Positions 1 through 64,000 of a DNA stretch of 64,000 nt are shown in pieces. The notes beneath the pieces were generated by a model. It saw only the letters and a program-made list of their open reading frames with translations, made no database searches and was not told the origin of the DNA. The first letter of the stretch is position 1, and the number at the start of each line of letters is the position of its first letter. The stretch is taken from positions 124,001 to 188,000 of the forward strand of contig JBDOQK010000034.1 of assembly GCA_040437565.1 (NCBI GenBank), read 5' to 3'. The translations under genes were made by a program, and so were the position numbers. This DNA comes from Albugo candida (taxonomy: Eukaryota).

Positions 1-2
1 TG

Positions 3-3000
3 GAGCTCTTTTATTTGATGCAAAGCGACTTCCAGGGCATAGAACAGGTTCATCTGAGTTTGATGCTGCAACAAGTTCCTCTTCTGGCTCGACTCAATGC
101 CCGTGCGCAAGATATCGTTCTGTCGCGTCTTCAGCCTGCAAATTTTTCCGACAGGGAGTTCATTGTGCGGCAAGGAGAGGAAGGAACGCGGTTCTACATG
201 ATAACCAAAGGCGAGGCGATTGTGACGGAACGTGACTTGAGCGTCGCTGATTCGGAAGAGAAAGAACTGACTCGATTGTACGAAGGTCATGTTTTTGGCG
301 AAATGTCGTTAATATACCAGGAACCGAGGACTGCGTCAGTGCGAGCCATTGGGGATGTAAAGTGCTTGTACTTGAATAAAGAAGATTTTGACGAATGTTT
401 GATGTCGGATAATTTCCAACGGTTTGTGCGTGAAGAATACATGGAAAAGGCGCGACGTCGAGCCATGAGAATTCGTTTAAAGCAACAGCAAACCATAGTG
501 CAAGCGACAGCTGCAACCGACGAGCTCAAAGAAGCATTGATTCCTTGCGTTCAATCAATTTCAGCTTCTCTTTCATCTCCTTTGAAAACCACAGAAACAC
601 GGAAGCTCGTGACTCATCGCCTCGCAAATGGACAAAAAGTCGTCAACAAGTATGTCATCAAAGGTGATTTGGGTCGAGGGTCTTTTGGACGCGTCAAATT
701 GTGCCAAAATGAGCAAGACGGACAATTGTATGCTGTAAAAATAATGCACAAAAGCTTCACACAGCGTATGGCTGGGAAGGAAGATTCTTTACAGGACGCT
801 CTGCGTCGAGAAATTGCGATTTTGAAGAAGTTGAATCATCCAAATGTTGTCAAGTTGATTGAGGTCATTGATGATCCCTCGAGTGAGAAGGTATACTTGG
901 TTCAAGAATACGTTCAGCATTCTTTGATGGAAGAGGTTCAGTCGGCTTCCGGGCTGCCTCAAGATACTGCACGGATGTATCTGCGGGATTTGTTGGCTGG
1001 GCTTTACTATTTGCATTATCACAATATCATTCATTTTGACATCAAGCCAGAAAACATTCTTATCACTTCAGGAGGTATGGCCAAAATTGCGGACTTTGGG
1101 ACTGCAAGAATGATTCTTCATGAATCTGACACGTTATCAGATGCCAAAGGAACACCAGCATTTATGGCACCAGAAATGTTTAATATTGGGGCAACGTATC
1201 GAGGGCCGTCAGTTGATGTTTGGTCGTTAGGAGCAACGTTGTATATGATGGTCATTGGGCGTCCTCCTTGGTTGGCCGATAATGAGATCAAATTGGCGGA
1301 AAGAGTGCAACAAGATGAGTTGTGTTTCTCATTCGAGACGAGTGAGAAAATGGATCCACATTTGAAGAATCTTTTAGTTCGCATGCTTACGAAAGAACCA
1401 GCATCTCGAATTTCGCTGATGGATTGCATTAATCATGATTGGGTGACCAAAGAAGGAAGTGATCCACTTCCAGTGCATCTTTCATTAATTCTTGGAGATA
1501 AAGCAACTGGAAAGCCGTGCAATAACGATGAGGATTCCGTCATGACCATTTCGCTGGATGAGAGTGATAATGCAATCCAACGGATTCCCGAACAGATCGA
1601 TCAGAGTTTGTCAGATTGCTTGATGAAAGCACATTGGATGATCAAGAATCGTCTACAACAAGATCAGTACAAAGCCCAAACAGGGGCTACTCAAAGATTT
1701 GATTCAGAAGGGGACACGAGGATGAAGCAAACTTTCAAATCCACATCCAATGGTTCCGATTCCTCTCATTCAGTAAGGGCAGGATCGAGTAGAGCTTCAC
1801 AAAACAACTCTGAAGAGGTTTCGAACTTCATATCGGCATGGCGAGATCATAAGCGCGTTCTACTCGGCGTAGGACATACCAATTTATCTGACCGAATTCT
1901 AGAAGTACTTCTTGAACAAAACCGTATGGCCATTTCAGCTGATCGGGCAATGGTCACAGAAATTATCATGCCATCAGCACCAGGATCGGTATCGATGCAT
2001 TCTAATTCTTCCCTCTCATCATTCGGTAACGTGACTACTGTGAGTGATCCAGCTGAGATGAGCACAGATTCACTGGAGGGACTTGAACGAGATGATTTTG
2101 TTGCGCAATCTCTGCCAAAACATTCATTCAATCGAGGATCGCTTCTGGGTCACCATTATCAGTCTCTTCCGAATATTAATAGCTTAGATGAACATGGGAG
2201 CCAACCAACGCTGAGGCGTAAACGCAGCTCTAATTCCTTTGTTGATTCCGCCATCATCCATCCAACGCCGACGTGCTTGCTAGATGGTAGCCCTCGGGCA
2301 CTCACTCGACATAAATCGGCAGTGCATCTTAAATGCAATTCCAGCTCACCACTACAATACGAAAAAGAAGGAGATAATTTTATTGACAAATTGCACTTGG
2401 ATATATGGTGCAGTAACTCCAGCGAGGCGCATTCTGCCAACAGCATCATGTCGTCCGAAAATGACGCCAAGTTGATGAAACGCTCCCTATCCCGCAAAAA
2501 AGATTTTCTGATGGTCACATCCGAGGTACTAATGGGCCAGGACGGCGACTATCAAACTAGAAAGATCATGTTCCAGGCACGAGACCACGATTTCTCTGTG
2601 GCTTCTCGAGCCCCAGTATCATCCAAACGCTCGCTTTCGCAATTGGTCATGAGCGAGACTAGCGGATGCAGCAATCCCTCTGCAGTTTCAATAGGCATTT
2701 CGAAAAGCGCTTCTCAAAACTCTTCTGATTGTAAATATGGTTCCTCCCATTCATTACTGAGTTCCGCTCTCTCCGAAAGCAATCGAAGCTTCCGATCCGA
2801 AATATCCAGAACAGCGTCGCAAGGAAATGCAGACCTCACAGAGCTGCGATCCAAAGAAACCCGAGACGGTATCGACCTGGATGGTCTTGGAGTTACAGAA
2901 ATCAATGTTGAAGATGTTGGGGAGATCCATTGTGCGCACGATCTTGCAAATGAAGAAATGAACGTTCGAAATGCTTATTCGCGCGCAGGGAAATGTTTGT

Positions 3001-4250
3001 CCCCAAGAAGCCAGTTTTGGGACAAGGACGAATCCGACTCTGATTACAGTGAAGTTGAAGATGCCGTGGATGTCGATGCGACGTTTGAAAAATTGGTTGG
3101 AGGCCCTTCTGACATCGAACGGGTTACTGGAGAAGATGAAGATCTCGCTCCTCTCCCAGAAATAACAGAATGTTGCAAACCCGAGTCCTCTGCGTGTTTG
3201 GAAAATTCAGTAGCCAGTTTGATCTCATCGGCTTCATCGTACTTGACGTGTGATCAAACAGTGCAAGTTTATGTGAGCAGTCAGATTCGCGAGAATTTGA
3301 TTCTGGGAATCAGATCTGGGTACGCCGAAGCAAAAGGTGCCAGAGCAAGTATGGAAGACCGAAGTTTAGTACGAGCAGCGTGTAATTTAGAAGACTTTGG
3401 CGCGGGTATCAACAAGCAATTTGCGTCTTTGGCCGTGTTTGGAGTGTTTGATGGACATAACGGGTTTGATACCGCAAGTCATTTACAGGCTCATCTAGTC
3501 GAAATCATGTTATCCAATAAAAAATTCGTATCGAATCCACGGGATGCTGTAAAGGAAAGCTGTCAACAAATCGATGAGACAATTCTGAGAAATCAGAATC
3601 AGAGCTGGGCACCAAGACGGCTATTGAGTTATGCTCACCATAAAGAGGTGATGGGAAGAATGCAATCGACTCAAAATTTACAGCCCATCTCTTTCTCTGG
3701 TGCTACCGGTGTTTTTGCAATCATGATGAAAGATAAAAGACAAGATTGTGGTAGTCAAAATGGAAAAACATTGGATGATGGTATCTCTACAAAGATACTG
3801 ATAGGGAATGTCGGCGATTCTCGTGCTGTTCTAGCACAATCAGATGGGTTAGCGCGAGATATAACAAAGGATCACAAAGCTTCTGATGCGTTCGAAAAAA
3901 GGCGAATTGAAGCCAGTGGAGGTTTTGTGCATAATGGCCGACTGGACGGAATCTTAGCCATTTCACGCGGATTTGGTGATTTGGCGCATAAACAAGACGG
4001 CCATTTGATCAGCGACCCCGACGTGTTTGAACACGTAATTGGTGTGAAGGATGAATTTCTCCTGCTAGCAAGCGACGGGCTGTTTGATGTTCTCAACTCT
4101 CAACAGGCTGTGAATCTCATTCGACGTAAATTGCGCCTTCATGGAGACGTACAGTTGGCGGCGCACGAGCTCATTCTCAAAGCGCAACAATTCTTATCAC
4201 ACGATAATATCAGCGTAATTATTGTCGTGTTCAACCAATGTGGCACATGA
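3..4250 (+). CDS. Cyclic-nucleotide-binding domain + CaMKK-like Ser/Thr kinase + PP2C phosphatase fusion protein (probably 5'-partial)
   Basis: cNMP cassette FGEMSLIYQEPRTASV. Kinase motifs GRGSFG, AVK, HFDIKPEN, DFG, GTPAFMAPE, DVWSLG. PP2C motifs MEDR, FDGHNG, NVGDSRA, DHK, SRGFGD, SDGLFD, DNISV. The frame is open to the window edge upstream of ATG 18. Confidence 0.93.
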   Translation, partial: ELFYLMQSDFQGIEQVHLSLMLQQVPLLARLNARAQDIVLSRLQPANFSDREFIVRQGEEGTRFYMITKGEAIVTERDLSVADSEEKELTRLYEGHVFGEMSLIYQEPRTASVRAIGDVKCLYLNKEDFDECLMSDNFQRFVREEYMEKARRRAMRIRLKQQQTIVQATAATDELKEALIPCVQSISASLSSPLKTTETRKLVTHRLANGQKVVNKYVIKGDLGRGSFGRVKLCQNEQDGQLYAVKIMHKSFTQRMAGKEDSLQDALRREIAILKKLNHPNVVKLIEVIDDPSSEKVYLVQEYVQHSLMEEVQSASGLPQDTARMYLRDLLAGLYYLHYHNIIHFDIKPENILITSGGMAKIADFGTARMILHESDTLSDAKGTPAFMAPEMFNIGATYRGPSVDVWSLGATLYMMVIGRPPWLADNEIKLAERVQQDELCFSFETSEKMDPHLKNLLVRMLTKEPASRISLMDCINHDWVTKEGSDPLPVHLSLILGDKATGKPCNNDEDSVMTISLDESDNAIQRIPEQIDQSLSDCLMKAHWMIKNRLQQDQYKAQTGATQRFDSEGDTRMKQTFKSTSNGSDSSHSVRAGSSRASQNNSEEVSNFISAWRDHKRVLLGVGHTNLSDRILEVLLEQNRMAISADRAMVTEIIMPSAPGSVSMHSNSSLSSFGNVTTVSDPAEMSTDSLEGLERDDFVAQSLPKHSFNRGSLLGHHYQSLPNINSLDEHGSQPTLRRKRSSNSFVDSAIIHPTPTCLLDGSPRALTRHKSAVHLKCNSSSPLQYEKEGDNFIDKLHLDIWCSNSSEAHSANSIMSSENDAKLMKRSLSRKKDFLMVTSEVLMGQDGDYQTRKIMFQARDHDFSVASRAPVSSKRSLSQLVMSETSGCSNPSAVSIGISKSASQNSSDCKYGSSHSLLSSALSESNRSFRSEISRTASQGNADLTELRSKETRDGIDLDGLGVTEINVEDVGEIHCAHDLANEEMNVRNAYSRAGKCLSPRSQFWDKDESDSDYSEVEDAVDVDATFEKLVGGPSDIERVTGEDEDLAPLPEITECCKPESSACLENSVASLISSASSYLTCDQTVQVYVSSQIRENLILGIRSGYAEAKGARASMEDRSLVRAACNLEDFGAGINKQFASLAVFGVFDGHNGFDTASHLQAHLVEIMLSNKKFVSNPRDAVKESCQQIDETILRNQNQSWAPRRLLSYAHHKEVMGRMQSTQNLQPISFSGATGVFAIMMKDKRQDCGSQNGKTLDDGISTKILIGNVGDSRAVLAQSDGLARDITKDHKASDAFEKRRIEASGGFVHNGRLDGILAISRGFGDLAHKQDGHLISDPDVFEHVIGVKDEFLLLASDGLFDVLNSQQAVNLIRRKLRLHGDVQLAAHELILKAQQFLSHDNISVIIVVFNQCGT

Positions 4251-4618
4251 CGCTCCCAGTATAGGCGTAATAATTGGGCCTGCTGTAGTCGAGCCAGTCA
4301 CAGACAACCCGAATATTTCACAATTCCATCCATCGAGCAAGCGATAAGTTTGTGATACATCATACTTATGCAGAGAATGAACTCCTGGTTCCTTGTACAC
4401 GTACTGACTTCTATGCGCGCAGTCGATGTTGCACGTAGGGTAGCTGTATACCTAATCGTTAGTTCCGGCTTTGGCCGATTTGAGTCAAGCTGTAAACTCA
4501 ACAAACCGAACCCTACATATCGCGTAATACAATTTTCTACTCGTATAGAGCACGCACCAAGTGGAACCTGCAAACTGGGATCACTCGAGATTTTCTTCCA
4601 CAACACGATTACTGTCAA

Positions 4619-5979
4619 ATGCAAGGCGTCAACAATTACATATCCACCAATCCTTTTGATCCGACGTTCTCTCCATTAACCACGTCCGCACCGCGAAACC
4701 GTCTTGCACATTCAGATTTTACATATAATCGTGTTCACGATTTGAATTCGTCAAAACAAAATGTTCAGACAAATTTAATTCATTTCGAGAATAAAATGCT
4801 GGTGAAATCAGCGAAGGCTCAACTAGTAGGGAGACAAGTAAAAATCAAAAAACGCATTCCCACGTCTGTTATCGTCGATGGAGTCCGTCGGGAGGTCGCT
4901 TCCCTGCAAGACGAATTGAATCGATTACAAAACCAACACAACAAGCGTCAAATCGCACGAATGGATAACAAAATCCAGCAACGCTGGCAAATCGCGCTTT
5001 CTATAATGAAAAATCATTCAATGCGCGCATGTCGCGAAAACGAAAATCTCATCTCAGCGCGTGAAGAATATCAGCAAATTATCAACGAAATGAAAAAGTA
5101 TGTGCAACGTTGCGTGAAAATGGAGTCGCCTACTCAAGATGTCATCTTACAGAATCGTGTTCAATCCGATCAACTTTCAGGATGCGATTGGGATTCACTT
5201 CGTAATAGTGTGCACACACAATTATTGGATTGTCACCAAATTTTAAGTACATTTGATGTGTCCAATATGAAGACACTGACTCCGATCGTCCGCTGCAAAA
5301 AAACGCTCAAAGTCTCCTGCGAGCGACGTCAAAGCATCGTCTATCCCTTTGGAATGGATCGCGTAGCATCAGCATCCTGGACAATGTGCGAGAAAGATTG
5401 CAGTTCATTTGATCGGCACAAGGTGCGTTGATGCTGCTAAGTGGATGTCGATGAGGCCTCACTTTTGTTTCAATGTAGACCCCTGAAATGAGTGATGGAG
5501 AGATCCTCCAACAAGGAACTTTGCGTTTGGAAATGCGTCGAGTGCAAGTTGCGGTTCCTTGTAGAATAGTCAAATTATGTCGTGAGGTCGACGGGAACAT
5601 TTGCATTTGTGGCGTGGTTGTTGGTCGAGTTCCTAGCTCGTTAGTTTCAATGCACCAAACGCCCGAAGAAAGCTCGGCTTTTATCGAATTACACGCACGC
5701 GTGTGGTTTATCTACCGCAAACTCGACGGAAAGCTAGGAAACGCAGCAAATGAACCAATGTGTCAGCAAGTTCAATTCAGCACCATTGAGCTTCACTCGG
5801 ATGGAGATACATCTCAGGATGGGAATGGTTCAGTCGATTCGGATTCCACGTCGCGCATGAAAATTTTCCGTCGTGTTGGCTTGTTGGCCGATCTCTTCCG
5901 ACACGCACACGACGCTGACATTGAGAATTACATCCAAAACACTGAAAATCAACTTATGGATGAAGCAATTCGCGGCTGA
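4619..5979 (+). CDS. Oomycete hypothetical protein resembling the M96 mating-specific/START-like family; 2 exons
   Basis: GT-AG intron 5423-5478 joins ORF 4619 to ORF 5488 in frame (RHK|TPEMSD). It has an N-terminal coiled coil, YPFGMDRVASASW and a C-terminal ENYIQNTENQLMDE, which recall that family. Confidence 0.55.
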
Positions 5980-7970
5980 TATCACTAATTCCACCTTCGA
6001 CTCTCATGACGTAGCATTAGGTAACAATAGTAAATCGGATTCTCCCAAAATTCCGCTTATGAAGACGAATGAACCGAAGCCTTTGCCGACTCGAACAAAC
6101 TTTCGGTTCCTTCGTCCACTTTGGTGTACGTTTGCCTCACTTTTTCAGCAAAGCATTGTGTCACAAATTGAGTCACTCGAGTCTTCAGAACGTCTTTCAG
6201 GCTCACTTCCTGTTGTTCCATCGACAGATCGCAGAGTTTTTCAGTCAATTCCACGAGCATTGCCAACTACAAAGCGAATTATTTCCAAATTTTTGACACA
6301 TTCAATGGAAAAACGTACTTTTTCTCGCAATTCCGTCAGACTTTGTTCGGCCGTATCGATCGCCAAAAACGATTGCTGATTGAATGCATTTCCACGCGTA
6401 CCTTTTGGCGTCATCTTATCCTCACGAGCGATCTCAGGATGCCGCGTTTCATCCTCAGCGACCTGATTATCGCAAGGCGTTTGTTTTTGAACGCGTTTGT
6501 CCACAATCTGAAGCGCTTCCTGCACGCGTTCGGCCAACATCGCGTGTTTATGGACTAACGATCGACACAAAGTCTGTGTCGAGAGATTGTGTTGTTGAGC
6601 GATTTTCTGAAGTTGTTCCAATTCAATTGCGAGTTTTTGTGTTTCGGCTTTAGCGGCAAAGCGCTTCTTATTGGACTCTTCGACTTGGCGTTTCGCATCG
6701 GCTAATTCTCTGGCGCGTTGTTGGCTCTTTTCCGATTCCTGGAGTACGTGGAGCGTTTGTTTCAGAATTTGGATTTCATCGGTGAGTTCGTGGACACTGC
6801 TGGCAGCTTGTACCAATTTCTGCTGAGAATTCTCANNNNNNNNNNNNNNNNNNNNNNNNNNNNNNNNNNNNNNNNNNNNNNNNNNNNNNNNNNNNNNNNN
6901 NNNNNNNNNNNNNNNNNNNNNNNNNNNNNNNNNNNATGGAGATACATCTCAGGATGGGAATGGTTCAGTCGATTCGGATTCCACGTCGCGCATGAAAATT
7001 TTCCGTCGTGTTGGCTTGTTGGCCGATCTCTTCCGACACGCACACGACGCTGACATTGAGAATTACATCCAAAACACTGAAAATCAACTTATGGATGAAG
7101 CAATTCGCGGCTGATATCACTAATTCCACCTTCGACTCTCATGACGTAGCATTAGGTAACAATAGTAAATCGGATTCTCCCAAAATTCCGCTTATGAAGA
7201 CGAATGAACCGAAGCCTTTGCCGACTCGAACAAACTTTCGGTTCCTTCGTCCACTTTGGTGTACGTTTGCCTCACTTTTTCAGCAAAGCATTGTGTCACA
7301 AATTGAGTCACTCGAGTCTTCAGAACGTCTTTCAGGCTCACTTCCTGTTGTTCCATCGACAGATCGCAGAGTTTTTCAGTCAATTCCACGAGCATTGCCA
7401 ACTACAAAGCGAATTATTTCCAAATTTTTGACACATTCAATGGAAAAACGTACTTTTTCTCGCAATTCCGTCAGACTTTGTTCGGCCGTATCGATCGCCA
7501 AAAACGATTGCTGATTGAATGCATTTCCACGCGTACCTTTTGGCGTCATCTTATCCTCACGAGCGATCTCAGGATGCCGCGTTTCATCCTCAGCGACCTG
7601 ATTATCGCAAGGCGTTTGTTTTTGAACGCGTTTGTCCACAATCTGAAGCGCTTCCTGCACGCGTTCGGCCAACATCGCGTGTTTATGGACTAACGATCGA
7701 CACAAAGTCTGTGTCGAGAGATTGTGTTGTTGAGCGATTTTCTGAAGTTGTTCCAATTCAATTGCGAGTTTTTGTGTTTCGGCTTTAGCGGCAAAGCGCT
7801 TCTTATTGGACTCTTCGACTTGGCGTTTCGCATCGGCTAATTCTCTGGCGCGTTGTTGGCTCTTTTCCGATTCCTGGAGTACGTGGAGCGTTTGTTTCAG
7901 AATTTGGATTTCATCGGTGAGTTCGTGGACACTGCTGGCAGCTTGTACCAATTTCTGCTGAGAATTCTCA
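5801..7970. repeat. Direct repeat 5801-6835 / 6936-7970 across a 100-N gap (likely assembly overlap)
   Basis: Sequence after the gap restarts at atggagatac (same as 5801), and identical ORF translations recur at offset 1135. Confidence 0.92.
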
Positions 7971-8926
7971 TTCAATTGTTTGATACGTCGTTCATTTTCG
8001 ACGTTTTTATGGTTCAATTCCATTCGTAGCCGATCGATTTCGCACTGTTGTTGAGCTTTTTCATCCAAAAGCGACTGTTTATCGGCTGAAAGCGCCAAAA
8101 CGAGCGTTTTGGCTTTTTGACGCTTACTCAGTTCGTCTTTATGGTTGGCTTCCGATAGTGTTTTGTGTGATTCGAATTCGCTTTGCAAAACGCGATATTT
8201 TGCGTCGAGCTCTTCCAATTCGCGGGGATCGATAGCTTTACTTCGAAGTCGATGAATTTCGCTCTCATTTGCGAGAAGAATGGATTCTTTCGCGCGTATT
8301 TGCTCGTGCATCCGCATCATTTGGATAGTGTCATCTGCCAATTGTTTTTCAAGTATTTCAATTCGACTGAGTGAATTTTGAAGCGCTTCCTGAAGCTCCA
8401 CGAGCCTCCGATCATCTCGACGATGCTCCGTTTCGTTCGATTGCGACAGTTTTTCCAATTGAGAGCGTAAGGCTCCATTTTGTTGCTGCATATTGGCTGC
8501 TATTTCTTCCGATTGAATCAGTTTTTCACGATACATTTGAAGCTGTTCGAGTTGAAAATCGCGATCCAAAAGCTTTTTTTGAAGATGTTCGATTTCGATT
8601 TCGTGTTGCTGATGTTTATCAGCGAGCATTTTCGAGTCAATCGCAAGTTGTTGAACGTCACCAGAGCGCTGAAGCTGGTCGAGCTGCTGTTGGAGACGTT
8701 CACATGTGATTTTAGAGGCTTGGAGATCGTTTTCAAGCGCAATTTTCGCGGTAGCATCCGAATGCGATGAAAAATGTGCCACTTTGGCTTTTTCAGCGGC
8801 TAATTCCTTCCGCATGGAATCGACAAAAGCTTTGGTTTTCAATTTGAGCTGATAAAGCGTCTCATCTTTGGCCTTATTTTCGAGTTTCAATCGATTGACT
8901 TCGGTCTCGAGAACGGCGCTATCCAT
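7192..8926 (-). CDS. Long coiled-coil protein; 2 exons
   Basis: 516-aa heptad-rich E/Q/K/L ORF. A GTACGT...TGTAG intron joins ELREK to LAMLVELTEK (ORF 7192-7401 frame). The partial copy at 6057-6835 lies in the gap duplication. Confidence 0.8.
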
Positions 8927-9036
8927 TGCGATAAACCGATTATGCGTTTGAATGCGTTAAACATTAAATAATAAAAAGCGTTTCGGAACGACGTCCTCGA
9001 AATAGCGATCGTTTCGCGGTCTTTTATTGCGATTGA

Positions 9037-10833
9037 ATGAAGCGTATCGCTCAGAATCCATGGAAGCGGATGCTTGCGATTGGGAGAGGCGGCTCTGTGG
9101 TCATCACAACGCAAATGGGCGATGAAAATACGGCCGTGATAGACATTGAAGCTGTTTTATTGAAAGGTGATTTCTCGATGGGAAAATGGACAGAGTACGA
9201 GGCAATTTGTGTGGCGTTTGCAGCCTCTGATGTATTGTTTGTCGGAATGACGGGTGTGCATGCGAATTCTCGCGATAAATGTTCGTTTCTATGCGGAATT
9301 CGATTGTTTTCTTCTTCAAAAACAATTTTTCCGCATGTTCTTTTCGTGGAATCGCTGGGGGAAGAAAGTGTTTGGGAGCTTTGTATTGGCGTAAGCGACT
9401 CGATGTCGTATCTCGTGTTTTTGATGGAGAATCACATTGGCGTATTTGTTTGGAAGGAGAGATATAGCGATCGGCTCGTGTGTGTTGCATCGATTCCCGG
9501 CGCCAAACGATTGACCGCGGGTTCTTTTCTTTGGGATCGGATGCTTGGATGCGTGGTGGATGAGAATGGATCCATTTATGTACTCGATATCAGTGGCTGT
9601 TTACGGGCGCTCGAAGAAACAATGCGACAATCGTTCAATGTGCGTTCTCGGAAACGAATCGACGAAAATTTGCATTGTTTGAAGGCAATTCAATGCGTTC
9701 GGGGTGGAGCTTGCATGAAGGAGAACCCGATGGCTCAGATTCAGATTGTAGGCTTTCGGAAACAGATAGAGGCGTTGAGTATGCGGATCTGTTGTGCTCG
9801 ATGGATCAATTTGCCGAATATCTCTACACAATGGCTTATTGTGGCGTCGGAGAATGGATCATTGCAAGTATGAGCGACAAGTTTTTCCGTCAGATTGAGT
9901 GATATTGTGCTCGATAGATATTTAAATGCAATTCGAAGGCACGTGAAATCGTCTTTTTGCAGGTACGCTGACGCTGTTGATTCAATTTTGTCTCATTTTT
10001 TTTGAAAGGAGTATCCATCGTCAACGTTTTCGACCAAAAAGCCGCATTTTCTATCGCCGGCAAAAGTGTCGGAACATCAAATTGTGCTCTTCACGATTTT
10101 TGGACAGAGCGTACGCGAATGGAAGCTTGGGGTATGCATGGAGCCGACTGTGGATCTGGTGCTTCCGTGTGTGAAGAACGCCTTCGAACTGCCACAAAGA
10201 GCTGTAAGTAGCATCGAAGCTTCCAGGCCTATTTATACTTGATTTTTGTATGCAGATTGGGTCCGAGGTCGTCGCGGTCGCTTGGAGTTTTGAAAATCAG
10301 CGAAAGGAGGAGCCAAATGCAAGTTCTTTCGATGAGAGGGAAGGAATTGGGCTCGAATATGCTAGCCTGATCACCGCGGATGGAAAGCTTGAGCATTTTC
10401 ACTTGGTTCGAGAAGAATCAGAACTAGCGAATCAGAAGGATGAGCTGATTCTGAGAACATCGATGGCACCGATACCTGAGGAAATACGTTGCGATCACTT
10501 TTGCGAGCGAAATCAGGCGAACGAGAAGGCAGATATGACAATACAAGAGCGATACAAGCTTCCTGAAATGCCATTGACAGATAAGAAGGCCGTAGGCGAA
10601 AGACGAACGACTCAATCGACGAAAAAGGAGTATAAAAGCGTACGTTATCAAGAACTTGTATCTAGCATTGTTAGTGATGAGATTATGTAACACAGCGCTT
10701 GGAGTGCGCAAGTGCACGCGTGCATCGGCTACATCAAAATGTAGAAGCAATGCGTGGATCCTTCCAGCTATTTTGCGTCGATGTGCAGGAGCAGATGAGT
10801 GAGCTAACGCGGATGTTGCACGCGTCGCCGTGA
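9037..10833 (+). CDS. Hypothetical multi-exon protein, possibly a beta-propeller with a C-terminal coiled coil
   Basis: ORFs 9037-9873, 10002-10211 and 10250-10640 are separated by GT-AG introns. A probable last exon RLECASARVHRLHQNVEAM...HASP* ends at 10833. WD-like strands (WLIVASENGSLQI, VVAVAWS). Confidence 0.55.
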
Positions 10834-10939
10834 ATGCCTGATTGCATGTACCACGTAAGTTTAGGCTCATGTAACACACCTAAATGTTGATTGCGAGCTA
10901 TATAGCGCGTATTACGGTAATTTTGTGTCTCACGCGAAA

Positions 10940-12573
10940 ATGGTAATGATCCAATAATCTTCTCAGCGCTGCTGACATTTTGCTGCTCTCAAGGATGATG
11001 AACTTGAAGACGATGTGCTCGCACCATTTCACAATATACCTAAATCGCCCTCTATAGTGCTGAACGTCTCTCAAGACGCTCAAGTACCTCTCAATGTGAT
11101 AAACCAAACTGCATCCTTGCAGGACGATGTCGCATCAGAAACAGACGAGCAATTAGGAGTCGACACCAACTCTACATCCGAAACAAAAATGGCGAAGGAA
11201 CAAAATCCTGTGGACGAAGAAGACGACGAGGAAGAGGAGGAAGTAGCAATTGTTCTCAGTAACAATAACAATGCAAAGCCAACGCTTCGATTCACAGGCG
11301 GATTCAATCGGTACATTCGGAATACTTTCACAGGCTTACCGCAACATAATCCTGTCAGTACTTCGTCACAAGAGTTTGGAGAGGTGAAGCAGATTTCCCT
11401 ATAAAGCGATCTTGAACAGAATGTATTATTTGTAGATTGACCCTATTGATGACGCGATGATGTTTGGAGCGCGAAGAACCGCTTTCGACGTCGATATCGA
11501 TATGCTGGAAGAAAAACCTTGGCGAAAACCTGGGATTGATATCGCAGATTACTTTAATTACGGATTTGATGAAAGAGGATGGCGTGTACGTACCTCATCT
11601 GTATATGACATGTTGCTTGAATGTGGGGATTTAGGAATACGCAGCGAAACAGCTCAAGATTCGACGTGAACTTGCTCTTGAAAAAGCAAAAGAACAGGCA
11701 GCACGTCAAGTATCGACCGCTGCGGTTGCTCATGCAAATGCCAATGCCGAACGAGCATCGAAAGCCTCACAAGAGGGTGGGAAATTCAATGGAAATCAAG
11801 CCAATAATCCGCCTAAAACAGACGTTGTGTCGGATACACCAATGGATCAAGCAAAGGAATGGATGCCTGGTTCCACAAATAATGCTTATGGAAGGGAGGG
11901 ACATGGAATTCATCCAGGTATGAATACATTCATGCAACCTCCACGAGATTGGCATCCGAATATGGGTCCACCACCTCCCTTTATGCCCAACTGGATGCAC
12001 GGTGGACCTCCACGCGACTGGGGTGGTCCAATGCCTCCTCCATGGATGCCTGGATCAAATACACAAGATACTGACGATGATCGCGGGAAAAGAGGCTCTC
12101 GTGAAAACTTCCAGGATCGTAAGGAGAATTCACATGGAAGACGAAATAATCGGGAAAATAGACGTCGAGGCAATCGAGACGATAAATTTGGTGAAGGTGA
12201 ATTCCACTTTAAAAGAGAACGCCAAAAAGACAGAACGTCGGTCGATGTACATCGTGATCTTAGTCGACAGCGTATGCGTGCCAAGGATAAAGACGAATCA
12301 ACTGACGCTGCTCGAGGTCGCGGTCGTGATCGACCAGAAGAAAAAAGCCGTGATCGATCTCGCGATCGACCTCAGGATCGCGAACGAAATCGAGACCGTG
12401 GAAAAGATCGTGATCGCTACCGAAACAATCGAAGTCATGAACGTGACCGAGGACGTGATCGTGGACGAGATCGCGAGAAATTCCCACCTCACGATCGTGA
12501 TAGCCGTAAGCGTAAAAATCGAGAATCTAGCGCCACCAGCAAATCAAGCTCTCGTCATAAACGTCGAGATTAA
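10940..12573 (+). CDS. FIP1: Pre-mRNA 3'-end processing factor FIP1
   Basis: Fip1 motif [31 protein letters not shown], acidic N-terminus, Pro-rich middle, RD/RE-rich tail and several short introns. The start is inferred as an ATG-only exon at 10940. Confidence 0.9.
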
Positions 12574-12641
12574 AGCTTTTTCCATTTCATGGCTGAAAAT
12601 AGGTTGATAGGTTCATAAAAGGTCGTAATAATATCTTTTCA

Positions 12642-13266
12642 ATGGAACGCTGGGCTGGCGATATCGTTGAATTGAGCAATTTGCTTCACAATGACTGCGA
12701 GGAGCCTAATCCATCCATTGGGATCACACCCTCCACACTCACCATTACTGGCTGTAAGGAATCTGATCGGCCAATTGGGCAGATTGCGGTGCACGATCCG
12801 AAGGCAATTTGGCTTCCACATGAAGTTCCAAGCGACGACGAAGACGATAACAGCTTTGATATAAGAACTCGTCCACTGTATGTATCTTTTGAATTGATAT
12901 GATCCCTGCGCTTAGTCGAACAGCTTTGAGATTTTGTACAAACAAAATGTGATGACCGAAGATGTGTTTCTTGGGCTGAGCGATAAAGATCCATCGTCCG
13001 CGCAATGCGAAGCGATGCTCGTGCGAATTTTCTGTCCAAAGCATAAAATCGAGCAAATCGAATTGGAAGTAAAAACTCAGAAATTGCTTATGAGCTCTTC
13101 CACATTGTACGTGTCGAAATGTTTGCGATAGGATAAAAACGTTTCATGTAGGAAATTGGCGCTTTGTTTACCGTATCCGGTACGTTATCAGGACGGGAAA
13201 GCAGAATGGGATGCAGAAAAGTGTGTTTTGGCAGTATCTCTTCCAATAATTCGAGCGGAATGGTGA
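12642..13266 (+). CDS. DNAAF6: Dynein axonemal assembly factor 6 (PIH1D3/Twister)
   Basis: FEILYKQNVMTEDVFLGLSDKDPSS and a CS-like tail KLALCLPYPV...GKAEWDAEKCVLAVSLPIIR. Two introns. Confidence 0.85.
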
Positions 13267-13508
13267 GGTATTCGAACATCATGTAGAGTATTCAGGCAGC
13301 TTTTTCGCGCAATTCTTATACAAAGTCATACTTTTACGCAGTCTATCTTTATATATTATGAAGCTGGGAATCCTACGCGTCGATCAACTCGGAGATGAAA
13401 CAGCAAAGAAACTTCCGCCAAATTCGTTGCGTTTCAAGAAGCATTCAATAACCTCTATTAATGTATATCGCCGTGGACGAAATGTATTATCCCTTAGAGG
13501 TTCAACCA

Positions 13509-14714
13509 TTAAGCGAAAGAAGGCGCGCGCACTTTTTTCTGATACTCGACTTTGTGCTGTAATTTGCGCTGCGATAATGTCCAATTTGCCATAATACACA
13601 CATAGTCTCCTTCAAATGTTGCTTGCGTGTGTCCTCCCCGACGTCGATACGACTGTTCGTCGTCCAGTACCACAATATCTTTCTCGAAAATCTCCATCTT
13701 TAAAGTTTTCAATGCGTTCTGATCGGCAAACACACTGACTGTGAATTTTCCAGGCTGAAAACATCGAACCACATTTTTCAAAAGCGAATCATAACACCGA
13801 AGACGCGCGTTCGTTTCAAAACTGACATAACTGCAATGCGATTCCGGTGTCACATGAATCGTATAATACGCATCGAATAGAATGCCGTTCATCGAGTACC
13901 CGCACGGTTCAAATGCAACTTCGTCAAGAATAGCTCCGGGGACCAAATCTCGTATACCGCTTTTGATTGTGATTTCGCGCGAACTGATGGCCGGATCCAA
14001 ATTTTTGCGAAATTGTTTCGCGATATCCTCATTCATTGCTTGCATCATAATATGAAGTGTACTGTCCGAATTTTGCATCGAACGGGTATCAGAATACGCA
14101 GATATTGATCGGATTGGGTCACTTATAGTCCAGCCATTGTCTTGGTGGTGCTCGGCATCCCATACATATATGTACCAATGATCATCATTTAGTGGCCCCA
14201 AGACGTGAGCGGATCCGTTGGGAAAGTATTGGCTCAAATATGCGACCTCAGTAGTGAATGAAGTGTGTGGAAATCGCTGTTCTTCCGGAAATATATAATT
14301 TTTACGCGAATACCCAACCCACTGGATGTCCATATCTAGTTTCTTGGCGGCGCTTATAATGATTGGAAGACATGCCAAAAGTGTTGTTGTACCACAAGTT
14401 TTCAGGACTAATTTATTCGCGTACACAAATAAACTCGATTCCGATAGGACGTATGCATCAAGATGGGAGTTTTGTATCTTGGAAAGAATTTGACATTTTG
14501 CAGCTTCCAGCATTGTATCCAGCTCCTGTCGTGAAACCTGGCGAAATCCGAGCGGCGATGTAGAAGATTTGACTCTAAAGTCGATTTCCAGGTTTTTTTC
14601 TGGTCCTTCAAATACACTGCCGACGAAGAGAGCAGATGACTCGGATTGGGTCGAGCTTGTTTCTTCATCGGGAGTACAAGGACTTTTAATTGGTGGGGCG
14701 TCTGAAAGTGTCAT
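13509..14714 (-). CDS. SAMDC: S-adenosylmethionine decarboxylase proenzyme
   Basis: FEGPEKNLEI, self-cleavage site AYVLSESSLFV, LKTCGTT, FEPCGYSMN, TIHVTPE, SYVSFE. Confidence 0.97.
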   Translation of the reverse strand: MTLSDAPPIKSPCTPDEETSSTQSESSALFVGSVFEGPEKNLEIDFRVKSSTSPLGFRQVSRQELDTMLEAAKCQILSKIQNSHLDAYVLSESSLFVYANKLVLKTCGTTTLLACLPIIISAAKKLDMDIQWVGYSRKNYIFPEEQRFPHTSFTTEVAYLSQYFPNGSAHVLGPLNDDHWYIYVWDAEHHQDNGWTISDPIRSISAYSDTRSMQNSDSTLHIMMQAMNEDIAKQFRKNLDPAISSREITIKSGIRDLVPGAILDEVAFEPCGYSMNGILFDAYYTIHVTPESHCSYVSFETNARLRCYDSLLKNVVRCFQPGKFTVSVFADQNALKTLKMEIFEKDIVVLDDEQSYRRRGGHTQATFEGDYVCIMANWTLSQRKLQHKVEYQKKVRAPSFA

Positions 14715-15153
14715 ATTGCACTCGAGTTTTGATAAGTGTTATGCTGGCTCGTCACAAGCACCGACGTAAAAGAAGCCAGTGAAGATAGACCGACGATCCA
14801 CGATATATTTGAGCTTGTTGTTTGAAGAAAGTTCTTCAATTAACAGCATTAACGACGCAAGAGANNNNNNNNNNNNNNNNNNNNNNNNNNNNNNNNNNNN
14901 NNNNNNNNNNNNNNNNNNNNNNNNNNNNNNNNNNNNNNNNNNNNNNNNNNNNNNNNNNNNNNNNACAAGGACTTTTAATTGGTGGGGCGTCTGAAAGTGT
15001 CATATTGCACTCGAGTTTTGATAAGTGTTATGCTGGCTCGTCACAAGCACCGACGTAAAAGAAGCCAGTGAAGATAGACCGACGATCCACGATATATTTG
15101 AGCTTGTTGTTTGAAGAAAGTTCTTCAATTAACAGCATTAACGACGCAAGAGA
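14676..15153. repeat. Direct repeat 14676-14864 / 14965-15153 across a 100-N gap
   Basis: Both copies start acaaggactttt and end gcaagaga. Confidence 0.9.
14739..14849 (-). promoter_or_regulatory. 36-codon upstream ORF in the SAMDC leader (second copy at 15028-15138 in the gap duplication)
   Basis: Translated by hand: MLLIEELSSNNKLKYIVDRRSIFTGFFYVGACDEPA*. Its stop lies 24 nt before the SAMDC ATG. Confidence 0.6.
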
Positions 15154-15391
15154 CAATGTTTGACAATACAATTTGCGTCTGACTTGGTTATATAAAAATC
15201 GATCAATGGTAGGCTAATAGGACAATCGAATGTTGGTAATTTCAGTGTACAGCTTTGATTCGATGCCAGCTAAAATGACTGGCTCTTATAGCTCGCATGA
15301 TTCTGATCATTTTCTGCGCTCCTTTTTGGCCAATCAAAATTATCCAATCATACAATTGTTTCAACTCTTTGAAATGACTGCTTTTGTAAAG

Positions 15392-15717
15392 AGCAGCCGT
15401 GAGGCTTGACTGAATGCGATCGATGTATTGACACTCTCTAATTACGGATGGGTAGATGTCTGTATAAAACTGTTAAAATGATAACTGAAAGTAATCCCAG
15501 GGAANNNNNNNNNNNNNNNNNNNNNNNNNNNNNNNNNNNNNNNNNNNNNNNNNNNNNNNNNNNNNNNNNNNNNNNNNNNNNNNNNNNNNNNNNNNNNNNN
15601 NNNNAGCAGCCGTGAGGCTTGACTGAATGCGATCGATGTATTGACACTCTCTAATTACGGATGGGTAGATGTCTGTATAAAACTGTTAAAATGATAACTG
15701 AAAGTAATCCCAGGGAA
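15392..15717. repeat. Direct repeat 15392-15504 / 15605-15717 across a 100-N gap
   Basis: agcagccgtgagg...cccagggaa occurs on both sides of the gap. Confidence 0.9.
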
Positions 15718-16336
15718 GTATTATGCGTGTGTTACTCTTAAAGTTTCAGAAAGTTTTCATGTGCCACGCGAGAATCGTATTACATTGATCTGATAAGGAA
15801 TTGAGGATGCGTCCACTTCCGAACCCACAGACACAAAATATGCGAGGTGTTGACACATTTAACAATTCTTACATTACACACTACAAGCATCGTAATTGTA
15901 TGTCAATCGAACGTCTGCTTTTGTGCCACAACTCCGGTAATCAGTCGATATGATTCAGTCAGGTGAGTATATTGTAGAAGTAGGTCTTAGTTCTGACTGA
16001 TCATGTACGGTTTCGCAGCTGCTGTGGCACTGTATAACGTTCGAAATTCGCGCTTACATAAAGTACCGGAGTTGACGATTCAATCAGCGAGACATAGTTG
16101 TCGAGTGATTAGTCTTAGTAAAGTCATGGAATCTTTCTTTTTCCGTATTGAGGCTTTGATTAAGTGCGTTCTGTCGACTTTGACCCCCAAAGTGCCTCTA
16201 CTACTGCCTTCCGATTGAACAAACATATTTTTCGAGAAGCATTTATTCAATTAAGTAAATTCTCAGGTCATCCGCACTGGACAGATATTAGCAGAGCTTG
16301 CCAGAATCGCAACATATTTGGCGACTGCGCACTGCC

Positions 16337-18633
16337 TTACTTTTGAATTTCTGGAGAGATCACGAGCGCGTAATACCGAGCAAATACGAGGGATGCAAAC
16401 ATAAGCGCGTCAATGCGATCGAGCATGCCTCCATGACCCGGAATGAGTCTTCCTGAATCCTTCACAATCGCAACTCGTTTGAGTAAACTCTCAAATAAAT
16501 CACCCAATCGACCGATAATAACAGCCAAAATCGTAAAAAGCACTTTGACCGTAGCAGAGCCAGGCATTTCCAATAGACCCGATACAAGAAGCATGGACCC
16601 AACACCAAAGAAAATAGCCCCCAACGTGCCCTCATAATCCTTGCTTTTGGATATATGAGGCGCTAAAAAATGATTTTTATGATACTGTAATCGAGAAAGA
16701 ATTTTTCCTGTCAAGTACGCTCCCGTATCGGATCCCCACACCACGCAAAGCAATATAATGAGCAATTTACGGTAATGAATGCGCTTGTCATCATCGACAA
16801 AAGCGACCAAAACAGACAAGCTCCCAATAATGTAAAAGAAGCCCATGATATCGAGAATGAAGTGAACCAGCGCGTCAATGCAATTCGGACTGGAAATCCA
16901 TCGGAAAAAGAATGTCAACACAATTGAAAATGCAACGAGGCAAGTTGGATTGATAAGAAAATCGCAGCTGATTTGGTTGATTGGACACATGACCGAATGC
17001 ATCGTGAGAAACGTGAATACCAAGTCTTGAAGGATGAGAATGAAGCTATGCTGCCACGTTGGGCTGTAACAAGCGCTCATACAAGCTGCAAAATTGCTGA
17101 AAATAGCATATATCCAACGATATGCATACAGTTCCGTCGTATGAAGCGCATTGATGAATCCTGTAATATAAATGAACAGTAGTGTCATTATTGTTGACAA
17201 ACAAGCGGATACCGATAGTACTGCCAGCCAATTCCGCTCTTGAAAATATCGAGAAGCCAACCACGCAATGGAGCAATCATCTTGCTGGGGATGTGCGGAA
17301 AATGTGAGAGTATTTGTCGAAAATACCATATTCAAGCTTGTTCCTGTCTGAGGGTACTCATTTTGGTGGTATTGGGTCAATTCATCCAAATTCGGATTAT
17401 GGCCAATCGTATCAGTGAAGGCGTCCGTTGGGGCAGGATAAGCACAAGACATCGCACAGGTATCACTGGAGCACGATGGAAACGATTGACGATGATGTTC
17501 GTACTCTGACGGACTCAATTCAGGCTCGTGCTGAGCATTTCCTTGTGCAATTTGCGCTTGATGTTGCAACTTCATGATTCGATGCATGAGCTGATGATGG
17601 ATTCGGTAGGAGAGCCAAGCGTATTCGCAGTTACATACATTTGCGACTAATCCGCAAATAGTGGCAGTAGCAAAAGCGGGCGAATGCCAAATCACGTACG
17701 TGACGGCCGGCGCCAACACCGAANNNNNNNNNNNNNNNNNNNNNNNNNNNNNNNNNNNNNNNNNNNNNNNNNNNNNNNNNNNNNNNNNNNNNNNNNNNNN
17801 NNNNNNNNNNNNNNNNNNNNNNNTTCCGTCGTATGAAGCGCATTGATGAATCCTGTAATATAAATGAACAGTAGTGTCATTATTGTTGACAAACAAGCGG
17901 ATACCGATAGTACTGCCAGCCAATTCCGCTCTTGAAAATATCGAGAAGCCAACCACGCAATGGAGCAATCATCTTGCTGGGGATGTGCGGAAAATGTGAG
18001 AGTATTTGTCGAAAATACCATATTCAAGCTTGTTCCTGTCTGAGGGTACTCATTTTGGTGGTATTGGGTCAATTCATCCAAATTCGGATTATGGCCAATC
18101 GTATCAGTGAAGGCGTCCGTTGGGGCAGGATAAGCACAAGACATCGCACAGGTATCACTGGAGCACGATGGAAACGATTGACGATGATGTTCGTACTCTG
18201 ACGGACTCAATTCAGGCTCGTGCTGAGCATTTCCTTGTGCAATTTGCGCTTGATGTTGCAACTTCATGATTCGATGCATGAGCTGATGATGGATTCGGTA
18301 GGAGAGCCAAGCGTATTCGCAGTTACATACATTTGCGACTAATCCGCAAATAGTGGCAGTAGCAAAAGCGGGCGAATGCCAAATCACGTACGTGACGGCC
18401 GGCGCCAACACCGAAGCTGAAAGGATTCGCTGAATATAATTCTGATGCAGCCAATGAACGCAGTGGTAGATGGACTCATTTGGCTCATTGACTGTCGGTG
18501 AGGTGACTTCTACGTACATGGGATCTTCCGCTTTGAGTCGGTTGAGTGTATTTTGAGAGGAAGTATCCTCCATAGTTGCAGCAACTGCTTGATCGTGACT
18601 GCCATATAATGTCTTCGATACTTTTTGCCGCAT
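16337..18633 (-). CDS. Phosphatidate cytidylyltransferase (CDP-diacylglycerol synthase, CTP_transf_1), split by a gap duplication
   Basis: WGSDTGAY, SKSKDYEG, GDLFESLLKR, KDSGRLIPGHGGMLDRIDA, and multiple TM segments. Merging the duplicated 592 bp gives one continuous ORF. Confidence 0.9.
17132..18415. repeat. Direct repeat 17132-17723 / 17824-18415 across a 100-N gap
   Basis: The same ORF text recurs at offset 692. Confidence 0.92.
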
Positions 18634-19372
18634 GCGCTAGTGAAGGCTTTTAACCAATCAATTTGCCTGCAGAAAGCTATGCACCAGTAGTTGGACGGTA
18701 TTCTGTTGCAGCCATTTATGCATTGCAAGCGATTATAGTCTTTGTATTATGTCAACATAATCGCAGAGTGAGCTCAGTCGGTTCGGTTTTTTATTTGTAT
18801 AACCTCTGATCCATAATGCGAAAGGAAATTATGTGTAATTGAGTCGAATTATGTCGACATTCTGCGTCAGTGACTAGCGCGAATGTTTAAAGCTGCTACT
18901 CCGCATTCCTAAGGCGAAAATAAGTGCATCATGCACGCCTCGTGTTCACAGCAAGTTGGTGATTTATGAATCAGTACATGAACGATAACACCGGACGGTG
19001 GATGGATCAAGAGGGACGTTAGAAATGATACGACATGAAACCGAGCATGTAGTGTTTGTAGACAGTCAGAGCCAAACGATGAGATACTTTGTCCGTCTTG
19101 CTATCTTTTTTCTAATCAACTCAATGCTGTAGCTTAGTTGAAGTTGTCTATATTACTAGAATTAGACGTAAATGACTTCTCTAATGCCTAAACTACAATA
19201 AATAAATAAATTGAATGCTATGTTGGTCTAGAAAGCCGCAGCGAGGCTCAGCGACTGGAATAAGATAGTACTAAGTTAGAAACGCCACGCACAATGCTGC
19301 AGCTTATCTGCAATAAGATTTCCTAACATTTACTATACGTTAAGGTAACATGTTAGGTTATCATCGTCGAGG

Positions 19373-20237
19373 ATGAATACTTCGCCAGCAGAGTCTGACG
19401 ATGCAAAAGCCGTCGAGCGATTGTCTGGTGCGATTATAGGTTCCCGGAATGAGCGAGGAATCCCTGCAGCAATTTTCATTGTATGCTCTTTTCCTTCCAC
19501 ACTCCAATATCCTCTGATCGTTCGCATAGGAATCAGCGGATGTGTTTCTTCAATCACTTGACATCACAGATGCGATGCCATTGATGGGCGCAATGCAGCA
19601 GCTATACAGAAAATATAAGTTTATGGAGGCCAATTTTCAGAAAACTCACGCGTCTTTGAAACTAAAATTACCTGACACTGAGAAAGATTTGGAGATGTTG
19701 CACCATTTGATGGCAAAACAGGTAAGTATCCTTCATGCGTCGGAATGTGGCTTTAATTTGGACGACAGGAAGCCAAGGAGACGATTCGCACAAAGTTCAA
19801 TCTAGCGGATAACATTTACGTAAAAGCTGCTGTGGACCCGTCCATAGGGAACGTCTGCATTTGGCTTGGTGTAAGGCTCAAGCTTATTCACTGATTGATG
19901 TGCTCACCAAATAAGGAGGCAGGCCAATGTAATGGTGGAGTTCTCATACAACGAAGCGCTGGAGCTTCTCGAAAAGAATATAGCAACGGCAAAGGCGCAA
20001 ATGGTACGTTCAACGATTTGCAATAGACAAAAAGTAAGTATTTTACGATAGAATCAGCTCGAATCAGATCTGGGATATCTTCGCGATCAAATCATTACAA
20101 CAGAAGTTAATATGGCGAGGGTCTACAATCATGATGTGAAACGTCGGCAACGAGTACGATTTTGTATGAGAGATCAGTGATATCTGGTGTAAATTTGTGT
20201 GGTTTAGGGCACAGCGCCGGTTGTCCAGAGTACTTAG
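19373..20237 (+). CDS. PFDN3: Prefoldin subunit 3 (VBP1/Pac10), multi-exon
   Basis: RNERGIPAAIFI, QQLYRKYKFME, VCIWLG|ANVMVEF, LRDQIITTEVNMARVYNHDV. Five short GT-AG introns. Confidence 0.93.
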
Positions 20238-20711
20238 TGCCATTCAAAGTTGATAAGGAAATTGATGCTTGTTTTTGCGACTACGCTTTCCGTTCGTATC
20301 GTTGCCACTCATCGAAGCATCTCAGCCCAATAGCACCGGTGTCTGCCATCTATCTTGCCTTCGTACTTTGGAGAAGGCTTATTCTATGACATAACGCTTA
20401 GTTGAGAATGTAGATAGGAATGCTGAATTGTTGCTACAATAAACGTATTTGAAGCCACATTACAAGAAAGAAAAGCTTGGCAGGCAGCATGAATAATCAC
20501 CGTCAATTGGGTAGCAGAGCTTTTGCAGATGGATTGATCGCTTAGTTGAATAGAATCAGATAAAACTGATTCCATATAGCGCCATTACATATCATCAGAT
20601 CTGATTCGATATAACATATACGTTTATGGAGGCACACAGGTCTTAAAAATTAATGGCAGCCATCAAATTGCTTTATTACTAAACTAAGCATACTCCGTCC
20701 ATCAATCAGAA

Positions 20712-21263
20712 ATGCCGCTGGATACGAGTAAATTCACGCTTGTGAAAACCGCAAAGTATTCGGTCGTTCATCCGATCAAAGGATGCAAGCCGATGAAGCC
20801 AACTGTGGTCTCTGTTAAGAAACCAGCGACTTCTGTTGCAGCACCGTGTAAAGCCAAAGCTGAAGATGATGATGATGACGATCTGTTCGGCGATGACGAT
20901 GATGATGACGATCAAGCCGCAAAGGAATCGGCCAAAAAACGCGCTGAAGCCGCTCAAGCCGCCAAAAGTAAAAAGGAAAAAGCCAAGCCAGTGGAACGGA
21001 CCTCTGTTGTAATAGAAGTGAAGCCATGGGAGGCAGAAACAGACTTGGAAGCGCTCGCTATAAAAATCAAAGCTACCAACATTGAAGGACTGAAATGGGG
21101 CGAAGGTCATAAACTCGTCGATGTCGCTTTCGGAATAAAAAAATTGCTGGTTCAATGTGTCATTATCGATGATTTGGTCGTATTGGATGACATCACAGAC
21201 GCCATTGAGAAATTCGAAGACGACGTTCAAAGTGTCGACGTTGCGACTATGAACAAAATTTAA
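20712..21263 (+). CDS. EEF1B: Elongation factor 1-beta/delta (eEF1B guanine-nucleotide exchange subunit)
   Basis: Acidic DDDDDLFGDDD region, then the GEF domain VVIEVKPWEAETDL, GLKWG, VAFGIKKL, VQSVDVATMNKI. Confidence 0.95.
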   Translation: MPLDTSKFTLVKTAKYSVVHPIKGCKPMKPTVVSVKKPATSVAAPCKAKAEDDDDDDLFGDDDDDDDQAAKESAKKRAEAAQAAKSKKEKAKPVERTSVVIEVKPWEAETDLEALAIKIKATNIEGLKWGEGHKLVDVAFGIKKLLVQCVIIDDLVVLDDITDAIEKFEDDVQSVDVATMNKI

Positions 21264-21286
21264 CCTTGAAATAAATAATTTCAAAT

Positions 21287-22117
21287 ATGATCATGTTGCA
21301 TTCCGCGCCAAAATTTGAGACTTTTTCTTTTTTGAGCAAAATTGGCCATGACATTTGTCCGATCAGAGTCGAAATCGCCGAATGGATCCACCAGAGTTCC
21401 GAGCAGAAAGCCTCAAAAGACGATTTTGACGTCCATTTTGGTCTTTTCGTATGGCCGAGTGCTCGAATTCTCACACAATTTCTCGCACGAAATCTTGGAA
21501 TTCTTGAAGGGAAAATTGTTTTGGAGCTCGGATGTGGTCCAGCTTTGCCGACAATCTTTGCTGCTCGTCATGGACGCTTGGAACACGTACGTCGCGCTTG
21601 AAACACGTCCAAATGTCAGTTTTCGTTGTAGGCGTATGCGACGGACTCGAGTCGAAATCCAGATGTTCGATGTAATGTGAAAGCGAATATTCGAGAGAAT
21701 CGATTGGAAGCAATCGCGTCGTATTTCTGCTTGGATTGGGGTCTGCCGTCGTTCTCCCAACTTGAGAGATTTCGCGATACAAAGCCACCGGATATCGTGT
21801 TGGCAGCTGATTGTATGTATGAACCTAAATGTAAGAGCTGCGATGTGATTGTCGATTCGCTGACTGTGATGTGAGGAGATTACGATAGGATTCTTGGAAC
21901 GATTGCATTTCTGTTTGAACTCAATCCATCGTGTCAGTGTTTTCTGAGCTATCAGCTTCGTGACATCACTGATTCCATAGCGTTGTTGCTGACACGATGG
22001 CACATGGAAGCTGTACAAATTGATATCGAAACATTTTGGAGCGAATCCGATCAGAAACTTCATCCAATTCCAAGTATCGATAGTTTGTTCCTATACAAAA
22101 TCCAAGTGAAATCATAG
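21287..22117 (+). CDS. Methyltransf_16-family protein Lys/Arg methyltransferase (METTL23-like)
   Basis: FGLFVWPSARIL, VLELGCGPALP, LDWG, DIVLAADCMY. Two introns. A partial artefactual copy lies at 23146-23767. Confidence 0.85.
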
Positions 22118-24695
22118 CCATTTGCTTCAGTATCCACGCTCAAAAACGCTCCAAAATGCATCGGTCTCTCTTCCGTCGTGTTGTATGATCATTGGCGATG
22201 TGATACCATACTCTGTGCAATACTCAGTTGTATCGTTGCAAAGTTTCATAATGGGATGACAGCATTGTGCTCCGATCCAAAGAAAACAAATTTTCGCGTC
22301 CATAATAATCGCAGCTGTTTCTGAGCGCAAGTCATTCACATCGTAATCACTTACTTGCTCCCAATTGCTTTCCAGGACGAACAATTGCGATAAAGAGCTT
22401 CGTTGATGGCTCACTTTGCTCTCTTTGGTGATGGTAGGTCGTTGGAACCACTCGAGCTCGAGATCATACTGATACAATTCATCGCGAAGAAATGGTGTGA
22501 AGCGTTGAACAGCTGCGTTCTCTTTCGCATTCACTTGGTCTTGGATGAAATGTAGCCTGATCTCATGCCGCTTTTCGCGGTAATATGTCGCCAATATCGG
22601 CTCAAGCAGCTGTCGAGCTTTAGCATGTGGGTTCGAAATGACACAATTCGAGCTGGAATAGATTGTCACGGTCACTTGTTGGGTTTCAAGAATGCAGTAG
22701 ACGCCACGAGTGAAAGGGATGCTTGCGTTGGCTTGATTTGGACCATCCATTTGACTGCAAATTTGTTTCCTTGAATTTGGATATAAGCACGGTTTGAGAA
22801 GCCAGCAATTCGCGTCGTGAGCTGCGTGTGGTGCCAGCCGAAATAGCATTGCTTCCGCATTACTCAATCGGTTGTGTCGAACATCGCGAATCCTCGCAAC
22901 CTCTCGCTGCCATTCCATAAGCTGACATGTGAATGCTGCGTTTGGATTGCAAATTGCTCGTTTCTTCTTCACGATGTCCGCGGAATCTTGGTAATCCGAG
23001 TCGTTCGTGTACATCACATATGCAATGGCCAATGCACAGGAGCGANNNNNNNNNNNNNNNNNNNNNNNNNNNNNNNNNNNNNNNNNNNNNNNNNNNNNNN
23101 NNNNNNNNNNNNNNNNNNNNNNNNNNNNNNNNNNNNNNNNNNNNNTGGAATTCTTGAAGGGAAAATTGTTTTGGAGCTCGGATGTGGTCCAGCTTTGCCG
23201 ACAATCTTTGCTGCTCGTCATGGACGCTTGGAACACGTACGTCGCGCTTGAAACACGTCCAAATGTCAGTTTTCGTTGTAGGCGTATGCGACGGACTCGA
23301 GTCGAAATCCAGATGTTCGATGTAATGTGAAAGCGAATATTCGAGAGAATCGATTGGAAGCAATCGCGTCGTATTTCTGCTTGGATTGGGGTCTGCCGTC
23401 GTTCTCCCAACTTGAGAGATTTCGCGATACAAAGCCACCGGATATCGTGTTGGCAGCTGATTGTATGTATGAACCTAAATGTAAGAGCTGCGATGTGATT
23501 GTCGATTCGCTGACTGTGATGTGAGGAGATTACGATAGGATTCTTGGAACGATTGCATTTCTGTTTGAACTCAATCCATCGTGTCAGTGTTTTCTGAGCT
23601 ATCAGCTTCGTGACATCACTGATTCCATAGCGTTGTTGCTGACACGATGGCACATGGAAGCTGTACAAATTGATATCGAAACATTTTGGAGCGAATCCGA
23701 TCAGAAACTTCATCCAATTCCAAGTATCGATAGTTTGTTCCTATACAAAATCCAAGTGAAATCATAGCCATTTGCTTCAGTATCCACGCTCAAAAACGCT
23801 CCAAAATGCATCGGTCTCTCTTCCGTCGTGTTGTATGATCATTGGCGATGTGATACCATACTCTGTGCAATACTCAGTTGTATCGTTGCAAAGTTTCATA
23901 ATGGGATGACAGCATTGTGCTCCGATCCAAAGAAAACAAATTTTCGCGTCCATAATAATCGCAGCTGTTTCTGAGCGCAAGTCATTCACATCGTAATCAC
24001 TTACTTGCTCCCAATTGCTTTCCAGGACGAACAATTGCGATAAAGAGCTTCGTTGATGGCTCACTTTGCTCTCTTTGGTGATGGTAGGTCGTTGGAACCA
24101 CTCGAGCTCGAGATCATACTGATACAATTCATCGCGAAGAAATGGTGTGAAGCGTTGAACAGCTGCGTTCTCTTTCGCATTCACTTGGTCTTGGATGAAA
24201 TGTAGCCTGATCTCATGCCGCTTTTCGCGGTAATATGTCGCCAATATCGGCTCAAGCAGCTGTCGAGCTTTAGCATGTGGGTTCGAAATGACACAATTCG
24301 AGCTGGAATAGATTGTCACGGTCACTTGTTGGGTTTCAAGAATGCAGTAGACGCCACGAGTGAAAGGGATGCTTGCGTTGGCTTGATTTGGACCATCCAT
24401 TTGACTGCAAATTTGTTTCCTTGAATTTGGATATAAGCACGGTTTGAGAAGCCAGCAATTCGCGTCGTGAGCTGCGTGTGGTGCCAGCCGAAATAGCATT
24501 GCTTCCGCATTACTCAATCGGTTGTGTCGAACATCGCGAATCCTCGCAACCTCTCGCTGCCATTCCATAAGCTGACATGTGAATGCTGCGTTTGGATTGC
24601 AAATTGCTCGTTTCTTCTTCACGATGTCCGCGGAATCTTGGTAATCCGAGTCGTTCGTGTACATCACATATGCAATGGCCAATGCACAGGAGCGA
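21496..24695. repeat. Direct repeat 21496-23045 / 23146-24695 across a 100-N gap
   Basis: Identical ORFs recur at offset 1650. Confidence 0.92.
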
Positions 24696-25201
24696 GAAAC
24701 ACCTTGATGACAATAGATCAGTACTTTGCTTGCTGGAGTCTGCTTCGCTTTGTCGATGAATTGCATCACAATATGGAAAAACGGAGTCAGAATTTCTTCC
24801 ATATTGTCCTCTAATGCGAGTCGAAGCCGAACAAACGAATTTCCATCGTCGTTGTCAGCGTCCAATTCCGAACAGCAGCTGATAACGTGCGAAATTCCCA
24901 TTTCACAAAGCCGCATGACGTCTTTCGCCACAGTGAAATTACTCACATACAAAAATGCAGGAAGTATCTCACTGCAGACATCCTCGTGTTCCAACAAGAC
25001 AGAGGCCTTTCGAGCGCTTTCGGATGCTTGAAGGATGCCACTTTGATAATGCAAATCGACTTTATCCAGTGAGAGAAGCTCCTTCTGAGCCACATGAAGA
25101 TTCTCTCGAACGTCAAAGGCGGTTGTCTTTTGTCTTTCGGTCGAGTTGTTTGGGAGGATGCTGTCGTAAAAAGTCTTCCCACGTGCTGCAGCATTCCCCA
25201 T
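23777..25201 (-). CDS. Dual-specificity (MAPK) phosphatase with gelsolin-like C-terminus, plant MKP1-like
   Basis: CSEILPAFLYV, catalytic YCHQGVSRS, CNPNAAFTCQL, FRLAPHAAHD, gelsolin-like FLWIG and DGRETDAFW. The probable start is MGNAAA at 25201. Confidence 0.87.
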   Translation of the reverse strand: MGNAAARGKTFYDSILPNNSTERQKTTAFDVRENLHVAQKELLSLDKVDLHYQSGILQASESARKASVLLEHEDVCSEILPAFLYVSNFTVAKDVMRLCEMGISHVISCCSELDADNDDGNSFVRLRLALEDNMEEILTPFFHIVMQFIDKAKQTPASKVLIYCHQGVSRSCALAIAYVMYTNDSDYQDSADIVKKKRAICNPNAAFTCQLMEWQREVARIRDVRHNRLSNAEAMLFRLAPHAAHDANCWLLKPCLYPNSRKQICSQMDGPNQANASIPFTRGVYCILETQQVTVTIYSSSNCVISNPHAKARQLLEPILATYYREKRHEIRLHFIQDQVNAKENAAVQRFTPFLRDELYQYDLELEWFQRPTITKESKVSHQRSSLSQLFVLESNWEQVSDYDVNDLRSETAAIIMDAKICFLWIGAQCCHPIMKLCNDTTEYCTEYGITSPMIIQHDGRETDAFWSVFERGY

Positions 25202-25285
25202 CGTTGATATAAATAGACAAAAATACATCAAAGGATTTTTATTACGTTGCATACATCATTGTACCTGTCCAACATCTACAACACA

Positions 25286-26293
25286 TTAACTGATTCGGTA
25301 GCGATTGATTTGTACCTCCTCACCGATATCCACATAGTTTCCTTTGACTCGTTCCATCAGAAATTCCAGCCATACAATCGGTCGATAATGCGGTTCTTCT
25401 CCATTGACGCTGATCGGTTCGATGGTGGAATTCATGAACGGATGGTAAAAGTAAGGTGCAGAGTATCTATCTTTCTTCTCAGTGGACAGCACGCGATGCA
25501 TCGGAGCACGATACTTGTCATTCGACCATACTTGCATCATATCACCCAAATTGACAATAAATGTATTCTGAATCGGCGGGACTGGGACCCAAGTGCTAGA
25601 ATCCGGATGGTATACTTGCAGAGCCGAGATAGCATCATCTTGCAAAAGTATTGTGACGGCGCCAAGATCGGTATGTGGATGAACTCCCAGAGCCGTGCTT
25701 GTGTTTGACGAAATCGGATAATGGTTCAGTCGCAAAGTGCTGCTATTCCCTGAACAAAAATCGATTGGATCCTGCACTCCAAAAAACTTGTCGAAAAAAT
25801 CGAAAGGCTGACCAAGACCAACGGCAAGCATCATGCAGATCCTTCGAGCAATGTTCTCCATTATCAAATTCATCTGGATGACTCGCTTTCTAAAATTTGG
25901 AATCAACTCGTCCGGAGGCCATTGATTATGAAAATTACTTGGAGATGGCTGTCTTTCCAAAAACTGCGCGTAATCAAACATTTCTTTCCAATCAACGACG
26001 TTTCTCGTGAGTTCTGCATCGAAATATCCTGTCGGATTGGTTTCTTTCCGTCGGATGACATTCTTCACATCTTGTGGCAAAGCGAAGAAAGTTTTCATTG
26101 TATCTTGCAAGCCTTGTAAGAGCTCTGGTGCAACTCCGTGATTTTCAATGTAGAAAAACCCGCATTCTTCGGCAGCATTTGCGATTAGCTGTACTGTGTC
26201 ATCCAAGCTTGCAATATTCTCTTGCACACTTTGATCGTCTTTGCATTGCATCAACTTGCCAATATCCACAGTCCGCACAATTGGAGTCGTCAT
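25286..26293 (-). CDS. 2-oxoglutarate/Fe(II) dioxygenase (DIOX_N + 2OG-FeII_Oxy)
   Basis: GFFYIENHGV, DWKEMF, LRLNHYP, HTD, NLGDMMQVWSN, HRV, RYS. Intronless. Confidence 0.93.
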   Translation of the reverse strand: MTTPIVRTVDIGKLMQCKDDQSVQENIASLDDTVQLIANAAEECGFFYIENHGVAPELLQGLQDTMKTFFALPQDVKNVIRRKETNPTGYFDAELTRNVVDWKEMFDYAQFLERQPSPSNFHNQWPPDELIPNFRKRVIQMNLIMENIARRICMMLAVGLGQPFDFFDKFFGVQDPIDFCSGNSSTLRLNHYPISSNTSTALGVHPHTDLGAVTILLQDDAISALQVYHPDSSTWVPVPPIQNTFIVNLGDMMQVWSNDKYRAPMHRVLSTEKKDRYSAPYFYHPFMNSTIEPISVNGEEPHYRPIVWLEFLMERVKGNYVDIGEEVQINRYRIS

Positions 26294-26702
26294 AATTCAA
26301 ACGTTAATTGCAGCAATTGCTTGATTGAATTGTGGAAAGACGAGTGAGATCCAGAAATAGGGTGCACGCCTCGAGTTGACAATACCCTCTATATTCCGAT
26401 CTTCAACTAAGAATTGATAGATACAATTCATGATGATTGCTGTCAATACCTGTCAAAACGTATACAATGCAACAACGGCAACTTCCGTTGGAAAACAGAA
26501 TCAGTTAAAAGTGACAGCTGTTGAAAGCATGTCACAAGCACATCACCAAACTGTAGCTTTACTTTCGGTCTTTTATCCTTCCCGCTCTCTATATCATTCA
26601 GTTTTTCCTAAATCCGCGCTGTAAAAGTGACGTTGTCGTATACAGCGGATCTTGAAAAATGACTTTCAACGCAAGTGCAATCGATGATAAAACACTTAAC
26701 TG

Positions 26703-28961
26703 TTATCGCCTATGGAAACAGTCGAAAAATTCGAGCATGTCGTCATCAATCTGCGGGTCAATTTTAACCAGTGCTTGGTCAAAATGACGCATTTCCACAT
26801 GTTTTGCGTTTCTATTTTCTGTAATTGCAGTCATTGCCGCCTCTCTGCATAACGCAGCCAATTCAGCACCTGAAAAATTAGCTGTCTTGACTGCAAGATC
26901 GTGAAAATTCACATTTGGATCGATTGGCATGCGGCGAGAATGGATGGTCAGAATCGATTCTCGCGCTTGTACATCAGGTGGACCGACATATAATATCCTA
27001 TCAATCCTGCCTGGTCGCATCAACGCTTTATCGATGAGATCCGGGCGATTTGTTGCTGCTACAATCACAACTTGCTGAAGCGGTTCGATACCATCGAGCT
27101 CGGTTAGAAGCTGACTGATGACCCGTGAAGACACTTGCGATCCGCTTTGTTGGGTTGATCGTTGCGCTGCAATTGCATCAAATTCATCGAAAAATATGAT
27201 ACTAGGGGAAGCCGCACGCGCTTTTTTGAAAAGAGACTGAATGGCTTTCTCTGATTCTCCGACCCATTTGCTGAATAGCTCGGGACCTTTAACGGCTAAG
27301 AAATTCATGCAACTTTCGGTCGCAAGTGCTTTGGCTGTCATTGTTTTGCTACACCCTGGAGGCCCATAGAGCAGCACACCTTTGGGAGGACGAATACCCA
27401 TGCGAATGAAAGCTTCTGGATGCGTGAGTGGCCATTCTACAACTTCTTTAAGCTGCTGCTTGATGCTTTCTTGCCCACCAATTTCATGCCAAAATACTTT
27501 TGGAACGTCCACAATAATTTCCTGTATTGCACTTGGTCGTGTTTTCTGTGATGCTTCTTGCAAATCGGAAAATGTGACACGAAAATCTTTGATTGAGAAT
27601 GAGAATGAGTCAAGCCAGGCACGTTTGCTGGTCGTTTTGTCGATGGTACAAGCACGACGAAATGCTGATAATGATGCTTCCTTGCATACTGCACTGAGAT
27701 CAGCACCCACATATCCGTGAGCTTGACTGGACAGCTGGAAGACTTGATCGGAGGTGAGGGAATGACGAATAGAAGAAAGGATGATTTTCAGTATTTCAAG
27801 TCGTTTGTGTGCATTTGGTACTGGAATTTCAATTTCTCGATCTAGACGACCTGACCGACGAAGTGCAGGATCTAAAGCATTTGGACGATTTGTAGCTGCC
27901 AGAATTATCATTTGCGTTTGGTTTTTCGAATCAATTCCATCCATTGCTGTCAGAAACGTCGTCACAAGTCTTCTCTCCAAATCAGAGCTTCGATCATGTC
28001 GTTTTGGACAGAGTACATCGATTTCGTCGATGAAGAGGATGGACGGGGTATTTTGTAAAGCTAATTTGAATATTCCACGCACTCGAGCTTCATTTTCTCC
28101 AATAGTATGTGTGATGAGCTCGGGACCATTAATGGTGTAAAAGGAAGCTTTAAATTCGGCAGCCACTGCTTTCGCAAGCAGCGTTTTACCAGTACCGGGT
28201 GAGCCAAACAGAAGAATCCCTTTTGGAGGAGGAAGACCATGATCTGTGAAAAATTGAGGACTGTACAATGAGCTTTCGATTACTTGACGAATCGCTGAAA
28301 TCTGTTCATTGAGTCCTCCGATTTTAGAAAAGCCCAGACGCTCATGAGATGGCGTCGTTGACGGTATCGAATCCTCATCCAGCATAATCGAAATTTTGGT
28401 CTTTTTATTCACTTTGTAAAGCTTATGAGAAGCTTTTTTGCTCGTGTCATTGGAAGCCGCCGTCAGCGATTGCACGCGACATTGTATCCGTTTACCAAAG
28501 AGCGGAATACAAATTATAGATCCGTGGAAAAAGTACATTTGAAGCGTCATGGAATGAAGATATTTTATCAAGAAAGCTTTGTATTCTCTCAATTTCTCCA
28601 AATCCAAGGTGGAATCGATTTTGATTTCAGCGAATGTCGCGCAATGTAATGCGATGTTTTCATTCTGCGCGTTGACAGCCTCTAGTGTGACTCTTTGTGG
28701 AAGTGTGGTGGTGTCTTCCCATACAGCGCTTATCCCAACAGAGGAAGGCTTGAGTGATGGCAATGGCCATGCAATTCCGCTTGCAAAAAATTTCGCTTCG
28801 TTTACGTTTTGATTTATTTTTTTCAATAAAATTAGTGTGCCACTATCAAATGGTAATTTCTTGAGGTCTTTGGGGTTGAGATATATCCTGGAAAGTGTCG
28901 AATTGTTCTCAGCATTTGATCGAAAGAAGTGGATGGCAAACGTTTTCTCATTGGAAGCCAT
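26703..28961 (-). CDS. AFG2: Double-AAA ATPase AFG2/SPATA5 (Drg1), 60S biogenesis
   Basis: Two AAA modules, GSPGTGKT and GPPGCSKT. The second Walker A and [16 protein letters not shown] are typical of AFG2/SPATA5. Confidence 0.85.
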
Positions 28962-29377
28962 TCCAATTTGCTCGATACGGATTGGGTAAAATTACTATGA
29001 TCCATTCTGAATTGGTGGAAATCATTTGCTTTCACCTTTATAAGGCAATCTTCAGCCAGTGTCTCGTTTTGAATCGCTGCTGGAAGAGTGAGAGGTTAGA
29101 GAGTGTGACTTTTTTTGATCGAATGGTCCTCAACTCGCAATCTAGCTCTAGTTGGTCTTGATCCTGCTGCAAAAAGTAGAAAGTATCATGAGCTTTATGG
29201 TATAATATAGTATAAGTCTTATCAGCCTTGTAAGGCTTCATGCGCTTCCTGTTGCTCAAAGACCGTCAGATCTTCACAAGGCTCTTCCAAAGCGCATCTC
29301 GTGTCACAAAGCCGACGAGACGGATCAACTATGATTCCTCGGTCGTGTGTGCTATTTTGAGCCTCTCCACACAATCG

Positions 29378-30653
29378 ATGTCGTCACGCTTGATTGAGGC
29401 CAAATTTCGAGCTTTGGATGAGGCTATTGAAGGAATGTATAAATCCAAACAAGTTGCGCCAGAAGCTTTTCGAAAGGCTTTTTCGCGACATCGCAACATT
29501 CATTTAAATCGTCTTCCGAATTCAACGCTGAATTCTACGAGAGCCGATAGTCAACGTCCAGAGCGACCAAAGAGTAGCTCATGGTCCCGAGAAGGCAACT
29601 TGAAAGTCGGAGGACCAGCCTCACCTCTGATTGAAAGCGCACGCAATTTACCAAAACGATGCACTTCTGCTGGTCAGAGGAAAGCTATAAAGAATTGGTT
29701 CGCACCCAGCTCCAACAATACACCATCAATGAGCTCGCCAATAGTAAAACCAAAAACCGTCATTGAAGCGTTCCGTTCATCAGAACTCAACGATTCCATA
29801 ACGATATCACATGACCACCCAATATCAGACCCTTCCTTCTACCATTTTGAGATCCGTCTGGACCATCCACGTAATTTACAAGGTTGGCTGTTTCATGGGC
29901 GCTTCACCGATACTAGCGATCCAAAGAAGCCGACTGTAGAGCTCTGGAACCTTGAGGTACTATCCAAATAACACTCTGCCCCACTCACTTGAATCTTGTC
30001 CAGGTTGATGAGTATAATTTCGTGAAATTTCATGATCGATTTTTAACGCAAAACTTTTTCGATCCATTCCGATACTTTACGCACATCAAAAGCAACGAGC
30101 AAGTACGAACACCAACTCCCTTCCATTGCGCGGCCGCTGAGGTCTGTTCTTGTAGTTGTATATGCATGAATTGCACGTGGAGCTTTACGCTACGTCACCC
30201 GTCCGTCATCGCGTCGTGGATACGATCATTTCCTTTACGCACGAAAAAGACATTCATTCATCACGCATCGATTTTGATCAAATTACATCCACGGTACAGT
30301 CAAACCGGTATGGGGTGAATAGGAACCAAGATGCGCACATTGAAATCACTGAGGACGAACAAGACAGTATTGGCGAATGCGCAGAGATTGTGATTGGTGA
30401 ATGCTCATCGAATGTGATTCGTGAACATACCGTCCATCATCCTGTGCAAAAGAGCACAGTATTCTCGATTGAGGAGGCAAAACTTGAGCTTGTCAAAATG
30501 CGCAATAGTATAAAGGTACGGTACCCTTTAGAAAGAAGAATTCTGATTGGTGCAAAAGCAATCATTGTTAGACGAGCGAACTCGCATTCAGCGTGCTTAT
30601 TTGTAATTGGTTGCTTTCCAGCCAATCAGGAAGATATCAATTGCTCGTTCTAA
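29378..30653 (+). CDS. Hypothetical protein, at least 3 exons; 3' end uncertain
   Basis: ORFs 29240, 29989 and 30156 join in frame via GT-AG introns (LE|VDEY and EQ|LYMH). No family recognised. Confidence 0.6.
30546..30626. promoter_or_regulatory. Cluster of three CCAAT boxes upstream of NF-YC
   Basis: ATTGG at 30546 (reverse reads CACCAATCAG), ATTGG at 30606, and AGCCAATCAG with its core at 30622. Confidence 0.45.
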
Positions 30654-30698
30654 AAGGCGATCTGGAAGCTCGGCGGAAACGAAACTGGAACGTGAAAA

Positions 30699-31218
30699 AT
30701 GGAAAATCAGATTGTTGAAATGACGGAAGCTGAACATGCACAGCATCATATCCAACTAGAGCAACAACTCAAGACTTTTTGGACAAAACAACTCGCTCAA
30801 GTACGAGTACGATGTTTACAAGTAACATTAACTCACTTGTGTTCGTTTTCAGATGGAACAGCTCGAAGTCGGTAGTGAACAAGGTAAAAAAAATTTTATG
30901 GAGGCTCCAATTTTTTCAAATCTGTTCGAAATGGCCCGAATTTCTGAGAGTGTTTTTGTGTCAGATTTCAAGAATCACAATGATCTCCCACTTGCACGGA
31001 TCAAGAGAATCATGAAATCAGACGAAGATGTTCGTATGATTAGTGCTGAAGCTCCTGTTCTTTTTGCAAAAGCGTGCGAGATGTTTATACTAGAGCTCAC
31101 ATTGCGCTCATGGAGTTATTCGGAACGCAACAAACGACGCACACTCCAGAAAGAAGACATCCAAACGGCGATTCGAAACACGGATATATTTGATTTTCTG
31201 GTCGACGTCATAAATTAA
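30699..31218 (+). CDS. NFYC: Nuclear transcription factor Y subunit C (HAP5)
   Basis: [61 protein letters not shown]. Two introns. Confidence 0.96.
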
Positions 31219-31305
31219 GAAATAGTACAGCACAACGTGAAGAAATCCAAAATTACTGATCGCGTCCAACTGTGTTTCCATCTTCTCGCAGATTATACAA
31301 TCAAG

Positions 31306-32052
31306 TCACTGACCTGAAACTGCATCGCGCTCGTTCTGTTTCACCATATCTCCATCAATTTTAGCCACTTGTGGAATCCTTGTCAGCACATTGAGTCGCT
31401 GTTCTTCTTTGGAAAGGTTTTCGTAAATCGGGTTACCGGTAAACAAAACGTCACGGAGTTTCGGTAACGCGGCCAATTTGTCCAATTCCTCCCAGTTTTT
31501 GATCTGATTGTTGGACACATACAGTGTTGTCAAATGCGTTAAACCCGATAAGCCATCCAGCGTCGCAATCAGATTGTACGAAAGCCACAATTCTTCCAAA
31601 GTTTCTGCAAAATCATCCAATTTCTCAATTTTCTTGATCTGATTTCTACCCAACGATAAAATTCGGAGCTTTTTCATGCCGGAGAGCGGAATAAATCGAT
31701 CGATGCAATTCGTCGATAAGGAAAGATGTCTATCACATTTCACAGTGTCCAGACAAACAAGTAACATTTCATGTCGTAATATCTATTATGACAGGTCTTT
31801 CGTACTCGCAGTTCTTCAACGCGTTAAGCGAAGTATCGAGTTTATTGATAGGAGGAAGCTGACAGTACAACTTGATGGCGATAGCGTCCTCTGCGACCGC
31901 GCTGTTCTTCGCCTCCTACAAGCTATCAGATACACTTTCAAAGCTCTTTCCACACAAAACGCACCCAATTTTTAATGGCTTGCGCGCATGTCGTCTACAA
32001 ACACACTCATTAAAGCTCACAATTACAAGAGTAATCAATTTCCGCGCACCAT
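31306..32052 (-). CDS. DNAL1: Dynein axonemal light chain 1 (LC1, LRR)
   Basis: Spliced M|TTCAQAIKNW|EAK...IKLYCQLPPINKLD, HLSLSTNCI, ILSLGRNQIKKIE, LEELWLSYN. Confidence 0.94.
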
Positions 32053-32104
32053 AAGATCACTTCAACTCTTGAATTTTTTATTTATAGAAAGCAACTGTGA
32101 CTCT

Positions 32105-33766
32105 TCAACTGCAATCTTTCCCGCACTTTGTGCTCCGGTAAATCGCCGAATCAACACGTTTTATATGCGGTTTCACAAGATCAATCGATGCGTCGATATA
32201 TTCGCATAATAAGCTCAATAAGTGCTCATAAGGAGCATGGTAACAATCTCGCAACACGCCCGAGTAATACGGATAAAAGAACGCCGTTTTCTCTTTTTTT
32301 GACCGACGACAAACTTGCTCGATGACCGCGTCGCTGTCGATACAAACGCCGCGCTCAAACTGACCGAAATACGCTCGCAAAGGGTGCAATTGAGGCTGAT
32401 TTTCAACGTCGCATTTTCCTTTTAGAGCTCCATAAATCGACCGCAGACTTGAAACATGATCATCAAAGTGTGGAGGAGGCGTATTTCGACTTTTCAAGAG
32501 CGCTTGTTGGCTAAAATCCAAAAAAGAGTTTAATTGCTCACGAGGAAAGCTCGTGACGGCCTCTTGGAAGCGTACGGGGAACGAATTTGACGCATGCACG
32601 TGCTCGTAAATCCATTTGTGCCAATTCGGACACATTCGAACTGCGACGATGAGATGCGCTGCAATTTCGGCGCTCGAACAAAGACATTCATTCTCGTTGT
32701 CGTCACTGAAACAGACGGCTTTATCGGGTACACTGAGATGCCCAATGAGCCACTGGAAATTTTGGAAGACGCCCGGCGGGAAGCCCAAATTGAGACAGAT
32801 ATGATGAGCGGCCATAGAGCTGTTGAGAGGCGGTAGATGAAGCTCCAAGTGATGTTGCAAGTAATTCGCGTGGAAAGAGATTTTCGCTGCATTGAACGTT
32901 TGTGAGAACCATACATTGGTGTCGAAAAACAATGCAGCATCATCAATAAGACAAGTGAGTTTTTGTGGGCATTTGGCGAGCAAATTGTGGTACGGAAGCT
33001 TTCCTTCCTTTATCCAGTATGTAAAATCATTCGGAAGGACTCCGGTGTGCAAAATGCGACTTGAGAGGTACAGTATACCGAGCAATGTTGCAAGTGAGAA
33101 ATGCTCCAATTTGGACCAGGATTTCGGAAGCAAGGTTGATCGTTCTTGATGACTAAGAGTATCGTCTATGTGGATAGAATCAATGCCCCCATCGCACTCC
33201 TTGGCGCTGTTCTGACTTCCGATAAAAAGCTCATCCCATTCAGCAAGCAGATCGTCCTGGACATCGGAAGGAGCAATTGGATTGGGTCGCTGGTCTCCAG
33301 TAAGTCGTTTCCTTCTCAGCCGCAACGTATCAATCTCTGTGAAGCACGTGAGCAGTGGTTTATCACTTTTACATCCCCAAGCGTCCAAAAATCGAAACCA
33401 AATGTGCTGAACAACAACGGCGTATTCTTTCGGAAAATCCAAATCCTTTATGAGCGCGTTTGCCTGATGTTCGAGGACGTATTGGACAGCTTGTAAGCAA
33501 TTTGTAAGCGTTGTCTCGTTTTCCGCTTGTTTACCAGTTTTTTGAACTTTTTGATCATGAGACACTCGTCGTCTCTTTTTGCTTCGTATCTTTTCAAGTG
33601 TTTTGACTTGTTGTGTGAAATCCACAGTCATATCTTCCATGTCCTGGGTCTCATTGCGACTCTCCTGGAAGGACTGTGTGCCACAAAGCTCGCAGACAAC
33701 TTCACCGACGTGATTGACGCTGAAATAAGCGTCGCCAATAGCCCCACAATTGACGCATTCCAACAT
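32105..33766 (-). CDS. RRN7: RNA polymerase I initiation factor RRN7/TAF1B-like
   Basis: N-terminal zinc ribbon CVNC...VCELCGTQ, then QxxLxxQ, IWFRFL, TLLGILYLS, LPNDFxxWIKEGKLPY. Confidence 0.75.
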   Translation of the reverse strand: MLECVNCGAIGDAYFSVNHVGEVVCELCGTQSFQESRNETQDMEDMTVDFTQQVKTLEKIRSKKRRRVSHDQKVQKTGKQAENETTLTNCLQAVQYVLEHQANALIKDLDFPKEYAVVVQHIWFRFLDAWGCKSDKPLLTCFTEIDTLRLRRKRLTGDQRPNPIAPSDVQDDLLAEWDELFIGSQNSAKECDGGIDSIHIDDTLSHQERSTLLPKSWSKLEHFSLATLLGILYLSSRILHTGVLPNDFTYWIKEGKLPYHNLLAKCPQKLTCLIDDAALFFDTNVWFSQTFNAAKISFHANYLQHHLELHLPPLNSSMAAHHICLNLGFPPGVFQNFQWLIGHLSVPDKAVCFSDDNENECLCSSAEIAAHLIVAVRMCPNWHKWIYEHVHASNSFPVRFQEAVTSFPREQLNSFLDFSQQALLKSRNTPPPHFDDHVSSLRSIYGALKGKCDVENQPQLHPLRAYFGQFERGVCIDSDAVIEQVCRRSKKEKTAFFYPYYSGVLRDCYHAPYEHLLSLLCEYIDASIDLVKPHIKRVDSAIYRSTKCGKDCS

Positions 33767-33995
33767 CGCTGCCCGCTCCCAAGCAATCAAACTGTTAAAT
33801 AGCAGTTATAACATTAGACAACGTTACGGGTTGGAAAGGCGTGCGTAATGACCGCCTCGGAAGCTCGTCAGAAAAGCATTGCTCTCGTGGGGGTATGAGT
33901 CAAGCAATTCTCATATGACCCTATAATTACTTTTTTCCACCGCGTATAGAGACACAGGCGAAAATTTAAAAGTGTGGTAAGCACTGAATATAAAA

Positions 33996-34225
33996 CCTCA
34001 GTCAGAAAAAGAGCTGCCAGTGCGCCCAGTTTATGGGACCAATACGATCGCCTGACTGTCNNNNNNNNNNNNNNNNNNNNNNNNNNNNNNNNNNNNNNNN
34101 NNNNNNNNNNNNNNNNNNNNNNNNNNNNNNNNNNNNNNNNNNNNNNNNNNNNNNNNNNNNCCTCAGTCAGAAAAAGAGCTGCCAGTGCGCCCAGTTTATG
34201 GGACCAATACGATCGCCTGACTGTC
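33996..34225. repeat. Direct repeat 33996-34060 / 34161-34225 across a 100-N gap
   Basis: cctcagtcag...ctgactgtc occurs on both sides of the gap. Confidence 0.9.
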
Positions 34226-34433
34226 AGTCCGTACTTTATTATACGGCATAGAAAGCCAGTACGATTCTGTGGGCCACAATTTGCAACGTGGCTGATCATT
34301 TGTATACAAAAATCAAGATATATATACTTCTCCTTTACTAAAAATATAGAATCGACTTTTAAATACTTGGAGATTCTTTTACCTGTTTGAAAATCATTTT
34401 ACAGCTCGATCGATCAGAAAATCAGTTTTCTTG

Positions 34434-36530
34434 ATGCATTCACTCACGAAATTGCTACAGCTATTTGCATTCTTCTCTCACGTCCTCTTCCTGCGAGGAT
34501 CCGATGCTCCTGCACCAAACACTCCCGCGAAAGATGACGCCATGAGAGTGTTCCAATTGTATTGCAAAATGCATAACATTTCGTGTACCAATACAAATCT
34601 TGCGATATTTAAGCGAGATGTTTACCCAAATATGTTAAAGAAAGGGAAGACATTACTGAAAAACAGTGGTCCTCGGAGTCCCTCAAATTTGAAGAGAGGG
34701 TCGAGTACGAAATTGAGTGGTAGCGGTACCTCAGAAGGGAATGGTGCGAGTGAAAATGACCTCCCGGATGGAAAATTATCCAATCAGAAGAGCGGTAGAA
34801 GCTCAGGAAAAGCTTCTGAGGGCAAAGAAGTTTCTGAGGGCAAAGTTATGGAAAATGGAAAAATCAATTCGCTTTCCGGAGATAAAAATGATCCAGAATC
34901 AACGACGCTTGTGGTTGGAGCGTCAGGAGCAGGAGCTACTTCTTCAACTCTGACAACTGTGGGGAAAGGAGCTTCAGCAGTATTAGCAGGAGAAGCAGGA
35001 AAGGGAGTTGGAGGCCCCGGAGGAACAGACTCCGAAGAAGGAGGGACGAGCTCATCTGTACGCGGAAGCAACGGGAAAGCAGCACAAGGCTCAGTCGGTG
35101 GATCGACACTACCTAGTCTCGGTCCAGGGTCGCTAGTCGTCACAAGTGGGAAGACGGGAGCCCCAGAAGGAGAAACACAAGCGTTTACGGGAGGTCGATC
35201 CGGGTCGACTATTGCAAGCCTTAGTCCTGCCGTAGGAGCGGAAGCATCAGGAGGAGCTTCAATGACAGCAATTGGACGCTCAGCATCAGGAGGAACGTCA
35301 CGGTCGTCAATGGGAACGAGGGGAGCTTCAGGGAATCCATCAACGTTCTCCTCAAGTGTCACATTCCTTACCCAAATCAATGCGCCCAGTCTCGCTTCCA
35401 ATGTCGCGCTACTTCAAGACAACACGCTCAACATGCAAACAATCGTTCATTCCTCACGTGATAGCAGCAGATCACTAATGCAAAGGTCGAAACTGAGTGG
35501 ACCTGCAATTGTGACAGGACTCGATCCACCTCAAGGACGTCGTAGTTTGGCTGCAGATGACCAGGATTCAACGACAATTCTCTTTTGTGATGTTCCCGGT
35601 AATGCATTGTGGCGATGGAAACGCGCGAATTCCCCCAAATCAATCGCAAAATCCAATTTCAATGACTCCAAAATCGATTCCAGTAACGATATCTGTTCGG
35701 ATGCGACAATTAGTTTGGATGTTGTCGCCTATCAAGCCGGATGCTCGCTACAAAATCACCCGCAAGGCTGTCATGACGTTGAGCATGCGGGCTGTGGAGG
35801 TATCACAGTGAATCCATTGACAAATCGCGCGACAATCGCACGAACGGGAGGAGGAACTCTCGGCACTTTACAATTCAAAAAAATTGGAGACGTCTGTCAA
35901 GGTCAAATAGTCGATGTGATCTCTTCGTACAGAGGTCAACCGCTCAAGAATCCGAGCTCTGTGGAGTACACGAGTAAAGGTACACTCTACTTTACCGATA
36001 GCGATGAACCGCCTGGCGATACGCGTCGGTCGGAAAGCACATCGAACAACGGCGTCTATGTGCTCGGTAATGGACCTTCGGCTTCCGTGGAACTGCTTGA
36101 TTGTGGAATGGCACGACCCAACAAAATCGCATTTTCACCCGATGAAAAGCATATGTACGTGACGAATTCCGAGCAGCAAAATGCGTATATCAAAGTATTC
36201 GATTTGGGACCCGATGGTTCAATTGAATCATCAAAAATGCTTTTCAATATCTCAGCACATCCGCAAGTATCAACCGGGAAAGGCTTTGCGGAAGGGATCA
36301 AATTGGACGCCAACGGGAATATCTACGTCGTGTGTTATCAATCGATTCTCATTATCGCGCCGTCGGGCACACTCCTCGGAACGCTCACAAGCGATCAGGA
36401 ATTGTATGATCTCACTATCGGACACAATGCCATTTACGTCACTGGAGAATTTGGTATCTCCGTATACGACACCATTGTCGATCCCGCTATTCCTATCCGA
36501 CAGACTGTCATCGATTGCGAAGCTTTTTGA
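34434..36530 (+). CDS. Secreted SMP-30/gluconolactonase-like beta-propeller protein with a long Gly/Ser/Thr-rich linker
   Basis: Hydrophobic signal-like N-terminus. LFCDVPGNALWRW, YRGQPLKNP, GTLYFTD, PNKIAFSPDEKHMYV, EGIKLDANGNIYV. Confidence 0.8.
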   Translation: MHSLTKLLQLFAFFSHVLFLRGSDAPAPNTPAKDDAMRVFQLYCKMHNISCTNTNLAIFKRDVYPNMLKKGKTLLKNSGPRSPSNLKRGSSTKLSGSGTSEGNGASENDLPDGKLSNQKSGRSSGKASEGKEVSEGKVMENGKINSLSGDKNDPESTTLVVGASGAGATSSTLTTVGKGASAVLAGEAGKGVGGPGGTDSEEGGTSSSVRGSNGKAAQGSVGGSTLPSLGPGSLVVTSGKTGAPEGETQAFTGGRSGSTIASLSPAVGAEASGGASMTAIGRSASGGTSRSSMGTRGASGNPSTFSSSVTFLTQINAPSLASNVALLQDNTLNMQTIVHSSRDSSRSLMQRSKLSGPAIVTGLDPPQGRRSLAADDQDSTTILFCDVPGNALWRWKRANSPKSIAKSNFNDSKIDSSNDICSDATISLDVVAYQAGCSLQNHPQGCHDVEHAGCGGITVNPLTNRATIARTGGGTLGTLQFKKIGDVCQGQIVDVISSYRGQPLKNPSSVEYTSKGTLYFTDSDEPPGDTRRSESTSNNGVYVLGNGPSASVELLDCGMARPNKIAFSPDEKHMYVTNSEQQNAYIKVFDLGPDGSIESSKMLFNISAHPQVSTGKGFAEGIKLDANGNIYVVCYQSILIIAPSGTLLGTLTSDQELYDLTIGHNAIYVTGEFGISVYDTIVDPAIPIRQTVIDCEAF

Positions 36531-36616
36531 ATCGATAGAAAGTAATAACAATTTTTTTTTCGTCCAAAATTTTTTCCAATTTCCAAAATGTTTCCTCTCT
36601 CACGAATTCTTCCAAT

Positions 36617-38369
36617 TCACAAAACTTCGACGGGATCATCGCTCAGTTCCAAGTGGATATCTGCTTGCACGACGTATCGAATGGCTTCCACAGCTCTACA
36701 GCATCGATTGAGCTTCATATCGCGTGAATTCTGCCATCAAACCTCTGAGCCTCTAATGCAACTCGACGAGCTTCCCGGACCGATAACTCATCGTGAACGA
36801 CAATTGTGACATCCACAAACGTGCCCAACGCATTCTCTTTCGTTGGAGCCCAATGTGTGCCGACATGCGTAATCCCAACGAGCTGATTCACACGCTGAAG
36901 CGCGTTCCGGACATCCTGTTTGATCTCGCGATACGAAGGCATTGATGCATTGAAATTCTCTGTAGCGTCCGGGCGATCTACCAATTCGCATGAGAATTGA
37001 ACGATATCGTCGAATGCTCACCCATGACGTCAATATGAACCGATACTTCGGAGATTGTTGGCATTTCTCGAACGATTTCAGCCCGAAGTCGCGTTGTTAT
37101 CTACAGCCGATTTTCATCGCTTTCTAACGGATGGAAATGCTTACCTGTTGCGCCATCGACACACTCGCTCGTGCGTGGACCTTTATCGAACATTAGTCGC
37201 GTGGAAACTCTTTCTGAAAACGTACATAGACACGCAAATCCACAAGCGTATACGGCCCCATCCTTCGAGCTCGAACGTGAGACACATGAAGCACATCCTC
37301 GACATTCCGCGACTGAAAAGAGTGAGTCGAGCGATGCAGTACCACGTACGAGTTTCCGCACGAGATCCAACACATCATCTTCGACGTTTTTATCGGTTAG
37401 TTCGCGAACGCTGTCCAACGACACACTGACACCAGTTTTAGCGATCATCGCAGCCACAATGAGCCCAGCGGCTACAGATTCGCGTCATGAACGTCGTGAG
37501 ATTCCAATTTGGTACCTGGATCGAGAAATGGAGCTCCAGCAATGGATCCCATAATTCCGCCTACCATTTGCGTCAGAAATCGACTGCGAAGAGATTCCAA
37601 CGTACCCAATGCGACAATCGATGACAACGCGTCGGTACGGTGATGCCACGCATTGGCAATTAGCACCTAACGCTCTATTCAGTCTCTCGCGTGATACTAT
37701 GACGCAGAAGACCTTGCTGTTGATTCGTTTTCCTATGCGAATTGTGACGCGATAAAGCAGCTCTTTGGCCGTAATGGAGACACCAGCGATCGATGCGGCT
37801 ACTGCCAATTGCGTCTCCTTTTCCAATGAACTAATTCCCCAAAAGCACGGAATGTTTGTCTCCATCCAAATGGACTGCAGACTGTGGAAGCTATCAATTG
37901 CAATTCCACCGCCACAGAATAATAACAGCGTTCCCACTGTCAATGAGCCAACAGCTTCGTATTTTCCATATCCTTTTACAAAGTGTCAGAAAAGATTTAC
38001 GATTTGGTTGTTGCGTACCATACGGATGCTGAGGATCCGGTGGACATCGAGCGATTCGGACGCTCCATAGCGTAACGAAATCCGATAAGAGATCAGAGAA
38101 GGAATGCGCTGCATCGGCCATTAACGCATTTGACGGAATAGCGGCTCCTATTGCGCCCTACGCTATTGTTATTCTCTCATGAAAGATGAGGTATCGCGTA
38201 CTTTGGACACCGCCATACTCAAATTGATCCACATGCCTAAACGTGTGATTCGGATGGCTTCCGACGTTGGGCGCTCGGCAGTAGTGGACAGAGCCTTTGG
38301 AGTCTTTAGACACGAAAGAGACCGATACAATTGCGAAGAAATGACGCGAATATGCGGCAGTTTTTGCAT
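36617..38369 (-). CDS. Cation diffusion facilitator (MMT1/MTP6/FieF-like metal transporter), many introns, probably mitochondrial
   Basis: ADAAHSFSDLLSD, HPYGYGK, ANAWHHRTDALSS, RARRMGP, VHIDV, ADIHLEL. The N-terminus is basic and rich in hydroxylated residues. Confidence 0.9.
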
Positions 38370-38430
38370 TGGAAATCTACTTATGGTTTAAATCAACGGT
38401 CTTAGATTGATGGAGGAGGTGGATTCCCGT

Positions 38431-39851
38431 TCACAGCCGCGTACGGGCTTTATTTCGCTGTCGAATGACTTTTCCTTTAGGCGCTTTTTCCCCAGTGACA
38501 GCACACGCTTCAGGCTTGTTTTTCACGTCGTTTGTCTTGTCCTCTGATGTGTTTGTTATCGCGTCTTCCGTTCGAATATGCTTTTGAGATTGACGTTCGA
38601 GCTTCCGTACGTGCTTGAGGTCTCTTTCTTGGGCTTTTCGAGCTACATTGGAATCCTGTTCCTCGCGGCGTTTACGCTTGAGATTCGAATGCTGCTCACG
38701 TTTCGCTTTGGCTTTAGCGGCTTCCTCGGGGGTTTTCGACACTATTTTCGAGCAGAATTGAGATAAAGACTAATCATTGTATCGACAAGGAGCCTACCAA
38801 AAGCATGGTACAGAATATCGCCTTCGCAGACTTCCCGTTCGACTTTGATCAGTTTGAGTGTGAGACGCGGTCCGATTTCCGCGAGTCGAATTGCGCTTTT
38901 GGTCTCTTTCTGATGTCCGCGTCCGTGAAACCCTTCCGTCATCGTAATGTGTGTGCTCTCATCGTCGATTTCGCTTTCGGACGTCGCTCCTCCGTGTGCT
39001 CCCAAAATGTATTCACTGATATCGTTCAATTTCGCTAAATTGGGAATTTTCGACTTAACCAAAGTTTTGACTGATTTCGTGAGACCCATTGGAGTTGCTC
39101 GTATTACGTATTGCCGAAATTCAATCAAATTCGTTTCTTTATCGAAATTGAATAAAACCACGCGACGACATTCTGACAGCTTTACAGTTTGGATATCGAT
39201 CGGAGGAAAAATACTTTGGAACATGACATTAAGGAGCTGTATATGGTCTTCAGGCGATGCGAAATTGTTCAAAACGACCAGCGGTTTGTGTTGAAGCGCC
39301 AGCTGCATACACGCGTAAGTACGTCGTTTGCATGCGAATAGAGAGTGAGAGTACCGATGGATCGACCGGATGGCGTTGGAATTCGTGCATGTGGCGCATC
39401 AGTGTGAATCCTTCGACGTGGAACGAAAGCGTCGGTCCTCTTGGAAGTCGCGCGATTTTCAGATTTGTGTGTTTTTCGGTCGCTGTGAATATGAGAAAAT
39501 GAGTCACACCCAATGGAGCGCCAACGTGAATAAAGTCTTTGAGCGTGTTTTTTCGATTGTCGCGCAATTTGTCGGCAGTGTACGGCGCCATAGTGCGTCT
39601 CATGTCTTGAACGAGTGTTTGTATCGCCGGTGGGACCTGATAAAGCGTTAGTGAGTGTCATACGCGAGGAAATAATTTATACCTTGCCCATTTTGAACAC
39701 GAAACTCTTTGGCAACTTGTCAGATTCCGCATTCGGGTGGTCGATCACGTGTGTACGTCGCTTTCTCTAAAAGATGGAACGTTAATTTATCGCGTAGACG
39801 TCTCAAACAGTGCGGCCGTTTACGTACTCGTCGTCCTCCTTTCTTCGGCAT
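38431..39851 (-). CDS. PPAN: Brix-domain ribosome biogenesis protein Peter Pan/Ssf1
   Basis: MAPYTADKL, NTLKDF, PLGVTHF, RLPRGPTLSF, LVVLNNF, CRRVVLF, IRLAEIGPRLTLKLIKVE. Confidence 0.94.
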
Positions 39852-40025
39852 GATGAATCACTGGTATCGAACAAAGTATTATTTTCGGTATTACCGGTAT
39901 TTTCTACTAGCATGTAACAATACAAAAAGATCGCAAAGGCAACCAAGCTTCTGACGTTCATTCATGGACTACCATCGCAAGAAATCGCCACTACACGCGC
40001 CAATCGTTCTTCTAATCGCACGTGC

Positions 40026-42578
40026 TTAAAATTTTCCTTTCCGTTGCTTCGCCATCATCTGAATTGACCATTTTTTCTGCTCTTTATTCAACGTCAATGG
40101 CGCGATTTCCTGTCCGGCTCGCTTCATAATTTTGGGCATTGTCAATGAATTGGTCGCATGCAACGTATTCCAATCGTTTCCCAATGGATTTCGCATCGCC
40201 ATTTCGTATTCCGCGCGACACGTAAATGGATATGGGACTTCTTTTGTCATAAATTTTGACACCTGTTTGTCTTTCTTCTCGTTAATCAGTACATTGGCCA
40301 ATTTGCTGTCTTTGCGCTTGGCGAGGATCTGTTTTTTCGTTATTTCCACAAGCTTTTCCGCTTCGCGCTGACGCGATTTCTGACGAGACGACACGGGAAC
40401 TCCTTCGCCTGCCCAAGTGCCCCAGCCATTCATTCCGATCAATTTCGCGATTTCAGCTCCTTTGATCGCGTTCGAGTCCTTTGACGCGATCAGATCCTTC
40501 TCACGAGCGATTGTATCGTCTTCATCAGCGAATGCAAACGCTTGACGGACGAGTTCTTGTTGCGAATTGGGCGTTTTGGGGCGTTTACTTAACGTTTGCT
40601 TTGGGGAATTTTCATTCATTTTGCGTTTGAGAGCGCTTTTAGTGGATGGGTGAGTCGCCACTGCGGTTGACAGAGCGTCCATTGCGTTGGAAATTGCGAC
40701 ATCTTTGCTTTTCACTGGTGTTTTGATGTGTTTATTCAACTTTTTCGACTTGGTATTGTGTGTGGCCAGCCATGGATTCTCTTCCTCGGGCTCGACGGAC
40801 GTCTTGTTCACAGACTGATGAGATTTTGGAAGAAGTGAGGAGTGTTTTTCAACAAGCTGAATATCGGTTGATGGAGCAATTTCCGAGTCCGTGAGATCCA
40901 CAGCAATTGTCAAAGCGGAGCATGCAGTTTTACCTTTTGTCATCCTCATGTTTCCCACGTCCGATTTCCGCTCAACGGGAGCCTTGGAGACATTCTCCTC
41001 TGTATCGGAGACATCGTCAAAGCCCGAATCATGATCTTCTTGAAGTTCCAGCAACAATCGCTCAGCTTCGAGTCGTGCGTTATCTCGCTGTTTCTGTTGG
41101 GCTTTTTGCATGAATTTCATCCCGTGCAATCCCTTCACTTTCTCAGTACATTCCTGGTCTTCCTGGATTTCATTCAAGATCGATCTCGCATTTTTCTCCA
41201 AGTCATCAGAGCTTTTCTTGCCCGATGACGCATCTTCGTCTTCATCTTCATCGTCAATGTCGCTGTATGCAGCCTCCATTTTCTTCCGTAGATTCTGTCC
41301 GCGTTCCAATTGCTCGGCAATAGCTGTTCGAGTGCCTTGATCGGTAAGTACACCTCTTTTCAAGTGATGTTTGACCCATTTCGATGTGTTTGTGTGCTTT
41401 AAACTCATCCGTTCTTCAGCTCGTTTTTCAGCCATTTCTTGCTCGTTTACGCTCACATTCTCAAGATGGCTTTTTCGCTCTTCTTGCTTGTTTCTGATTT
41501 TGTGGTAGAGCTTACTTTTGATCTTTTTGATGCGTTTTTGCTTCTGTTCTTGGTAGAAAAGAAGTGAGCGCATTTTCGACAATTCTTTTTGACGTTTGGC
41601 AATCTCTTCTTTGGACACGCGATTATGGGCCAGCATATCCTCTTCCTGCTCCATGATGCTCTTATCGTCCATTCCGCCCGATTTCAGCAATTCGTGGACT
41701 TGGAGTTCCATGCTCGTGCGAGGTTTGAAGTTGGTCACAAGCATTGCTGGAGTCATTTTCGTCATTTCTGGTGCTTGTAATCGCAAATCCAGCGTTTCCT
41801 TTTCACGATTTGCTTTCACAAGAGGTTGAAACACATCCAATTCCTTCTTTTTCGACTTGTATGCGATTTTACGAGTCTCTCGATCAAGCAAAACGGAGCT
41901 TTCTAAAGGCCGTACCACTTCTTTGGAACTCTCATCTGTTATCAATGCAGTCTTGACTTGCTTTTTGATCTTATTCAGATGCAGATGACCGGTTATATGA
42001 GGCGCTGAAGCTTCCTCGAAGTTTTTCAGTGTGATCGCTGAGGCTCCGAGTAGTGAGTCCATTGTGAGTTCGTCTTCTTTACGAGAAATCAAGCGCTTGG
42101 CAAACACGGAAGATGGTGCAGATATGTTCTCGTGAATCTCTTCTCTTCTTTTTGGCTTTTTGCTCGGGTTCAATTGCTCCGCCAAAACGCGTAGCTGTTG
42201 ATGTTTGGACTCATTGGCTTCTTCATCGGAATCATCGACGAAATCGGCTCTTGTGGTGGTGAGACGTGGCGCTGGAGTCTTCCCAAGGAGATCAGATAGC
42301 AGTTCACCGGATTCCAAGGCACACTCGTCATCAGATTCACTTTCTGGAGCGCTTTTATTGAAGAAGGAGCCATATAATTTTTCATCTTCCGAATTAAAAG
42401 CTTCATTTTCGTCCAGTTCGGAGTCATTTCCACCGGAAAATTGATCCTCTTGTTGCCCGAATGCTTCTATGTCGACTCTGGCGTGCAGTCTCTTTACAAC
42501 TTGTTCATTCTCTTCTTCAGCGTCCGAGTAAACGTCCTGAGTGCTGGGAATTCGGGTTCGACGCTTTGAGCGAGTCAT
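40026..42578 (-). CDS. UTP14: U3 snoRNA-associated protein 14
   Basis: RIKKIKSKLYHKI, RAEERMSLKHTNTSKW, GLHGMKFMQ, GWGTWAGEG, VPYPF, PLGNDWN. Confidence 0.95.
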   Translation of the reverse strand: MTRSKRRTRIPSTQDVYSDAEEENEQVVKRLHARVDIEAFGQQEDQFSGGNDSELDENEAFNSEDEKLYGSFFNKSAPESESDDECALESGELLSDLLGKTPAPRLTTTRADFVDDSDEEANESKHQQLRVLAEQLNPSKKPKRREEIHENISAPSSVFAKRLISRKEDELTMDSLLGASAITLKNFEEASAPHITGHLHLNKIKKQVKTALITDESSKEVVRPLESSVLLDRETRKIAYKSKKKELDVFQPLVKANREKETLDLRLQAPEMTKMTPAMLVTNFKPRTSMELQVHELLKSGGMDDKSIMEQEEDMLAHNRVSKEEIAKRQKELSKMRSLLFYQEQKQKRIKKIKSKLYHKIRNKQEERKSHLENVSVNEQEMAEKRAEERMSLKHTNTSKWVKHHLKRGVLTDQGTRTAIAEQLERGQNLRKKMEAAYSDIDDEDEDEDASSGKKSSDDLEKNARSILNEIQEDQECTEKVKGLHGMKFMQKAQQKQRDNARLEAERLLLELQEDHDSGFDDVSDTEENVSKAPVERKSDVGNMRMTKGKTACSALTIAVDLTDSEIAPSTDIQLVEKHSSLLPKSHQSVNKTSVEPEEENPWLATHNTKSKKLNKHIKTPVKSKDVAISNAMDALSTAVATHPSTKSALKRKMNENSPKQTLSKRPKTPNSQQELVRQAFAFADEDDTIAREKDLIASKDSNAIKGAEIAKLIGMNGWGTWAGEGVPVSSRQKSRQREAEKLVEITKKQILAKRKDSKLANVLINEKKDKQVSKFMTKEVPYPFTCRAEYEMAMRNPLGNDWNTLHATNSLTMPKIMKRAGQEIAPLTLNKEQKKWSIQMMAKQRKGKF

Positions 42579-42660
42579 TTTAACGGGTTTGGATTGGCTG
42601 AAATAAGCGTATGTTTAAACCAATCATATGCTTTATTTAGAAGCGGATTACATACAGTGT

Positions 42661-43860
42661 TCATGCTGCAATGTGAGCCTTACGGGTTGCCTTTGCCCGC
42701 ACATTTCTTGGCTCTGGGAACATGATGGACCATGAGATGTCGATTGTATTGAAGAGGATGCTGGTAAAGGTAATACTATTCATTTTCTGCTCCTTTGCAG
42801 ATCCGTAAACCAACAGCAGGTTCCCGCAGAAAGATCCAGTATCATTCGGATTGCGATAGTTTTCGTACTGCTTTCTTGCGACGCGGTGTATTTGATACTC
42901 CACAGAGGTCTGTGCGGTTGCAATGAGATACGAGTGCCAAATTATAAGTACTGAGACCATTGTTGCAACTAGACTGCTGATGGCAAACACAAATTGACAA
43001 AGTTTTTGCGAGAGGATGGTAGAGCCGAAAGAGACATTCAACAGCGGATACTAAATGGCAGAAAACTAAGCATAGCACAAAATGCATAAATGTTGCAGCA
43101 CTGACATTCACTAGGGGAACGAAAGCGAGCCTGTACGAGAGAATTACTCCATATATACATCCAGCTGCGACCCATAGCAATAAACTGACGAAATACTTGA
43201 ATGCTGTCAGAGCCTTCTAATTTGATGTACTCATGTTGCTTACTCGATAGTTGTTGTAACCAACGCAATTATTGATCCACGGACAATGATGATCCATGCA
43301 GTTGATGCATTGACGACAAATGCTGCAGTGATGTGCGCGTTTTGATCTCCACATGTCACATTGAGCGCAATACGAAAGCTGTTCTTCCAGATATCCGTGC
43401 TCAATATCGAAGTCGTATGTACCGTTGGATACTCTTTTACCGCGCGGTAGCCTTCCCTAGAATATCCCAATTAGGTATTAATATATCCTGATTGACCTAA
43501 ATGTGCGTACCGGATCGGTACTTATGCAGAGAACGTAATTGAGATAGATATTGAAAACAAGGAAGAATTCGATAGATGCTAGAAGGGAAGCCTGCACTTG
43601 AAAGTACACCGGTAAGAAAATTTCAAAATTGCGGACACAGTTGTTTTCCTTTGAAGAAGAGTGCGTCAGGAGCGGTATCACCGTGTACAACAGCGCTCCG
43701 GGAATCGCAAAAATCAACGCTATACAAAAATCATGAAATATACGTTAGATTTAGAAAATCGATATCACCGACTTATTCCGATAGTGATGAGCGCTCGACC
43801 AGAGTGAAGCACTAATTCATGCGACACTTTCAGCGCTACATTGAGAGAAAACATTTGCAT
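42661..43860 (-). CDS. DHHC palmitoyltransferase, multi-exon
   Basis: The minus strand at 43240-43370 reads [38 protein letters not shown]-like text (read by hand). Flanking TM segments and QTSVE are present. The start is approximate. Confidence 0.85.
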
Positions 43861-44003
43861 CGACACAAGCCGCGTCTTTTGTCGATATCGTATACTTTAA
43901 CGTGGTGCACATAATTGCAATTACGCATTATTAGCAATAACCAGCTGAATACAGGCTTTTAAATACATAATTGTCCTTCAGGTAACCATATTCGTGAGGT
44001 GGC

Positions 44004-44457
44004 ATGGAATCTGAGCCGAGTACAATTGTTCCTGTTGAAGTAAAAACGAATGAGAATGTGAAAGTATCGAGCGATTCTACGTTTCGTCGACCTTATTGCA
44101 AGTGGTTTCTTGACCGAGCGTTCTACTGCGTCTGTAAGCAATTCCATCTCAGCCCACATGTATCCTTCTGAGTCTGAGTCTGAGTCTGAGATGTAGCTCC
44201 AATCAATCAACTCACTCAATATTATCGACGCGGTGAATTGGATTCATGCAAAGGAACCTGGAATAATATCTACCACTGCTTTCGGTCGTCATTAATGGAA
44301 GAAGAACGAGCCAAGGTGCTCTCGCACTCACGTTATTAGCCCCAACACGCACTCATTTGCCTTGTAGGAGTATCTCAAGATCACCGATATTGATCCTAAC
44401 AAGCCTCAGCCTACCGCAAACGTATGGGAACTGAAACAAAAACCAGGATGGGACTGA
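44004..44457 (+). CDS. Twin CX9C protein of the Emi1/DUF3128 family; 3 exons, not in the ORF track
   Basis: Introns 44134-44196 and 44316-44367. The spliced product is ...PYCKWFLDRAFYCVSPINQLTQYYRRGELDSCKGTWNNIYHCFR...VWELKQKPGWD*. Confidence 0.85.
44167..44190 (+). repeat. (TCTGAG)4 microsatellite in intron 1 of the CX9C gene
   Basis: tctgag repeated four times directly before the atgtag acceptor. Confidence 0.9.
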
Positions 44458-44514
44458 AGTACACATCGAATAGATTATTCTTTTTAGCTTAGTGCTTGCT
44501 CTTCGTACATTGTT

Positions 44515-45639
44515 CTAGTCACACCTGCTCGGATTGCTCGGATTGATCTCCATGATTTCCTCGACAAGCGCGTCCAGCTCATCATCATCGAGGTCGAACG
44601 TAGGAGTGTCTGAGTGTCGGTGTATTCGATCGCATTCCGCGGTACGCGGTATCAGGTCGAGTTCAGCTTCGAGATTCTTTGTGATTGATTGAAATTGGGA
44701 CGAAAAAGGCCCAGATGAGCTAGAAGGTGTCCTCTTGATTCTCGTGTCGAGAGATAGCAATGTAGTCACATCTCCCGTTGCTTCGTACGTTTCAAATGCC
44801 GACAGTAATTTCGAGCTGTCCGACGTCAAGAGTAGTAATTTCAGCGAGTCCTTCTGCTCGAGACTGCAATAAAAAATTAGTAAAGCTACAACACGGTAAT
44901 GCATACGCACGAGATGACACCACTTGCGGCTAGTTTTTCAATAAGCCAAAACTTGGAGGAGATGGACCGATTCCTTTTTTTTGCTTGGAAGACCGTATCG
45001 GTTGAAGGAATAGTGTTGACAGAATTGAATGCGTGCTTCATGCTCTGACGTTCTTTTTTGAACTCTATTGGACACAGAAGCTCGTTTTCTTGTATTCCGC
45101 CAACGCTTAGCGGATCCTGGAGATTTGAATGTGCTCCTAGTTTTATGTCGGAATTGATACACAATCCAGTGACAGACAGAAGGTCGCCATCTCGAATGGA
45201 TCGATCCAACTGCTTTTTTCTGATCTGATGGAGCAGCTGTTTAAGTAAAGAGTAAAAGAACATCATTTTTTCCTACCATAACGCCTTCTTCAGTCCTCGA
45301 TTTAGTAGGGTGAAGCATAAGTTTGCAGCTTTGATATGCATCCTGATGCGGTAATTCGTCCGTATCTGTGATAGCTTGATGAATCTCGTTAATGACATTG
45401 TTCCATTTCAAAGGACTTCGCAAGCAAACAAGCAAAATTGAGTCCGTATCAATAGGATGCATCACCAAAACTCGCATCATGGAGTTCATCGTGAACAAAA
45501 CAGGAACTACCGTGGCCAACTGTAGTTGTAGACCGTTATCAACAAGTCGAATTGAAAGTTGCATTGAACGGATATTTTGCGACGTAAATGGAGACGTACA
45601 GGAATGGTTGTAGGGGACTGGGAGAATGGTTTGAAGCAT
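44515..45639 (-). CDS. Hypothetical protein, about 3 exons
   Basis: Consecutive minus-strand ORFs 45639, 45266 and 44910 with GT-AG-bounded junctions. No family recognised. Confidence 0.55.
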
Positions 45640-45694
45640 AATACTATATTATCATGTTATCAGTTGCTACTAACGACACTACAAAAGTTTTGAT

Positions 45695-46746
45695 TTATAG
45701 CTTGGAAAGCATACTGACGATTTCCTCATTGATTGTACCATCTTCTTCAGTCTCAGTTGATATCCTCAGAGCTTTTTCGGCCCACTCTTTCGCTTTATTG
45801 CGGTCGTTTTGCTTCATGTACACTTGTGCGATCAGATACGCATTCTTCTTCCACGTTCCTGGAGAAATTTCCTCACACTTGAGCAGATACTCTAGGGCTT
45901 CCTGGTACGAGGATTCTGGTGGAGTGCCAAACAAGAGAGCTGCTGTTTTACGTTCAAGCCAAGACAAATCCGCAATCGCCATGCACCCTACAAAAACATC
46001 AGCACTCGTGCTACATCCGCTTGACTGCTTACATCTTCCCAACAGGTGGTACGTTGTTGAGCGATTCGGATCAAGCTGTAGTGATTTCTCCCAGTGCTTT
46101 TTGATTTTATACGAATTGGCAATCGATGATTTAGAGCCTTCATAATCTCCGACAGAAGACAAGATGATCCCGTACCTTGCAAAGCAAGCCTTAACGATCC
46201 GTTACATCGAAATAACTGAAACATACCAGTTATGAACTTGGGGATTGTCATCTGCGAGTTCGACGGCTTTCTCAATGATTCCTTTGGCAAAGTACAAGAG
46301 TTCTTTGCGCTCTTCCGATGATGTCGCTTTTAAATTTGCGACGTCATAAGATGCACGAGAAAGTCTCCAAGCTATGCCGATATCCTCAGGATGCTTTTTG
46401 TTTTGCGTTTGTAAGAATTGTAGCAAATCATATCGACTGAATGTTTTGTCATTATACATTTCTTCTGCTTCAATGGATACCGCGGATTCGATCGGGAGAT
46501 TCGAAGCGCATGTAACAGTGCTCATCATAATTCCTGCACCAGTCGTTGAGTATATTTGAATGCGCATTGTAGTAAATCGGCTTTTAGCGTTATCATGCGG
46601 CCGTTTATAGCGTGGGAGAGCTCTCCAAAAACTGGGAATCGCATACTTTGACAATGTTAAAGAACCTATGTACAACAAACGTATCTATCAACGGTCAGAT
46701 CACAAGTAGAAGACGCAGCAATCTAACGTGTAAGAAGAGAAAACAT
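45695..46746 (-). CDS. RMDN1: Regulator of microtubule dynamics (RMDN/FAM82) TPR-like protein
   Basis: IAWRLSRASYD, VHNW|YGIILS, IKKHWEKS, LLGRWC, LSWLERKTAALLFGTPP. The inferred first exon MFSLLT|RSLTL resembles a transit peptide. Confidence 0.88.
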
Positions 46747-47026
46747 AGTTTAGAAAATTGGTCTGCGACAAAAATGTTCGATTGGTGATAAATAGCAGTA
46801 AGCGCCTAGCCAGCCGAACATTCATTTTCAGCAATAATCCGAGCAAATGAGCAACAAACTCGTCCTCACAGAGACAAATGACATCCATAAAAGGTCGTCT
46901 CATGTCAAAAGCTTTGGTTATATTCCTACAGTTTTCTATAAATCGACGGCAAAGGAAAGAAATCTTCGCATCATTCTGCGTTAGATTCCAAAATCCAAGA
47001 ATTGTGAGATACGGTACGCTCACAAA

Positions 47027-50000
47027 ATGATCAAAAAGAGAATGCTTGTATCCTGGTCGCCTCATGAGCCGTCTGTTTTCGCCGTTGGAGATGATAATAT
47101 ACGAATCTGTGAAACAGAAACGACACCGACTGCTCCGACTTTAGTCAGTGACAGTCACTTTGCATTTTTTCCGGAAAGAGATGAAAATTCAAATGACTTT
47201 GTTACTGCATCTTCACGAGTTCCTACTTCTTCTATTGTCAAAACAACGCAACGAAATCGAGCATTTCGCTTGCTGAAACTCAATGCGCAAGTAAATCACG
47301 TTAAATGCCTCGAATGGTATCCTGTATCCGTCAAACCGATGCTTATAGCGGCAGGCTTATCGGCTTGGAAATCGTTTAAACGATTTTCAAGGACCACAGG
47401 TGCAGACATTATGCGAGTTGACCCCTAAATACGCCAGACCATGCAACTCCATTGCCTGGAACCCTTTAATAACGCATCAAATCGCCGGAGGATTCGATAA
47501 AGTACGCGGAGATTTCTGTACGCTTGTTTGGGACTTGCATCGAAATGGCGATCTAATGACCAAATTCGGATCTTCCGCGTCCATGGAGCCAAATTGTCCG
47601 TCTTTTGCACGCGTAGACACTGGCAATCCGACTGCTAACGCGCTACTAACAGGTCTGCGCACGAACAGCGATATTGCAAGCGGTATCAAATCGTCCAATT
47701 TGACGGGTACCACCACTCCAAACGGAATGAATGTAAACACATTTTCGTCGAAAAAAAAATTGAGCCCATTTGGCACTGAAAATAGCAACCGATCGGGCGA
47801 TTTGATCGATTTCAATAAACCGAGTCACGAGCTGGCGAATTCGGAAGCGACAGTAGCAGTCTCGTGGGTCCCGCTTGAGCCTTCCCTTTTGGTCACAGGG
47901 ACCGGTTTCAAATGGCTTCGATTGTACGATTTGAGGATGCAAACGCACATGGCGCCTCTGAGTGTTGTGGCGCATACAAAAGCGGTATTTGGCGTCACAT
48001 TTGATCCCCAACGCCCTCATTTATTAGCGACGTACTCGGACGGGTTACAGGAATGCATCAAAGTGTGGGATATTCGTCGAATCGATGGAACGACCAGCCC
48101 TTTGGTATCCATCCAGCCATCAAGTCGCAATATCTCTCATATCGCATGGTGTCCGGCTCGCGCGTGTACGCTTGTGAGCTCCTCTTCAGATGAGAAATAT
48201 ATTTCGTTTTGGGACATTAATGGCTCATTGTCATCGGAATCTCTGACAGTATCCAATACGGAAAAAGCGACAACCGATACCGTCAAAATTCTCAAGAAAC
48301 CGTTTAAACGCCGATACACTTGCAAACCTGTGGCATCGTTCTCGTGGCAAAAGTCTCAGAGAAAAGCTTTTGAAGCGAATTCGACCAATGCTTTGGATTT
48401 ATCGATTGCTGCATTTCCGGATCGTATTTTGATCGCTTCCGTGTCGGGGGAAATCGATTACATCTCCGTGCAGGACAGCATGCCACTCACACTATCACCA
48501 CTCAATACGCTTGCATTCAGCTCTGGGCAAGTGCTTTTCGGGGATTCTTTGCTGGAATCGGATTTTCACAAGCCAGACAGCACAGTAGCGTCTCAGGATG
48601 TCTCGGAGGAGATATATCGAATGGCAAAACAAGGCTATTCGACAGCAATTGGGAACAATTTGGAGCTTTTGAACAAACATTTCAATAGTGCGAAATCGGA
48701 TTTTGCTTTGCGACAGAATTTTCAAAGCTCCAAAATGCGATATCAAGAGCTCGGGAATGTGTGGAAATGGATACAACAGGTTGAGATGCTCAGAAACGAT
48801 CAAGTCTCCCGACTTTCAGAGCCGATTGACGAAAGTGTGCAAGGCCAATCCTTACGAAAAATCCAATGGCCAATTAATCCCAATATTCTCGAACATATTG
48901 GCGTTCGGAATTTGCTGAGTGTACAAGCGGAGACATTTGTATTGGGCCGAGAAAACACTTTTGACGCCGGTGCGTTTTCGCTTCCTGAAAGCACTTTGCT
49001 TGTGGATCCCGTGTTAGGATGCACATACCACGAGTCATTGGGTCGAAAAATGGCTTTGTTAGCGTGTCATTGGGATCCAGAAATGAGTTTCTCGTCGATT
49101 AAGGATACGAATGAAGTCGGCTATAATGGGAATGCTCTCCCTTACAATTCCAACATGTTGACGATCCAGGATGTCGTCGACGATACGTCAAAGGATCAAG
49201 CTCATTCATACAAGAGCGCTTTTACGTACGAAACGGAGGCGGAATGTTCTCGTGCGGCTGCCATTGCGGCATTCCACGGAGACTTGAATAGCAGTATTTT
49301 GTATCTCCAAAAAGCAGCCAAATTGAGCGTACAACAAGCGTCAGCTTCTTTACAACATCGAGACACGTATCCAGTATTCTCAGCCGATATCTATCAGCTG
49401 GTAGCAATGGCTGTCGCCGGATATTCTTCTGACAGTACTCTATCGAAAAAGCCCAATGCCCAAACTTCACTGTGGATGAATATGTGCCAACAACTATTAA
49501 AACGAAGTGAGATATCGTCTCCGATCCGACCGCGTTATTTACACGCGCTTCTGACGTTCCTTTGTGCTTGTTCGGTGTCTGTTATTGCGAGGAATCAGAA
49601 TCGAGGCTTCATGTCTTCAGCAAACCTGCGTCAGGGAATGTCAATAAATCAACGGAGGCGTTCATGGGGGAGCACGGAAGGATTAATGAACGCGACGTCG
49701 AAAGGCGATGGGAACGAAAATTCAATCGCTTGTTTTGTATCGATTCTGAACGATGTCACATTATTCTTGAGCGATCGTATTGCTTTCGCCTGTCGATTTC
49801 TACCAGCAGAAGAGCTCGGGGCCTTTATCAGATACAGTGAGACAGAGTACACACAGAAAGGATACCTCGAAGGTCTCATTATTACCGGAATGGATGTGAA
49901 AGGACTGGAATTGATGCAAACGTACTTGGACAGAACCAGCGATATCCAGACAGTAGCGCTACTGGTGGCGCGCTTACCATCCAAATACGCCACTTACTCG

Positions 50001-51131
50001 CGATTACAAAGCCAGTGGATTGCTCAGTATCAAGACCTCCTGAATCATCTTCGTTTATTCCATGAACGAGCTCGATTCGATGTCGGTCGATCCCAATTAC
50101 AAGCGTATATGAACGGAGTGTCCAATTTGCTTCACGAATCAACAGCCCCATTGACATTGGAGCCGTCTTCCGCAACGGTACCTCCACATCTCTACGTACG
50201 CTGCAATTATTGCAATGCATCATTATCTCTCGCGAGTTTACTTCGACTTGGTGGATCACATTCATCGTGGCTCAATCGTGCAAAACCAAAGCTATCGTGC
50301 TGTCCGAGCTGTCGAAAGCCTCTTCCACGATGTTCTTTGTGTCTTTTACCGTTTGGCTGCCTGAATCCGTACTTTGAAATTGCACGTCGACGCTCCAAAC
50401 AACTCGCAGAAAATGTCAGTAGCGTGGTCACTCACTCTCTATCGGCCAGCGGGATACCACAAGAAATATCCACCGGATTCAATGCTCAACCCGCATCCAA
50501 TATCGTGGGGCAAAGTGTCATTCCCGAATCGGATCTCGCAAGCAAAAATGGAGAAAATATGGCTCAATTAGCGAGTATCCCGTTTGTCGAATGGTTTACG
50601 TGGTGTCAAACGTGTAAGCATGGTGGACATTCGCATCATCTCGCAGACTGGTTTGAATGTCACGCGATCTGTCCCGTCACAGACTGCCAATGTCAGTGCA
50701 GAGAGCTCGATCAGCCGCTTCTCTCATCCAGCATGGACGATCTTCCCAAGTCAGAAACAGATCGAAACAGCAATCCAACGAGTCCGGATCCAGTAAAGCC
50801 TTATAAAGCCCGAGGAGAGAAGCATTCGATCGCTGCATTAGCGGACACAACTCGTCATCCTCAATCACACAATCTACCTCGAAAAAGTACGCAGGACGAA
50901 CGCACCTCATCGACCTTTTCATCGTTTCGAGCAGACGCCAAAGTACCCGCTGCGATGAACTCCATTCCGGAAATGAGGATGAGCATGAAACGAGCGGCAT
51001 CACATTACGTTCCGTCAGAGTCACAGGCTTTATTTTCAGACATTGTGCTCAATTCGAGTCAATCGACGCAACGGTTATCGGCACTTTCTCTGAATGAAGC
51101 GATATCTCGAGACAAACGATCCGGCAAGTAG
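47027..51131 (+). CDS. MIOS: GATOR2 subunit MIOS/Sea4 (WD40 + C-terminal Zn domain), with a frame break near 47365-47381
   Basis: RPCNSIAWNP, HTKAVFGVTFDP, DRIAFACRFL, YLDRTSDIQT, LPRCSLCL, FTWCQTCKHGGH, CPVTDCQCQC. Confidence 0.93.
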
Positions 51132-51145
51132 CAATACAGAAGCAT

Positions 51146-51589
51146 TCAAAGTTTTTGGTTAGGAGAGAAATCTTCCTGTAATCCGAGCGTGGAGACTCGT
51201 CGAGCAATATCTTCAAAAACCTCGTGTTCGGATGTCCCAAGCAATCGAATCGCTTTGTCGCGTACCATTTGCTCGCAAGTGAATCCAAAGACAAATTCAG
51301 GTTTTGTGGTTTTCTTCCGTCTATACATTCCCGTTAGTTTTCGGAGTTCTTTCTCGCGAAATATATCCAAATCGCAGACGCCGAGTTTCTTCATTCCTTT
51401 TTCTTTCTCTAATAATTCGATATCGACACCGAGACGACCCAAAGCACGAGTGTTGGTCTTTGTGGCGGGAGTTCGTATGACATTCATTCTGGTCGGTTTG
51501 ACTTGAATGACGCGATGTGGAGCATTGAAAGACAGCGTCTGGACTGGAACTGATACATTTGAAGTCGATTTGGTCATTGTGTCGGCCAT
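51146..51589 (-). CDS. Hypothetical 147-aa protein with repeated basic-xx-LG motifs
   Basis: ATG-initiated ORF filling the gap between genes. RALGRLGV, KGMKKLGV, KAIRLLGT, RVSTLGL. Confidence 0.65.
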   Translation of the reverse strand: MADTMTKSTSNVSVPVQTLSFNAPHRVIQVKPTRMNVIRTPATKTNTRALGRLGVDIELLEKEKGMKKLGVCDLDIFREKELRKLTGMYRRKKTTKPEFVFGFTCEQMVRDKAIRLLGTSEHEVFEDIARRVSTLGLQEDFSPNQKL

Positions 51590-51891
51590 CCGACTTGAAC
51601 TTTCTGTGCTCTGTTCTCGTTATAAAAATGCGTTCAGCTCATATTCCTGAAGTTATTATCGTATCTGACAAACAACGAACGTCGTTACATCCATAAATAG
51701 CTCGGTTTCGGTCGGATAGCTCTCCTTCGCGCATTAACGGCGATGCAACATGTGCGAGAATCGATGATTTTAGACTGATTTTTAGTTGACAGCAGCGATT
51801 AAAAAGGTTGTTTGAATGTCGCATATCGTTTATTGAAAATTTCTGAATCAAAAAGTATTGCCAAATGGCGCAATTATTTGACTCTATAGCA

Positions 51892-53307
51892 TCACTCTAC
51901 CTTCGTTTCAGATTCATCGGTTGCGAACGTTTTCCCTTTTTTGACAACAGGAAGTATGTTGATAGATTTCGTCTCAGAGGACGAGTGCATAGATCCGATA
52001 GTCGCGTTCGATGAGCCTTCAAAGCCAATTGTTGTTGTTCCAATCGTTTTTTCTGTAACAGTGTCTAGATCCCAACCAAAGCCCTCGCGAATTCCATCCA
52101 CTTTTTCCTTCAGTTCTACATATATCTCAACATGTTCAAGCAGTTTGGTCTCGTCTGCTGAGAATTCTCTCTTCAGAAGCGCCAAAAAGTCTTGCCTAAC
52201 TGAAGCCATCGTGTGCTTGATAAAGAGAAGTTCCAAGTCGGGGTCTTGACGCTGCTTTCGTTTACCCTTACCATGTGCACTTGACTCATGTTTCATACTG
52301 GTTGCATCAGTGTTATACCGCGGAATGCGGTCTTCAACAAATGACATGATTTTCGGACAGCATTTTCCCGCAAGCCGATGTATATTTTCAGCCATCACAC
52401 GTCCTGCCAATACGTAATACCTGAGACCTTCTTCCTCTAGCCTTTGACGACTAAGCGAGCTTCCCACATTTGCTGGGTCTTTTGGCTCCGTTTCTTCATC
52501 GAGCGGTGCTTCAGTACTGGTAGCACCTTGATCCAACTGCACTTCTGGCTGAGAGGGATCTTGATATATACACGAGATCGCAAGACAGCAATACAAATCA
52601 GCGAGGGGTGTTGTGTCAGAATCACGAGTGATCTTTAGTATCTTCTTATTCAAGACAAGACTGTTCTCGTAATCTTGTTTTGCCCGAGAAAAATTTTCTG
52701 ATTCCATACTCAGATCCCCAAGGCGCATATACACTCTAGCAAGCTCCTTTTCGATTGAAAGATCCTCTGGATGACGAGCGTAAATCACACGAGCGACTTC
52801 AAGCATTTCCCATGCAAGCTCTAAATCATCTTTGGCTACATTTTCTTCATTGGGGGTTTCTTGCACTTCATTTTTGCATTGCGTTTCCTTCTCTTCTTGT
52901 CCCTGCGCGGATCGCTTGTCCCCAGGATCTTTCTCGGAGCCATCCAACGCATTGCCAAAGACATTTGCTGTGCCCTATATCTTCTCATCAGAAAAGGCGT
53001 ACTCAAAGCTCATGTGTATATACCTCTGCCAATGACAATAACGCATTTCCGTACTCGTAATAGATTGGTGCCAATTCCAGCGCCTCCGAGGTCTGTTTAA
53101 GTTCGATTCTATACAACATCCGGGCCATTAGTTTAGAAGCAGTAAAAGCAGCTTTTCGTACTTTGTTTTGAGCAGATCTTCAAATATGCTCACTGCCGCC
53201 TCGTAGTCATGCTCTTTCAGCAAAGACAATCCACGCTGGAAACGCGGATCTTGCTTCGCTGCCTTGATAATTATATCGGTCCGAGACACTTTTTCACCTT
53301 CTTTCAT
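51892..53307 (-). CDS. NASP: Histone chaperone NASP/Sim3 (SHNi-TPR)
   Basis: Spliced LAPIYYEYGNALL, DDLELAWEMLEVARVIY, RLGDLSMESENFSRAKQDY, TTTIGF. Confidence 0.88.
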
Positions 53308-53473
53308 ATAAACCGCGTCNNNNNNNNNNNNNNNNNNNNNNNNNNNNNNNNNNNNNNNNNNNNNNNNNNNNNNNNNNNNNNNNNNNNNNNNNNNNNNNNN
53401 NNNNNNNNNNNNNNNNNNNGATAATTATATCGGTCCGAGACACTTTTTCACCTTCTTTCATATAAACCGCGTC
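53266..53473. repeat. Direct repeat 53266-53319 / 53420-53473 across a 100-N gap
   Basis: gataattatatc...ccgcgtc occurs on both sides of the gap. Confidence 0.9.
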
Positions 53474-53619
53474 TATTGTGCAGGGTACGGTGCTCGATAC
53501 CAAGCAAGCAAATTCGACAAGATCGGAATGGATGGAAAAGACTTCATCTTTAATATGGATTTAAAGTCGACATGAAACTGGCAACAAAAACTACGATACC
53601 GATCTTAGATTTCTAGAAA

Positions 53620-54292
53620 TCAGATGATGCATGGTTTCCCTGGTGCACCTGCTGGGACAGGTGGGCTGCCCCCTACCTCATCGGGGCAGAAAGTAATAGT
53701 GATAATTGCAGGAGCATCAACAGCAGTAGTGGCAGTATCCTGATGTGGAGATGAATAAAATGCCTCGCAGTGAAAGGGGTCAGAGCATTTACGATCTGGG
53801 ATCCGCTGCCCGGTCCTCAAACTCATAGCTGAAATTTGCATTCCGACATTGAATCCTACCCCACCACAGTCGGTCGCGTCAGTGCAATCCTTTGACGTCA
53901 GCGTGGGCGCTATGATACTGCCGTCAAAAAACACCATTGAGTTGATTTTGTTTTCACCTTCGCATGTGGAAAACTCAAAAACTACACAAAAATTGTATGA
54001 GAAAGTGCTGATTGCATATAAAACTAGAGACCGTACGCGTAGCTTCGAGACTTGTACCAGCGCGGACATTTCCGTGTTCGCACACTTCATTTGACACATT
54101 ATACACGTATTGCTCGAACGGTTGTAAATCTTTCAATTCATGGTCTCCTTGGTCGTTGATCCGAGCAATCAGACTTAACTCATTCTTGCAATTGTTTGTG
54201 AATGTAAATTGGGTCCCTTTATATTCATTGTCTGTTCCTGACACTCCAACGAGTACACTCAAAATCGCTACGCTCACGACGCCATGAAGCAT
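53620..54292 (-). CDS. Small secreted thaumatin-like protein; 2 exons
   Basis: Signal peptide, FTFTNNC, spliced EATLFEFS, GFNVGMQI, CEAFYS, ITITFCP. Confidence 0.78.
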
Positions 54293-54558
54293 ATTTGCTA
54301 ATGATTAGTTACAGAAGCGGCAAAGAGGTACTCTATGCATTTAACTTTTTATAAGTTGTAAAGGAGAGATTCTGTCGCAACTTTTGTATGCATGTACATC
54401 ATACATTTTCTTCAACACAATCACGTAAATTCTACCAGATGGTCGCATAGGTGTCATCGCGCTCTATATAGAATCCGCATAGTGCCATAGAGCTCATAAA
54501 CTTCAGTCAAAAAGTGCTATTGCATACAAAAAATAAGTATAAGAGACTCTATACCAAG

Positions 54559-56213
54559 ATGAGCACGATCATGCAGCTGAAGGCAGCAAATCAGAGTCGC
54601 TTAACGGTAACGTATTGCAAATATCTGAGCGGGATTTGTCCCTTCCATTCTCTTACGCGTAAGATGTGCAGGAGGAGAAGAAAATGATAGATCGCAGGCG
54701 CAATATTCTGATTCTTATCGCACAATTTTGTACAGAATATGGCTATCTCCAAACCGCTGAAAAACTCCAGCAGGAAGGCGGAATTGCGTTCTCTAAATTC
54801 CATGTGGTTGAGAATATAAATCTGATGAGAATCGTTCAGGTGAATACGAGCAAACCGAGAAAGAATGGATGCAAATTGCCATTTGAATCGTAGGAATTCG
54901 AAGAGTATGAAGAATTGAAGTTTGGGAAACGACCAAAATTAGTCCGAAAACTCTCCACAGAAGAACAAGACAAATGCAAATCGTTTGCCGGTAAACGTGC
55001 AGCCCGAAACAGATATTCTTCTCCGCAAATGGCGTCTGAAGCACATGTGGAGAATAGCGTAGCGTTCAAATCACTAAGTCATTTGGATAGTACCAACACT
55101 CATAATGTGACGCAGCTTCCAACCGCGGTCAAAAATGAAAGTACAGCATTAGAATTAGTCGGTCATAAGCCAAGTAAACATACGGGTCATTCTCTGAATA
55201 ATACCAGTGTAGGAGAAGGATACGATAGCGCAGAGGATCGATTGCGAAAACCTCTGCCGGTGCTTTTACATGACTCGGACTTGAGACCGCTCGCAGAAAC
55301 GATTTCACGAGAGATTTTTCAGCAAAATCCCAATGTAAAGTGGAACGATGTTATCGGATTGGAGGAGACGAAACGATTGCTTAAAGAAGCTGTAGTTATG
55401 CCATTACGATACCCTCTAATCTTCCAAGGCTTATTGTCTCCGTGGAGTGGAATCCTGCTGTATGGGCCACCGGGAAATGGAAAGACAATGTTAGCGAAAG
55501 CTGTAGCGACAGAATGTAAAACAACGTTTTTTAACATCTCAGCGTCCTCGATTGTAAGCAAATACCGCGGAGACTCGGAGAAATTGATTCGAATCCTCTT
55601 TGAGCTTGCGCGATATCACGCGCCCTCGACCATATTTTTGGATGAAGTCGACTCGATCATGGGACAGCGCGATTCGAGCGGATCGGGAGGTCAAGAGCAC
55701 GAGGCAAGTCGACGCATGAAAACAGAACTGTTGATTCAGATGGACGGGCTGTCAAAAAGTAGTGAGGTCGTCTTTGTGTTGGCTGCGAGTAATTTGCCAT
55801 GGGAATTAGATATGGCGATGTTACGTCGTTTGGAGAAGCGTGTGCTGGTTGATGTTCCTTCGGCTGACGCAAGACGAGCTCATCTCGAATCGTTACTGGA
55901 GCCATACGTCCCAACCACATTTGATTTCGAAGAAGGCGTCAGTAAGACAGAAGGGTATTCTGGTGCCGATCTCAAGCTAGTGGCCAAAGAGGCTTGTATG
56001 GCTCCAGTTAGACGGCTCCTTAAAAAGTTGGAAGAAACCGAATGTGATTCGAGTCAAGTTGGCGCATTGGAACAAGTACATGAATCGTGGCAAGATCTGG
56101 TTGGTTTCGTTGAGCCAGAGGACTTTACAAAAGCGCTAGAGAAATCCAAACCATCGACACAACATTTTGTGAAAAAATATCAACATTGGCAAGGAAAATT
56201 CGGCTCCATCTAA
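54559..56213 (+). CDS. KATNAL2: Katanin p60 ATPase-containing subunit A-like 2 (LisH + AAA)
   Basis: RRRNILILIAQF (LisH), EFEEYEELKFGKRPKL, LSPWSGILLYGPPGNGKT, SRRMKTELLIQMDG, AASNLPWELD. Confidence 0.93.
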
Positions 56214-56354
56214 AGGGAAATAAATGCGATTGCTTCGTTGACTATTGCTCGATAGTAATTTCTATCGTCCATCTGAAGCTTTGTTGCGCGTGGAACCGTC
56301 TGCTTCACAACAATACGAGCATTGATTGACGCTACGTTGATCAACACCTCCATT

Positions 56355-57981
56355 TCAGATACACTCCCAAACGTTTATGACCTTATCAATGCCTCCAGAA
56401 ATGAGTAAAGGGAGTGTTGGATGAATATCCAAACAGGTGACAAAATGAGTATGCGCGTCGGACAATGTTCTCACACAACGGCCAGTCTACAGAATCAGTG
56501 AGATGTGATCAATACGAGCATTCAACACTTGCCTCGATATCGAAAACGCGAACACTTTTATCTTCCGCAGCACTGATGACGTACTTGCCGCTTGGGTGGA
56601 AGCGTACCATTCGCACCCAGTTTTCATGTTGCGTAAAGTTCATGAGCAGCACACCGCTAAGCGCTTCCCACAATCGAACTGTACGATCTCGTGACCCCGA
56701 AAGCAGATAGCGAAGCTTTTTTGCTACCTCAGCATGGTCCAAGTGCATTCCATTTTCACCTGCGCCTCCACTTTTTGAATCTGCGAGATTCAGCATAGCG
56801 GCTGGAGAGTTCGCAAAACCAGCTAAGCCTGATTTCCTCGATACCGCTTTCTCAGTGCCTCGATGCTCCACCACATTTCTAGAGAATGTAATACTTTCAA
56901 TGACATGCTCATGCTCCCGAATAGTTTGAATTGGTCTAAATGTCTGCAGGTCCCAAATCACAATGCTTTTATCATTACCGCAAGATGCCAGCACTTGACT
57001 ATCGTCAGTAAGCGCGATATCACGAATCCAATCCGTGTGCCCGTTCAAAAGCGTTTTTGTGCAGTAACCAGTCGAGATATCCCATAGTTTAATATGCTGA
57101 TCGCGAGAACACGTGAAAATCCGCTCACTTTGAATTGTGTCGAAAATGACACAAGAGACATTATGATCATGACCTCGAAGCGTCCGTATGCATTCGTAAT
57201 TCCCTTCTGCTGCGAAATTCCACAACTTGATAGTCAAATCACTCGCTGTCGATGCTAACAATGTTCCCGTTGTATTGAATGCGGCTGATTGAACGGAATT
57301 TGTGTGCCCTTTGAGTGTTCGCTCGTATTCTCCAATCTCAAAATCCCATACTTTTAAGGTCGCATCTTCGCTCCCGGAAACTATAACGCTAAAGACGGGA
57401 TGGAAAACCACACACTGCAAAAAAAACCCATCAATCACTGCTACCCGAGTCGATAGAGCACGCACCGTGATCGGACTTCGATGTCCTGATAGCTCGAATT
57501 TTCGAGGCGCACGCGGTAAACACGCTGAACGATGGGCTCCCACAACGTCACGGCGACTGATCACATTGCCCAATTTCGCTGCTTCTTCCATTTGGTGCAC
57601 TTTTGCCTCCAACTCCAAAACTTTTTTTTGCAAGCGAAGCACCGATGTCCATTTTTTTTCGAGCAATCCAGCGTGTGTTCCTAATGTATCTCACTGACTG
57701 AGAATTTCGTGTGCAAAAAACACGAGCGATAACGCACCGTCTGCTGATCGAAGAATATTTGCTTCGCGTTCAAATGCGGTGGAGGTATCTGCAAATCGTT
57801 CGCCCATGCCAATGAGATAATCCAAAATGGACTGATGCCTTAAATATACACAGAGCGGATCTTTGATCAGAAAAAAAGCAATTAATGATTTTCTATAGAT
57901 ATTTAATAGAAAAGAAACGATTCTATGGAGTAGTTAGCTATTCACATACAAATCTTGCTGCTGTTTATCGGTCAGCACCAT
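56355..57981 (-). CDS. LIS1: Lissencephaly-1 homolog (LisH, coiled coil, 7 WD40)
   Basis: [71 protein letters not shown]. Confidence 0.96.
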
Positions 57982-58153
57982 CGCTTCCAATTCCAAATTT
58001 ACAGTTTATGTTTATCGGAGAGTACATCGGAGGCGCACCTTGAATTCGATGCTTAAGTACGAGATGGTCAGGGCGGTTTCGATGCTTCAAGTTAAATACG
58101 TATATTGAAGATACTGCTCACTAGGAATTTAAGTTGCATCATTTGGTAGCAGT

Positions 58154-58465
58154 TTATAATGAGGCTATTTTAGTTGAGGTGTCATTGGTATCATGCATAT
58201 TTGCGCATAGTTGAACGATGTTTTTAGGCTTGTTTTCATTGGATTTTGATGTACAATGTGATGGAAGTTTTATGACACATTGTATGGCGATGCAAATCGC
58301 TGCGTAGAGCACAGTTGCGAAAAGACAATTGTAAGAGGCGGTATAGGAGCTGGTTTTGAAGCCGTGCATGAAGCCGGATTGCAAGTACAGAATTAATGCA
58401 ATAACTGGTAGAAAACAGACGCCAGCGACCGACAGAAGAAATATCAGTCGGACACACTCCATCAT
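58154..58465 (-). CDS. RNase kappa / V-ATPase subunit f-like small two-TM protein
   Basis: Two hydrophobic helices. LSVAGVCFL and ASYNCLFATVLY resemble the RNASEK motifs LSAWGVIML and VSYNCFIAAGLY as I recall them. Confidence 0.65.
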   Translation of the reverse strand: MMECVRLIFLLSVAGVCFLPVIALILYLQSGFMHGFKTSSYTASYNCLFATVLYAAICIAIQCVIKLPSHCTSKSNENKPKNIVQLCANMHDTNDTSTKIASL

Positions 58466-58746
58466 TACTTTTCTTTTCCAGATGGAATAATGTCACATTT
58501 TCAACGAATCAGCTGTATCCTCGATGGATATTCAATCAATCCAAATGCATCAATCCGAATATTTGTACCATTGCAAATGCTCTGTGGGCGGTAAAATCCA
58601 ATCGAAATAGCCAAAGGAATGAATTATACCCAATCCGATTTAGTCTACAGCAAGTTTCTTTTCAACGGGAAAGTACATGCAAACAGCAAGTGTTTCTACA
58701 TCGCATTGTTGCATCGAGCACGTGAGAGACGAAGCACTGCACTTTG

Positions 58747-59529
58747 ATGAAGCAATTTGATGCCATCGAACTTATAAACCGATACGAGCTACCTCGCTTA
58801 CGGGATATGGAAGAAGGTGATGATGTTTTAGAATGGGTTGCATCATATGTTGGAAGTGAGGCGTTCCAAAACCGAGTTGAAAACTTTTGCGAAAATCACG
58901 CCGATAAATTCGTACTACTATCCTCCACAGAAACAGATGAGGAGGAGCTACTTTCAATAGAAAAGTGAGTGATTTAGTATCTCTTTTATGCGCTCTGAAG
59001 CCTGCAAATTCTAATACGTAGGAGTTGGCGTGAAACTCATCAGTCATTCCTCAGTCTGTGTGACTCGAGTATCGAAGGTACACGTCACGTTTGAATGAGA
59101 ATCGCCAATTCTGTAACTATTTGATAGAATTCTTGAGCGGAATCGGATATACTATGGAGCATTATCGGACAAGATGCCAAGAAGTAGGCGACTGAAAGCA
59201 GAGTGTTGAACGACTTACAGATAGGTTTGATGTAGGAAACATGCATTTCTGAGTCAAGACAACGACATACTCGACTTTCGTTTTTAGTACAAATACTTCA
59301 TGCATGCTTGGAATACGATCAGTTCCTGAATCTGATGCGGCGTGTCGTGGATCCAGATTACGATTTGAAGAGAGAACTCGCTTTGGCGGCTGAACAGATT
59401 TTGCAGGAAGACTCCGCATCGTCGAAGAAGGATCATGCGTCTAAATTTCTAGATTATTACCATGCCAATCCCAGCTCCGATTTCGAAGATCTCGAACGGA
59501 TGTTTTCAACTTTTGCATCGTTTGCTTGA
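58747..59529 (+). CDS. BART (ARL2-binding/CFAP36-like) domain protein, multi-exon; start at 58747 or 58807
   Basis: FQNRVENFCENHADKF, WRETHQSFLSLCDSSIE|EFL, QILHACLEYDQFLNLMR. A copy at 61796-62578 lies in the gap duplication. Confidence 0.7.
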
Positions 59530-59652
59530 ATACTGGCTTTCATTTTGCACAAATTAATAAATTACATTCATGAAATTACTCAAAGTTTGTCATTTTCTCA
59601 GTCCAACATTGATTCAAATCACCAACATTCTCAGGCTCTACTGTGATACAAA

Positions 59653-61638
59653 ATGCCCTTTTCTAGGAGCAGGAAGAAAGCTGCAAAATTGGCTCGGCTT
59701 TTATTGCTCAGTTGGGAAATCTACCGAGATGCTCGAACGCAGTCATCACAATTGAATGGCAATCGCAATACAAATCAATTCAGAGAAGGCGAAAATCTTG
59801 GACAAAGCTTCGTGCAGCCTTTTTCGAAAGCTTATTTTTTCCAAACAAAAGCTCGGCAAAAGCTTCTTTGTTACTACGTTGTGGAAAGTCGAGATGAGAA
59901 AGAGTATCTCAAGAATCACGCACTACCACTACCTGAACATTCTCTAGCAGAAGCATCGTGTCCTTTTGGAGATCTGGAGCTGAATACCTCGCTGGTAAAG
60001 AATTTGCTTCATTCTCAAATGTATGGCCATAACTGCTCACGAAGAACACAACTGGGTCTCTCTTTGCATTCGTCTTCGAATATGACGCATAATAAATCAA
60101 ACTTACAGGATGCCCCCACAACGCAAATCAAATCTTTAGGGGCCCCATTTGGTGCGGAATTCTATCCAAAAGCACTTTATGATATCACTTTCATACCGCT
60201 GAATGAGGAAAAGCTGAATGGAATCACGTTCGAGTTTGTCTTTCGACGTCACTCCACATCCAAAGAAGTTCTTTTCACGATACAAAATGAGTATAATCCG
60301 TGCTCAGGCCTCGGCTTCCAGCTTCAAATTGACGAGCATTCTACGTTGGTATTAGTCGTCAAGCAACCATCAACGGATTCTCTTTCGGAATGTAACGAGC
60401 TGAGATTTCGATCAAAAAACAGCTTCAAGAAATGCGCTGCACCAAGCATTGATAGCGCGTCAGAAGGTGTAGATACAAGGCCTGTCATCCATGTAATCAT
60501 CACATTTCATGCTCAGTCGAGCCTAAATGGGATTCTCTACAACACACACTTTTTCATTGATTATATGTCCTCCACCGCGACCCATTACACCTGTGATGTC
60601 CAAGATGAGCAGCTAGCGGCGTTGAATAATACATCAAACAGCATGGATGTGACGTATCGATTGTATGTCGGCACAGGCCCCACGGATGAGATGCATCAAA
60701 AGTATCACGTTCGCGGAATTCGACCGAGAGTCTATCGAGACCCACGAGCGATTGAGAAGGGAAGTCAGAGATCGGATGGAAATGAAGAAAATACCGCCAT
60801 TTTGCAGCTCAGGAAAACGCTACAGCATATTCTCGATAATATTGAAGGACCACGAATACCTGCCGCAGCTCGCCTTTTTGGACATCGGGCTTTTTCTCTT
60901 CAACTACTTGGCTGGAAATTTCCTGCTGTGAATGAGGACACTCCTTTTGCCTGGATTCGAGGTAAAATCAAGCAGTTCAAGGACGCTCATGGCACACAGG
61001 TTGTGGACATTATCGTTGAAATGCTTCTCAAAGCCGCAAGACTCAAGGCCAAACTGATTAGTAGCACATCTGAAAAGCTGGCGGAGGTCATTGGCGAGCG
61101 TTTGGGTACTATTGGGACTGAAAATACAACAGTCGAAAATCAAACCTTTGAGGAATCCAATTTTGATTTATTTGCTTTCGGACTATACGGTCAGATTCTG
61201 AGCGATGAAGAGATCAAACAATCTATGGATCACTTGTTACCGACTCGAAGCTCGCTAAGAGCTGAAATAACAGTGGATCTCCCTCCTGAGAACTGGATGC
61301 TTGTGGACTTTTCCACCATGAGTTCCGTGTTCACAAATATCTGTATAGAGTTACTGGACCCGCTCCCTGAGACCGGAAAGCTGATACTCTGGCCGAGTAA
61401 GACTCTGATCACGACGGGAAGTGGTCCAATGCATCGAGAGTTTATAGATGGACGCCACCATTCATCCGATCAAATGTACTTTATCCCAGTCCCATCACAG
61501 ACCTCACGTCAACGGATAGATCCTTCCATTCTTTTCGCACAATGTCAGACGGAAAGAATTCGGTCGGTGATGTGCGATCGCAACGAATTTGACTTTATTC
61601 CAACGGAAGAAGACCCATTCCAAAGAGCGATCAATGTT
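59653..61638 (+). CDS. Large hypothetical protein with a possible LamG/concanavalin-like domain; 3'-truncated by the gap
   Basis: Open frame of more than 660 codons. ITFEFVF, HVIITF, LYVG and FGLYGQILSDEEIKQ fit the LamG pattern. The copy from 62702 runs off the window. Confidence 0.65.
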
Positions 61639-64000
61639 NNNNNNNNNNNNNNNNNNNNNNNNNNNNNNNNNNNNNNNNNNNNNNNNNNNNNNNNNNNNNN
61701 NNNNNNNNNNNNNNNNNNNNNNNNNNNNNNNNNNNNNNGTGTTTCTACATCGCATTGTTGCATCGAGCACGTGAGAGACGAAGCACTGCACTTTGATGAA
61801 GCAATTTGATGCCATCGAACTTATAAACCGATACGAGCTACCTCGCTTACGGGATATGGAAGAAGGTGATGATGTTTTAGAATGGGTTGCATCATATGTT
61901 GGAAGTGAGGCGTTCCAAAACCGAGTTGAAAACTTTTGCGAAAATCACGCCGATAAATTCGTACTACTATCCTCCACAGAAACAGATGAGGAGGAGCTAC
62001 TTTCAATAGAAAAGTGAGTGATTTAGTATCTCTTTTATGCGCTCTGAAGCCTGCAAATTCTAATACGTAGGAGTTGGCGTGAAACTCATCAGTCATTCCT
62101 CAGTCTGTGTGACTCGAGTATCGAAGGTACACGTCACGTTTGAATGAGAATCGCCAATTCTGTAACTATTTGATAGAATTCTTGAGCGGAATCGGATATA
62201 CTATGGAGCATTATCGGACAAGATGCCAAGAAGTAGGCGACTGAAAGCAGAGTGTTGAACGACTTACAGATAGGTTTGATGTAGGAAACATGCATTTCTG
62301 AGTCAAGACAACGACATACTCGACTTTCGTTTTTAGTACAAATACTTCATGCATGCTTGGAATACGATCAGTTCCTGAATCTGATGCGGCGTGTCGTGGA
62401 TCCAGATTACGATTTGAAGAGAGAACTCGCTTTGGCGGCTGAACAGATTTTGCAGGAAGACTCCGCATCGTCGAAGAAGGATCATGCGTCTAAATTTCTA
62501 GATTATTACCATGCCAATCCCAGCTCCGATTTCGAAGATCTCGAACGGATGTTTTCAACTTTTGCATCGTTTGCTTGAATACTGGCTTTCATTTTGCACA
62601 AATTAATAAATTACATTCATGAAATTACTCAAAGTTTGTCATTTTCTCAGTCCAACATTGATTCAAATCACCAACATTCTCAGGCTCTACTGTGATACAA
62701 AATGCCCTTTTCTAGGAGCAGGAAGAAAGCTGCAAAATTGGCTCGGCTTTTATTGCTCAGTTGGGAAATCTACCGAGATGCTCGAACGCAGTCATCACAA
62801 TTGAATGGCAATCGCAATACAAATCAATTCAGAGAAGGCGAAAATCTTGGACAAAGCTTCGTGCAGCCTTTTTCGAAAGCTTATTTTTTCCAAACAAAAG
62901 CTCGGCAAAAGCTTCTTTGTTACTACGTTGTGGAAAGTCGAGATGAGAAAGAGTATCTCAAGAATCACGCACTACCACTACCTGAACATTCTCTAGCAGA
63001 AGCATCGTGTCCTTTTGGAGATCTGGAGCTGAATACCTCGCTGGTAAAGAATTTGCTTCATTCTCAAATGTATGGCCATAACTGCTCACGAAGAACACAA
63101 CTGGGTCTCTCTTTGCATTCGTCTTCGAATATGACGCATAATAAATCAAACTTACAGGATGCCCCCACAACGCAAATCAAATCTTTAGGGGCCCCATTTG
63201 GTGCGGAATTCTATCCAAAAGCACTTTATGATATCACTTTCATACCGCTGAATGAGGAAAAGCTGAATGGAATCACGTTCGAGTTTGTCTTTCGACGTCA
63301 CTCCACATCCAAAGAAGTTCTTTTCACGATACAAAATGAGTATAATCCGTGCTCAGGCCTCGGCTTCCAGCTTCAAATTGACGAGCATTCTACGTTGGTA
63401 TTAGTCGTCAAGCAACCATCAACGGATTCTCTTTCGGAATGTAACGAGCTGAGATTTCGATCAAAAAACAGCTTCAAGAAATGCGCTGCACCAAGCATTG
63501 ATAGCGCGTCAGAAGGTGTAGATACAAGGCCTGTCATCCATGTAATCATCACATTTCATGCTCAGTCGAGCCTAAATGGGATTCTCTACAACACACACTT
63601 TTTCATTGATTATATGTCCTCCACCGCGACCCATTACACCTGTGATGTCCAAGATGAGCAGCTAGCGGCGTTGAATAATACATCAAACAGCATGGATGTG
63701 ACGTATCGATTGTATGTCGGCACAGGCCCCACGGATGAGATGCATCAAAAGTATCACGTTCGCGGAATTCGACCGAGAGTCTATCGAGACCCACGAGCGA
63801 TTGAGAAGGGAAGTCAGAGATCGGATGGAAATGAAGAAAATACCGCCATTTTGCAGCTCAGGAAAACGCTACAGCATATTCTCGATAATATTGAAGGACC
63901 ACGAATACCTGCCGCAGCTCGCCTTTTTGGACATCGGGCTTTTTCTCTTCAACTACTTGGCTGGAAATTTCCTGCTGTGAATGAGGACACTCCTTTTGCC

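What the first reader, a model, noticed from the sequence alone, without database searches (positions are those of the whole stretch)
14715..14852. Candidate polyamine-sensing peptide uORF ending Pro-Ala-stop just upstream of SAMDC
Seen: a minus-strand ORF at 14849-14739 encodes MLLIEELSSNNKLKYIVDRRSIFTGFFYVGACDEPA* and ends 24 nt before the SAMDC ATG, in the same frame with an open 8-codon spacer. Its AUG has a weak context (U at -3), whereas the main AUG has A at -3. No other AUG occurs for about 150 nt further upstream. Known: SAMDC mRNAs are repressed by sequence-dependent uORFs (mammalian MAGDIS; the plant small uORF ending Pro-Ser-stop). Inference: the peptide resembles neither beyond the Pro-X-stop ending, so it may be an independently evolved oomycete polyamine sensor. 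I cannot confirm that it is undescribed.
Basis: partly seen in the sequence, partly recalled or inferred. Interest (0 to 1): 0.78.

Follow-up and report, generated by a model that had tools for sequence, protein, structure and literature searches.

The report
Conserved leader-peptide uORF before oomycete SAMDC
A short reading frame just ahead of the polyamine-synthesis gene SAMDC in this oomycete encodes a peptide whose last 22 residues are conserved in other oomycetes and in distant algae-like protists, so it is very probably a built-in translational brake of the kind already known from plants and mammals, but with a peptide sequence of its own.

Summary
In detail: a 36-codon minus-strand uORF (14849-14739, TAA) ends 24 nt before the AUG of a bona fide SAMDC gene (Pfam PF01536, E 2e-109).

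The uORF is not chance and not oomycete-only. Its C-terminal 22 residues recur in at least 10 further oomycete-type peptides (…DDIVDPTNIFTGFFYIGACDEPA*) and, more loosely, in SAMDC leaders of non-oomycete protists. A profile built from five such metagenomic leaders, without the window, finds this uORF as the only significant hit among 1,907 window ORFs (E 1e-7). Conserved residues are often encoded by different synonymous codons.

Also conserved are a weak uAUG context and a C (usually CA) right after the uORF stop: 32 of 33 carriers against 17-24% in controls. Diatom SAMDC uORFs share this.

Best reading: a nascent-peptide uORF that arrests ribosomes at its stop codon and represses SAMDC, probably in response to polyamines. 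Function is inferred, not shown. It does not match Pfam's plant leader family PF08132. SAMDC uORFs are published for many lineages including diatoms; eight literature searches found none for oomycetes. The scan noted plant-type SAMDC uORFs earlier in green algae.

The parts
14739..14849 (-). uORF, 36 codons plus TAA (MLLIEELSSNNKLKYIVDRRSIFTGFFYVGACDEPA*)
   Evidence: Only significant window hit of relatives' profiles: E 1.1e-7 and E 7.9e-15 with an oomycete-only profile; both were scored on the identical right-hand copy.
14742..14807 (-). Conserved C-terminal 22 codons (YIVDRRSIFTGFFYVGACDEPA), the presumed arrest-peptide core
   Evidence: Aligns without gaps to 8-13 relatives; V, D, G, G, A, C, P invariant in A4. 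16-17 of 22 identical to oomycete relatives, against 3-5 of 14 in the N-terminal part.
14847..14849 (-). uAUG in weak context (T at -3, C at +4); first AUG downstream of the contig 5' end at 15207
   Evidence: None of 19 uAUGs of carriers has A at -3, and 17 of 19 have C at +4.
14730..14741 (-). uORF stop TAA plus the next 9 nt (CACTTATCA): conserved C-A after the stop, a poor-termination type of context
   Evidence: C at +4 in 32 of 33 carriers, CA in 29 of 33. Controls: 24%/10.5% (564 other leader ORFs), 17%/4.9% (629 reverse-strand ORFs), 15 and 3 of 72 main-ORF stops.
14715..14738 (-). 24-nt spacer, AUG-free, open and in frame (not a conserved property)
   Evidence: Spacers of type-A relatives with an intact uORF end are 30-68 nt (L009, displaced by an apparent intron: 237 nt). 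Spacer in frame in 8 of 33 carriers, open in 1.
13509..14714 (-). Main ORF: S-adenosylmethionine decarboxylase proenzyme, 401 aa
   Evidence: PF01536, E 2e-109. 59-64% identical to Pythium, Phytophthora and Globisporangium SAMDC. Inside the oomycete clade.
14865..14964 (.). 100-N scaffold gap
14965..15153 (-). Exact duplicate of 14676-14864 (uORF, spacer, first 39 nt of SAMDC): an assembly artefact, not a second uORF
   Evidence: Contigs of runs X1 and X6 run straight through it without a joint.
15154..15207 (-). True 5' part of the leader. With the 15 nt of 15139-15153 it gives 69 AUG-free nt before the uAUG, up to the 5' end of a 1,464-nt transcript-sized contig
   Evidence: X1 contig lies on 14965-15207 at depth 193; 'RNA' is only a guess for that run. 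(leader sequence holds no ATG).

Best explanation
The ORF is a conserved-peptide regulatory uORF of the SAMDC mRNA.

Inferred mechanism. Scanning ribosomes meet the uAUG first, and its weak context (U at -3, C at +4) lets a share of them scan past it to the strong SAMDC AUG 135 nt further on; there is no other AUG between. Ribosomes that do translate the uORF carry a nascent chain whose last ~22 residues (IVD...IFTGFFY[VI]GACDEPA) fill the exit tunnel when the stop codon enters the A site. This peptide ends in Pro-Ala. Together with a stop codon in a poor context (stop followed by C-A), it slows or blocks termination. The arrested ribosome sits about 24 nt before the main AUG and blocks following scanners, and may trigger mRNA decay, so less SAMDC is made. 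By analogy with the mammalian and plant SAMDC uORFs, the arrest is probably strengthened by spermidine/spermine, giving feedback control of polyamine synthesis.

Shown: the ORF, its place, its peptide-level conservation, and the conserved start and stop contexts. Likely but indirect: that it lies in the mRNA. Inferred only: arrest, repression and polyamine response.
For: (1) SAMDC identity and conserved main start.

(2) Peptide conservation. A search of 1.84 billion representatives with the 36-aa peptide gave 2 hits, both ending ...IFTGFFYIGACDEPA at their C-terminus. A profile search gave 16 short proteins, at least 10 of them of the oomycete type.

(3) Linkage to SAMDC. It is direct in metagenomic loci: type-A peptide ORFs occur in 10 of 70 SAMDC leaders (8 distinct sequences), against 0 of 630 reverse-strand control ORFs. 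It is indirect for oomycete relatives: six peptide/SAMDC pairs share the same longest-contig length (20771, 13545, 3991, 1622, 1606, 2089). Four of these SAMDCs are 77-87% identical to Pythium or Phytophthora SAMDC.

(4) Statistics. Profiles built without the window hit the window uORF at E 1.1e-7 and E 7.9e-15 as the sole hit. Pairwise BLASTP to the L079 peptide gives E 8e-9.

(5) Selection acts on the peptide, not the RNA. Window against L078: 13 of 21 residues are the same, 8 of them through different codons; identity by codon position is 14/17/9 of 21. The tail is 73-77% identical where the enzyme is 58-62%.

(6) Fixed register. The tail aligns without gaps to the stop codon in all relatives.

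(7) Weak uAUG and strong main AUG are conserved.

(8) The stop is followed by C in 32 of 33 carriers, against 17-24% in controls.

(9) A 1,464-nt contig of run X1 (depth 193) starts 69 nt upstream of the uAUG. By arithmetic it should end about 53 nt past the SAMDC stop, which is the size of an mRNA. There is no joint in the stretch.

(10) Published precedent: mammalian and plant SAMDC uORF peptides cause polyamine-responsive ribosomal arrest (PMC5587730 introduction and PMC2811004, passages read; 'at the stop codon' is taken from the title of Uchiyama-Kadokura 2014 in a reference list).
Against: No functional datum exists for this or any type-A peptide.

The runs laid are only guessed to be RNA, and contigs cannot prove a transcription start. 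A second, low-depth contig (X6, depth 4.5) reaches 15328. If that contig is RNA, the leader would be longer and would hold further AUGs (15298, 15310).

Penultimate proline is not universal in the wider family: the A2 subtype ends ...LE[IVY]A*. The Pro-X-stop rule therefore cannot be the whole mechanism.

The link between the oomycete subtype and the A2 subtype is weak in one direction (E 0.033).

There is no detectable sequence relation to the plant leader family PF08132 or to the diatom type (hhalign probability 1%). The analogy therefore rests on position and shared contexts.

For oomycete relatives the adjacency of peptide and SAMDC is inferred from equal contig lengths; it was not seen in DNA.
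Confidence: 0.65

Rival explanations
1. A conserved cis-acting arrest or repressor uORF that is not polyamine-responsive. It would act as a constitutive damper of SAMDC translation, or as a sensor of another metabolite such as S-adenosylmethionine or its decarboxylated product.
For: All the conservation evidence fits this reading equally well. Hayashi et al. 2017 (PMC5587730, passages read) note that arrest uORFs exist both with and without small-molecule effectors.
Against: Every SAMDC uORF studied so far, mammalian and plant, responds to polyamines. Feedback by the pathway's end product is the simplest reason for repeated conservation of a uORF at this one gene.
Confidence: 0.17
2. The ORF encodes a small protein that acts in trans (a micropeptide), and its place before SAMDC is a polycistronic arrangement.
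For: The peptide sequence is under selection.
Against: Conservation is confined to the C-terminal about 22 residues in fixed register with the stop codon. The N-terminal part and the length vary freely (30-56 aa). The nucleotides after the stop and the weak start context are also conserved. These are properties of a ribosome-bound nascent peptide, not of a folded product. No Pfam family matches.
Confidence: 0.05
3. Programmed readthrough of the uORF stop gives an N-terminally extended SAMDC. In the window the uORF is in frame with the main ORF, the spacer is open, and the stop context is leaky.
For: The spacer is in frame and open in the window and in L079. A C-A after the stop resembles contexts that favour readthrough; that motif knowledge is recalled, not taken from a call.
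Against: The spacer is in frame in only 8 of 33 carriers, and open in only 1 of those 8. L078 and L005 are in frame but have stops in the spacer. Relatives' SAMDC proteins start at the conserved main AUG.
Confidence: 0.04
4. A chance ORF in untranscribed promoter DNA, or an artefact of the assembly.
For: Oomycete 5' leaders are usually short (recalled, not tested). The region abuts an assembly gap with duplicated flanks.
Against: Independent contigs of two runs cover the uORF with one base difference outside it. Conservation statistics are strong, and synonymous changes occur at conserved residues.
Confidence: 0.02

Closest known systems
Plant AdoMetDC/SAMDC 'small uORF' leader peptide (Pfam PF08132 AdoMetDC_leader; conserved-peptide uORF)
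   Same: It lies in the SAMDC 5' leader. It is a sequence-dependent type of uORF with a conserved C-terminal part and a penultimate proline (PMC2811004). The published mechanism is polyamine-responsive arrest, which is the model adopted here.
   Different: There is no sequence match: 0 of 13 type-A peptides hit PF08132 at E up to 10. The window peptide has 36 residues instead of 48-55. There is no overlapping 'tiny' uORF, since no AUG occurs for 160 nt upstream. The peptide ends Pro-Ala rather than Pro-Ser. Green-algal members noted earlier in this scan (e1-565782, e1-565301) were filed under PF08132; this one cannot be.
Diatom SAMDC uORF (mentioned, without sequence, in the passages of Ivanov, Atkins & Michael 2010 that I read; here 'type B', ...IVFVVPILLAVPSAKS[YF]PS*)
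   Same: It belongs to the same large group (stramenopiles) and sits at the same gene and place. It has a penultimate Pro, a DIV motif about 20 residues before the stop, a weak uAUG (ATGC, no A at -3), and a stop followed by CA(G)CCC.
   Different: Peptide profiles are not demonstrably related (hhalign probability 1.15%). Diatom spacers are longer (21-301 nt in the 23 type-B carriers, against 24 nt).
Mammalian AMD1 uORF (MAGDIS)
   Same: A peptide-dependent, polyamine-modulated ribosome stall just before termination of a uORF represses SAMDC.
   Different: It is a hexapeptide that starts 14 nt from the cap and has no penultimate proline. The window uORF has 36 codons, lies about 69 nt from the likely 5' end, and has a 22-residue conserved tail.
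Fungal arginine attenuator peptide (arg-2 / CPA1 uORF)
   Same: A conserved nascent peptide of a uORF stalls ribosomes in response to the pathway's end product, and leaky scanning past a weak uAUG feeds the main ORF.
   Different: It belongs to a different pathway and peptide family. Its stalling is not linked to termination.

Membership tests
SAMDC/AdoMetDC regulatory uORFs (functional class as reviewed by Ivanov, Atkins & Michael 2010) | uORF lies in the 5' leader of the SAMDC mRNA, upstream of the main AUG | tested here: met
   In sequence: it ends 24 nt upstream of the conserved SAMDC start. In RNA the evidence is only indirect: a transcript-sized contig starts 69 nt before the uAUG (the run's RNA status is a guess).
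SAMDC/AdoMetDC regulatory uORFs (functional class as reviewed by Ivanov, Atkins & Michael 2010) | Peptide sequence conserved between species (sequence-dependent type) | tested here: met
SAMDC/AdoMetDC regulatory uORFs (functional class as reviewed by Ivanov, Atkins & Michael 2010) | Penultimate proline (stated as general outside vertebrates and sea squirt) | tested here: met
   The window ends Pro-Ala-stop, and P is invariant in 13 of 13 A4 rows. The related A2 subtype has I, V or Y there.
SAMDC/AdoMetDC regulatory uORFs (functional class as reviewed by Ivanov, Atkins & Michael 2010) | Represses main-ORF translation in response to polyamines | not testable with these tools
   Needs reporter, toeprint or ribosome-profiling experiments.
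Plant AdoMetDC leader peptide, Pfam PF08132 | Match to the family HMM | tested here: not met
   No Pfam hit for the window peptide at E up to 1. None for any of 13 type-A peptides at E up to 10.
Plant AdoMetDC leader peptide, Pfam PF08132 | Paired with an overlapping upstream 'tiny' uORF; small uORF of 48-55 residues | tested here: not met
   No ATG for 160 nt upstream of the uAUG. The peptide has 36 residues.
Diatom-type SAMDC uORF (type B of this report) | Peptide profile ...IVFVVPILLAVPSAKS[YF]PS* | tested here: not met
   hhalign of A4 against A5 gives probability 1.15%, with only DIV aligned. The type-B HMM was run on loci leaders only, where it hit 23 of 70.
Diatom-type SAMDC uORF (type B of this report) | Shared non-peptide features: uAUG without A at -3 and with C at +4; stop followed by C-A | tested here: met
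Type-A SAMDC leader peptide (family defined in this report) | C-terminal [IVL]VD-x(3)-[IFLM]-[FYH]-x-[GK]...E-x-[AS]-stop in fixed register, directly upstream of SAMDC | tested here: met
   Gap-free alignment A3/A4. Profile E 1.1e-7 and E 7.9e-15.
Mammalian MAGDIS uORF | Hexapeptide MAGDIS starting about 14 nt from the cap | tested here: not met
   36 codons, about 69 nt from the contig 5' end, unrelated sequence.

The most novel reading that the evidence does not exclude
The oomycete peptide, its relatives in ochrophyte-like protists and the diatom uORF may all descend from one ancient stramenopile SAMDC arrest module. Its invariant core would be composite: a tunnel-filling tail in fixed register, a small last residue (Ala or Ser, usually after Pro), and a stop codon embedded in ...CC-stop-CAR-YCC. 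This would mean the terminating ribosome, not the peptide alone, is the polyamine sensor. The A2 subtype, which lacks the penultimate proline, would show that proline is dispensable for such sensing.
Probability: 0.35. Interest if true: 0.7.

Novelty: new variant of a known kind. Interest (0 to 1): 0.52.

Why it matters
SAMDC is the textbook case of metabolite-sensing uORFs, but only the mammalian hexapeptide and the plant leader peptide have been studied.

A third peptide family at the same gene, with no detectable sequence relation to the other two, offers a natural comparison set. It is conserved from oomycete plant and animal pathogens to free-living algae-like protists. It could help show which features of a nascent chain and of a stop-codon context make a terminating ribosome sensitive to polyamines.

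The shared 'stop + C-A' context and the weak uAUG are concrete, testable design rules.

For genome annotation, the peptide profile marks the true 5' leader of SAMDC in oomycetes, where leaders are rarely annotated.

The report also flags that this assembly's gaps carry duplicated flanks, which can create phantom second copies of small features.

Tried and rejected
(1) Whole-genome access: none is held.

The question was then put to the exhaustive HMMER library, which accepts 30 aa. Later it was put as an alignment headed by the natural 41-aa L079 peptide.

(3) RNA evidence: no RNA holder is listed for the stretch. All four runs laid are contigs of runs whose RNA status is a guess. X5 and X7 gave nothing on the stretch. 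No statement on expression level is made.

(4) The metagenome scan with 26 oomycete SAMDCs returned no oomycete-grade locus; all 80 loci are 34-46% identical. No DNA of an oomycete relative's leader could therefore be read, and no dN/dS could be computed within oomycetes.

[quoted passage not shown] By eye, the only GT...AG pair spanning the stop is 41 nt long and shifts the frame, and no joint appears in the laid contigs.

(6) Readthrough fusion was rejected as a general feature.

(7) Naming the non-oomycete type-A carriers largely failed. The listing of cluster members gave only Chattonella (a raphidophyte) for proteins near L007, which groups with L006. The atlas look-up for the L079 SAMDC returned only generic SAMDC clusters.

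(8) Homology of type A to type B was not shown by hhalign.

(9) A profile-profile test against the plant family could not be run, because no plant leader sequences were available from the tools.

(10) Literature searches looked for oomycete, Phytophthora or stramenopile terms together with SAMDC, AdoMetDC, uORF or CPuORF. They gave no paper on an oomycete SAMDC uORF by title or abstract. PMC3432380 mentions only the antizyme upstream ORF. Papers outside the open-access library and the supplementary figures S1/S2 of PMC2811004 were not seen.
Full report
**1. What is in the sequence**

On the minus strand, an ATG at 14849 opens a 36-codon frame, MLLIEELSSNNKLKYIVDRRSIFTGFFYVGACDEPA, closed by TAA at 14741-14739. 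Twenty-four AUG-free nucleotides follow. They are open and in frame. Then comes the ATG at 14714 of a 401-codon ORF (to 13509) that is S-adenosylmethionine decarboxylase (Pfam PF01536, E 2e-109). The uAUG has T at -3 and C at +4. The main AUG has A at -3. The uORF and spacer hold no other ATG, so the SAMDC AUG is the second AUG downstream of 15207.

The closest named SAMDC relatives are oomycetes. Pythium, Globisporangium, Phytophthora, Lagenidium and the downy mildews are 59-64% identical; Saprolegniales are 46-51%. In a quick maximum-likelihood tree of 90 rows, the window's enzyme lies inside the oomycete clade. It is sister to the Pythium/Phytophthora/Lagenidium group, with Saprolegniales outside (SH-aLRT 97 and 95; the careful search did not finish). 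The main start codon is the conserved one: all 26 aligned oomycete proteins begin within a few residues of it.

**2.

A run of 100 N (14865-14964) begins 15 nt upstream of the uAUG. Its two flanks are exact 189-nt duplicates (14676-14864 = 14965-15153). The copy of the uORF at 15138-15028 and the copy of the first 39 nt of SAMDC are therefore scaffolding overlap, not a second element.

All eight gaps of the window have this structure. The duplicated flanks measure 2949 (cut by the window end), 1550, 1035, 592, 189, 113, 65 and 54 nt. Public contigs of two runs cross the right-hand copy without any joint.

The real leader continues at 15154. The nearest upstream ATG is at 15298, 160 nt before the uAUG.

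**3. Is it in the mRNA?**

Sixteen public runs hold the stretch, and none is on record as RNA. I laid four of them, from four studies, on 14965-15504.

- Run X1 gave one contig of 1,464 nt at depth 193. It starts at 15207, 69 nt upstream of the uAUG, and runs off the low end into SAMDC. The remaining 1,220 nt equal the rest of the ORF (1,167 nt) plus about 53 nt. The contig therefore has the size and limits expected of the mRNA.
- Run X6 gave a 364-nt contig at depth 4.5 that reaches 15328.
- X5 and X7 gave nothing on this stretch.

Because RNA status is a guess and contigs do not define ends, this is a hint, not proof. If X6 is RNA, longer leaders with further AUGs would exist. Position 15207 is the A of CCATTG. 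This loosely resembles an initiator element (recalled, not tested).

**4. Relatives of the peptide**

*(a) Exhaustive search with the peptide.* An exhaustive HMMER search of 1.84 billion representative proteins with the 36-aa peptide gave two hits at E 2e-4. One is a 36-aa ORF. The other is a 64-aa ORF call whose last 30 residues start with M. Both end ...IFTGFFYIGACDEPA at their very C-terminus, which is 14 of 15 identical to the window.

*(b) Metagenome scan for SAMDC loci.* A scan of metagenome contigs with an alignment of 26 oomycete SAMDCs returned 80 loci, all 34-46% identical and many on transcript-sized contigs. I listed the leader ORFs of these loci. Two recurrent peptide types emerged.

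- **Type A** shares the window's tail. Examples:
  - L079: ...ADIVDEASMYEGVFFYGACEEPS*
  - L078: IVDDSSIYEGVLYIGACDEPS* (the contig starts inside the uORF)
  - L005: ...YIVDDTDFYIGEPVVGKILEIA*
  - L001-L004: ...DIVDDTSIYTGEPVVATILEVA*
  - L010: ...YLVDTRDLYLGEHPEAKLLEYA*
  - L006: ...DIVDSTFMHLKFLLIAQDIEPS*
- **Type B** reads M...IVFVVPILLAVPSAKS[YF]PS*.

*(c) Profile search.* A profile search of 5.8 billion proteins with the type-A alignment gave 16 short proteins among 27 candidates. At least 10 of them carry the oomycete-type tail ...[SC][DN]DIVD[PAQ]T[NST]IFTGFF[YF][IT]GACD[ED]PA*.

*Linkage of peptide and SAMDC.* Six peptides share their longest-contig length with a SAMDC protein:

| Peptide | SAMDC protein | Longest contig (nt) |
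|---|---|---|
| P0124 | P0005 | 20771 |
| P0125 | P0007 | 13545 |
| P0130 | P0011 | 3991 |
| P0133 | P0010 | 1622 |
| P0134 | P0048 | 1606 |
| P0132 | P0260 | 2089 |

P0005 and P0007 are 83-87% identical to Pythium brassicae SAMDC. P0010 is 83% identical to P. insidiosum. P0011 is 77% identical to Phytophthora boehmeriae. That peptide and enzyme lie on one contig is an inference from these equal lengths. In the loci L005 and L079 it is seen directly.

**5. Statistics and controls**

- Pairwise BLASTP of the window peptide against L079 gives 11 of 21 identical, E 8e-9.
- An HMM of the last 24 residues of the five metagenomic peptides alone scores the window uORF at E 1.1e-7 among 1,907 stop-to-stop ORFs (20 aa or longer, without X). 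The next best is E 2.8.
- An HMM of nine oomycete-type peptides, without the window, scores it at E 7.9e-15 as the sole hit. In the loci leaders the same HMM finds L078 (4e-10), L079 (8e-8), L001-L004 (1.6e-4) and L009 (0.012), and nothing at E 0.05 or better among the reverse-strand controls. It does not reach L005, L006 or L010.
- A profile of the A2 subtype alone (L005, L001, L010, P0134) ranks the window uORF first, but only at E 0.033.
- With the seven-sequence profile, type-A ORFs occur in 10 of 70 loci that have at least 100 nt of leader. L002-L004 are one sequence, so 8 are distinct. Type B occurs in 23 of 70. Both give 0 of 630 reverse-strand ORFs at E 0.01 or better.

**6. Selection on the peptide**

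Over the last 21 codons, window against L078 shows 5 identical codons, 8 synonymous-different codons and 8 amino-acid changes. Identity by codon position is 14/17/9 of 21. L079 behaves likewise, with 15/15/9. The stop codon itself varies between TAA, TAG and TGA.

Against the four oomycete relatives with a linked enzyme, the tail is 16-17 of 22 identical and its last 15 residues are 13-14 of 15. The N-terminal part is 3-5 of 14 identical, and the enzyme is 58-62% identical. About 30% of 22-residue enzyme windows are as conserved as the tail.

The tail aligns to the stop codon without a single gap in every relative. N-terminal length varies, with whole peptides of 30-56 aa. This is the pattern expected of a nascent chain read by the exit tunnel at termination.

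**7. Two further conserved features**

*Start context.* None of 19 uAUGs has A at -3; they comprise the window, 4 other type A and 14 type B. Sixteen have a pyrimidine there and 3 have G. Seventeen have C at +4. The main AUG has A at -3 in the window and in 12 of 14 diatom-type loci.

*Stop context.* The uORF stop is followed by C in 32 of 33 carriers and in the window. It is followed by C-A in 29 of 33; three have C-G. The one exception, L009, has its ORF end displaced by an apparent intron. The consensus is stop-CAG-CCC-TTA, and the window reads TAA-CAC-TTA.

Controls for C and for CA after the stop:

| Control set | C at +4 | CA at +4/+5 |
|---|---|---|
| 564 other leader ORFs | 24% | 10.5% |
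| 629 reverse-strand ORFs | 17% | 4.9% |
| 72 SAMDC main-ORF stops | 15 of 72 | 3 of 72 |

Among the carriers there are 28 distinct 21-nt stop contexts, and 24 of them have CA.

C after a stop codon is the weakest termination context in eukaryotes, and CAR-YYA-like contexts favour readthrough. Both points are established knowledge that I recall; neither comes from a call.

The in-frame open spacer is not conserved. It is in frame in 8 of 33 carriers and open only in L079.

**8. Who carries what**

Type B is the diatom form. The L055 enzyme is 60-88% identical to proteins named Thalassiosira, Cyclotella, Discostella, Cyclostephanos, Fistulifera, Seminavis and Nitzschia. All type-B loci fall in one 51-row clade (SH-aLRT 100).

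Type-A loci lie on at least three separate branches of the non-oomycete clade. That clade also holds brown algae, Phaeomonas, a chrysophyte and the diatoms. L006 groups with L007, whose enzyme is 75% identical to a Chattonella protein. The other carriers could not be named.

Type A is thus spread over oomycetes and several ochrophyte-like lineages, which argues for an old origin within stramenopiles. This is an inference: the tree is quick and midpoint-rooted, and the L078/L079 branch is long.

**9. Comparison with what is known**

[quoted passage not shown] They also state that the peptide 'always contains a penultimate proline' outside vertebrates and sea squirt. The words oomycete, Phytophthora, stramenopile and heterokont do not occur in the main text. 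The supplementary alignments could not be opened.

Mammalian and plant SAMDC uORF peptides cause polyamine-responsive ribosomal arrest (PMC5587730, introduction read). The plant arrest 'at the stop codon' is known to me from the title of Uchiyama-Kadokura 2014, seen in reference lists.

Pfam holds the plant peptide as PF08132; I learned this. The window peptide and all 13 type-A rows fail to match it at E up to 10, as do all 14 type-B rows. hhalign does not relate type A to type B (probability 1.15%).

Two earlier notes of this scan describe plant-type, PF08132-like SAMDC uORFs in green picoalgae and judged them ordinary.

Searches combining SAMDC, AdoMetDC, uORF or CPuORF with oomycete, Phytophthora or stramenopile found no report of an oomycete SAMDC uORF.

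**10. Verdict**

This is a conserved-peptide uORF of the SAMDC leader and very probably a translational repressor. It is not an oomycete invention, and its in-frame position is incidental.

It works like the plant and mammalian elements. This remains an inference. It rests on the uORF's position, the tail fixed in register with the stop, the Pro-Ala end, the weak uAUG and the poor stop context.

It fails the sequence test for membership in the plant family. I file it as a new variant of a known kind: a third SAMDC leader-peptide family, shared by oomycetes and other stramenopile-like protists. The conserved post-stop context is a new handle on mechanism.

Confidence is high (about 0.95) that it is a selected, peptide-coding uORF. 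Confidence is moderate (about 0.65) that it acts by termination arrest in response to polyamines.

Noticed in passing
window gaps at 6836, 14865, 15505, 17724, 23046, 34061, 53320, 61639: Every one of the 8 runs of 100 N is flanked by exact direct duplicates (1035, 189, 113, 592, 1550, 65, 54 and 2949 nt; the last is cut by the window end). Overlapping contig ends were joined with N instead of being merged, so small features next to gaps appear twice.
   Followed up: yes
window 15154: Contigs of two runs from different studies read A where the window has C (+ strand). This is the first base beyond the duplicated flank, so it is either a strain difference or a contig-end error.
   Followed up: no
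L012, L014, L016, L018, L027, L042, L044, L045, L048, L050-L052, L054, L055, L057, L062, L068, L070-L073, L076, L077 (leaders): A diatom-type SAMDC leader peptide, M...IVFVVPILLAVPSAKS[YF]PS*, occurs in 23 of 70 loci leaders. It lies 21-301 nt before the main AUG, with uAUG context ATGC and stop-CAGCCC. Several clade members have diverged tails without the Pro-Ser end (for example L014, L016, L057).
   Followed up: partly
L002:2556-2929 (also L003, L004), L001, L009:1405-1581; protein P0134: In genomic contigs the type-A uORF is split by an apparent intron. The protein P0134, probably from a transcript, shows the joined 50-aa form MPEYEQDISPFPFVDVITG|SLFILKDIADIVDD...LEVA*. An intron inside a regulatory uORF is unusual.
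   Followed up: partly
33 uORF carriers plus window 14730-14738: The nine nucleotides after the uORF stop are conserved across peptide types (consensus CAG CCC TTA). This region is non-coding, so the mRNA in the entry channel of the terminating ribosome seems to be under selection.
   Followed up: partly
L078, L079: The two closest non-oomycete relatives of the window's peptide (...GAC[DE]EPS*) have SAMDC enzymes on a very long common branch (4.09) in the tree. They are only 36-39% identical to the window's enzyme, so here the peptide tail is better conserved than the enzyme.
   Followed up: partly
window 11842-12573 (+): An ORF of 243 aa is very rich in Arg, Asp and Glu repeats (RDR/RER runs), in the manner of splicing-factor-like low-complexity tails. 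It converges on the 3' end of SAMDC.
   Followed up: no
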